Shown here: positions 1 through 64,000 of the stretch, piece after piece
Position numbering within the stretch: the stretch's first letter is position 1
Layout: each line of letters starts with the position of its first letter
DNA from: the human T2T-CHM13v2.0 reference genome, Homo sapiens
Assembly: GCF_009914755.1 (NCBI RefSeq)
Contig: NC_060926.1
Length of the DNA stretch: 64,000 bases
Reading direction: 5' to 3' (one strand)
Made by a program: the position numbers and the translations under genes
The notes under the pieces: generated by a model
Seen by the model: only the letters and a program-made list of their open reading frames with translations
What the model was told of the DNA's origin: nothing
The model's database searches: none

Positions 1-294
1 GAATCCAATTCAGATCCTACTGGTCAGAGAAGGGACGGCCAGAACATAAGGAAGTAAGAACGAAGGGAGAACAATGTCAAGGAGAGAGAAAAGGAGGAGG
101 AGGCGGAGGTGGAAGGGAAAAGCTCCTTGGAGATTCATCTGAGTATACTTGTCTAAGTATGCTTGTATGGACATGTAATCATACAAAATAGATACCATTA
201 ATTATCTAGGGTATGACTGTATGATGTAAATTATTCTTTGCGTTTTTATAATTTAAATATGAAACTCACTAGATCTCCAACTTCGAGAAAGACA

Positions 295-400
295 GGGGGC
301 TGTAGGACATTGTGCCTATAATGAACAATACTGTATTGAATACCTAAAAATTTAAGAGGGTAGATTTCATATATGTGTTCTTACCACAATTTTAAAAAGA
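295..400 (+). mobile_element. Old L1M 3'-end fragment
   Basis: aacaatactgtattg...aagagggtagatttcat...ttcttaccacaattttaaaa resembles the L1MB/MC/ME 3' terminus. Confidence 0.6.
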
Positions 401-404
401 ATAA

Positions 405-2128
405 TATCCACAAATCATGTCTGACAAAGGACTAGTATCCAGAACATGTAATAAATTACTACAATAGACTCGTGTTAGCCTTAAGGACACAATAGACTGA
501 AAATGAAAGGATGAAGAAAGACATTCTATGGTAACGATAATTAAAAGTATTGTCTTATATCAGACAAAATACACACTTTTTGGTAAAAATCTGTCACAAA
601 AGACAAAGAAGGTAACTATATAATGATAAAGGAATCAATTCATCAGGAGGATATGGACCTAACATTGGAATACTTAATATATTAAGCAAATATTAACAGA
701 GCAGAAAGGAGAAATACAGCAATACGATGACAGGGGTCTTCAATACCACATTTTTAACAGTGGATAGATCATCCAGACAGAAAAGCAATAAGAAAACATC
801 AGACTTGAACAACACTATAAACCAAATGAGCCTACCAAATATATAAGAACATTCCACCCAACAGTAGTAGAATATATATTTTTATCAAGTGCTCAGAGAA
901 CATTCTACAGGATAGGTCATATGTTGAGTCACAAAACATGTCTTAACAAATTTAACATGATTGTAATCATCTTAAGTACCTTTTCTGAGCATAATGGTAT
1001 ATAAAACCAGAAATCAATAACAAGAAGTTATAAAAACTCAGAAATATGTGGAAATTAAACAATACACTTCTAAATAACCAATGGGTCAAATAAATTAAAA
1101 AGGGAATAAAAATATATTAAGACAAATAAAAACAAACACAATATATCAAAACTTAAGGGATGCATAAAAAGCAATTTTAAGAGGGAAGTTTATTCTTATT
1201 AGAATTTATTAGGTATCAGAATTATTAGATATTTATTAATACCTACATTAAGGAAAATAAAAGTTCTCAAATAAACAACCTAAATTCACACATCAAGGAA
1301 CTACAAAAAGAACCAACTAAGCACAACGTTAGAAATGATAAAGATCAGAGCATAAGAAATGAAATAGAGACTAGAAAAAAATAGAAAAGATCAATAAAAC
1401 TAAGAGTTAGCTTTCTTGAAAAGATAAACAAAATTGACAAGCCCTTAGCTTGAGCAAAGGACCTAAATAGACATTTTTCCAAAAAAGACATACAAATGAC
1501 TATTGGGTATATGAAATAGTGCGCAAAATCAAAAGTCATCAGAAAGATGCAAATCAAACCACAATAAGATAAAACCACCCTACAACTTGTTAGGATGGCT
1601 ATCATCAAAAATACAAGATATAATGAACGTTGGTGAGGGTGTGGAAAAAAAGAAACCCTCGTATACTGTTATTGGGAATGTAAATAAATACAGCCATTTT
1701 GGTAAAGAGAATGGAGGTTCCTCAGAATATTAAAATGAGTCAGGTGTGGTTGCTTCTGTCTGTCATCAAAGCTACTCAGAATGCTGAGGTGGGAGGACTG
1801 CTTGAGGCCAAGACCAGCCTGGGCAATATAGAGAGATACTGTGTCTCTGAAAATATCAACAACAACAACAACAACAAAAACCCAAAAACAGAAAACAATG
1901 AAAAGAAAAACAGTTAAAACTATAGTTACCGTATGATCCAGTAATCCCACTTCTGGGTATATAGCCAAAGGAAATGAAATCAGTATCTCAAAGAGATATC
2001 TGCACTCCCGTGTTCACTAGAGCATTCATATTCATATTCACATTAGCCATGAAAGCAACTTAAGTGCTCATTACTGGTCAATGGAGAAAGAAAATGGTGT
2101 ATATATACAATGGAATACTATTAAGCCT
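405..2128 (+). mobile_element. Decayed L1M (L1MA/MB-type) ORF2: endonuclease/linker region joined directly to the C-terminal region
   Basis: EN-region motifs from about 465 to 1450 (aagaacattccacccaacag, ttaaacaatacacttctaaataaccaatggg), then gcaaaggacctaaatagacattt...atgcaaatcaaaccacaat from 1451. Confidence 0.85.
1738..1880 (+). mobile_element. Free left Alu monomer (FLAM-like) with (CAA)n tail, inserted in the L1
   Basis: caggtgtggt...gctgaggtgggaggactgcttgaggccaagaccagcctgggcaatatag, single arm only. Confidence 0.75.
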
Positions 2129-2195
2129 AGTGTGGGGATCTTTTACAACCTTGGTTAATTTCTAAACATTAAATTTTAGATTAATAATTTTTCTA

Positions 2196-4370
<2,175 letters not shown>

Positions 4371-4384
4371 TCCTAGACATACTC

Positions 4385-5105
4385 TTATCATCAGCCCAGT
4401 AACTGCATTGCTTGGTATTACTCAAATGAGTTGAAAACTTATGTCCACATAGGAATCTGGGAATGGATGTTTAGAGCAGCTGTATTTATAATTCCCAAAT
4501 CTGGAAGCAACCAAGATGTCCTTTAGTAGGTGAATGGATAAATAAATGGTGTTATTTCCAGACAAGGGAATATTATTTAGTACTAAAAAGAAATGGGCTA
4601 TCAAGCTATGAAAAAACACAAAAGAACCTAAAATGCATATTACTAAATGACAGAAGCCAATCAAAAAAGCTACATATTGTATGATTCCAACTATATGACA
4701 TTCTAGATAAGGGAAAATTATGGAGACAGTAAAGGATCAGAGCTTGCTAGGGGACAGAAGAAAGGGAGGGATGAATAGGTGCAAAACAGATGATTTTTTA
4801 GGACAAGGAAACTATTCTCTATAAAATTACAATGGCAGATTCATGTTACTATATATTTGTCCAAACCCATAGAATGTACAACACGAAGAGTGAACCCTAA
4901 TGTAAAGTATAGACTTTGGGTAATAAGGATGTGTCACTGTATATTCACTGATTATAATAAATGTGCCACTCTCGTGCAGGGTGTTGATAGTGGAGGAGGC
5001 TATACATGTGGTAGAGCAGGGAGTATATTGGAACTCTGTACCTTCCACCCAATTTTGCTGGGAACCTAAAACTGTTCCAAAAATTAAAGTCTGCTAAAAA
5101 TTTAT
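4385..5105 (+). mobile_element. L1MC1/2-type 3' end
   Basis: Diagnostic 3'UTR tttgtccaaacccatagaatgtacaacacgaagagtgaaccctaatgtaaa...gactttggg. Confidence 0.85.
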
Positions 5106-6591
5106 TTATAAAAAGGGCAGAGGAAAGTGAAGGCTAACTCTAACATATTCTCAAAGGTTTTCTTTTTAGTAGGAAATGTGATTAAAATTGATAATAATGA
5201 AGTCTAATAGCAAATGCCAAACCAGTACTCCAAATGTATTTATAAATTTTTTCTAAAGTTCAATTCTCCTATCTTCTTACAATTGAGAACTAAGACAGAT
5301 AGACATGGCTTTTTAATTAAATAAGGAATTAATCTCCCATAAATGAGAAGATAGCCACAAGCACGAAGAGTCCTTCCTGCTGCTGCTAAATAAATAGGCA
5401 GATCAATCTCCATCTGGCTGTACCATGTGCATTGAGAAGAAATGAGGATCTAGGCACTTGCAGTGAGTGACTAATGTTAATGACAACATACATTTACCTG
5501 GAGAGAGGCATTGTTTTAAGAGGAATAAACCTAGAAAACTGGAGAAGCTTATTTCTATGTCTTGCCTAACATATAAGAATAATCAGTAAATAAGGAAATT
5601 AGTGGGTTGAATCTCAAAAGGTAAACTAAAAAACAATTTCACTTCAAGATTTAAAAAAACGAAGACGATTATCATTTTCTACCAGTTCATGGAGTCCATG
5701 GGCACTGGGGGCCTTTACAAAAATGAAGTACTGCTTTTTATCTAAGGAAATATTCTAAATGATGGATATGACTATTTTAGCTATATTCACTGAATTAAAT
5801 CAGTAATTTTTGCAATATGTGGTTCCTTATGAAGGAGGAAGAGTTAAGGAAAGTAAAGAATATAACAAATGGCAGAACAATAGCAGGCTATATGGCATTG
5901 GATTTTCCCTTAGTATTCCATAGACAAATAATAGCCAAGGATAACAAAGATGTTCTACGATTTCAACCTACAATCTTGGGATCCCAAGATGAAAGGAGTA
6001 TTTGTAATTGCTGAAGACTTTCATATTAATAGATTTTAAAAGGTCAAAAAAGTTAAGTCAGTGAACTAGTTACAATCTAATCCCTTTAAATCTATTATTT
6101 CAATATGCAACTCCCACCCTAGAATATCAAAAACAAATATTCACTTTACACATTCCTTTTTATACATATAAAATATTCTTTTCATTAAAATACATAGATC
6201 TATGTAAAGTCACAATTTTCCTCCAAGGTTCCCAAATGCTTCACAATTTTTCAAAATAAGGGTCAATTTCACCATATATCTTTTAGAACAAGGCCTCTCC
6301 CAGTTGGCAATCAGCAGTGCTTCTGTGCATAATCTCTAGGAAAGTTGAAGATCTGCCATGAAAGGGGTGGGTTTCCTGAGAGATGAGAAAGACTGGTGTT
6401 CCAAAGCAGTAACTTTATATCCTTGATATTTTTACTATGCTTTTAAGAACTTAATTTTATCCATGTGTTTGTTTGGCACTGATTATTCTGCCATATGAAC
6501 ATATATCCGAAGCTATGGCTATCTGAAATTTTACATTGAGAAAGCATTCTGCAGGACATTTAACAGAACAGTGAAAATCAATTCTCTAGAA

Positions 6592-6890
6592 AAGCACTGT
6601 CTAAACAGAAATGTAAACCACATGAGTAATTTTTAGATTTCTAGAAGACACATTACAAAAAGAAACAAGTAAAATTAATTCTAAAATTAAGAATATATTT
6701 TATTTAACTCAATATATCTAAAATATAATTTCAACATGAAATTAATATTTTTGAAATTATTGAGATATTTTGTATTCTTTCAAAATCCAGTATGTACTTT
6801 ACACTTACAGCACATGTCATTTTCTGACTACCCACAATTCAAGTGCTCAACAGCTTTTTTGGCTGGTAGCAATAGTATTGAACATTGTAG
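6592..6890. mobile_element. MER33/MER3-type hAT-Charlie DNA transposon
   Basis: Termini agcactgtc.../...ttgaacattgtag, internal tcaagtgctcaacagc; 8-bp TSD ctctagaa/ctctagat. Confidence 0.85.
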
Positions 6891-7071
6891 CTCTAGATGA
6901 CATTGATTATAACAAACGGAAACCAAAATGAAGTACGTAAAGAATGACTTAAGATTCTGGAATGACAAGGAAAGGGCACTATCAAAACCCATAGCAATAT
7001 GAATTCTATTTTTATATTGGCTATGAAATTGGAATTGAAGGAAATGCCCATGATACTACACTACGGCTTCT

Positions 7072-7424
7072 TGTGTTAGTCTATTCAGGCTGTTATAGTA
7101 AAATACCATACATTGGGGAGCTTATAAACAACAGAAATTTATTTCTCATTTCTGGGATGGGAACTCCAAGATCAAGGCACCTACAGATTCAGTGTCTAGT
7201 CGGACCTGCGTTCTGGTTTATAGATAACACCTGCTTATTGTAGGCTCACAGGTAGAAGGAGTAAGGGATCTCTCTGGGGTCACTTTCGTAAGGACACTAA
7301 TCCTATTTACAAGGTCTCTGTCCTCTTGACCTAACCTAAAGTCCCCACCTCCTAATATAGTTCCCTTGAAGTTTAGGATTTCAACATATGAATTTTGGGG
7401 GAACATAAATATTCAGATCATAGG
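7072..7424 (-). mobile_element. MaLR solo LTR (MLT1A-type)
   Basis: ttagtctattcaggctg...cttataaacaacagaaatttatttctca...tccaagatcaaggcacc...atgaattttgggggaaca. Confidence 0.85.
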
Positions 7425-8134
7425 ACTTTTATTCAGTTCCCATTATGAGAAAATTCTCTTGGTATTTGGAACTTAAAAAATGTTGCCCTCTTAGATAATG
7501 AGAGAGCTATATATTTTGTATATGCTTCAACAAGCCTGTCAGTACATTTTTATTATCTCTCTACAAATCCTTTACTTGTATTCTTCTCTTCATCTCATTT
7601 TTGCTTTCTTATATCTAATTTATTCATTTTTCAAATTTATCATGTTGAAAGTGGTCACAAATCACTTTTGGAAAGCAATAGGATATAACGTTTTTAAAAT
7701 GAAGACAGCTGATCAGCATATAAGTTTCAGGATAAAAACTCTCTGCCTCAGTTTCCCCAGCCAATGATGACAGTAGCAAACTTGAGCTACAACTGCAAAT
7801 ACTGCAACTTGTTTTATAAGTGTACAATATAAAATAAATGCTGATCGTTAACAAGAAAAATATTAGGACTAATGTTCAGGACTCTTGAGCAAGGTGGAGG
7901 TATGGCATACATCACAAAAAAAGCTGAGAGTCAGAAAATTATAAAGGTAGGTTCCACATGGGGTGTTTCTCAGGTTAAAAGAGCTACATTTTTTTAAAAA
8001 GTCAGCATGACCCATTCCAAGCTGAAAGGAGATGATGTTTCTCTCATATATATTTCATATATGGTCTTACAATCTGCTAGCAAAACTTAGTCTCATACTC
8101 TAAATTAATGTCCACAGAAAATGAACATATCATT

Positions 8135-8285
8135 GGCTGAGGTAATGGGGATTCTAGCCCTTGTAGAATTTACTAGCTATGTGACCCTAGGCCAAACATG
8201 TAAGTTCTCAGTGCCAGATGTCTCAGCTGTAAAATGAAGATAATAATATTTCACTTGTTTAAAGCTATGGGACTGAATCGAATAC
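8135..8285 (+). mobile_element. MIR
   Basis: Core ttactagctatgtgaccctagg...ctcagctgtaaaatgaagataata. Confidence 0.75.
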
Positions 8286-8297
8286 ACTCTTGAGGTC

Positions 8298-9075
8298 TGT
8301 GATATAATAAGGAATATATCTGGTCTTTGTCCCTGGCTCCTGGCATAGAGCTTCAAAAACTCGTGGAATTTCCTGAGTGATGGAATATCTTTTGTTATTT
8401 ATAACGAGCTCCTTTTGGCAATATCTGAGTTTATGTTAATGAGGTAACTGATGGTGGGGTCTTAGAGAATCTGAAGGGAGGGGCTGGCCATGCCATAAAG
8501 ACCAATTATGGGATTGAACAGTTGGAGCTTTGAGCCCCATCCCTGACCTCCAGGAGGCGAGAAGTACTGGAGATTGAGCTCAATCATGTGACTAATGATT
8601 TAATCAATCTTGCCTATGCAATAAAACCCCATATAAAAACTCTGGACACTAAAACACAGTGCAGTTTCCTGATTGGTGAAAACATTGATAAGCTGAGAGG
8701 GAGACACACTCAGATTCCATGAGGAGTGGACATGGAAGATTGCTATTCTCCCCACCTCAGCCAAGCCCTATGTGTCTCTTCCATTTGGTTGTTCCTGAGT
8801 TGTATCCTTTATAATAAAACTATAATTGTAAGTACAGAGCTTTCAGTGAGTTCTGTGAGTTGTTCTAGCAAATTATTGAAACTGAAGGGATTGTGGGGAG
8901 CCTTAGTCTGTGGTTGGCTAGGCAGAAGTGCAGGTGGCCCGAGGACACCAGAGACTTGCAACTAGAGTCTGAAGTGGGGCAGTCTTGTCGGACTGACCCC
9001 CAATTTGTGGGGACTCTGCTGACTCTGGGAAGTTACAGTTAGATTGAATTGTAGGATACTCAGTTGGTGTCAGGG
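8298..9075 (+). mobile_element. MER21-type ERVL LTR
   Basis: Starts tgtgatataataagg, contains ctcctggcatagagct...ggaatttcctgagtgat, ends cagttggtgtca. Confidence 0.85.
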
Positions 9076-10529
9076 AATTGTGGTCAGAACATAAAGTCCA
9101 ATCCAGATTAAGGGCAGTACAACTCGATATTGGGTCCATTTTAATAACTAGGTTATAGCCATATATGTCCCAGCAGAAGTAACTGTGAAAACTATTGGCC
9201 TTGGATGCAATAAAATAACAATATGCATTTTTATCTACATGGCCACTTCTTCAATGAATTGAAAATTTAAATATATTATATTAAAACAGTCTTCATTATT
9301 AAAGACCGTTTTTGATAATGGCATAGTAAAACATTATGCATATCTTTCCTAGAAGAAGTTAACATTTTCTATATTTTCTAGTTTTCCTTCTTTGCTTCAT
9401 GGAATTGTTCTAGGATTCGTTGATAACTTTTCCCCCAATATAGAATTTTAATGTAAAGTATTAAAACAATGATCTAACATCCAGGCTAAATTTATGCAAT
9501 TAGATCAATATTAACATAGATAACAGTCTGTCATTCTGCTTATAAATGCTAATGAATTTATTTTCAGAGGTCAAGAGCTAGACTTAGGATCTATCTTATT
9601 AGAGAATATAAACTTGGAACTAAGAGCTCAGTTTGATGTGGTGTTTTCCCTTTTCTCTTTTCCTAAAACAAACAAATTTTAAAAAATAAAAAGGAGAAGA
9701 GAATCTCTGCCAGTGAAATCTGAGACCTTAAGCTGGTAGTTATTAGGTAAGGCGTCAAAGATTTGACTTCAGACACAACAGGAGCTCTAAAGGAAGCATT
9801 AGGCATTTGAACTCTTAGGTACTGCTGAGAGAAAGAGATTGGTGTTTAAAGGGAATTTAGATTAGTTTGAGGAAAAGGAAATGAACTTTTTCTCAAGCTA
9901 CATAAGCAACTTCTTTCCATGATAGACTGGTGCTTTTTAAGGAATATCTCAAGTGCCAGTAGGTATGGAGGATAAATCAGCATTTCAAGTATTAAAAGCA
10001 GCCCTGTCTTTAAAATGTTCCTTGTTGAAAAAGCCCTCACAAATGCTTTTGTAGGGGAGAGTCAAGAACCTCACCCTTTCCCCTGGTTAATTGTCTGGGC
10101 AGGGGATCATGCTACACCTTGTTTCCATCCATTGACGGGCAGACAGCTGAGAAAGAGATTCCAGTGAGTCAGAGGGGAAGGGCAGGCCTCAAGCAGTCTG
10201 ACAGCTGGATTTGGTAAAAAAGTGAGGAGACCTGAAATTCTCCAGAAAGGTACATCATTCAGAATGAAAGGCGAGAGAATGACAGAAAGAAGAAAAATTT
10301 TATTAGGAAAATTTTACTGATGCCTACAAAGAAAACAAATTAAGAATAATTTCTCTTTTATTTGTGGTCCCATTATATGTTTGGTGTTATTTACAATTAA
10401 ACGGTTCATAGTCATTTGGCTTAACAATAGCGACGTAAGAAAAATAACCACTGAACTTCTCAGAGGAAGTGAAATAAATACCTTGTTTCTTCCCTTTCAA
10501 ATCAATTTCTGAAAGACTTGTTTACAAAC

Positions 10530-11170
10530 ACTGACTCAACGTCTTTATCTTCCATTCATTCCTCAACTGCAATCTGGTTTACACCACCCTACTTCCACTA
10601 AAAGTACTCTTTCTTTGGCTTCCTTCTTACTAAAGCAACACTTTTTATGTCCTTAGGACATTTGCATATAACCTGTAATATATGGGACATGCTTATACTG
10701 TAAAGTAATTTGTTTATCTGAAACTCACTTTTTCCCCTGAACTTCAAATTTAATCAGGCATCCTGTTTTTTATCTGGCAACCCTACTTCTAACTGGTTTT
10801 TACATCTAGTCTTGCCTCTCTCCTATGGATTTATCACCCTTTTGCTATAATTATTTTTCCAAAGTAGAAAATGACCATGACACTCTCATAACATAAACAG
10901 CTCTCAGTGTTCTTAGAATAAAGTATATGCTTCTTAATACATCTTGCAAGATCTAACAATAACTTATCTTTCCATGAATTCCTTATGACCACCCCACTTC
11001 ATTTCACCCTATTCTTTAGTCAAAATGAACTAGTTTTAGTCCTCTAATTTAAGAGACCTCTTCAGTATGCTCTTTATTTTCTCTCACAATTTGTACATAC
11101 TATTGCCTTTCAGAACACACTTCCTCACCTACTTCACCACACTTGATGGGTAACACCTAGTCATCTAGTC
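10530..11170 (+). mobile_element. Highly decayed L2 fragments
   Basis: ctgcaatctggttt...ttccactaaa and ctaactggt...cttagaataaa are L2-like motifs. Confidence 0.5.
10670..10785. mobile_element. Half of a MER53-type hAT MITE
   Basis: gggacatgcttatact...tttatctgaaa...ttcaaatttaa...tatctggcaacccta matches one arm of the palindromic MER53. Confidence 0.75.
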
Positions 11171-12332
11171 CAATTGGGGATTTTAGTGCAACCCATTTAC
11201 ATATAACAAATTACTGAAAAAATTCTAAAAGGGATTAGCTGAGTTGCACAAATTCATAGCTATTAGTGGTTAAACAAAAACAAAAACATGGGCCTCAATT
11301 CACCCATCCAAATGTACATTATCCCACTAGTGACCCTACCATACCACCTGCTCCTTCCAGAAAAGGAGTAGAAAATAGAGTAGAAGGAAAATAGAGTCAA
11401 CTACCAGCACAGAACATTAAAGGCAAGGCTTTAAAAAGCCTATACATTGACTTACTAGCTTTTGGAACGTCAGGTTTTCTAAATGGAAGTGTTGGCAATG
11501 ATATTTCCTTCAATTTTTCTAAATTTCAATCTTAGAAATATGCTATTGAGAATGCTAAGGTGATATTTGGGTTTTTCTCTCTCTCTCCTTTTCTTTCTTT
11601 CATGCACATAAATGCAAATAGATTAAAGAGAAAGAAAGAGGACAAATTTTAATACTGTAATACTAGAAGTAGATTAAATATATGATTTAATTAAAACAGC
11701 AGAATCCAAATCAGAATCTGTTAAATGTTGGCATGCTGGAGTGAGTAATGATGGAAAGGCATATTTTTAAAAATGTCTTACTTAAAAAAAAAAAGATAAA
11801 AGTTAGGACTGTAATCATTTTTTTTTTTTTTGAGATGTGTAAGGCGTTATCTACATAAAGGCAGTAGATGGATTAAAATGTTATGGGAACTTCTTGTAGA
11901 CCTGTGTAGAAATCTGTCAACTTGCAACAATTAAAATAATTTCTAAATAGACATGGTATTTAATATGGTTTCCTGGTTTATACCCTATAAAAGCGCTCAA
12001 TTAATACAGTTTACTGACGTCCGCCCTAACAACATGAAGTGAGGGCCAAAAAATATATTAAATGTACCAGTGTAAACACTGGGAGACAAGCAAGAGCAGT
12101 GAATGCATCAGAAATTCTTGGGAGATTGGGGCATACTATGAACATTAGGACTTTGGCCTACATGGGTGAAAGGAAGAACAAATGGCTTGAAGGAAGGAGG
12201 GGCACCCGTGCTAAATAAGTAAAATAATTTTCAGCTGAAGCGATGTTTGGAGTTCGTTGATAGAGCAGAAAGAGATGGCCACACACTGCCCTTGAGCTAA
12301 TGGTGAGGTCTCTGGTTTGGAATGATGATTAA

Positions 12333-12810
<478 letters not shown>

Positions 12811-15521
12811 GTAATGAAAACTTTAAATAATTGTTTCTTAAAATTTCTAGTAAAAAAAAAACAACAGTAAAAAGGCTTTGGAAATTAAGAAATTCCTACG
12901 ATATACTATTTTAACTGTGACAAAACATGTTTTACCAAGTCTGGAACCAGGGTCAAGTGATATGAAAATAGTAATAACCACAACATAGTTTTCTTCTTTG
13001 AAATGGCATTACTTATTCTTTCTGGTCCATGAAACTTAAGGTGTAGCTCTCAAAGTTGCAAAAAGTAAGAAATGAAATCTGAAACAGTTAAGATTGAAAA
13101 TGCAGAGAAAGAAGGATGGAGCAGCAAGCTTCGGATCACAACTAAAAAATAAATCTGTCCCTCTCCTTTTCAAAACCATGTATCAGGAAAATGGTCTTTT
13201 AGAAACTATTAGTTGAATAAGTTAGATCTCCCCCTGCCACTGGCTCCCCCACCCCAATATCCCTTGAAATAAAACCAGAAGGAAACAGCTAAACAGTTTC
13301 AAAGAGCAACCAGCCACTGTCCATAGTTAGAGATGGAATAAGTACCATATTTACCAAACAGCCAGACAGAATTTCAGGGTATTGAAGGAACTTGCCACAG
13401 AAAAGAAGTTCATTTGTGAATTATGATCTTTCATGTAGTAGATCCTTTGTACTCCCTCATCACGAACATTCTTGGCATCCAAGGTAAGTTCTACTACCAG
13501 AAACAGTACTTTGTTTGTGTTGGCCAATCTCTGAAAGCCAATAGCATGGCTTGACAATGATGTATGTCAGGGTTAGAGCAGCATGATCCATCTCCATTTT
13601 CTTGACAAGGATGGCATCTTAGGCCACGATAAGGAGGAACAGGTTGCTTGCCCCCACTGTTCAGGTTGGCAGCACCTACTATCAAATGACCAGGTATCTG
13701 GCAATGGGCTCAGAGAAACAATGACTGCCTTATCTTCTGGAATTCAAGGAACTTCAGCCCATAAACTAAAATAACTGCTGAGTGGGTACTACTCATTGAC
13801 CCATGTCTGAGAAAAGCCCTCTCAGAGAGTATAGGGTCCATCATCTGTAGTCAAAAAGAAGTGACATTGCCATTTGAATGGCCAGGAGGGCTTCTATTTG
13901 GGTCTCCATAGCTAAGAAAGGCATATCATAAAAGCACAGCACCGAGCAAGGACAAGCCTTGTAGGCATGGTCAGATAAGAGCAAACAAAGCAGAGCTTTT
14001 GTACTGCCTATTTTTGATGACAAAAAGATTTGCAGTTTGTGTACTTCCCACACCATTTTAGATCTAAGGATCCAAACTCAATCCTGCTTTTAAAAAGAAC
14101 TGGTAAGGGCCTGGGAGGTGGAGGAGAGACAATCTATAAATTCCCAAAGAAGCTTTTACATAAATTGACTGAGAGTTGTGTGCCTGAGAAAATGATATCA
14201 GACTATGGTCGCTATTTTCATCCTACACATTCCCACTGCACTTGAGTTTTCGGTATAATTTCTTATATAAAATATCTGCAGTGTGCCAGCTCCTACAGAG
14301 AAAACAAGGAACACAGAGAATGAATGAGCTATTGATTACTGTATGCATATATACACATACTCATATATATAATTGCCAACTTATTGATTCTCCCTTGTAA
14401 ATCTATACGTTTCACTGCAATTATTAAATTCAAATGAGAATTTTGAAACACTAATACAGAATGAAACTGAAAAAAAGGAAACCAAATGATAAAATGAAAG
14501 AAGAAGGTATGCTCTAACAAAGATTGGCGACTCAAATCCCTATATATTTCCAGTAGAGAATGAAAGCATTAATTGTAAAAAACATAAAATATTTCTCTGA
14601 TTCCATTAACCAGTCGAACAAGCAAGAGACAAAATTCATTAGCCATGGAACTTTTCTCATAAACCAAGTTATAGTCTTCATGATCTTAAGCAATAACAAC
14701 TATCCTTAGATTTCCACATGTGCAGTGCACTGCAAATTATAGAAAACAAGTTTATTTTTCTGCATACAAACTTGAAGTCTATCATCAATCTTCTGACTTA
14801 ATGTTTCTCAGATGAGAGACTGCAGAAAGAAGCAGCTTATTTTAAAATTATAATTCAGAAGGATGAGGCTAAGGATAGCAGGTAAGGGATTGAAAATTAT
14901 TGATACTGAAACACACAACATGTCCTTCAGTAGTCCACCCATAGGAAATTTGCATTTTAAAGCACTATAAATTCTCTAACAAAAGGGACATCTGTTATTT
15001 TCATTTAACCTAGTAGATGAAGTTTAAATTTTTATTGGGTTCAAACTTCCTCCATTTGTCTCTCTTTAAACCTTACATTCTTAAGATTGCTCTCTTTTAA
15101 TTCTTGAGGAGGTATCAAATGTCTAAGATATAATTGGTAAAGCATCCTTTGGATAAGGTATTAAAAATATTTTTTAATTGAAAAGGAAGTACATTTAAAA
15201 TGTTTTATAAGAATTCCTTAGTATGAAATGGTGCTGTTTGCTACAATGATTAAACATTTCCAAGATTTATTTAATTTCACGTAAAGCCAACTTTTATTTT
15301 TAAAATACATTTCTACTAGTATGTTCAGGTTCAGATACCCAGGTTTCCAAAATAAATTTATTCATATTCTTTAGTTTCTTCTGACGTTCAGGACTGCCTA
15401 GCTAACATGTTGTACTATGGCAACTCTGATCTCATAACCACACTAATGTCTCTACCAGAATACCACAGTGCTTCAGATCTTAACTAGACAGTTTGATTTT
15501 CCTGTGAAACCAACATTATCC

Positions 15522-15706
15522 AGCCAGGCATGGTGGTAGATGCCTGTAGTCCTAGCTACTCAGGAGGCTAAGGCAGGAGGATTGCTTAAACCCAGGAATT
15601 CAAGGCTGTAGTGTGCTATGATTGCCCTTGTGAATAGTCACCATACTCCAGTCTGGGCAACATAGCAAGATCCTGTATCTCAAACAAAAAAACAAACTAA
15701 CTAACT
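15522..15706 (+). mobile_element. FAM (fossil Alu monomer)
   Basis: Single monomer retaining the 7SL-derived gtgaatag segment absent from dimeric Alu; TSD aacattatcc/aacattaccc. Confidence 0.85.
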
Positions 15707-16464
15707 AACATTACCCCAAAGTAAACAGTATAAGGCAGACTATATGAGAGAGTCCCAACTTAAAGAATCACATATAAAGTTTCTTTTAGTAAAAAATTAT
15801 TGACCTTATTACATAGCCATTGACTTTACAAGAGCCCCTGATAGCAAACACCCAACGCTTGCTTTCTGCTTGCATATACTCTAAATATAGTAGTCTTCCC
15901 CTTATCTGCCATTTCACTTTCCATGGTTTCAGTCATCTATGGTCAACCACTGACTGAAAATATTATATCGCTGCCCTTGCATTGTGGGGCCATTATTGGT
16001 GTAAAATAAGAGTCACTTGAACACAAGTACTGCCATACTAAGAGAGCAGAACTGAGAAGTGAGACGGCCACTAAGTGACCAACGATTAACAGGTAGGTAG
16101 CATATAGACCATGAATACACTGGACAAAGGGATGATTCATTTCCCTAAGTGGGACAGTCAAGATTTCATCACACCACTCAGAATGGTGCACAATTTAAAA
16201 TGTGTGAATTGTTGACTTCTGGAATTCTCTTCACTTCATCTCATCACACAGGTGTTTTATCATCTGACATCAATATAAAAAGATGAAGGGTAAGTATAGT
16301 ACAGTAAGATATTTTGAGAGACAGACACCATATTTATATTACATAACAGCATATTGTTATAATTGTTCTATTTTATTATTGTTGTTGTTAATATCTTATT
16401 GTACCTAATTTATAAACTAAACTTTAACATAGGGAGGCATGTATAGGAAAAAGCATAGTATATA

Positions 16465-17138
16465 CAGTTATGCGTTGTATAATGATGTTTTAGTCAACAA
16501 TCAATTGTATATATGATGGTGGTCCCATAAGATTATAATGGAACTGGGCTGGGTATGGTGGCTCATGCCTGTAATCCCAGAACTTTGAGAGGCAAGGCAG
16601 GTGGGTCATTTGAGGCCAGGAGTTTGAGACCAGCCTGGCCAACATGGTGAAACCTTGTCTCTAAAAAAAATACAAAAATTAGCCAGGCGTTGGTGTTGCA
16701 CACTTGTAATCCCAGCTACTTAGGAGGCTGAAGCAGAAGGATCATTAAACTCAGAAGGCAGAGGTTGCAGTGAGCTGAGACAGTGCCACCGCACTCCAGC
16801 CTGGGCAACAGAGCAAGACTGCCTTTAAAAAAAAAAAAAGATGATAATGGAACTGAAAAATTCCTATTGCCTAGTGATGCTGTAGCCATTGTAATGTCAT
16901 AGTGCAACACATTACCGCTTCTGTTTAGATACACAAATTCTTACCACTGACTGTGTTACAACTGCCTGTGGTATCTAGTACTACTATACATGCTGTACAG
17001 GTTTGTAGCCTGGGTATGTAGCAGGCTATATACCATTTAGGTTTGTATAAGTACATTCTATGATGTTCACACAACAATGAAACCACCTTACGAAGCACTT
17101 CTCAGAACCCATTCATGTCACTAAGCAATGTACGACTG
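16465..17138. mobile_element. Tigger3 (Golem) non-autonomous element nested in MER44
   Basis: cagttatgcg...ggtggtcccataagattataatgg...aaaattcctattgcctagtg...gtacgactg, flanked by TA on both sides. Confidence 0.88.
16547..16837 (+). mobile_element. AluS nested in Tigger3
   Basis: TSD aagattataatggaactg (16529-16546) / aagatgataatggaactg (16838-16855). Confidence 0.95.
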
Positions 17139-17329
17139 TATAAGGTTCAGTACTATCCACAGTTTCAGGCATCCACTGAGGCTCTTGGAATATATACCGC
17201 ATAGATAAGGGGTGACTACTGTGTAAGTCTCCTGGTAAACATGGCATAATACATAACTATAATGAAAACTACATAAATATATTTAATATTTATCTAATAA
17301 TTACAATATGTATTTATGTTCTGTCACCT

Positions 17330-17790
17330 GTAAAGCATTTCACATGCATTATCTCATTTAATACTTATAACAACTCTCCACAGACATAAAGCTATCCACG
17401 TGCTCCCCCTTCTCATAATAAATCTTAATATCTTGGAACTAAATGGAAATTCAGATATCACCTAGTCCACCTTTCTCATTTTATAAATGAGGAGCCCAAA
17501 GCCCAAGCAAGGTTTAATGAATGCCCAAGACCAAGACCATAGCTAGTCGTTGGCAAAATTGAAGTTGTAATACAATGACCTCCAGCCCAGTACTCTTACC
17601 AATGATGATGATGTCTGCTAACAATTACTGAGCATTTACAATAGCAATTATTCACTTAGTTATCACATGTCTATGAGATAGGTACAAATATAACTTCATT
17701 TTACAAATGAAAAAAATAAGGTTTAGAGAAGTTGAGTATGCCCAAACTACTAAATTGAAGATCCAGGTTTTAAAGGACAATCTATTTCTA
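17330..17790 (-). mobile_element. Cluster of MIR fragments
   Basis: attatctcattt, ctcattttataaatgaggag and cattttacaaatgaaaaaaataaggtttagagaagtt are MIR core motifs. Confidence 0.65.
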
Positions 17791-18094
17791 TTACCTAAGA
17801 TTTTAATTATTATGTATTATATTGCTGGCATATTAAGAATTGACTGTTGGTGGTAAATATGGTTTTATAATCCATCCAAATTTGTGGTAGGATGTATGCA
17901 CTAAAATTGCCATTCATTGACTCTCCAGTTCCATACCATGCTAAGAGAATATTCCTTAAGATTACAACCACATCCTAGTTTTCTCTATTATTCACATCTC
18001 ATGATATCTATCCTGAGCTACTTACTACCTCAACTCCCTCCCATCTTCAGAGCTAACCAAACAGATCTACAGACTGAAGTAATTGCTAATTGCA

Positions 18095-18205
18095 TCATAT
18101 TTATTCACTCAAAAAATATTTATTATTAAAGTACCATATGGCGGGCACTATGCTAAGTCCTAAGGAGATAGGACTGGGTGGGGCAGACAAGATCCTTGTC
18201 CTAAC
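18095..18205 (-). mobile_element. L2 3' end
   Basis: ttcactcaaaaaatatttatta...ggcactatgctaag. Confidence 0.6.
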
Positions 18206-18307
18206 TAATCTGCTGTTTACCTTTTTCTTAGACTCTATGAAATGCGTATATTTAAAATAAGCCCTTCTTTATTCTTGAACTGGTTTGAATAGATTTTTGC
18301 TCCTTGC

Positions 18308-18711
18308 TGTATTGTTTGAATGTTAGTGTCCACTCTAAAATTCATGGTGAAATTTAATCTTCAGTGCAACAGGATTAAGAGGTAAAGTTTTTAGGAGGTG
18401 ATTAGGGCATAAGGGCTCAGCCATCATGAATGGGATTGGTAATCTTATAAAAGGAATGGAGGAAACTAGCTAGGCCCTTTTTGCCCTTCTACCCCTTCTA
18501 CCTTGTGAGATCACAGCATTTGAACCCTCCAGAGGATGCAGCAATAAGTTGCCATCTTGGAAGCAGTTTTCAGGCCCTCACCAGACACTAAACCCGACAA
18601 TGCCTTGATCTTAAACTTCCAGCCTCCAGAACTATAGGAAATAAATTTCTATTATTTATAAATTACCTAGTCCCAAGCATTTTGTTATAGCAGGACAAAC
18701 GGACTAAGACA
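18308..18711 (+). mobile_element. MaLR solo LTR (MSTC/MSTD-type)
   Basis: tgt...gtttgaatgttagtgtcc...ccagcctccagaact...ggactaagaca; TSD cttgc/gttgc. Confidence 0.85.
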
Positions 18712-18842
18712 GTTGCAAATAAACATACTCTAATTAAGACAGATTATTATTAGGGAATGAGTTGCCAAACAAAAGAGAAAGTAGAATGTTTGGAATTAGT
18801 TAGCAGGTAATGATAGGGAAAAGAGGATTGAGACTTCCCTCC

Positions 18843-19610
<768 letters not shown>

Positions 19611-19973
19611 TAAGGTATTATCTTAAGTCACTTATGACCATGTTCCCACTGAGGGAGAAGCTATGGAGGACTAGTGTCTGCTGATCAATTTAAAGAAATT
19701 GAGGAATATGAGCCATGTGATCGCTTTTAACAACACTGGGTAACTTAAGATAAAAATGAGGCCAATTCTCGTCCTTCCTAGAATGCCCATCTCAGGAATC
19801 TAAGGAAACACAGGACTATAATGAAGCTCTATTGCAGTAATCCCCTTCCTTCTGCAGCTGGATAGTTGAGAAAGCTGAAAATCAAATAAGTTGATTTCAA
19901 GTTTCTGTTGCCTTCATAATCCCATCATATTTTCTTGATAAATGCAAGGATAGTAAAAGAAATCATGGAACCT

Positions 19974-20090
19974 CAGGAGAATGGCGTGAACCCGGGAGGC
20001 AGAGCTTGCAGTGAGCTGAGATCACACCATCACACTCCAGCCTGGGCGACAAAGGAAGACTCCATCTCAAAAAAAAAAAAAAAAAAAAAA
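19974..20090 (+). mobile_element. 5'-truncated AluY (right-arm end) with long A tail
   Basis: Y-diagnostic gaatggcgtgaacccgggaggcagagcttgc; TSD aaatcatggaac/aaattatggaac. Confidence 0.9.
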
Positions 20091-21609
20091 ATTATGGAAC
20101 TTTGACCCCTTATTCTTCTCCAAAATACTTTCCATTGCAACCCCATTCCCAGAGAAGAGTAGCATTTTGCTCTGCTATGCTCTGTCCCTTACTGAATCTT
20201 GTCTTATAACTAGGATCTACATACAACAGTGTTAAAGGTGAAAAGAAAAGTAAGAGTAGAGAAGAAAGGAATTACATCCAGAAGGAAATGTAAGAGTTTT
20301 CTAGGTAAATTCAGCAAAAACAGGGAAAACTGCGTGGTTATGCATTTTGCACTACTTCTTCAAGGATGACTAAACATAATTTTGATTGACAACTTAATTA
20401 CTCTAGGACATCTCACTGGAGAAGCTTGATTTAATGTAGTAACTAGTAGTTACTTTCATAGTTTGCTGATGTAAAGGTCCCTTTGCATAATATAAACTTG
20501 AAAGGCTGCAGAAGAAAAATGCTAGTGTGGATCTGTCATATATGCTTGCCCTATGTTTCTCACCAGGGTCCTCAGGACTCTCCACTATTCCCTTTTCCTC
20601 ACATTAGGAAAAGATCTGTAATGGAATGCCTGAAGCCCTGTGAGGGAATCTCGGACCAAAGGTGGATAATTAATTATACGGAACTGGAGAGGCAAGAATA
20701 GCTGGGCTCAAGTAGTGGAGAAAACAAAATTAAGTAGGCAGAGTTATGCCAATTGGTAGTTGTTGATGCCTGGTACCTAGGGTTCAGTGAGATCTCTTTA
20801 TAAAGATTCTTTAGTTCTGATGTCCCAGTGACAAAACCACAAGCAAGCCTATTAAGGACTGCCTAGTTAATATTCACTAAAACATCTCACACCTGAGTCA
20901 GAGGAGAGTCAGCTATATCACAAACCTGTAGCCATTTATTTTTGTGAATATATACAAAGAGATGGAAACTTTCAAACTTTTCAGGAACTATTCGGATACT
21001 GACTTTGAGACAAAATAAATTCTCCAGGGATGATGTGATCTTTCAGTCAGAGTGAGGAGGTTAAGTAGTAAATGCTGTTCTGCCACTAGTATATATCACA
21101 ATAGACTCAGTGAGACCAAGAATTTACTCTGAAGTTGTTTCCCTAAATCCTGTGTTTAGGCAAAATCTCTACATTGGTTTCCTTACCTGTAGAGTGAGGG
21201 TTATTATGGTAAGAATGGTGATATGGAAGGCTTTAGAAGCCCGTGTTCCCTTTCAAAAGAATTAAACCAAAGCATATTTAATTGACCATCAAGATCTGAG
21301 AGAATCTGATAAGATGCATTCTATCCCTCCTTTTCATGGATCCAGTTCATACTGTGAAAAAGATTCATGGATCCTGGGAAATGATGGATTACATTACATT
21401 TAAAAAGATGCAATTGTTGCTACATTTCCTTGCAAAGAAATGTGTCCTGGATTTGGTTTAATTATATTTTTAATGTACCAATCTTTTGAATAATTTAGGG
21501 AACTATGCAGATAACTGAAAACTGAAAATGTTTAACATTGTAGACCATAAATCAGTAGAAATATGAAAGAAAACACATAAAGGCATATACATAAAGAAAT
21601 AATTATAAT

Positions 21610-22075
21610 TAATTATAATAAATAACATTTCCATGGCTGTTTCAAATGATTTTATATATATTATCTCATTTGATTTTATAACAATAATGTGAGACAAATA
21701 TAGCAGGAATTAGTATTTCTAGTTTATTGATGGGCTCAGAGAGGTTAAATGAATTGATTCATTCACCCTCGTGGCTTGAATTATCATACAAATATATGCT
21801 GAGGCTACCAAATCAACTCTACCATAGATTACTGCAATAGCCTTCTAACTAGTCTCTGAGGCTCCTGCAAAATGCAAGTTCCTTCCAAAAATACAAATCT
21901 AATACAGTCACCCTCCTATTTAAAATCCATGATTTCTCATCTTAACTCCAGCCTCCAACCATGGTATTTTGCATAGAGTAGGGCCCACATATATCTGCTG
22001 ACTGAATGAGCAGATTACTGAATTAATGCTGGTAACAAGTGGTTGAGCTGGAATATGAATCTAGACTTCCTCATT
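21610..22075. mobile_element. MIR (minus) with an intervening L2 fragment
   Basis: ggctcagagaggttaaatga MIR core; agattactgcaatagccttctaactagtct and tgctgactgaatgag are L2 motifs. Confidence 0.6.
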
Positions 22076-22737
22076 TTGAATATGCAAAGAGAAAGCTTAG
22101 GAAATTCCAAACCCAGACACAGACTGAATATTCCTAGTGCATGAGGGATACAATAGCCTAAGTTAGATCTAGAAGTTATTAGGCAATCAACACCTGCTGG
22201 TGTTTAAATCTCAGTTTCTCTGCCAGGATCCAGTGCTCTAATGTTTAAAACCAAATATAAAACATATAAACATACTGAGATCTAAGATGAAATCCACACA
22301 AAGCAGAAAAACACAGAGGTCATTATCAATTTTTAAAGGAAAAGTGATGATTTCATCACACCTAGTAAATTTCAAGTGACTTCCATCTTAGAGTTATTGG
22401 GTTTGGTAGCCTGTCAGCAAGAATTACCTAACAATAATACTCCTGTTATATAATGGCACCCTAAGCAGTAGTTACCATCTGTAGAAAACAGCTGAACTGA
22501 CTGATTGCTTGTAAAATAATCAAGCCGAGAATTAGAAAATCATCAGTTCTGGATCATACTTTTCAGGACAGCCATAGAAGTTTCACAGACAACTATCAAG
22601 AAGCAAAGTCAATTTATTATACCAAATTAAACCTAATAAATTCACAATCTGTGACAAAGTTTCAAGTACTCTGCAAAAGACCTGAGATATGCTGGATATG
22701 CTTAATATGAATTAGCAGATTTGCTAACTGCTGCTAC

Positions 22738-22767
22738 TGATGATGATGATGATGATGATGATGATGA
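22738..22767. repeat. (TGA)10 microsatellite at a MIR end
   Basis: Counted directly. Confidence 0.95.
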
Positions 22768-22779
22768 CAAAAATAGGAG

Positions 22780-23025
22780 CAGCTAATAATTAGTGCATAC
22801 TTAGTGCTTTACCACACAATGAAATACAGCCTTTCATGTATTATCTCATTTGATCCAAACCCTCTCATCTTTATATTGTTCAGTACTATTATTATTCCTA
22901 CTTCATAAATGGAGTTGTAAGGGGTTAAATAATTTACATATGGTAACACTAAAAGTAAGTGGGAACCTGAATCCATTCTGTTGAACTGACTCTAAAATCT
23001 ATATTCTTAATGACTACACTATCCT
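22780..23025 (-). mobile_element. MIR
   Basis: ttatctcatttgatcc...tactattattattcctacttcataaatggag...ggttaaataatttac. Confidence 0.7.
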
Positions 23026-23679
23026 AGCTGAATATCTCAGGCTCTTGGTAGTGCATATAATACCTCTATGCATTTGGGACCTAAGAAAATGGAAGACCTG
23101 ACCTCATATTCAAAAACACTCAAGGTATATTCACATTTCATCTTGTCCAGAGTTTGATTTCTTTTAGGACCTATACAGTTCTTCCAAGGACTCACAGACA
23201 AAAAGGGAAAATACCTCATGCACACACCACTGGGTAGAAAGATGTAAGTGTTAATTATCTTGTCATTTGGGACTGCTTTTATACGCCTCTGTATAGTTAC
23301 TTGAATTTTATGTATCATTTCTTTAAGATTTTTTTATAGACCACTGAGCATCTAAAGAAAAAAAAATGAGGGGGGTGGTATAGGGAAAGACATAGAATAG
23401 AGTTCTTTCTTTTAAAGTAAAATAAATGTCCATGGAAAGTTTTTGACAGACAAATTACTGCCAATCAGGAATGAAACATTAAATTCTAAATCAATGAACC
23501 TTAGTGGCTCTAAAATATATGAGGAAAAAAAATTTCACTGCTGATATTATGGTTATTCGTGGACTGTCAAGCCCTTCAAATGTTGGCTTCAATCTGATTC
23601 TAAGTCTGAAAGGTTATTACAAATACCAAATGGCTTTTCAGATAAGATATTGGCTCTCTGGAACCCCTTTTACATGGTT

Positions 23680-23980
23680 AACAAACTCTGTTGTGTTTCC
23701 ACCTTTTCATTAAATGCTCTTTTAGTCTTAACTGAAAGCTGGCTCTGCATTAAGGATGTAGATTCTCCTACGGTTCTCTCAAGAAGAAGCTGCTCATTCA
23801 AAATCAGGCCATAAGATGGGTATTATTCTTACTCTTCAGTGTTTCTCCCAGTCCATCATCACTCCTCCAGAATGTGCATGTATTTCAGCTTTATCATCCT
23901 TCATCCCTGTTTATCTCTTATCTCTGTCAAAAATCCAATCTTGTAGTTGATCATTCGCAAAAGTTCACCAGACTTTGTTA
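23680..23980 (+). mobile_element. Possible L2 ORF2 fragment
   Basis: tcttaactgaaagctggctct resembles the L2 endonuclease LTETWL region; pyrimidine-rich texture. Confidence 0.4.
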
Positions 23981-26900
23981 TTTAACCAGTGGTATTGGTT
24001 GATTGCCTACACCAAAGCCCTTTCCTTCCTTTTCTTTATAAGAGAATGAGCTTCTATTTTTTCCTCAAAATTCAGAGAAGGATGACTTCATTCTCATCTC
24101 AAGAATCAATTTTGACTGGTTTAGCCAATCATTATGTTTTCAATCTCCTACTAAATAATTGGTTAAGACAGAGGAATGTGAAACAACTTTGGCTAATTAG
24201 AGGCAAGGAATGTGGCGGGCAACTTATAGAAACAGTTCTGTTGCTGTTGTATATTATCATGTCTAGGTGAAAGGCATGGGAGTGTGCTTATTTATGAATG
24301 GTAAGATTAGAGTAGTTTTTATTTTCTTCCTGTACTTTTCTTTTTTCCCCACCATTTTCCACAATGAATAGATATTACTTTCATTAAAAAAAACCCCTAA
24401 AAATCTTGAAAAGTATTCACTTGATTCTGCTACTGGTTATGATAAACTAATAGGCACAGCACTAATCTTTCCAGTGTGAAAAAAAAATCCTGGAAACCTG
24501 GAAAACTGTACAAGGAGTCTGAAAGAACGGTTTTAGATACTGGACAAGAGGTAATGCAGAATTATGATCCCACAGACATAATGATACTGAGAGCAGGAGA
24601 GCAAGCGAGGCAAGCTAGCCTAGAGGCAGCTTCCAGGATGTGCTATAAAGCAGGCAAAGGGAGAGAACTGAAACAGAACATGGTTGTCTTACTGAGTTGA
24701 AAAGTCAGAGACTAGAGCCCAGGAGTTCAAGGCAACAAGTATTTACAGGACTGAGTATCAGAAAGGAGGATGCTACAAAAGAGAGCATCCAGGAAAACTA
24801 CAGAAAGGTCCTTTCGGTATTTGGTGGAGTACTAATTTGTGTTTGTAGGGGAGGCAATTACCAAAGGCTGGAGAAAGAACCATTAGAAATGAAAAGGAAA
24901 AGAATCTGTGAAAGTCTTACAGGGATGACCATACTTTGTGTTTCCACCAGCCAGAGTTTAAAGACCTCCAAGCTATCCAAAGCATCATGCAGAATTCTCC
25001 CAAGGGTACTGCTTTAGAACTGGTGACAAATTAGACCTAGACAAAAAGCTGCTATGGACCCACTAGATACTTAAGAGCAAGTCTTGAATGAATCCAATTG
25101 CAAATAACTAAAATCCATGTGCAAACAAAATATAATATTATTTAAAGGAATACAACACAGCATCCAACAATATGAAATGTAAAATTTCACGAATCCAGTA
25201 AACAATGACCAGGATGCAAAGAAACAGGACAATATGACCTATAATCAGGTGAACAATATCAATAACCTGGAAAATATACGCATGATGGAACTGGTAGAAC
25301 AGGACTGTTACATAGCTATTATAAGAATGTTCCATATGTTAACAAGGTAGAGGAACAGGAATATTATGAAGAAAGCAATGGAAGATATCAAAAAGAACAA
25401 AATGGAGTTCATATAAAAGTAAAAAAAAAAACACCTCAAATGACAAATACATTGAAATAGATAAACAGCAGATTAGATACTGCAAAAGCAAAGTTCAAAG
25501 AACTCAAAGACATCAATAGAAAGCATCCAAAATGAAGTGCATAAAGAAGAAAAGAAGATTGAAAAGAAAATAAACAGAGTATCGGTAACCACAGGACAAT
25601 GTGAAGTGGTCTAAAATATATGTAAAGGAAGTTTCAGACACAAAGGAGAGATAGAAAAGATATTCAAAGAAATAATAGCCAAAGCCTTCTCAAATTTAAT
25701 AAAAGGTATAAACTTGCATGTCCAAACTCAATGAATTCTAAGCAGAATTAACATAAAGAATCCCACAGAAAAGACACAGCCTAATGAAATTGCTGAGAAC
25801 TAGTGAAGAAAATCTCAAAAAAGTAGAGAAAATGAGACATAATTTGTACAAAGGAACAAAGATAACAAAAAGCTTATCATCAGAAACTATATCAATCAAA
25901 AGAAAATAGTTGGAACTCTTTAAAGTGTTGAAAGAAAAAAAAAACCCTATTAACCTAGAATTCATTATACAGTGAAAACATCTTTCTGAAGATTTTACCA
26001 GAAAAAAAAAAAGTTTAGAGAATTTAATATAAGTGGAATTGCGCTATAGTGTACATTGAAGGAAGCTCCTCAGTAGAATAAAAATGATATCAGATAGAAA
26101 TCTGAATCTGCACAAAGACATGAAGAATGCAGAATACAGTAAACACATGGGTAATTATGAAATATATATGAATCATTTCTAGACATTTTATAAAATAAAT
26201 GAGTGTTTAAAGCAAAGATGCAGTAATAATGTATTGTGGGGTTTATAGACTATGTAGAAGTAATATGTATAACAACAATAGCACAAACAAAGGACAAAAC
26301 ATAGAAGAAAAACAATACTTTTGTAAGATTCTTACATTAATGCAAAATGGCATAATATTATTTTAAGGTATTCTGTGTTAAAGATGTATATTGTAAATCC
26401 AGGAACAATAACTAAAATATACAACAGAGTCTGAGCTAATAAACTATAGATCACATAAAAAAACACTGATTAATCTAAAAAAAAAGCAATGAAAGAAGAA
26501 AAATGAACAAAGTATGAAAAAGGAAATATAAAATGAATAGCAAGATGGTAGATTTAAGCCCAATCATACTGAAAATTACATTCAGGAGGTGGAATAAGAT
26601 GGTAGAATATATGATTACATCATTTGTCTGATTCCTCCCTCCCCAACCCCACCCCTGCAGGAACACCAAATTTTAACAACTATCTGCAGACAGAAAACCA
26701 CTGGCACAAGAACCAAAAATCAGGTGAGCAATCACGCTACCTAGATTTTTACATCATATCGCTAAAAGAGACATTGAAGATGGGCAGAAAGACAATCTTG
26801 TATTGCTGACGCCACCCCTCCCCCATCCCCTGGCAGTGGTTGAACGGCCTGGAGAGTTTGTGCACTTGGGAGAGGGAGAGTGCAGCAACTGGGGGACTTT

Positions 26901-27295
26901 ACATTGAACTCAGTGCTGCCCTGTCATAGTGGAGAAAAAATTGTGCTGGCTGGGCTCACTCAGAACCCACACATGGAGGGAACATTTGGACCAGCCCTAG
27001 CCAAAGGAGAATCATCCATTCTAGAGGTCAGAACTTGAGCTCTCAGCAAGCCTCATTGCCACAGGCCAACATGCTCTGCGGTCTTGAGTAAACTTGAAAG
27101 ACAGTCTAGAACACAAGGAATGGAACTCTTAGGCAACTCTTAGTGTTGGGCTGGGCTCAGAGCCAGAGGATTAGGGTGGTATGTGACTTGGACAGTAACC
27201 CAGCCAGGGCAGCTAAGGGAATGCTTGCACCACCTCTCTGCCAATCCCAGGCAGTGCAGCTCATAGCTAGAAAATGAGTCCTTCCTTCTGCTTAA

Positions 27296-30198
<2,903 letters not shown>

Positions 30199-31704
30199 AA
30201 GAAGAACAGAATAAAGAGGACTCTGTCATGTGTCTTGGATACCAGTTCAGCCACAGTAGGATAGGGCACCAGGCAGAGTCATGAGGTCCCCATTTCAGGC
30301 CCTAGAACACAAATCAATAACAAGTAACAAGATTGAAACCATAATAAAAAGTCTCCCAGTAAAGAGAAGCCCAGGACCCAGTTCACTGCGAGTTCTATCA
30401 AACATCTAAAGAAGAACTAATACTAATCCTACTCAAACTGTTCTGAAAAATTGAGGAAGGAATACTTCCAAACTCATTCTACAAGATCAGTATTACCCTG
30501 ATACTAAAATCAAAGACACATCGAAAAAGAAAAATACATGCCAACATCTCTGATGAATATTGACATAAAAATTCTCAACAAAATACTAGCAAACTGAATT
30601 CAACAATACATTAAAAATGTCATTCATCATGACCAAGTGGGATTTATCCCCGGGATGCAAGGATGGTTCAACATACACAAGTCAATCAATGTGATACAAC
30701 ATATGAAGAGAATGGAGGACAAGAACCATATGATCATTCCAACTGATGCTGAAAAGCATCTGATAAAATTCAACATCCCTTCATGGTAAAAATCCTAAAA
30801 AATCTGGGTATTAACATTACCTCAACAAAATAAAAGGCATGTATGACAGATCCATAGCTAGTATCATACTGAATGGAGAAAAACCAAAAGCTTTTTCTCT
30901 AAGAAGTGAAACACAACTAGGACGCCTACTTTCAGCATTGTTTTTCAACATAGTACTGAAAGTCCTATAGAGCAATTAAACAAGAAAAAGAAAAAAGGGT
31001 CATCCAACTCGAAAAGGAAGAGGTCAAATTATCATTGTTTGCAGATGATATTATATTTAGAAAAACCTAAAGCCTCCACCAAAAAAATGATAAGAATTGA
31101 TAAATTCAGTAAAGTTGCAGAATACAGAATCAGCACACAAAAATCAGTGGCATTTCTATATGCCAACAGTGAACAATCTGAAGAAGAAATCAAAAAGTAA
31201 TCCCCTTTATAGTAGCCACAAATAAAAGTAAATACCTAGGAATTTACTTAGCCAAAGAAGTAAAGGATCTTACAAACTATAAAATACTGATGAAAGAAAT
31301 TAAAGAAGACACACACAAAAAAATGCAAAGACATTGCATGGTCATGGATTGGAAGACACAATATTGTTAAAATGCCCATATTACCCAAAGCAATCTATAG
31401 GTTCAATGCAATTCCCATCAAAGTACCAATGACATTTTTACAGAAATAGAAAAAACAATCAGAAAATTTATATGGAAACACAAAAGACCTAGAATGGCCA
31501 AAGCTATCCTGAGCAAAAAGAACAGAACTGGAGAAATCATATTACCTAACTTCAAATCATACTACAGAGCTATAGTAATAACAACAGCATGGTACTGGCA
31601 TTAAATCCGACACACAGACCAATGGAACAGAATAGAGAACCCAGAAAAGAATTCACATACCTATAGTAAATTCCTTTTAGAGAAAGGTGTCAAGAACACA
31701 CACT

Positions 31705-31990
31705 GACTGGGCGTGGTGGCTCACACCTGTAATCCCAGCACTTTGGGAGGCCGAGGTGGGAGGATCATGAGGTCAGGAGATCGAGACCATCCTGGCTAAC
31801 ATGGTGAAACGCTGTCTCTACTAAAAATACAAAAAAATAGGCGGGTATGGTGGCACACACCTGTAGTCCCAGCTAATCTGGAGGCTGAGGCAGGAGAATT
31901 GCTTGAACCTGGGAGGCAGAATTGCAGTGAGCCAAGACTGCACCATTGCACTCCAGCCTGGGTGACAGAGCAAGACTCTGTCTCAAAAAA
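31705..31990 (+). mobile_element. AluSc-like
   Basis: ggagatcgagaccatcctggctaac; TSD gaacacacact on both sides. Confidence 0.92.
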
Positions 31991-32205
31991 GGAACACACA
32001 CTGGGAAAAAGACAGTCTCTTCAATAAATTATGGTGGGAAAACTAGAAATCCATATGCAAAATAATGAAACTAGACCCCTATCTCTTGCCATATACAAAA
32101 AGCAAATCAAAATGAATTAAAGACTTTAAAATCTAAGACTTCAAACTATGAAAGGACTACAAGAAAACATTGAGGAAACTCTTCAGGATATCAGTCTCGG
32201 AAGAC

Positions 32206-32495
<290 letters not shown>

Positions 32496-32942
32496 TGGGC
32501 AGACATTTCTTAATTAATACCGCATAAGCACAGGCAACCAAAACAAAAATGGACAAATAGGATCACAACAAGTTAAAAAGTTTATGCACAGCAAAGGAAA
32601 TAATCAACAAAGTGAAGAGACAACCCACAGAGTAGTAGAAAATATTTGCATACTATCCATCTGGGAATTAATAACCCAAATATATAAGGAGACAAAATAC
32701 TTTATAGGAAAAAACTAATAATCCAATTTAAAAATGAGCAAAAGAATTGAATAACTATTACTCAAAAGAACACATACAAATGGCAAACAGGTATATGAAA
32801 AGGTGCTCAACATAATCGATCATTAGAGAAATGTAAATCAAAACTACAATGACATAGCACTTAACTCTAGTTAAAATGTCTTTTATCCAAAACACAGGCA
32901 ATAACAAATGCTGGAAAGGATGTGGAGAAAAGGAAACCTTCA

Positions 32943-33220
<278 letters not shown>

Positions 33221-34974
33221 TTTTTTTTTAAATCCACTATGGAGAATAATTTGGAAGTTCCTGAAAAAAGTAAAAATAGAGATATCATAAGATCCAGATC
33301 CAGCAATCCCACTGCTAGGTATTTATTCAAATGAAAGAAAATCAGTACATCAAAGAGATTTTATATCTGCACTCTCATATTTGTTGCAGCACCATTCACG
33401 ATAGCCAAGATTTGGAAGCAACCTAATTGTCCATCAACAGATATATGGAGAGAGAAACTGTGGTACTTACACACAATGGAGTACTATTCAGCCACAAAAA
33501 AAGAATGAAATCCTGTCATTTGTAACAGTGATCCTGTTATTTTAATGAGCTGGAGGCAATTATGATAAGTGTTAAACCAGGCACAGAAAGACAAACATTG
33601 CATGTTCTCAGTTATATGTAGGATCTAAAAATCAAAACAATTAAACTCATGAAGCTAGAGAGTAGAAGGATGGTTATCAGAGGCTGGGAAGCACAGTGTT
33701 GAGAGGGAAGGTGGGGATGGTTAATGAGTACAAAATAGTTAGAAAAATGAATAAGACCTAGTATTAGCACAACAGGGTGGCAATAGTCAAAATAATTTAA
33801 TGGTACATTTTAAAATAACTAAGAGTATGATTAGATTGTAACACAAATGATAAATGCTTAAGGAGACAGATATTCCATTTTTCATGATGTGATTATTACA
33901 CATTGCATGCCTGAATCAAAATATCTCATGTACTCCATAAATACATATGCCTACTAGATACCTACAAAATTTAAAAAATTACATTCATTATAAATCACCT
34001 AACCAACCCAATTAAAAATAAAAGATTGTCACACTGAATAAAAAAGCAAAACCTGACTATAAGCTGTGTACAACTTCATATTTTTTTAAAAAATTAAAAG
34101 AGAAAGATAGAAAAGAATATACTTATGCAAACACAAGGTCATAAGGAAGTTGAGTGGGTCAATACCAGTATCACAAAAAGTAGATTTTTTTTCAAATAAG
34201 ACATATTACTAGGGATAAAGAGGGTCATTTCATCATAATAATAATCAGTGCATCATAGGGACATATCAGTTCTAAGTAGTATGCACCCAATAACAGAGCT
34301 TCAAAATGCATTAACCTGATAAAATGGAAACTGACAGGATTGATATTGATAAATATAACTGGAGATTTCAACTCCTCTCAGTAATTGATAAAACAAGTAC
34401 AAAAAAATCAGTAGGAATACAGGAGATTTGAATAACACTGTCAATCAACTTTACCCATGTGATGTCTATAGGCTACTCCACACAGTAACAGCAGAAAACA
34501 CATTCTTTCTAAGTGCAAATGGAACATTTGACTAGACCATATACTGGGTCATAAAACAAGTCTCAACAAATTTAGAAGAACTGAAATTATATAAAGTATG
34601 CTCTCTGATCAAAATGAAAGTAAATTAAAAACCTAAAACAGAAGTATTAATGTATCTAAAAATTTTCTAAATATTTGGGAAGTAAACAACACATTTCCAA
34701 ATAACCCACAAGTAAAAGAAAACACAAAAGTAATTTGAAAATACTGAAATGAATAAAAATTAAAACATGACATATCAAAATTTGTATACTGTGGCTGGAG
34801 TAGTACTTAGACAATAATTTCTAATACTAAAATGCTCATATTAGAAAAGAAGATAATCTCAAATAAATTATCTAAGTTTCTACCCAAAAGAACTAACAAA
34901 AGAAGAGCAAATAAACAAAAAGTAAGCAGAAGAAAAAAACAGTAAAGGTGGAAATGAGAAAGCTAGAAATTAGC

Positions 34975-35315
34975 TAGGCATCTGTTAACATAGGCTCAAG
35001 CCTTCTTCATGTGGTCTCTCCACATGAGCTTGCTTAAGTTTCTTCAAGCTTGGAAGCCTCAGCGTAGCTGGACTTTTTACACAACAGCCAACCAAGATGG
35101 AAGCAGCACCATCCTTTACAGCCTAGCCTCAGAGTCACAAAGGGCCACTTCTGCCACATTCTGTTGGTTACAATCAACTCACAAGCTTGCCCAGATTCAA
35201 GGGGAGGCGAATTAGATGCCATTTCTTAATGAAGTAGTCTCAAGGTTCTAGAAAAAAAAAATGTGTTAAGGAAGATATTGTTGTAGACATCTTTGAACAA
35301 TGTAATCTATATTAT
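34975..35315 (-). mobile_element. Old MLT1-type LTR
   Basis: cctagcctcagagtcaca...cacttctgccacattctgttgg...cccagattcaaggggagg. Confidence 0.75.
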
Positions 35316-35319
35316 AGAT

Positions 35320-37760
35320 CTGGGTTGACATATACTATCATTTCCATTTAACCTGAAAAACTACCTTTTACATTTCTGTGGTGCAAATCTGGTGACAAAT
35401 TCTCTCAGCTTCTGTTTATCTGAAAATGTCTTTATTTTCCGTTTATTTTTGAAGGATATTTTCACAAGACATAGAGTTTTCATTGACAGGTTTTGTTCTG
35501 TTTTTCTTTCAGGACTTTACAGATATTCTACTGCCTTCTGGTTTGCTCTGTTTCTGATAAGTTGGCTGTAGCTCTTATCACTGTTCTTCATTATGTACTA
35601 TACCTTTTCGTCTTTGGCTGCTTTAAAATTTTTCTCTTTATTATTGTTTATTTAGCAATCTGATAACAATGTGCCTCAGTGTAGCTTTCTTTGTATTTAT
35701 CTTGATAAAGTTTTTTGAGCTATTTAAATTCGTGTGTTAATACTTTTTCTCAAACCTGAGAAACTTTGAACCCAGTTATGTATTAGGTCCATCTTATCTT
35801 TTAAATTACTGACTATATTAAATTATTTAAAGCCCCTGTCTGCAATTTCCAACGTATGTGTCATCAGTGGATCTATTTCTATTGTCTATCTTTTCTTCTT
35901 TTATGGGTAACATTTTCTTGCTTCTCTGCATGTCAAATTTTAGCTTTTTGCTGTAAAACTGTGTATGCTATGTGCTTGAGAGCGTGGAATTGTTTTTTTC
36001 TTCCTCATCCTTCAAAGGCTATTGAGTTTTGTTAGAAGGCATTTTTTTTTTTATCGGCAGAGTCACTTTATCTTGTGAAATTGTTAGGGTGAAGAGTAGC
36101 TCTTGGGGTTAATATCCAAAATATGTCAAAAACTCAAACTAAACAGCAAGAAAAATAACTCGATTAAAAAATGGGTAAAGGACCTGAATGGACATTTCTC
36201 AAAAGAAGATATGCATATGGCCAACAGGAATATGAAAAGATGCTTGGAATCACTAATTATCAGGGAAAGGCAAATTAAAACCATAATGACACATCAATTC
36301 ATACCTAATAGAATAGCTACTATCAAAAAGACAAGAAATAACAAGTGTTGAAAAGGATGTGAAAAAAAGGAAATCCTTGTGCATTATTGGTGGAAATGTA
36401 AATTAGTACAGCCATTAAGAGAAACAGTATGGGAATTCCTCAAGTAGTTTTAACGTATACAACTACCATATGATTCAGTAATCCCACTACTGAGTATATA
36501 TCCAGAGGAGATGAAATCAGTTTGTCAAAAAGATATCTGCACTCCTATGTTCATTGTAGCATTATCGCAATAGCCAAGATATGGAATCAATCTAAGTGTA
36601 TATCAATGGAGGAATGCATAAAGAAAATGTAATATAAATAGACAATAAAATATGGAATATTATTCAGACTTTAAAAAGATGGAAATCCTGTCATTTGTGA
36701 CAACATGGATGAACCTGGAGGACCTAATGTTTAGTAAGAAAAGGCACAGAAAGACAAATAGTGCATAATCTTACCTATACATGGAATCTACAAAAGTTGA
36801 ACTCATAGAAGTAGACAGCAGAATGGTGGCTGCAAATGAACTCAAAGAAGTTGAGTCATATTGGTCAAATAATACAAAATTTCAGTTAGGAGAAATACGT
36901 GCAAGAGATCTATTATACAACGTTGTGACTTTAGTTAATAACAATGTACTGAAATCTTGAAAATTGCTAAGAAAGGAGACTTTGTTTTTTTAACCACCTA
37001 AAAAAGTATATGAAGTAATATATATATTAACTAGCTCAATTTAGCCACTCCAGAAGTATACATATTTCAAAACAACAAATGTACATGATGAACATATACA
37101 ATTAAGAAAAAAAAAAACAGAGGAGCTCCTCCTCTAGAGCTTTGAGTAGCACTCTTAAGACCTCATCTTCTGCGGTCTTACTAAATGCAAAAGATGTTTA
37201 GCTGGACTCTTCCATTCTGGTTGGTCAGAATTCCAATGTTTCCATGTATGTTTCCAGTGACCTTTGGCACCCTTATTCATCTCACAGACCTCCAGTGGCT
37301 GTTCTCTGCCAAGCCTCACAGAGTTTCACTCTGCACATGGCTACTAAATGTTTTTACCGAAGACTCAAGGACTCTCCAGTGCTGATTAATAGAACTACTT
37401 CTTTGAACAACTCCTTGCTCTCTGGTACCTTGCTCCACCAATCCCAGCTGTCACATCAGCCCTATATGCCAGTCTCTGGGATTTTGCTTTTGTGTTTTCT
37501 GTGTAAAAACACTGCTTTTTGTTTGGGCTCTGCTTTCCTGTGTTACTGTTTAGACAGTGTCCCCAGACAGAAAAATGGAGAATGGCAAGATTACCTTATG
37601 TGTTTCCCCTTCTTTGAAGGATCACAGCCTTTTTATGTCTTCTGTCTAATGCATGAATAGGGTTGCTTCATGTAGTTTATCCAATTTACAATTGTTTATG
37701 GCAAAAGGGTAACTTTGATACCTTTTACTCTGTGATGGCTGTAACTAGAAGTCCTATTAA
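35320..37760 (-). mobile_element. Old L1M (ORF1/5' region) interrupted by an L1MA
   Basis: tggtgacaaattctctcagcttctgtttatctgaaaatgtctttatttt...ttttgaaggatattttc is the antisense ORF1 3' motif. Confidence 0.7.
36104..37117 (+). mobile_element. 5'-truncated L1MA5/6-type element
   Basis: ORF2 C-terminus plus 3'UTR caagagatctattatacaac...ttagccactcc...catatttcaaaac and A tail; probable TSD agagtagctc/agaggagctc. Confidence 0.88.
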
Positions 37761-38039
37761 TGCCTTTTTAAATTAAAAATAGCACTGCCAATAAAACCTT
37801 AATTTCCATACATCAAAAGTCAACCAAAGGAAACTAATAAGTAGTAAAATAAAAATGTGGGGCAAGGGTGTGAGCAGACTCGTGTAATTTCCCATTATTT
37901 TAATTTTCTTAGAATAAAAAAAATTCCAAGAGTCACATCATTTCTTGTTCATTTTCATTTCTCACCAACAGCTCTTCATTCTTTCCTAACCAAAGCCTAA
38001 TTTTGCATTCAACTTCGAGTAGATGATTTATGATGAGTC

Positions 38040-38455
38040 AACTATGCCAATAATGATGCTCCTATTTTACTTTGTCAGATACTCAATCTCCCAGCCTCCC
38101 ATAGAGCTGGAAGTGATCATATGGCAGTGTTTTATTCAATGAGACATACAGGAAAGTTTGTCAGGGATCTCCTCAAAAGGTTCTTATTTTCTTAATAAAA
38201 GGAATAGGTGAAGGCTGTTCCATTTCCTGTCTTGAATGTGGGTCTCTTCTGACTGTAATATACATGAGAATGAAGAGTTCACACTCTAATTATACCAAAG
38301 GAGGAGAAACAAAAGAGCCTGGGTCCATAATGACATCACTGAGCAACTAAACCAATACGGCAACTGACTGCCTTTGAGAAAAATAAAATTTATTTGTTTA
38401 AGCCACTCTTTAAGTTTTGTATTTCTTATAATAGAAAGCATTTCTGACTAATTAA
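38040..38455 (+). mobile_element. Old MLT1 (about MLT1J) LTR
   Basis: agagcctgggtccataatgacatcactgagc...ttgtttaagccact. Confidence 0.7.
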
Positions 38456-38870
38456 TGCACATACCATTTGTTCTTTAAACTAACAATAGTTTGCATATAA
38501 GATGTAGCTAGTTTTTAAATAGAATATTAGAAGAAAGTAGTTAGAAGCTGCATTCTTTTGAAGCCTTTGGACCAATCAGGTTTTCTTTAGTGTCTATTAA
38601 ATGCACGCCTCCCTTATATCACCCCATAGATTACAAACTTCCTTGTAGCTAGAGATCTTCTGTTTTAAATATGAGTCTAAGCACTTCTGGGAGTTCAAAT
38701 TAGCTTGCTGATAAACTCTATTTCTAGATGTTCTATAAGTTATCTCTGTTATCTAGGTATTCTTTGACTGCATTAGGAACAAGGACCCTAAACACCTAAA
38801 ACGTTTTTTCCCCTGACAGAAATGAGTTTGCTGGTAAGATAAACAAGCACAGGGATGGTCACTGTCTTAC

Positions 38871-39012
38871 GTTCACATTCTCTGACGTCCAAGTTGAACT
38901 GCTGTAATGCTCCCAAGGTGAGCTGCCGCACTTCAGCTTCCAACAAAAGTTGCATCAAGGATGTGGCTAAATGCTTGCAAGCTGACATACACGCTGTCTG
39001 GGCCACCTTTCC
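38871..39012 (-). CDS. EXOC6B: Internal coding exon of exocyst complex component 6B (Sec15 C-terminal region); 142 bp, phase 0 to phase 1
   Basis: Minus strand reads ...cttgtgtttcAG|GGA AAG GTG GCC...GAA TGT GAA C|GTaaga. The 47 codons give GKVAQTACMSACKHLATSLMQLLLEAEVRQLTLGALQQFNLDVRECE, which I recognise as EXOC6B rather than the paralogue EXOC6. From memory this is about exon 19 (unverified). Confidence 0.95.
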
Positions 39013-39499
39013 CTGAAACACAAGAGTGTAAATCATAAAGTTAATGCATCTAACATAAATTAAAATAAAATTTCAACAAAACTTAAAATTACTTCTTTTT
39101 CAATTAGGAATTTCCCTAAGGTTCTCCTCATCATAATACCCTTCCATTCAAATAATCTTGGAATTAAAGCATCTGATGGCAATCATCTTATATAATAGCT
39201 CCGTCACCATCAGTCATGGTAGCTGTAACACTAAGCTAAAATTCACAAAGCCCAGTTATTTAGTCAAGAATTACTTCTTTTCTAAATTGACATCAAACAA
39301 TATTCAAAATTTTAAGTAAAGTGAGAAACAATATTCTACAATATTGCAGAATACAATATTCCACAGAGAATAAATTTCAAAAACTTCCTTCCAAATTAAA
39401 AAATTCTTAAAAATAAAATGTGAACAATAATCCCCACTGTATCTAGAAACCAGTGTTTACTGCTTTATGATTTAACACATATAAAGTGAAAATAATTAT

Positions 39500-39811
<312 letters not shown>

Positions 39812-40084
39812 TTATTTAAAACAAAAAGGTTACCTGAAAAAAATAATTAAGGGGATGCATTTTGTTTTCTTAGAAAATACTGAGATTTATGAATATAAAC
39901 TCTAGGTCAATTTTGAAAATATGGATTTTAAAATTAATATTTTAGTGTCTTCTTTAAAAGATTCAAAGTACTCTACATTTAGTGAATTACATAAATTTTA
40001 TATCTGTTATTTATAATCTGTTTCAAAATACAGGATGATGTTTTAAAAACACTATGATCAAATTATTTAGTGAATCATCCTTCT

Positions 40085-40555
40085 TTTTTGAAATAACAAA
40101 ATATTTCAGCCATACAGAAAAATACAGAATCATCAGATAAATACTTAACGTATCCCCTAAACATTACAAATACAGTTTAAGCCCCGGTGTGACCTCCTTA
40201 ATCATGTTCCTCCCAGTCCCCACAGATGACCATTATTGGTATTAGGTATCCCATTTGTTTTTAAAAAGTACTATTATGACAAGTATATAACCAGAAACAA
40301 TATGCTGTATTATTTTACATATTTTGAAACTTTCTATAATATTATGTAGGTCCTTCTGCAACTTCCTTTTTCAGTTGAATATTATGAATATGAAGATTTT
40401 GAAGTGTATTGTATCTAGTTGTAGTTTATTCCTTTAGTTGTTCCATAGTATTCCTTTTTGGAAGTATACCACAATTTATTTGGCCATTCTTCTCATGCTG
40501 GAGATTTAAGTTATTTCTTTTTCTTTCTTTCTTTTTGTTTTGGCTATTATAAACA
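40085..40555 (-). mobile_element. Ancient L1ME 3' end
   Basis: ccttctgcaacttcctttttt...ccatagtattcc...ataccacaatttatt. Confidence 0.6.
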
Positions 40556-41415
40556 GAGTAAGTCAGTTCTAGTAAGAGATCATGAAAATGCAAGAGCATG
40601 ACTACAGTGTCCCTTTTATATGTTTTTTCATATGTTATGCTGGGCCAGGGTCTTCAATGAATCTAGCAGGCTTTAAAGAGAAAAACCATAAATAAATAAT
40701 ATCATACTACATTTTAAAATTTACATAATTTTATGTACTTTGGATAATTTCTTTGGAATTACTTTTTGAAGCTACTAGGATGAGGGGTATCAAGACTGTG
40801 ATCCATAATGCATATGCTTATATGTGAAGACAAACACAAGTGAAAACTAGACTCCCAAATATCCAGTTAAATGACTCTGCTTATGGTATGTTCTGATTTG
40901 CATTGTCCCCAGATATTTCGTAGAGTATTACTTCATTGCATAATCACCAGCAGTTTTATAAGTTTTTCTGCTAATTTTTCTACCAATGAAACAAAAGATA
41001 TTTTATGGATTTTATGTCTTTGATTACTGTGTGCAATTGAATATTTTCTAAATTAGTATTTATTTGACTCAAATCTTATTTGTAGCATAAAAAATAATGA
41101 TGACCTATTTCAGTATACAGACTATAAATTTTCCTCATCTCCATGGTTTCATTTGTATTTTCTGATGGGCCACACTCTGCATGATTTAAAACAACAAAGG
41201 AGGTAATTTAGAGATCAAGTGGAACAGACACAATAGAGGCAAAAACAAATTCTAAAGAGAAAAGTCACATCATAAAAGAAATCCACATTAAATTACTTGG
41301 TTTTAATTAAACCCACCAGAGACCTAGGACAGGCACCTCCAAAGAAAAACAGGGTTCAACATAATGGTCTGGCTATGCCAACTGTGAACTTTCAGAGGGG
41401 ACAAAGGTATGAGAC

Positions 41416-43336
41416 CAGCACAATACTGAACATTATTCCCCATCGCTTGCTTTTGTCAGCTTTGTCGAAGATCAGATGGTCGTAAGTGTGTGGAATTATT
41501 TCTGGGCTCTCTATTTCATTCCATTGGTCTATGTGTCTGTTTTTGTACCAGTACCATGCTGTTTTGGCTACTGTAGCCCTGTGGTATAGTTTGAAGTCAG
41601 GTAACGTGATGTCTCCAGCTTTCTTCTTTTTGCTTAGGATTGCCTTGGCTATTCGGGGTCTTTTTTGGTTCTATATACATTTTTAAATAGTTTAGTTCTG
41701 TGAAGAATGTTATAAATAGTTTGATAGGAGCAGCATTGAATCTGTAAATTACTTTGAGCAGTATCGCCATTTTAACTATATTACTTCTTCCTACTCATGA
41801 ATATGGCATGTTTTTCCATTTTTTTTGAGTCATCTCTGATTTATTTGAGCAGTGTTTTTATACTTCTCATTATAGAGCTCTTTCATGTCCATGGTTAGCT
41901 GTATTTCTAGGTATTTTATTTTTTTGTATGGGATTGGGTTCCTGATTTAGCTCTCTACTTTGGTGCTATTGGATGCTATTGGTGTACAGGAAGGCTACTG
42001 ATTTTTGTACATTGATTTTGTGTCCTGAAACTTTGCTGAAGTTGTTTATCAGCTCAAGGAGCTTTTAGGCAGAGTAGCCATATGCAGAAGATTGGAATCA
42101 GACTCCTTCCTTGTACCATATACAAAAATCAACAGAAGATGGATTAAAGACTTAAATGTAAAACCTAAATCTATAAAAACTTTGGAAGATAACTTAGTAA
42201 ACACCTTTCTGGACAAGGGAACTGTCAAAGATTTCATGACAAAGACCCTAAAAGCAATTGTAACAAACGCAAAAACTGACAAATGGGATCTAATTAAACC
42301 TAAGAGCTTCTGCACAGCAAAATAAACTATCAACAGAGAAAACAGAAAACCTACAGAATGGAAGAAAGTATTTACAGACTATGCATCTGGCAAAGGTCTG
42401 ATGTCCACAATCTATAAGGAACTTAAACAAATTTACAAGCAAATAAACAAACAAACCCCCTTAAAAAGTAGGCAAAGGACATAAACAGCCACTTTTCAAA
42501 AGAAGTCACACATGTGGCCAACAAGCATATGACAAAATGTTCAACGTCACCAATCATTAGAGAAATGCAAATCAAAACCAAAAGGAGATATCATCTCAAA
42601 CCGGTCAGAATGGCTATTATTAAAAAAAAAATTAAAAAAACAGACACTGGCAAGGTTGCAGAGAAAAGAGAACACTTACACACTGCTGGTCAGAGTGTAA
42701 ATTAGTTCAGCCATTGTGGAAAGCAGTGTGGTGATTCCTCAAAGAACTAAAAACAGAGTACCCATCAACCCAACAATCCTACTATTGAATATATAACCAA
42801 ATGAATATAAATTGTTTTACCATAAAGACATATGCACACCTATGTTCACTGCAGCACTATTCACAATACCAAAGTCATGGAATAAACCAAAATGCCCATC
42901 AACAGTAGACTGAATAAAAAAATTAGGTACCTATACACCATGGAATACTACACAGCCATAAAGAAAGAATGAGATCATGTTCTTTGCAGCAACATGGAAG
43001 GCACTGGAGACCTTTATCCTTAAGAAACTAAAGCAGGAACAGAAAACCAAATGCCTCATGTTCTCACTTATAAGCAGGAGCTAAATAAAAAGAACACATG
43101 GTCACAAAGAGGGGAATAACAGATGCTAGGGCCTGCTTGAGGGTGGAAGATGGGAGAAGTGAGAGGATCAGAAAAAATACCTTTCAGGCACTATGCTTAA
43201 TACCTGGGTGATGACATAATCTGTACACCAAACCCTCATGACATGAGTATACCTATATAACAAACCTGCCCATATACTCCTGAACCTAAAAGTTAAAAGA
43301 AAACAAACAAACAAAAAATGAAAACAAAGCAAAACA
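41416..43336 (+). mobile_element. L1PA13-15-type element with 5' inversion (minus 41416-42074, plus 42075-43336)
   Basis: Antisense ORF2 block abuts a sense block that continues from nearly the same consensus position; 3'UTR gagaggatcagaaaaaata; TSD aaaggtatgagac/aaaggtgtgagac. Confidence 0.9.
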
Positions 43337-43394
43337 AAAGGTGTGAGACTCTATAGCTTTTCAACAATGAGAGTGGGAATAGAGTGAATGAATG

Positions 43395-46025
43395 AAGCAA
43401 GACTATATGATCATCTCAATAGATGCAGAAAAGGCATTTGAAAAAACTCAGCCTCCTTTCATGATTAAAAAAAAGCTCTCAACGAATTAGGTATAGAAGG
43501 AATGTAACTTAATACATTAAAAGCCATATATGACAATCCTATAGCTAATGTCATACACAAAAGTGAAAAGCTGAAATCTTTTTTTTTAAGATTAGGAACA
43601 AGACAAGGGTGTGTACTCTCATCATTTCTAATCTACACAGTTCTGGAAGTGCTAGTCACGGTAGTTAGTCAAGAGAAAGAAATAAAAAGCATCCAAATTG
43701 AAAATGAAGTTAAATTGTTCACTAATTGTTTGAAAAATATATATGATCTTATATAGACAGAACTCTAAAAATTCCACCAAAAACTGTTAGAATAAACAAA
43801 TTCAGTAAAGTTGCAGGATACAAAATAAACATGCAAATATCAGGTGTGTTTCTATACGCTAACAACAAACTATCTGAAAAAGAAATCAAGCAAAAAATGT
43901 CACTTACAACAACTATTTAAAAAAACTTGGAAATAAATTTAGCTAAAGAGATAAGATATTTGTATATTTAAAAGTATAAAACAATACTAAAAGAAATTTA
44001 AGAAGACACAAAGAAATGGAAAGACGTATCATGTTCATGAATTGAAGGAATTAATATTGTTAAAATGTCCATTCTACCCAAAGTGATCTACAAACTCAAT
44101 GCAATCCTTATCACAATACCAATGACTTTTTTCAAATAATAGAATAAATAATGCTAAAGTTCGTATGGAACCACAAAAGACCCCAAATAGCCAAAGCAAT
44201 CTTTAACAGAAATAACAAAGATGGAGCTGTCACATAGTCTGATTTCAAAATCCAATACAAATCTATAGTAATCAAGACAGTATGGCACTAGTGCAAAAAC
44301 TGATACACAGACCAATGGAACAGAACACAGAACTCTGTAATAAACCCACACATTTATGGTCAACAAATTTTTGATAAAGATACCAATAACACACAATGGG
44401 GAAAAGATTCTTCAATAAATGGTGCTGAGGAAACTAGACATCCACACGCATAAGAATGAAATTAGTCCCTCATCTCACATTGTAAACAAAAAATAATTCA
44501 AAATAGATTAAAGACTTAAACATAAGACCTGAAACTATGAAACTACTAGAAAAAAAAAACAGATGAAAAAGCTCCATGACATTGATCTGTACAATGACTT
44601 TTTTTTTTGTATATAACCACAAAAGTACAGGCAACAAAAGCAAAAACAGACACACAGGATTACATCAAACTAAAAAGCTTCAGGACAGCAAAGGAAACAA
44701 TCAAAAGTGTGAAGAGAACCTACAGAATGGGGGAATATACTTGCAAACCACACATCTGATAAGGAGTTAACATCCAAACTATATAAGGAACTCAAACTCA
44801 ATGACAAGAAAAGAAATAAACTGATTAAAAAATGGGCAAAGGATCTGAATAGACATTTCTCAAGAGAAGACACATGAATAGCCAAGACGTATATGAAAAC
44901 ATGTACAACATCACTAGTCATCAGAAAAATGCAAATTAAAACCACAATGAGATACCACCTCTCATTTGTTACAATGAATATTATCAATAAGACAAAAGGT
45001 AACAAGTGTTGGTGAGAATGTGGAGAAGAGGGAACCTTTGTCAACTGTTGGTGGAAATGTAAATTAGTATAGCTACTATTGAAAACAGTACGGAAGTTCC
45101 TCACAAAATTTAAAATAGTATTACTGTATGATCCAGCAATCCTACTAATGAATATATACCCAAAGGATATGAAATCAGTATGTCAAAAAGACACCTGCAC
45201 TGCCATGGTCATTGGAGCATTATTCACAATAGCCAAAATATGAAGTCAACCTATTGTCCATCAATGGATGAATGTAAAAAAAAAATCTGCTATATATATA
45301 CACACACACATACATACATACAGTGGAATACCACATATGCTCATAGGCATGAGCAAAAAAAAAATGATGTAAAACAGGAACTTATATTTAAAAGAGAAGC
45401 AGAGGGCAGAAGTTTAGAAAAATTGCAGCCTGGTCATGTAGTAGAAAAGAACAGCCCATTTTCAGGAGAAGAATTCAAGCAGGCTGCTGAGCAACCACTT
45501 GCTAGAGGAATCTGCATAACTAAAAGGAAGGTAAGTGTTGATAGCCAAGACAAAGGGGAAAAGGTCTCCGAGGCAAGTCACAGACCTTTAAGGCAGCCCC
45601 TCCCATCACAGGCCCAGAGGTTTAGGAGGACAGAATGGTTTCATGGGCCAGAACCAAGGCCTCACTACCCTGTGCAGCCTCAAGACACTGTTCCCTGCAT
45701 CCTAGCTGCTCCAACTCCAGCCTTGGCTCAAAGGTGCATAGGTACAGCTCAGGCTGCTACTTCAGAGGGTGCAAGCCATAAGCCTTGGCAGCTTTCATGT
45801 GTTAAGTGTGTGGGTGCACAAAGTGCAAGAGTTGGGATTCATGCTAAATGAACAGATTTTAACTGCTCTTGCCTAACACACAGAGAAAATACGGGAAACT
45901 ATGTGAGATGATGGATATGTTAATTTGCTTCACTATAGTAACCTTTTTACTATCTATATGTATTCTGTAACATCATGTTGTACACCTTAAATAAATGTAA
46001 TGTAATTTAACTTTTTAAAAATAAT
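43395..46025 (+). mobile_element. L1MA4-type ORF2 3' half and 3' end
   Basis: Decayed RT region; terminus tatgtgagatgatggatatgttaatttgcttcactatagtaacc. Confidence 0.85.
45335..45835 (+). mobile_element. MST/THE1-type MaLR internal fragment without LTRs
   Basis: ggaacttatatttaaaagagaagcagag...ttgcagcctgg...gaattcaagcaggctgc...ggcagcccctcccatcacaggcccagagg are MST-int motifs. Confidence 0.85.
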
Positions 46026-47116
46026 TTTACATTAGTGTCCGTTTTGTGCCTAGGTTCTTTTGCTCAGCATGTTTCTGAGATTCATTCATACAGTTGCCTT
46101 TTTCCTGATTTGAGAAGTATTCAGTCTTTCATCATTAAGTAAAATGTTAGCTATAGATTTCTTATAGATATCCTTTATCAGATTACATAAGACTAGCCTA
46201 CACTGCTGACAGAATTTTATTTTTCTTGAAAGGGTGTTCAATTTTGTTAAGTGCTTTCTGTGTACATATTAAGATGAGCACATGGATACACTCACACACA
46301 CAGTTATATAACTTATACAATACACCTTACTTAGGCACAGTGTATCTTTTTAAAATATAATGCTGGATTTCATTTGATACTATTGTGTAGAAGATTTTGA
46401 GTCCGTGTTTATGCAGGATATTAGTCTACAGTGTTCTGTTCTTATATTGTCATTGTTTGATTTTGCTATTAGAGTAATGTTGGTCTCATAAAATAAGTTT
46501 AGAAAACCCTTTTGTTTTGTGAAGCATTTTGCTTAGAATTGGTTTAATTTTTTTCAGAAATGTTTGATAGAATTTACTAGTGAAGAAATCTCAGCCTGTA
46601 GTTTCTTTGTGGGAGGGTTTTTAAAATATAAATTCAAATTCTTTATTACAAATAAGCCTATTTGGGTTTTCTGTTTATTCTTGAGTAATTTGTAATTTGT
46701 GTCTTTTATAAATGTATAATTTGTGTAATTCAAAGAATTTAACCAAGTCACCTACATGGTCAAATTAATTAGAATAAAGTTGTTCATATTTTACTTGACT
46801 ATATATTTAGTCTCTGTAGTTTCTGAGGTCTGTAGTGATATTCCTATTTTCATCCCTGACATTAATAATTTGAATCTTCTTTTTTTCTTAACCAATGTAT
46901 TTTTTTTAAAAAATAGTGTTTTATTTCTTCCACTATTGTGTCCATTTACTATTTCATTAATTTCTGCTCTTATATTTATTATTTCCTTTTTCCTATTGAG
47001 CTGGGTTTCAATTTGCTCTTCTTTTTTTAGCTTCATAAGACAAAACTTGGACTTTGATTTTGGATCTTACTTTTCTTATAACATAAGTACTTAAAGTGAT
47101 CAATTTTCCTCTAAGC

Positions 47117-47337
47117 TAGCAGTTCTCAACTGGGGGCAATTTTGTTTCCCAGGGACATTTGGCAATGTCTGAAGACATGTTTGGTTGTCACAACTGGCAG
47201 GAGGTGGAAGGAGGGGAGAAACGCTACTGGCATATCATGGGTAGAGGCCAGGGATACTGATAAACATCCTATAACACCCTGGACAGTCAAACACACCTGG
47301 TCCACAATGTCAATACTACCAAGGTTAAGAAACTTTG
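47117..47337. mobile_element. MER20 hAT-Charlie DNA transposon
   Basis: gttctcaactgggggcaattttg...cagggacatttggcaatgtctg...gggtagaggccagggatactg...aggttaagaaac. Confidence 0.9.
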
Positions 47338-49135
47338 CTCCAACCAGTGCATTAATTGCATCCCACAAATTGTGATAAGTAGTGTTTTCATTTTTCTTCA
47401 GTTCAAAATATTTTCTAAATTTCTTTGTGGTTTCTTCCTTGAGAAAGAGGTTATTTAGAAAAATGTTGTCTAATATCCAATGATTTGGTGATATTTTTGG
47501 AATATATCTGTTATAGATTTCTAATTTAATTGTGTTGTAGATGACTAACATAGTCTATACAGTTTTACTCCTTTTGAATTTACTGACGCATGTTTTATAG
47601 CCCAGGATGTGGTCTAGCTTAGTGAATATTCCAATATGCACTAAGAAAAAAAAGCTGCTATTGGTGGTGTAATATCCTATAAATAGACATCAATTAAGTC
47701 AAGTTGTATGATAATTGTTGTTCAAGTCTTCTATAGCTTTACTGATACCCTATTTATTTTAATAATTTTAATTTTAATAATTACTGAAAAGACTTAAAAT
47801 TAGCAGCTGCAATTATGAATTTGTCTATTCATCTTTTCAGTTCTGCCAGTTTTTGTTTGATGCATTTTGAAGATTTGTTATTGAGTGCAGACACACGGTT
47901 GTAATGTCTTCTTGATTAATTGACCCTTATATCATAATGAAATGTCAATTTTTATCCCTAGAATAATCCTGCTTCTTAGGTCTACTTTACCAGACATTAA
48001 TACAGAAACTCAATGTTTTAATGATTAGTATTTGCATGGTATATCTTATTCCTTGCTATTACTTCTGACCAATCTATGTCTTTATACATTAGAGTGATGT
48101 TCTTGTAAGCCAAATATAGTTGAGTCATTCTGCTTTATCCAGAGTAATAAATCTCTGCCATTTATTCAGAGGGTTTACATCATTAATTATACTTAATATA
48201 ATTCACAGTACGATTGGATTTAAATCTATTATGTTGATCTTAGTTGTCTTTTTGTCTAATCTGCTCTGTTTCCTTTTTCCTATTTCCTGTCTGCTCTTAT
48301 ATTACTTAAGTGTTCTTTATAATGCTATTTTATTTCCACTTTTGACTTAATAGTTATATTTCCTTATTTTATACATTTAGTATCTGAGGCTTTGTAATAA
48401 GTCTCTTTAAATTATCACAGTTTATCTTGAATTATATTACACAATTCCATATATAAAAACAGTATTCTTGCATTTACCTCCTTCCAGGTGATTATTTTCA
48501 CATATTTTACTTCTATATATGTTATCAATATATACATTGTCATTATTTTTGCTTTTAAAGTCCATTACATATTAAAAAACAAAAATTGAGTAAAAACTTT
48601 TTTATCTTAACTACATATTTTTCATTTCTGGTATTCTTTGCTCCTCTATGTAGATGCAAGCTTCCATTTTATATTATTTCTGAAAAACTTAATTTGATAT
48701 TCCTGAAATTCATGTCTTCTGTCAATAAATTCCCTCAGCTTTTGATCATCTAAAAAAGTCATTATTATACCTTAATTTTTTGCTGATTATAGGATTCCTT
48801 GGTGATGGTTCTTTTTTATTCTTTCAGCATTTTAATCGTGTCATTTCATTATTTCTGGTTTGCATAGTTTCTGATTAAAAAGAAGTATCTAGTCATTTCA
48901 TCACTTTTTCTCTGTATGTACTATGTATTTTTTCCCTAGTTGCTTCTAAGAGTTTCTTTTTATCGTTGTTTTTCAGCAAGTTGTTTTAATCAACTTTCAA
49001 AAATTTTTAGTCACTATTTCTTCAAATACTTTACCTATTCTTCCTTCCTTTCCTCTTTTTCCGAGAAGGCAGTTAGACAAGACATACTGTCTGTCCCCCA
49101 AGAATCTCAGGTTCAGGAAAAATTACTCCTCCATT

Positions 49136-49234
49136 GAATTGCTTGAACCTGGGAGGTGGAGGTTGCAGTGAGCCGAGATCGCACCACTGCACCCCAGCCT
49201 GGGTGACAGAGCGAGACTCTGTCTCAACAACAAC
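49136..49234 (+). mobile_element. 5'-truncated AluS (about 100 bp)
   Basis: TSD gaaaaattactcctccatt (49117-49135) / gaaaaattcttcctccatt (49235-49253). Confidence 0.92.
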
Positions 49235-50900
49235 GAAAAATTCTTCCTCCATTAATTCTCCTCTATACGTCAGTTTGCATGATTTCCATGGCTATGTCTT
49301 TTAAGTTCTCCAATCTTATTTTCTATAGTTGCTAATTTCTACTAATACAATTCAGTGTAATTTTCATTTTAGATATTACATTTTTGTTATTAGAAGTTCC
49401 ATTTGATTCCTTTTTGTATAACTTCTATTACTCTCATTTTATTACCTTTAAATATTGAATATATTGAGCATGTGTGTATGAGCATATAAGCATTTTTAAA
49501 GCATTTGCCTTCTAATTCTGTCACTTCTGTCATGTTTGGATGTTTATATGGACTGATTTTCTTCCATGTTATGGATCACATTTTCCTGTTTCTTGGCATA
49601 TCTAGCAAATTTTTTATTGAATACTGGATATTGTGAATGTTACTGTTGAATATCAGTACTTTGTTAAATTTCCTTAAGGAGGGTTGGGCTTTGTTATTGC
49701 AAACAATTAAGTTACTCCCGGATCAGTGTGAAATTTTAAAGTTTACTGGTATGCACTTTTATGCAGAGATCAGAATTATCTTTTATGTAGAGGCCCAAAA
49801 CTATACTATTAGGTCCAGGACTAATGCTGCTTTAGACCCATGACTAGCCTCTCATTGCTGTCTCTGCTGTATGCTTCAGTTCAGTGGGGCCTTCACCTTC
49901 TTACAGGTTGTAATTTGAACATCCCCACCCCCATCTCTTCATCTGAGTTCTGGCAATTGTGCTTAGCTTCTGTGCCCTCACAATTTGATGGTTTGTTTGT
50001 TTGATTGTTTGTCTGACCTCATGGACTTTTCGCCCTATACATTAATAGCTTAGTATTCAGCCAAAGCCTCAAAAGAATCTCAATGCAAGGTTATTCTTCC
50101 CAAAACTCTTTTTCATTTCCAAACTGCTTCCTAGCAAATTTCAGTTATTTCGTCCCCAAACTCCAGTCGTTGTCTTCTTACCAGTATTGCTATGCTTTGC
50201 CTGGGTTCACCCTTTCTTGCACTGCAGTGTTACAAAGTACTTCTAGGAGATTGCTGGGTTTACACTTCATTTGTTGGTCTTCTCTCATGGATCACTTTCC
50301 TGCACTCCCTGCTGTATGGTATTTAAAAACAGTTGTTTCATTTATTTTGTACAGTATTCTAGATGTTTATGGTTGAGATCAAGTCTGGTACTAGCTACTA
50401 TACTGTGGCCGGTAGTGGCTACCTCAACATTTTTTGAAATATATTTTTGCTGAGTACTGAAGTGTGCATTGGCAGTTTTGTTCTCTTTTGGAATTTTATA
50501 CATTTCATTCTGTTGTCCTCTGGCCTTCATCATTTTTATACGAAGTCAGCCACAATTCTTACTGTTTTTCCCATGAATGTGTCCTTGTTCTCTGGCTGTT
50601 TGTAAGACTTTTTTCTTTAATATTGGCAATCTGACCATTATGTGCCTAGGTATAGTTTTCTTTAAGTTTATCCTGTGTGGGCTGCTGAGCTTCCAGAATC
50701 TGTGGATTGATGCATTTCTTCAGATACAGAAAATTCTCAAGCATTCTCAAGTACAAAATTCTTTAAGTACTGCTTTGTATCATTCTCTTTCTCTCTTCTC
50801 CTTCTGGGACTCCAAATATATCCATTTAAAACCTTTCAACTGTGTTCCACCTATCTCATATGCTCTTTTCCATTCTTAACATCAAAAATAAAATTTTTAG

Positions 50901-51016
50901 TGCTGGACATGGTGGTGCACACCTGTAATCCCAACTACTTGGAAAGCTAAGGTGGAGGATCCTGTGAGCCCAGGAATTTAAGTCCAGCCTGAGCAACATA
51001 GTGAGACTCAAATCTC
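50901..51016 (+). mobile_element. FLAM-type Alu monomer
   Basis: Single left-type arm ending ccagcctgagcaacatagtgagac. Confidence 0.8.
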
Positions 51017-51198
51017 TTTTATCACTCTGTGTGTTTCAGTTTGGGTGCTTTCTACAGACCCATATCTGAGTTCACTAATCTTGAATTCTGCTTTGTTAAG
51101 TCTGTTTTTAAACCCACTCAATACATTTTTAAAAATTCATGTAATGAGCTGTTATTATAGATTTTATATTTTGCTATTCTAGAATACATATTTCATTC

Positions 51199-51570
51199 TT
51201 TTTTTAAAAATCTTGATTTATAATTTAAAGGCTGTGCAGGTCCTGGTTCCTCATTTCTGTTGCTCACAGGCCCGCTGCTCTGGAGTCAGGGTTTTCTGTT
51301 CAAAGGCATGGATACACAAGAGATTTTCAGCTGGGCATGCATTCATCAGCTGGTAACCCTGAAGCAGTGGCTTACCCTTGGCCTTGGTCAACATACCAGG
51401 ACTAAGAAGCTGGATGTGCAACAGCTGAGCTTTACATCTTCTACCTCCATGCCTCTGGGTCCTGTTGCAACTTCCCCTGGTGGCATTCAGTGCTAAGTTC
51501 CATAATGGCAGTCCAGCTTGGGCAGCAGCCCAGTGAGGATTGAACCCCAGCTCAGACCCTGGCCATACTC
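51199..51570 (-). pseudogene. Processed pseudogene (retrocopy) of BOLA2 (BolA-like protein 2)
   Basis: Minus strand from ATG (51503) to TGA (51251) gives MELSTECHQGKLQQDPE/(frameshift)EVEDVKLSCCTSSFLVL/(frameshift)LTKAKGKPLLQGYQLMNACPAENLLCIHAFEQKTLTPEQRACEQQK*. This is colinear with BOLA2 (MELSAEYLREKLQRDLE...IHAFEQKTLTPDQWARERQK). It is intronless, with a short 3'UTR, an A7 tail and a degenerate TSD catatttcattctt (51187-51200) / cacatctgattctt (51571-51584). Confidence 0.93.
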
Positions 51571-52211
51571 CACATCTGATTCTTAATCTCTATTCAAATA
51601 ATTCATCTTTGATACAATTTGTCTATTCTTTCCCCTGTTTTCTTTAACATGTTAATCATAGCTATTTTGAAGTCTTTGCTAACATCAATATCCGGATCAG
51701 CTCATGATCTGCTTCTACTGACTATTTAAACCTTTGATTTTAGGTCAGTTTTCTCCACTTACTAGCACCTTAGAAAATTTTGTTTTGTGTGGCATACATT
51801 GCAGATAAAGTGGTATAGAGAGACTAGATTATCTTATCAGCCCCAGCAGAGTTTTGAGTTTTGTTCTAGCAGACAGTTAAATTATTGATGGATTATCTTG
51901 ATTTTGTCAGGCTTGTTTTTAAACTTTATTACAATGGGTCCACATTAGTTTTGCCCTTACTCTGAAAGGACCTTATACTTAATCCCTGTGTATGACCTCA
52001 TTGATATTTTAACTGAAAGCACAAAGTGCTCATCTGCTCTCTCTGTGGGCCCAATTCTCAATGTCTCTGCTACGTAATTTCTAGAATATTTGCTCAGCAA
52101 TCAGTATGCTAGCAGCTGCTGTCTTCAAAGCCCCCAGAGTGTGCCCTATGCACCTGCAGCTTACAGCTTAGAAATGAGTCAAGGAAAAAGGGGAACTTAA
52201 TGAAGGTTTGG

Positions 52212-52534
52212 TTTTTTTGTTTGTTTGTTTGTTTTTGGGGTTCTTTTTTTTTTTGAGACAAAGTCTCACTCTGTAACCAGGCTGGAGTGCAGTGGCATGA
52301 TCTCAGCTCACTGCAGCCTCTACCTCCCAGTTCAAGCAATTCTCCTGCCTCAGCCTCCCAAGTAGCTGGGACTACAGGCGCATACCACCACGCCCAGCTA
52401 ATTTTTGTATTTTTTTAGTAGTGATGGGGTTTCACCATATTGGCCAGGCTGGTCTCGAACTCCTGACCTCGTGATCCACCCACCTTGGCCTCTCAAAGTG
52501 CTGGGATTACAGGCGTGAGTCACCATGTCTGGCC
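52212..52534 (-). mobile_element. AluS (Sg-like) with (GTTT)n tail
   Basis: Antisense body with ctcctgacctcgtgatcc. Confidence 0.93.
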
Positions 52535-54814
52535 AAAGATTTTTTTAGGGGAGTTTCTTCTCCATCTTTTCTCTCCTCTTTGGTATCCTGCTTATCTAAA
52601 TCCTATACTTACAGACATCCAAAACATTGATCCCTTCTTTCACTTAGCAATAGTGTAATTTTATATTTTCTCCAGGTTTTTATGGTTGTTTATGATTAGA
52701 GGATAAAACTGATACCATGGTATCACAATTAGAAACCAAAATGAATCTTTTTAATTTACTAAATTTATATGAAACCAGAAGAAAACTATAATAGATATTT
52801 AAAGAATTTCTTTCTGGTCAAGAATCTTCTAAGCTTTAGTCTTGATTTCCATTGTCATCTAGGCAAACATTTTTGCTTTATTTACAAAATGCTTATATAT
52901 GTGTGTCTTTTGAACCCAAATTTACAGTAAAGGATAAAGGGTGTAGCCATTAATCAGTGCATGCCCAATTCAAAACAACAATAACACCACCAACAAACAC
53001 CTAATGTGTTCTACTGGCAAGGACTAATAATAGTGTCAGAGCAAAAGCAAAGAAAAAATATATATAAAGATAAATAGAAAAATTACAGATGTGTGGTTTA
53101 ATAAAAACCAATATACACTTTAAATGTGATGCTCTAGAACACTGACTTTAACCTTTGTCTCAATTTCCTTATCTGCCAAACAGAATTATTATAATAGCTA
53201 AATAAAAATAAATCTTATGTAGCATTTTTAATACAGTACCTGGATTATATGTTAAGTACTTAGTCAATATCTTCTGATTTATTACAACTTTTATTCCTAT
53301 GATCCTATATAGTAAATAATTGAAAATGACATTAGGTATATTTGCTTAAAATGTAAGTATTTTATGAATGCATCATATTTTACAAAGTATATCTTTTATA
53401 GTCATATGATTTTGTTTTTTTATTCTAATAATTCTGTATGTGCAAAAAAGTGGAAAATGTATTTCCTGTTCTGAAGCAAATCAAGGAGAACAGACAATTA
53501 AGTGCTAAATTGAGCATAATATTATGAGGGCACAATACTCAGAGAAGGTTTCAGAAAAGTGGTGGGGCTTGCTGGGTGACCCTCATTACATCCCAACAAC
53601 AATGACATGGGAATTTTTTTAAGTGGCTTAAAAATTGAAATGGAGGTAATATAAAGTATCCTAAAAATAACAAATATTACTACTGTATAAACCTCCATAG
53701 AATGAGAATTACTCATAATGGAAAATAAAAATTCTTCCTTTCTCTTTCCTCAACTCCTGTTCAGGTTAAAGGTTAACTTTATCAAGTCATCTCATTAACA
53801 AAGACATGTCTTTGAAATTATTCAGTCTTTGCTATGCTTAATGTTTCACCAGACTACAACCAAGATGTCAAAGAATCTGATTCAAATATTAATGAGCAAA
53901 AGGTCATGATGAAATAATCTACAAAGCCCTATTAGTTCCTGTTTTCTGACCCTATCCAATTCCCATTGCCCTTTTTCCAGTCCTCTCTTACTACACACAT
54001 TTACAGTCACTGGCTTGGTTTCAAGACACACCCTCTCAACTGTAATTTCACTTAAAGTGCATTTTAAGTGGAGCCCTCCCAGATGCCAGATCCCCAATCC
54101 AAGGATGATCTGTAGAGGTATAAAGTTAAAATTGAAAGGAAGAAAGGGAATCAACCAAAAACTAAATCCAATTTTGATGCTTAACTACTAGAACAAAAAA
54201 GAGAAAAGAAAAAAAGGAAAAATAAAAAAGAAACTTTGTCTTTCAAACTTTCCAATAAGCCATTTAATAATGTGACAAAGCAAGAGTATTAAAATATTAA
54301 CTAAAGCTTCCAGGAAAACCTCTATAATCTCAATTGTTTATTCAAGACCTTTACAAACCTCATAAAAAATTAAGTGGGCTTGGAAAAAACACACCACAGC
54401 CATAGGAGAAAGTTTACAAAATACAATGGTAGACGCCTGACTGTCTGCCAGCCAGTCTCTTTTAACTTCCACATACAACTTATTACTCAGTTCCTAACTG
54501 GTCAATACCCTAAATAAGAGCATTTCTCCTCCCAAACACCTCATTAGCCCTAGTTTCTTTTTTGCTTTTTTGAGCTAAAGTATCCTGTAGGTGCTTTGGT
54601 CATTATTTTCTGCCAATAACAAATGCTTCATTTCAGAATATTTAAAACCTTAGGCTTCTCTGAGGGAAATCATTTAAGATATGCTTTACAAGAACTTAAT
54701 AAGCTCTTTAATTAACCTCAATATGGGAGAATGGTGCATGAACCAACACATCCATATTATGGGAAATGGTAGTAAAAACAAGATAGGACTAAAAAGGAAG
54801 TGATATGGAGAGAA

Positions 54815-55048
54815 ATAGCAAAGATTTGGGTTCATATTAACTTAGGGTCAAATCTTCACACTTTTAGTTATGTGACCTTTGGGACAGTTATTTAATCTTG
54901 GTTAGACTGATCTTCCTCAGTAGTGAAATGCAGATAACGTCACCAACCTAATAGAGACTGTTTGCAACAAATGAGATAATATAATATACAGCCCTGTACA
55001 GTGTATGGCACATAATTGGGGCTCAATGAATAATAGATACCTTATTAT
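54815..55048 (+). mobile_element. MIR (near full length)
   Basis: tagttatgtgacctttgg...aaatgagataat...tggcacata...gctcaatgaat. Confidence 0.78.
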
Positions 55049-56199
55049 AAAATATTCCCATCATGTTGAGAAGTATTGTCCATAGGTTAAGGGAAATTTA
55101 AAAGGAAATTTTATATGGGTGTCCCAGATAGAATTAAATATTCCACATTTCTTGAAAACTGATTATAGTAAAATTTAACATAAAATTTTAATATGAACTA
55201 GACTAACAATCAACTTTCATACACCTAGAAATCCACTGAGTTAATCACGTTGTAGAGAAGAGAACATGAAATGTAAATATTTCACTCAGTTTGAGAGGAT
55301 ACTCTTAAATAATTTATATCTTTTTGAAAAATGCCATGTATTCTCCCCACTCTCTTCTTCACTGCTTCTGAATGGCCCAAAAAGGAGCTGTAAAAGAGGA
55401 AACTTCATCACAGTGCATCTGTGTGAAAGCACCAAAATATGTTAACAATTAGAGAAGAGGAAACCTGAAAGACTGCCTTGTTAATTAAGGAACTTGCTAT
55501 CAAAGAACTCATTAAAAGGTAATGAAACCAAATGGCTATTAAAATAAATATCCACTGAAAAAAATTTGCCTGGCTAACAGCCCCTCAATTTAGCTTCTTC
55601 TAAATATTCCTAAACAGCATAGAGCCAGAAAAAGAAGAGAAGCCACAACAATGCTAAAATAAAGATTAATGAAATCACAAGTGATCCTAAGCAAAAGACA
55701 AAAGGTGAATTGAGAAAAACCTACTTAGGACTCAGAATATGGGACATCAAACATCTATCCCCTGTTCTCGGAGTTCCTGGATAAAGTGTTACAGAGAACC
55801 AGGATCTATAGTTTGCTACTCCTAGCCATTATGTTAGAATATGGTTTCCCTTATTCCTAGTGACTCCATCACCTACTCTGCTACTCAGCCTCTTTCCTAT
55901 GTAAACATGTAGAAGTAAAAGGTAAAAAAAACCCTGCCAAATTGTGTTATTGAAGACAAATAGTCCCTTGAGCAAAGCAAAGTAAGAACAAGAAATAAGA
56001 ATCTTTGTAATAACAGGTGATGCTAGATATTTATTATTTACATTGTACTCAACAAATTCAGAAAATTTTCAGAGTTCCAGACATTGGCGACTGGGAGAAG
56101 ATGCGAACTCTACTGAAAAAAAAAAAACATATTTTCAAAATATGTTGCCTTTTTACTCATTATCTATGTTCTCCCTTATACCCCAATAATAATAATCCA

Positions 56200-56888
<689 letters not shown>

Positions 56889-57575
56889 AGTATGTGAAAT
56901 TCAGTAGAATCTGAAATCATATGAGAGATGTGCACATCATTAGCAGATAAATGATGTGAATATAAAGGATGAGAAAGCCATCAAATGGGGCTGAATAAAA
57001 TGATCAAGGGCTATCTACTCAACTTGTTTGTTCAAAGTATACAATCTGTAAAGATCCCACCATATCTGAGGTAGAGAAAGGAGGGAAATAAGATACTAGC
57101 ATGGGGCACAAGAAAAAAATACTGCAAAACAAAGGAAAGGGTATAGCATTTGTAATGGTTAATTTTATGTGTCAAATTGATTGAGCCACCAGGTGCTCAA
57201 ATATTTGGTCAAACATGATTCTATAAGGGTGTCTTTGGATGAGATTAACATTTGAATCAGTAGACTTGAATAAAGTACACTGCCCTTTCTGATGTGAACC
57301 TCATCAAATTAACTGAATGCCTGACTACAACAAAAAGCCAGACCATCTTGCAGTTAAGTCAGAACTTTTCCTAACAGCCTTGAGTTGAAACATCAGTCTT
57401 TTCTGGCCTTTGGACCCAACTAAAGCATCAGCTCTTCGTGGGTTTCAAGCCTGCCAGTATTCAGAATGGAGGTCAAACCATAGGCTCTTCTGGTACTCAG
57501 GCATTCAGACACAAACTGAACCTACACATTGACTCACCTGGCTCTCCAGATTGCCAATTTCAAATCTCTCTCTCA

Positions 57576-57944
<369 letters not shown>

Positions 57945-60274
57945 TTACTACAGCATTTGAAAGAGAGAATAAGCAAGTCTTAACAAATTATATATTGAAT
58001 GATTGAAAGGAAAAGTTCAAGAAACTCTTTGGTATCTAGAGTATAAAATAAACTGTTTTCAATGTAAGAAAAACATAAAACAATAAAAAGAAAATAGTAA
58101 ATCCTCCCTAATTCATTCTATGAAGCCAGTATCACCCTGATACCAAAGCCAGGCAGTGAAAAAGAAAAAAAAAAAAAAGAAAAAAATTATAAGCCAATAT
58201 CCCTGATTAACATATCAACTATGTATGAGCATATGATCCAGCAACACATCAAAAATATAATATAGCACAATCCAGTGTGTTTTATTCCAAAGATGCAAAG
58301 ACAATTCAATATATGCAAATCAGTAAATGTGATTTGAAAAAGCATTTGATAAAATTCAGCATCCCTTCATGATAAAAAACATTCAACAACTAGGCAGAGA
58401 AGAAACATACCTCAAAATAATAAAAGCAATATACAACAAACCCACAGCCAACATCATACTGAACAGGGAAATGTTGAAAGCATTCTCCCTAAAAACTGAC
58501 ACAATATAAGGATGCCTACTTTCACCACTCCTATTCAACACAGTACTGGAAGTCTTAACTAGAGTAACCAGGCAAGAGGAAGAAATAAAAAGTATCCAAA
58601 CAGGCAAAGAAGAAGTCAAACTATCTCACTAAAAGTATCCAAATAGACAAAGAAGGAGTCAAACTATCTCTCCTTGCTGATGATATGATTCTATACCCTA
58701 AAGACAATACCAAACGATTCTGGGATTTGACAAATAACTTTAGTAAAGTTTCAAGATACAAAATCAATGTACAAAAATCAGTAGCATTTCCATACACCAA
58801 TAATAATCAAGCTGAGAACCAAATTAATAACTCAATCACATTTACAACAGCTACAAAATTATAAAATACCCAGAAATACATTTAACCCAGTTGGTAAAAG
58901 ATTGCTACAAGGAAAACCAAAAAACCTTGTGTCATAGATGACACAACCAAATGGAAAAACATTCCATGTTCATGGACTGGAAGAATCAATATTATTAAAA
59001 TAACCATACTGCCCAAAGCAATCTACAGATTCAATGCAATTTCTATCAAAATGCCAATGTGATTTTTCACAGTAATAGAAAAACCAATCCTAAAATTCAT
59101 ATGGAACCTAAAAAGAACACAAATAGCCAAAGCAATGTTAAGTAAAAAGAACAAAACTGAAGGAAACACATTATCTCACTTCAAGTTACACTACAAAGCT
59201 ATAGTAATCAAAACAGCATGGTACTGGTATAAAAATAGCCACAAGGATCAATGGAAAAGAAGAGAGAACACAGAAATAAAGTCACATATCTATAACCAAC
59301 TGATCTTCAACAAACTCAACAAAAATATACACTGTAGAAAGTACCCCTATTCAGTAAACAGTTTTGGGAAAATTGGATAGCCATATGCAGAATAATGAAA
59401 CTGGACATATATCTCTCACTATATACAAACATTAACTTAAGATGGATTAAAGACCTAAATGCAAGACCTGAAACCACAAAAATCATAAAACAAATTGTAA
59501 GAAAAACTCTTCCAGACATTGGCCTGGGGAAACAATTTATGACTAAGATCTCAAAAGCAAATAGAACAAAAATGAAAATAGAGAAATAGAAAAATGGAAC
59601 TTAATTAAACTAGAAAGCATCTGCACAGTGAAAGAAATAATCAACAGAATAAACAGACAAAATACAGAATGGGAGAAAATGTTTGCAAGCTATGCATCTG
59701 ACAAAGGACAAATATCCAGAAGCTATAAGAAAGTCAAACAAATCAACAAGAAAAAAATAAATAACCCCATTAAAAAATCGGCAAAGGACATGAGCAGACA
59801 ATTCTCAAAAAAAGACATACGCAGCCAAAAAAAAAAAAGAAAAAATGCTCAACATCACTAATTATCAGAGAAAAATAAATTAAAACCACGATGACATACC
59901 ATCTTATACCAGTCAAAATAACTATTATTAAAAAGCCAAAAAAACAACAGATACTGGTGACAATGTGGAGAAAAGGGAATGCTTATACACTGTAGGTTGG
60001 AATGTAAATTAATATAGCCTATATAAAAGACAGCATAAAAATTTCTCAGAAAACTAAAAAAGAACTAAAATTTGACCCAGCAATCCCACTACTGGGTATC
60101 TACTCAAAGGAAAAGAAATCACTACACCAAAAAGATACCTACGTTCATATATTTATCACAGCACTATTCATAATAGCAAAGATAAGGAATCAACCTAAGT
60201 GTCCATCAACAGAAGGTTGGACAAAGAAATGTTATATATATATATAGATAAATATAGATACAACATTTATGTTA

Positions 60275-60766
<492 letters not shown>

Positions 60767-60799
60767 TCAGAAACAGAAAGTTTCTGTTAAAAAATAAAA

Positions 60800-62400
60800 A
60801 GAATCAGATACCCAGAAACATTATAGCATAAATACAAAAAATTAAAGACAAAACTAAAATTATAAAAACAGCTAGAGAAAAAAAATTATAGCATCAATAA
60901 TATTGACAGTTGACTTTTCAACAGAAATGACAAATGCAAGAAGATAATGAGATTGCTGACATAAGATTTTTTTTAAAATCCTTCAAAAATGAAGAAAAAA
61001 TAATTTTTTAGACAAAAAAATGGCCTCATAGAATGAGTTAGGAAGCATTTCCTCTTACTATTAGCAAAATTTTAAGAATTTGTGTTAATTATTTTTTAAA
61101 TGTTTGGTAGAATTCTCCACTGAAACCATCTAGTCTTGGACTTTTCTTTACCAGGAGGCTTTTGATTACAAAATCTCTCCCTTCTCTCATTATAGGTCTG
61201 TTAAGATTTTGTATTTATTCTTGAGTCAGTTTAGGTAACGTGCATGTTTCTAGGAATTTGTCGATTTCATCTAGGTTATCTTTACATAGTTGTCACAAAT
61301 TACATTTTATACATTTGTCCTTAATAAAATGTTTACAATTATATTTAAGCATTTGTCTATTAAATCATGTAGAAATAAAATGAGGAATTGTAACCAAAAA
61401 TATAACACTGATTTTTATATTTTCCCATGAATTCACTTTTGCCAAAAATTTTTATTTCTTCATATGGCCTTCAGTTACTACTTTCCTTTCATTTTACCAT
61501 AAAAGAATCTGTCAGCATTTCTTGTAGGGCTTGTCTAGTTGTAACAAATTCCCTCAGATTTTGTTTACCTAGAAATGTGTTAAATTCTACATTATTTTTG
61601 AGGAAACATTTTGCCAGACATAGAATTCCTGGGCTTTCTCAGATAGTTTCTGTCAATGTATTTTGCTACTTCGAATAGGCCATACTTTCCTGTTTTGTTG
61701 TATATTGTGTGATTTTTGTGTTGAAAACTAGATACTTGAATAATATAAGGCAGTAACTCTGGAACTCAGATCCCCCTTTCAATGGGGTTTGCTTTTTTTA
61801 ATTGTTGAGGCTATACTAGCCTGTTTTTTAGTGATATTTTCCATTATTTTTGCAAAGACTATATTCCATCATGGATGATCATACAGTCTCTGTTCTTTCA
61901 GCTCATGTAGAGCTGAAGTTTTGAGGGAGATTTCCTTGAATAGCAGGAGCAACAACAAAAAACAAACCCAATAAAAATTTTAAAAACCAAGACCAAAAAA
62001 CCAAAAACAACAAAACACAAGTCGCAGTCATTGCAAATTGGATCTCTGTTGGGAGATTTCAAAATTTATACAGGCTTGCACTGAGCCCAGAGATTTACCT
62101 CAGGTGAAAGATTAGGGTCTATTTAAGTCTTTTCTGAGTGTATTGCACTTAGCATGCACATGGCTTTATAAATTTACCAAGCTTTTCTTCTTGGGGTTTA
62201 GACAGTCTATTGTATGTCTGCATTGTAATTTTTTGTTCCACACACCTGTAACTTTTTATTTCACTTTATAACATTTTGAAACACTGCTCATCACTTTTCT
62301 GGTCTGAGTTTTAAGTTCCACAAAACAAAGGCAAGTGTCTTCACTGAAGTGGCTCTAAATAAGTCAGAACAGACATACACAATAATTTGTGCATAAAACA
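60800..62400. mobile_element. Mosaic of old L1M fragments (sense ORF1 piece, then antisense ORF2/ORF1 pieces)
   Basis: acagttgacttttcaacagaaa (sense ORF1); aatgtttggtagaattctcc and taacaaattccctcag (antisense). Confidence 0.65.
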
Positions 62401-62407
62401 TACTCTA

Positions 62408-62725
62408 GGGCCCAGTGTGGTGGCTCATACCTATAATCACAGTGCTTTGGCAGGCCAAGGTGGTAAGATTGCTTGAGGCTAGGAGTTTGAGATCAGCCTG
62501 GGAAACATAGTGAGACCTCATCTCTACAAAAATAAAAATAAAAAATAAAAAATAACCCAGGCATGGTGGTGCATGCCTGTAGTCCTAGATAAGAGACTGA
62601 GGTGGGAGGATGGCTTGAGACCAGGAGTTCAAGGCCACAGTGAGCTATGATTGTGCCACTGTACTGCCCACTACAGTCCAGCCTGGGCAAAAGAGCAAGA
62701 CCCTGTCCTTAAAAAAGTAAAAAAC
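62408..62725 (+). mobile_element. AluJ
   Basis: gattgcttgaggctaggagtttgag, ggagttcaaggccacagtgagctatgattg. Confidence 0.9.
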
Positions 62726-62997
62726 TTAAAAATAGAGCCAAGATGGCCAAATAGGAACAGCTCCAGTCTACAGCTCCCAGCGTGAGCGACGCATAAGACT
62801 GGTGATTTCTGCATTTCCAACTGAGGTACCGGGTTCATCTCAGTGGGGGGTGTCAGACAGAGGGTGCAGGACAGTGGGTGCAGTACACCGAGCATGACCC
62901 GAAGCAGGGCAAGGCATCGCCTCACCCAGGAAGTGCAAGGGGTCAGGGAATTCCCTTTCCCAGTCAAAGAAAGGGGTGACAGACGGCACCTGGAAAA

Positions 62998-63180
62998 TCA
63001 GGTCACTCCCACCCTAATACTGCGATTTTCCAAGGGTCTTAGCAAACGGCACACCAGGAGATTATATCCTGCTCCTAGCTCGGAAGGTCCTATGCCCCTG
63101 GAGCCTTGCTCATTGCTAGCACAGCAGTCTGAGATCAAACTGCAAGGCAGCGGGGAGGCTGGGGGAGGGGCGCCCACCAT
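62998..63180 (-). other. L1 ORF0 homologue (60 aa) downstream of the L1 antisense promoter
   Basis: MVGAPPPASPLPCSLISDCCASNEQGSRGIGPSELGAGYNLLVCRLLRPLENRSIRVGVT*, ATG in gcaATGG context; similar to primate L1 ORF0 but ends a few codons early. Confidence 0.8.
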
Positions 63181-63754
63181 TGCCAAGGCTTGAGTAGATA
63201 GACAAAGCAGCCAGGAAGCTCGAACTGGGTGGAGCCCACCACAGCTCAAGGAGGCCTGCCTGCCTCTGTAGACTCCACCTCTGGGGGCAGGGCATAGCAA
63301 AACAAAAGGCAGCAGAAATCTCTGCAGACTTAAATGTCCCTGTCTGACCACTTTGAAGAGAGTAGTGGTTCTCCCAGCACGCAGCTGGAGATCTGAGAAT
63401 GGACAGACTGCCTCTTCAGGTGGGTCCCTGACCCCGAGTAGCCTAACTGGGAGGCACCCCCCAGTAGGGGCAGACTGACACCTCACATGGCCTGGTACTC
63501 CTCTGAGACAAAACTTCCAGAGGAACCATCAGGCAGCAGCATTTGCTGTTCACCAATATTCACTGTTCTGCAGCCTCCTCTACTGATACCCAGGTAAACA
63601 GGGACTGAAGTGGACCTCCAGCAAACTCCAACAGACCTGCAGCTGAGGGTCCTGACTGTTAGAAGGAAAACTAACAAACAGAAAGGACATCCACACCAAA
63701 ACCCCATCTGTACATCACCATCATCAAAGACCAAAGGTAGATAAAACCACAAAG

Positions 63755-63973
63755 ATGCGGAAAAAACAGAGTAGAAAAACTAGAAAGTCTAAAAATCAGA
63801 GCGCCTTTCCTCCTCCAAAGCAACGCAGCTCCTCACCAGCAATGGAACAATGCTGCATGGAGAACGACCTTGACGAGTTGAGAGAAGAAGGCTTCAGACG
63901 ATCAAACTACACCAAGCTAAAGGAGGAAGTTTCAACCCATGGCAAAGAAGTTAAAAACCTTGAAAAAAAATAG
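63755..63973 (+). pseudogene. L1 ORF1p N-terminus, prematurely terminated
   Basis: MRKKQSRKT...SSSPAMEQ...ENDLDELREEGFRRSNY. A 1-nt indel at the A-run gives gaaaaaaaa-tag instead of ...LDEW. Confidence 0.9.
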
Positions 63974-64000
63974 ACGAATGGCTAACTAGAATAACCAATG

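What the first reader, a model, noticed from the sequence alone, without database searches (positions are those of the whole stretch)
51187..51584. Hidden BOLA2 processed pseudogene inside an old L1 in an EXOC6B intron
Seen: a GC-rich island of about 370 bp interrupts an antisense L1M. On the minus strand it reads as a complete intronless BOLA2-like CDS (ATG 51503, TGA 51251; 253 bp, two frameshifting deletions of about 7 and 1 nt). It also has about 65 nt of upstream sequence (in-frame LGCCPSWTAI-M), a short 3'UTR, an A7 tail, an 11/14 TSD and a TT/AAGA endonuclease-type site. Knowledge: BOLA2 is the GLRX3-partner Fe-S chaperone duplicated at 16p11.2 in humans; its long form reads LGCRSSWTAA-MELSAEY, as I recall it. 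Inference: this is an old L1-mediated retrocopy, invisible to the ORF track. I do not recall an annotated BOLA2 pseudogene in EXOC6B, so it may be unannotated.
Basis: partly seen in the sequence, partly recalled or inferred. Interest (0 to 1): 0.8.

Follow-up and report, generated by a model that had tools for sequence, protein, structure and literature searches.

The report
Old dead BOLA2 retrocopy in L1
This is an ancient, broken, intronless copy of the BOLA2 messenger RNA that was pasted into an old L1 repeat inside an EXOC6B intron; it is an ordinary processed pseudogene with no sign of function.

Summary
On the minus strand, window 51565-51215 aligns along its whole length with the spliced BOLA2 gene of the same genome. 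That gene has three near-identical copies on contig 16. The alignment crosses both exon junctions without the 77-bp and 283-bp introns. Identity is 267 of 351 aligned bases (76%). A 7-nt and a 1-nt deletion break the frame.

The flanks are L1 ORF1 sequence on the same strand. Two paralogous L1M copies have those flanks next to each other, about 400 bp closer than in the window.

Two hallmarks are weaker than stated. The tail is only A7 preceded by T5. The 11/14 TSD alone is no better than chance: 1082 of 5000 shuffles did as well.

Four other BOLA2 retrocopies exist, on contigs 6, 18, 3 and 11. This one and the contig-11 copy are the oldest (ML terminal branch 0.225 substitutions per site), which I infer to mean roughly 100 Myr.

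The hub's RefSeq table lists no gene here. GENCODE and retrogene tracks could not be checked. Verdict: real, ordinary, low interest.

The parts
51571..51584 (-). 5' copy of the putative target-site duplication (14 nt), preceded by TT at 51586-51585 (a TT/AAGA nick-site-like context)
   Evidence: Sequence. It matches 51200-51187 at 11 of 14. Alone this is not significant: 1082 of 5000 shuffles did as well.
51504..51565 (-). Part derived from the BOLA2 5'UTR (62 nt aligned to the parent). The 5 nt at 51570-51566 between TSD and alignment are unassigned.
   Evidence: alignment; in-frame reading; parent reading.
51251..51503 (-). Disabled BOLA2 coding sequence, 253 bp against 261 bp in the parent. 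Exon 1/2 junction at about 51448|51447; exon 2/3 junction at 51351|51350. A 7-nt deletion lies at 51451|51450 and a 1-nt deletion at 51395|51394. The stop codon is 51253-51251.
   Evidence: Mouse BolA2 structure 1v9j, E 5.7e-11, for the last frame piece. tblastn of pangolin BolA2 P0004 gives three colinear pieces in three frames.
51215..51250 (-). Part derived from the BOLA2 3'UTR, including the poly(A)-signal region, ending where parent homology ends
51199..51214 (-). Degenerate 3' end: four bases (51214-51211) that may be the last bases of the mRNA, then T5 (51210-51206), then an A7 remnant of the poly(A) tail (51205-51199)
   Evidence: Compared with the tails of the four other retrocopies, which begin 4-8 nt beyond the same point.
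51187..51200 (-). 3' copy of the putative target-site duplication; its first two bases overlap the A run
51585..51960 (-). Upstream part of the host L1M fragment (ORF1 region, sense on the minus strand)
   Evidence: It matches dispersed repeats on contigs 7, 8, 9, 12 and 14. L024 aligns to 51958-51615 and L022 to 51715-51578.
50340..51186 (-). Downstream part of the same L1M fragment (ORF1 RNA-binding-domain region), itself interrupted by an Alu-type element at about 50884-51016
   Evidence: Pfam Transposase_22 E 1.8e-4 for 50546-50719 minus; LINE-1 ORF1p structures E 1.4e-3. L022, L024 and L025 align to 51165-51015 and 50558-50431. There are many hits per locus to 50884-51016.

Best explanation
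A mature, spliced BOLA2 mRNA was reverse-transcribed and inserted by the L1 machinery into the ORF1 region of an already resident L1M element. That element lies in an intron of EXOC6B, and the copy has the same orientation as both the L1M and EXOC6B (minus strand).

The copy carried no promoter and has since decayed neutrally. It now differs from the parent at 24% of aligned bases and has two frameshifting deletions. It is a dead processed pseudogene with no function.

Shown: its BOLA2 identity, the absence of introns, the broken frame, the L1 host and the roughly 400-bp insertion relative to paralogous L1M copies.

Inferred: L1-mediated target-primed reverse transcription (from a weak TSD, a short A run and a TT/AAGA site), an age of the order of 100 Myr, and the lack of function.
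For: 1. In the window's own genome the 398-bp query hits 8 of 8 scored candidates: itself, three contig-16 loci and four dispersed copies.

2. A sensitive blastn splits the contig-16 match into three colinear pieces: query 20-134, 137-226 and 235-370. These are separated in contig 16 by a 77-bp and a 283-bp GT-AG intron. In the window the pieces are contiguous.

3. The alignment to the in-silico spliced parent has 267 of 351 identical bases, a 7-nt gap and a 1-nt gap, 63 transitions against 21 transversions, and 23 of 43 CpG-site positions changed. This is the pattern of neutral decay of a methylated copy.

4. Protein level: mouse BolA2 (PDB 1v9j) E 5.7e-11. Whale and pangolin BolA2 are 70-75% identical. 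Pangolin BolA2 aligns in three colinear pieces in three frames.

5. Host: L1 ORF1 domain hits on the minus strand. The flanks are dispersed repeats. In L1M paralogs L022 and L024 the two flanks lie 89 and 48 bp apart, against 489 and 450 bp in the window. That is an insert of 400-402 bp, against 398 bp for retrocopy plus tail plus one TSD.

6. The four other copies have A-rich tails and their own flanking repeats, so BOLA2 mRNA was retrotransposed repeatedly.

7. No regional excess of conservation stands out. Non-CpG mismatch fractions are 0.23, 0.20, 0.26, 0.14 and 0.14 by region. The similarly old contig-11 copy varies as much: 0.10, 0.16, 0.26, 0.23 and 0.16.
Against: The classical insertion hallmarks are weak here. 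The TSD of 11/14 is reached by 1082 of 5000 shuffles. The tail is only A7, and it is preceded by an unexplained T5.

Pfam BolA scores only 16.7 bits, below the 25.7 cutoff, on the longest frame piece.

The two N-terminal protein pieces are individually at background level (E 0.29 each). Their support comes from colinearity and from the DNA alignment.

The paralog alignments around the empty site are noisy.

Lack of transcription or function was not tested.
Confidence: 0.96

Rival explanations
1. The locus is, or for a time was, a functional retrogene or an exapted piece. For example, it might express the C-terminal 47-aa ATG-started ORF (51394-51251 minus), or serve as an EXOC6B exon or regulatory element.
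For: The exon-3-derived part is better preserved: 83% identity, and a non-CpG mismatch fraction of 0.14 against 0.20-0.26 in the other coding parts. One frame is open stop-to-stop for 112 codons. The copy is in the sense orientation within EXOC6B (hub table). A 47-aa protein identical to the ORF sits in the protein database (P0001), listed as the window's own.
Against: Two frameshifts remove the N-terminal half of the domain. The 3'UTR-derived part is just as well preserved (0.14), which points to regional or parental rate differences rather than coding constraint. The longest piece falls below the Pfam cutoff. The hub table lists no exon of any EXOC6B transcript here. Overall K2P is 0.30 with heavy CpG decay.
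Confidence: 0.02
2. The copy did not arise by its own retrotransposition. It would be a DNA-level duplicate of another BOLA2 retrocopy, for instance the similarly old contig-11 copy with which it groups in the tree.
For: In the unrooted ML tree it pairs with the contig-11 copy at 70% bootstrap.
Against: Similarity to the other copies is confined to the mRNA-derived part, query 20-370 of 398. The flanks differ and each copy has its own tail and flanking repeat. The 5' ends differ: parent index 382 here against 409 on contig 11. The two are less alike (71% identity) than either is to the parent (76%). The grouping is what two early offshoots of one backbone show in an unrooted tree.
Confidence: 0.01
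3. The segment derives from another BolA paralog (BOLA1 or BOLA3), or is a chance BolA-like reading.
For: Only a weak Pfam BolA hit.
Against: The DNA-level alignment includes both UTRs of the contig-16 gene. The only other BolA-like locus found with the pangolin BolA2 protein, at contig 1 149.02 Mb (45% identity), did not appear in the DNA search. I take that locus to be BOLA1 from memory.
Confidence: 0.005

Closest known systems
BOLA2P3 (6p22.3) and the other dispersed BOLA2 processed pseudogenes of the human genome
   Same: Same parent mRNA, same intronless structure, same dead state. The copies on contigs 6, 18, 3 and 11 were found in the same searches. The symbol BOLA2P3 is placed at 6p22.3 in a table of PMC8703627 (passage seen), which fits the contig-6 copy at 21.47 Mb. 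BOLA2P2 exists as a symbol (passages seen); its location is not given there.
   Different: This copy is much older: 76% identity to the parent against 85-92% for the contig-6, -18 and -3 copies. Its terminal branch is 0.225 against 0.03-0.13. It starts about 30 nt further 3' in the mRNA than the contig-18 and contig-3 copies, and its tail is nearly gone. It carries no gene symbol in the hub's RefSeq table for the window.
L1-mediated processed pseudogenes in general, e.g. the ribosomal-protein pseudogene RPS15AP13 listed by the hub as the nearest gene
   Same: Spliced mRNA copy, no promoter, A-rich 3' end, flanking duplication at a TT/AAAA-like site, neutral decay.
   Different: Nothing in kind. 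Here the TSD and tail are eroded to the point that they are not significant on their own.
Functional BOLA2/BOLA2B genes at 16p11.2
   Same: Source of the sequence. Three copies in this assembly differ by at most 1 base over 3136 bp.
   Different: The parents have two introns, an intact 86-codon frame and a CpG-rich 5' end. The window copy has none of these.

Membership tests
Processed pseudogene (L1-mediated retrocopy) | Colinear with the spliced mRNA of a multi-exon parent; introns absent | tested here: met
   Three exon pieces are separated by 77-bp and 283-bp GT-AG introns in contig 16 and are contiguous in the window.
Processed pseudogene (L1-mediated retrocopy) | Extends from near the transcription start to the polyadenylation site and not beyond | tested here: met
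   Homology starts at parent index 382. The other copies start at 350, 352, 367 and 409. Homology ends just after the poly(A)-signal region, within 4-8 nt of where the other four copies' tails begin.
Processed pseudogene (L1-mediated retrocopy) | Poly(A) tail at the 3' end | tested here: inconclusive
   Only A7 (51205-51199), preceded by T5. This is plausible erosion at this age but is not diagnostic.
Processed pseudogene (L1-mediated retrocopy) | Target-site duplication flanking the insert | tested here: inconclusive
   The match is 11 of 14, and 1082 of 5000 shuffles reach it. Indirect support: L1M paralogs have the two flanks 400-402 bp closer together.
Processed pseudogene (L1-mediated retrocopy) | L1 endonuclease-type target (TT/AAAA-like) | tested here: met
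   TT|AAGA at 51586-51581, read. The consensus is recalled from established knowledge of L1 endonuclease. A 6-nt AT-rich motif in AT-rich DNA is weak evidence.
Processed pseudogene (L1-mediated retrocopy) | Coding capacity disabled | tested here: met
   The 7-nt and 1-nt deletions shift the frame twice. Each frame piece ends in a stop.
BolA family protein (Pfam PF01722) | Score at or above the Pfam gathering cutoff | tested here: not met
   16.7 bits against a cutoff of 25.7, E 0.0091, profile positions 41-76 only. This is expected for a broken copy. It is a relic of a BolA2 gene, not a BolA protein gene.
BOLA2 (rather than BOLA1 or BOLA3) origin | Nucleotide-level similarity including UTRs to the BOLA2 locus | tested here: met
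   Best solved relative is mouse BolA2 1v9j, E 5.7e-11.
LINE-1 (L1M) host element | L1 ORF1 protein similarity on the same strand, and dispersed repeat copies | tested here: met
   Transposase_22 scores 22.2 bits (cutoff 22.4), E 1.8e-4. LINE-1 ORF1p structures E 1.4e-3 to 4.3e-3. Dispersed matches of both flanks. The subfamily name L1M was not tested because no repeat library is available.

The most novel reading that the evidence does not exclude
This copy and the contig-11 copy are the oldest BOLA2 retrocopies in the human genome, roughly of eutherian-radiation age, and may be missing from gene catalogues. Together with the three younger copies they act as dated fossils of the germline BOLA2 mRNA. 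All 5 of 5 retrocopies begin at least 104 nt downstream of the ATG of the long upstream-extended reading frame, and two start within 2 nt of each other. This would mean that germline BOLA2 transcripts have for about 100 Myr encoded only the short 86-residue protein, and that the long form is not ancestral.
Probability: 0.3. Interest if true: 0.15.

Novelty: new member of a known kind. Interest (0 to 1): 0.07.

Why it matters
It matters little. At most it adds one old processed pseudogene to the BOLA2 family list. It gives a sequence to be aware of when mapping short reads or designing probes for the copy-number-variable 16p11.2 BOLA2 genes, although at 76% identity cross-mapping is unlikely. 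It also offers a small dated sample of the ancestral BOLA2 mRNA, covering the position of its 5' end and the ancestral state of a few codons. Nothing suggests an effect on EXOC6B.

Tried and rejected
1. Pfam on the three frame pieces: only the last gave a sub-threshold BolA hit; the two N-terminal pieces gave nothing.

2. TSD significance: the shuffle test shows 11/14 is not beyond chance when offsets are free. I therefore rest the insertion on the paralog spacing, not on the TSD.

3. Base-by-base reconstruction of the empty site from L1M paralogs L022 and L024: the alignments are noisy and only roughly show continuity.

4. Search for selective constraint by region: the lower mismatch fraction in the exon-3 part (13 of 90 non-CpG sites) is matched by the 3'UTR part (5 of 36). 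The contig-11 copy shows comparable scatter. I rejected this as evidence of function.

5. Literature: searches for BOLA2P1-P4 and 'BOLA2 pseudogene', BOLA2P, BOLA2 with retrocop* and BOLA2 with 'processed pseudogene'. They returned 3, 5, 2 and 0 papers. I saw only search listings and single passages of four of them. None mentions a chromosome-2 or EXOC6B copy. Supplementary tables were not opened.

7. Presence in other mammals: none of the collections on hand holds mammalian genomes other than the window's own, so this was not tested.

Full report
**What is there.** On the minus strand, window 51187-51584 is a G+C-richer island. GC is 0.42-0.56 in 100-bp windows over 51200-51599, against 0.23-0.35 on both sides. 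Translation in the three minus-strand frames gives three successive pieces:
- An ATG-started piece from 51503.
- A middle piece.
- A C-terminal piece ending in TGA at 51253-51251.

Only the last piece is long enough to score. It gives Pfam BolA at 16.7 bits, below the 25.7 cutoff. It also matches the solved mouse BolA2 structure 1v9j at E 5.7e-11, and whale and pangolin BolA2 proteins at 70-75% identity. A tblastn of pangolin BolA2 (P0004) against the window places residues 1-18, 21-39 and 42-87 colinearly in three different frames at 51503-51254. The two short pieces score E 0.29 each, no better than the background hits elsewhere in the window, so the protein evidence alone would be thin.

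**The decisive test.** The window's own genome could be searched. The 398-bp segment hit eight places:
- Itself.
- Three loci on contig 16 (29.74, 30.48 and 30.58 Mb), matching at 83% over query 235-370 only.
- Four dispersed full-length matches on contigs 6, 18, 3 and 11, at 69-74%.

A more sensitive blastn split each contig-16 match into three colinear pieces: query 20-134, 137-226 and 235-370. Reading the contig-16 locus shows that these pieces are exons bounded by GT...AG. The introns are 77 and 283 bp. The three contig-16 loci differ by at most one base in 3136.

I spliced the exons in a script and aligned them to the window. The alignment is a single colinear block over 51565-51215, with 267 matches, 84 mismatches and 8 gap columns. 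It runs straight across both exon junctions, at about 51448|51447 and at 51351|51350.

**The host and the insertion.** Downstream on the same strand, 50546-50719 hits the L1 ORF1 RNA-binding domain. Pfam Transposase_22 gives E 1.8e-4 at 22.2 bits, against a cutoff of 22.4. Solved LINE-1 ORF1p chains give E 1.4e-3. Both flanks of the island match dispersed repeats on many contigs.

In two of these paralogous copies the sequences matching the two flanks lie close together:
- L022: 89 bp apart, against 489 bp in the window.
- L024: 48 bp apart, against 450 bp in the window.

The window therefore carries about 400-402 extra bases. That agrees with retrocopy plus tail plus one copy of the duplication (398 bp). 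The fine alignments at the empty site are noisy.

The direct hallmarks are eroded. The tail is A7 preceded by an unexplained T5. The 14-nt flanking repeat matches at 11 of 14, which 1082 of 5000 shuffles of the flanks also reach when offsets are free. TT|AAGA precedes the insert. So L1-mediated target-primed reverse transcription is an inference from the class of element, supported but not proven by these marks. An Alu-type element also interrupts the same L1 at about 50884-51016.

**Age and family.** Identities to the parent are 91%, 92%, 85%, 76% and 76% for the contig-6, -18, -3, -2 (this window) and -11 copies. An ML tree gives terminal branches of 0.053, 0.032, 0.129, 0.225 and 0.239 substitutions per site. 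Its internal support is weak, at 43-70%.

Transitions outnumber transversions 63 to 21, and 23 of 43 CpG-site positions are changed. Without CpG sites the K2P distance to the parent is 0.24. Using textbook mammalian neutral rates (recalled, not computed here), a branch of about 0.18-0.22 corresponds to the order of 100 Myr, with wide error on 351 sites. The host L1M must be older. Pairwise identities of 62-77% among its paralogs are compatible with this.

The four other copies each have an A-rich tail. For three of them (contigs 6, 18 and 3) I could also see a matching flanking repeat by eye; I did not look for one at the contig-11 copy and tested none of them. They are therefore separate insertion events.

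**Function.** The frame is broken twice. Decay is CpG-driven and similar in coding and UTR parts. The hub table lists no EXOC6B exon here. I found nothing to suggest function. Expression was not testable.

**Novelty.** Processed pseudogenes are among the commonest features of the genome. The hub's RefSeq table lists none in this window. The literature library holds the symbols BOLA2P2 and BOLA2P3, the latter at 6p22.3, which fits the contig-6 copy. It holds nothing on a chromosome-2 copy. GENCODE, HGNC and retrogene tracks could not be consulted, so 'unannotated' remains open. Even if true, it is a catalogue addition.

**A small side observation.** All five retrocopies begin at parent index 350-409, at least 104 nt downstream of the long-form ATG at index 246. 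Two begin within 2 nt of each other. This suggests that the retrotransposed germline mRNAs encoded only the short protein.

Noticed in passing
L002 (contig 6, 21.47 Mb), L003 (contig 18, 0.99 Mb), L004 (contig 3, 47.52 Mb), L008 (contig 11, 73.64 Mb): Four further BOLA2 processed pseudogenes in the same genome, each with an A-rich tail; for three of them (contigs 6, 18, 3) a matching flanking repeat is visible by eye. Identities to the parent are 91%, 92%, 85% and 76%. The contig-6 copy fits BOLA2P3 at 6p22.3 (PMC8703627 table).
   Followed up: partly
L005, L006, L007 (contig 16: 30.58, 30.48, 29.74 Mb): Three copies of the parent BOLA2 gene region differ by 0-1 bases over 3136 bp. This is the recent 16p11.2 segmental duplication.
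   Followed up: partly
L007:2095-2355 minus, compared with the 5' ends of all retrocopies: The upstream frame is open back to an ATG 198 nt before the short-form ATG. All 5 of 5 retrocopies start at least 104 nt downstream of that ATG, and two start within 2 nt of each other. This suggests the germline transcription start lies inside the 'long-form' frame.
   Followed up: partly
window 50884-51016: An Alu-type (monomer-sized) element interrupts the same L1M fragment. It gives several hits per locus in unrelated loci.
   Followed up: no
Alignment, codon in the C-terminal TP(D/E)Q motif: 4 of 5 retrocopies, and the whale and pangolin proteins, carry GAG/E where the present human parent has GAC/D. 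The parent therefore changed after the youngest retrocopies were made.
   Followed up: no
window 51394-51251 minus (P0001): The 47-aa ATG-started remnant ORF of the pseudogene is present as a predicted protein in the large protein database (2 members on 2 contigs). It is an example of a pseudogene fragment called as a protein.
   Followed up: no
contig 1, 149.02 Mb (L020): A BolA-like locus 45% identical to pangolin BolA2 over residues 8-83 with an open frame. It is presumably BOLA1 (name recalled, not tested).
   Followed up: no
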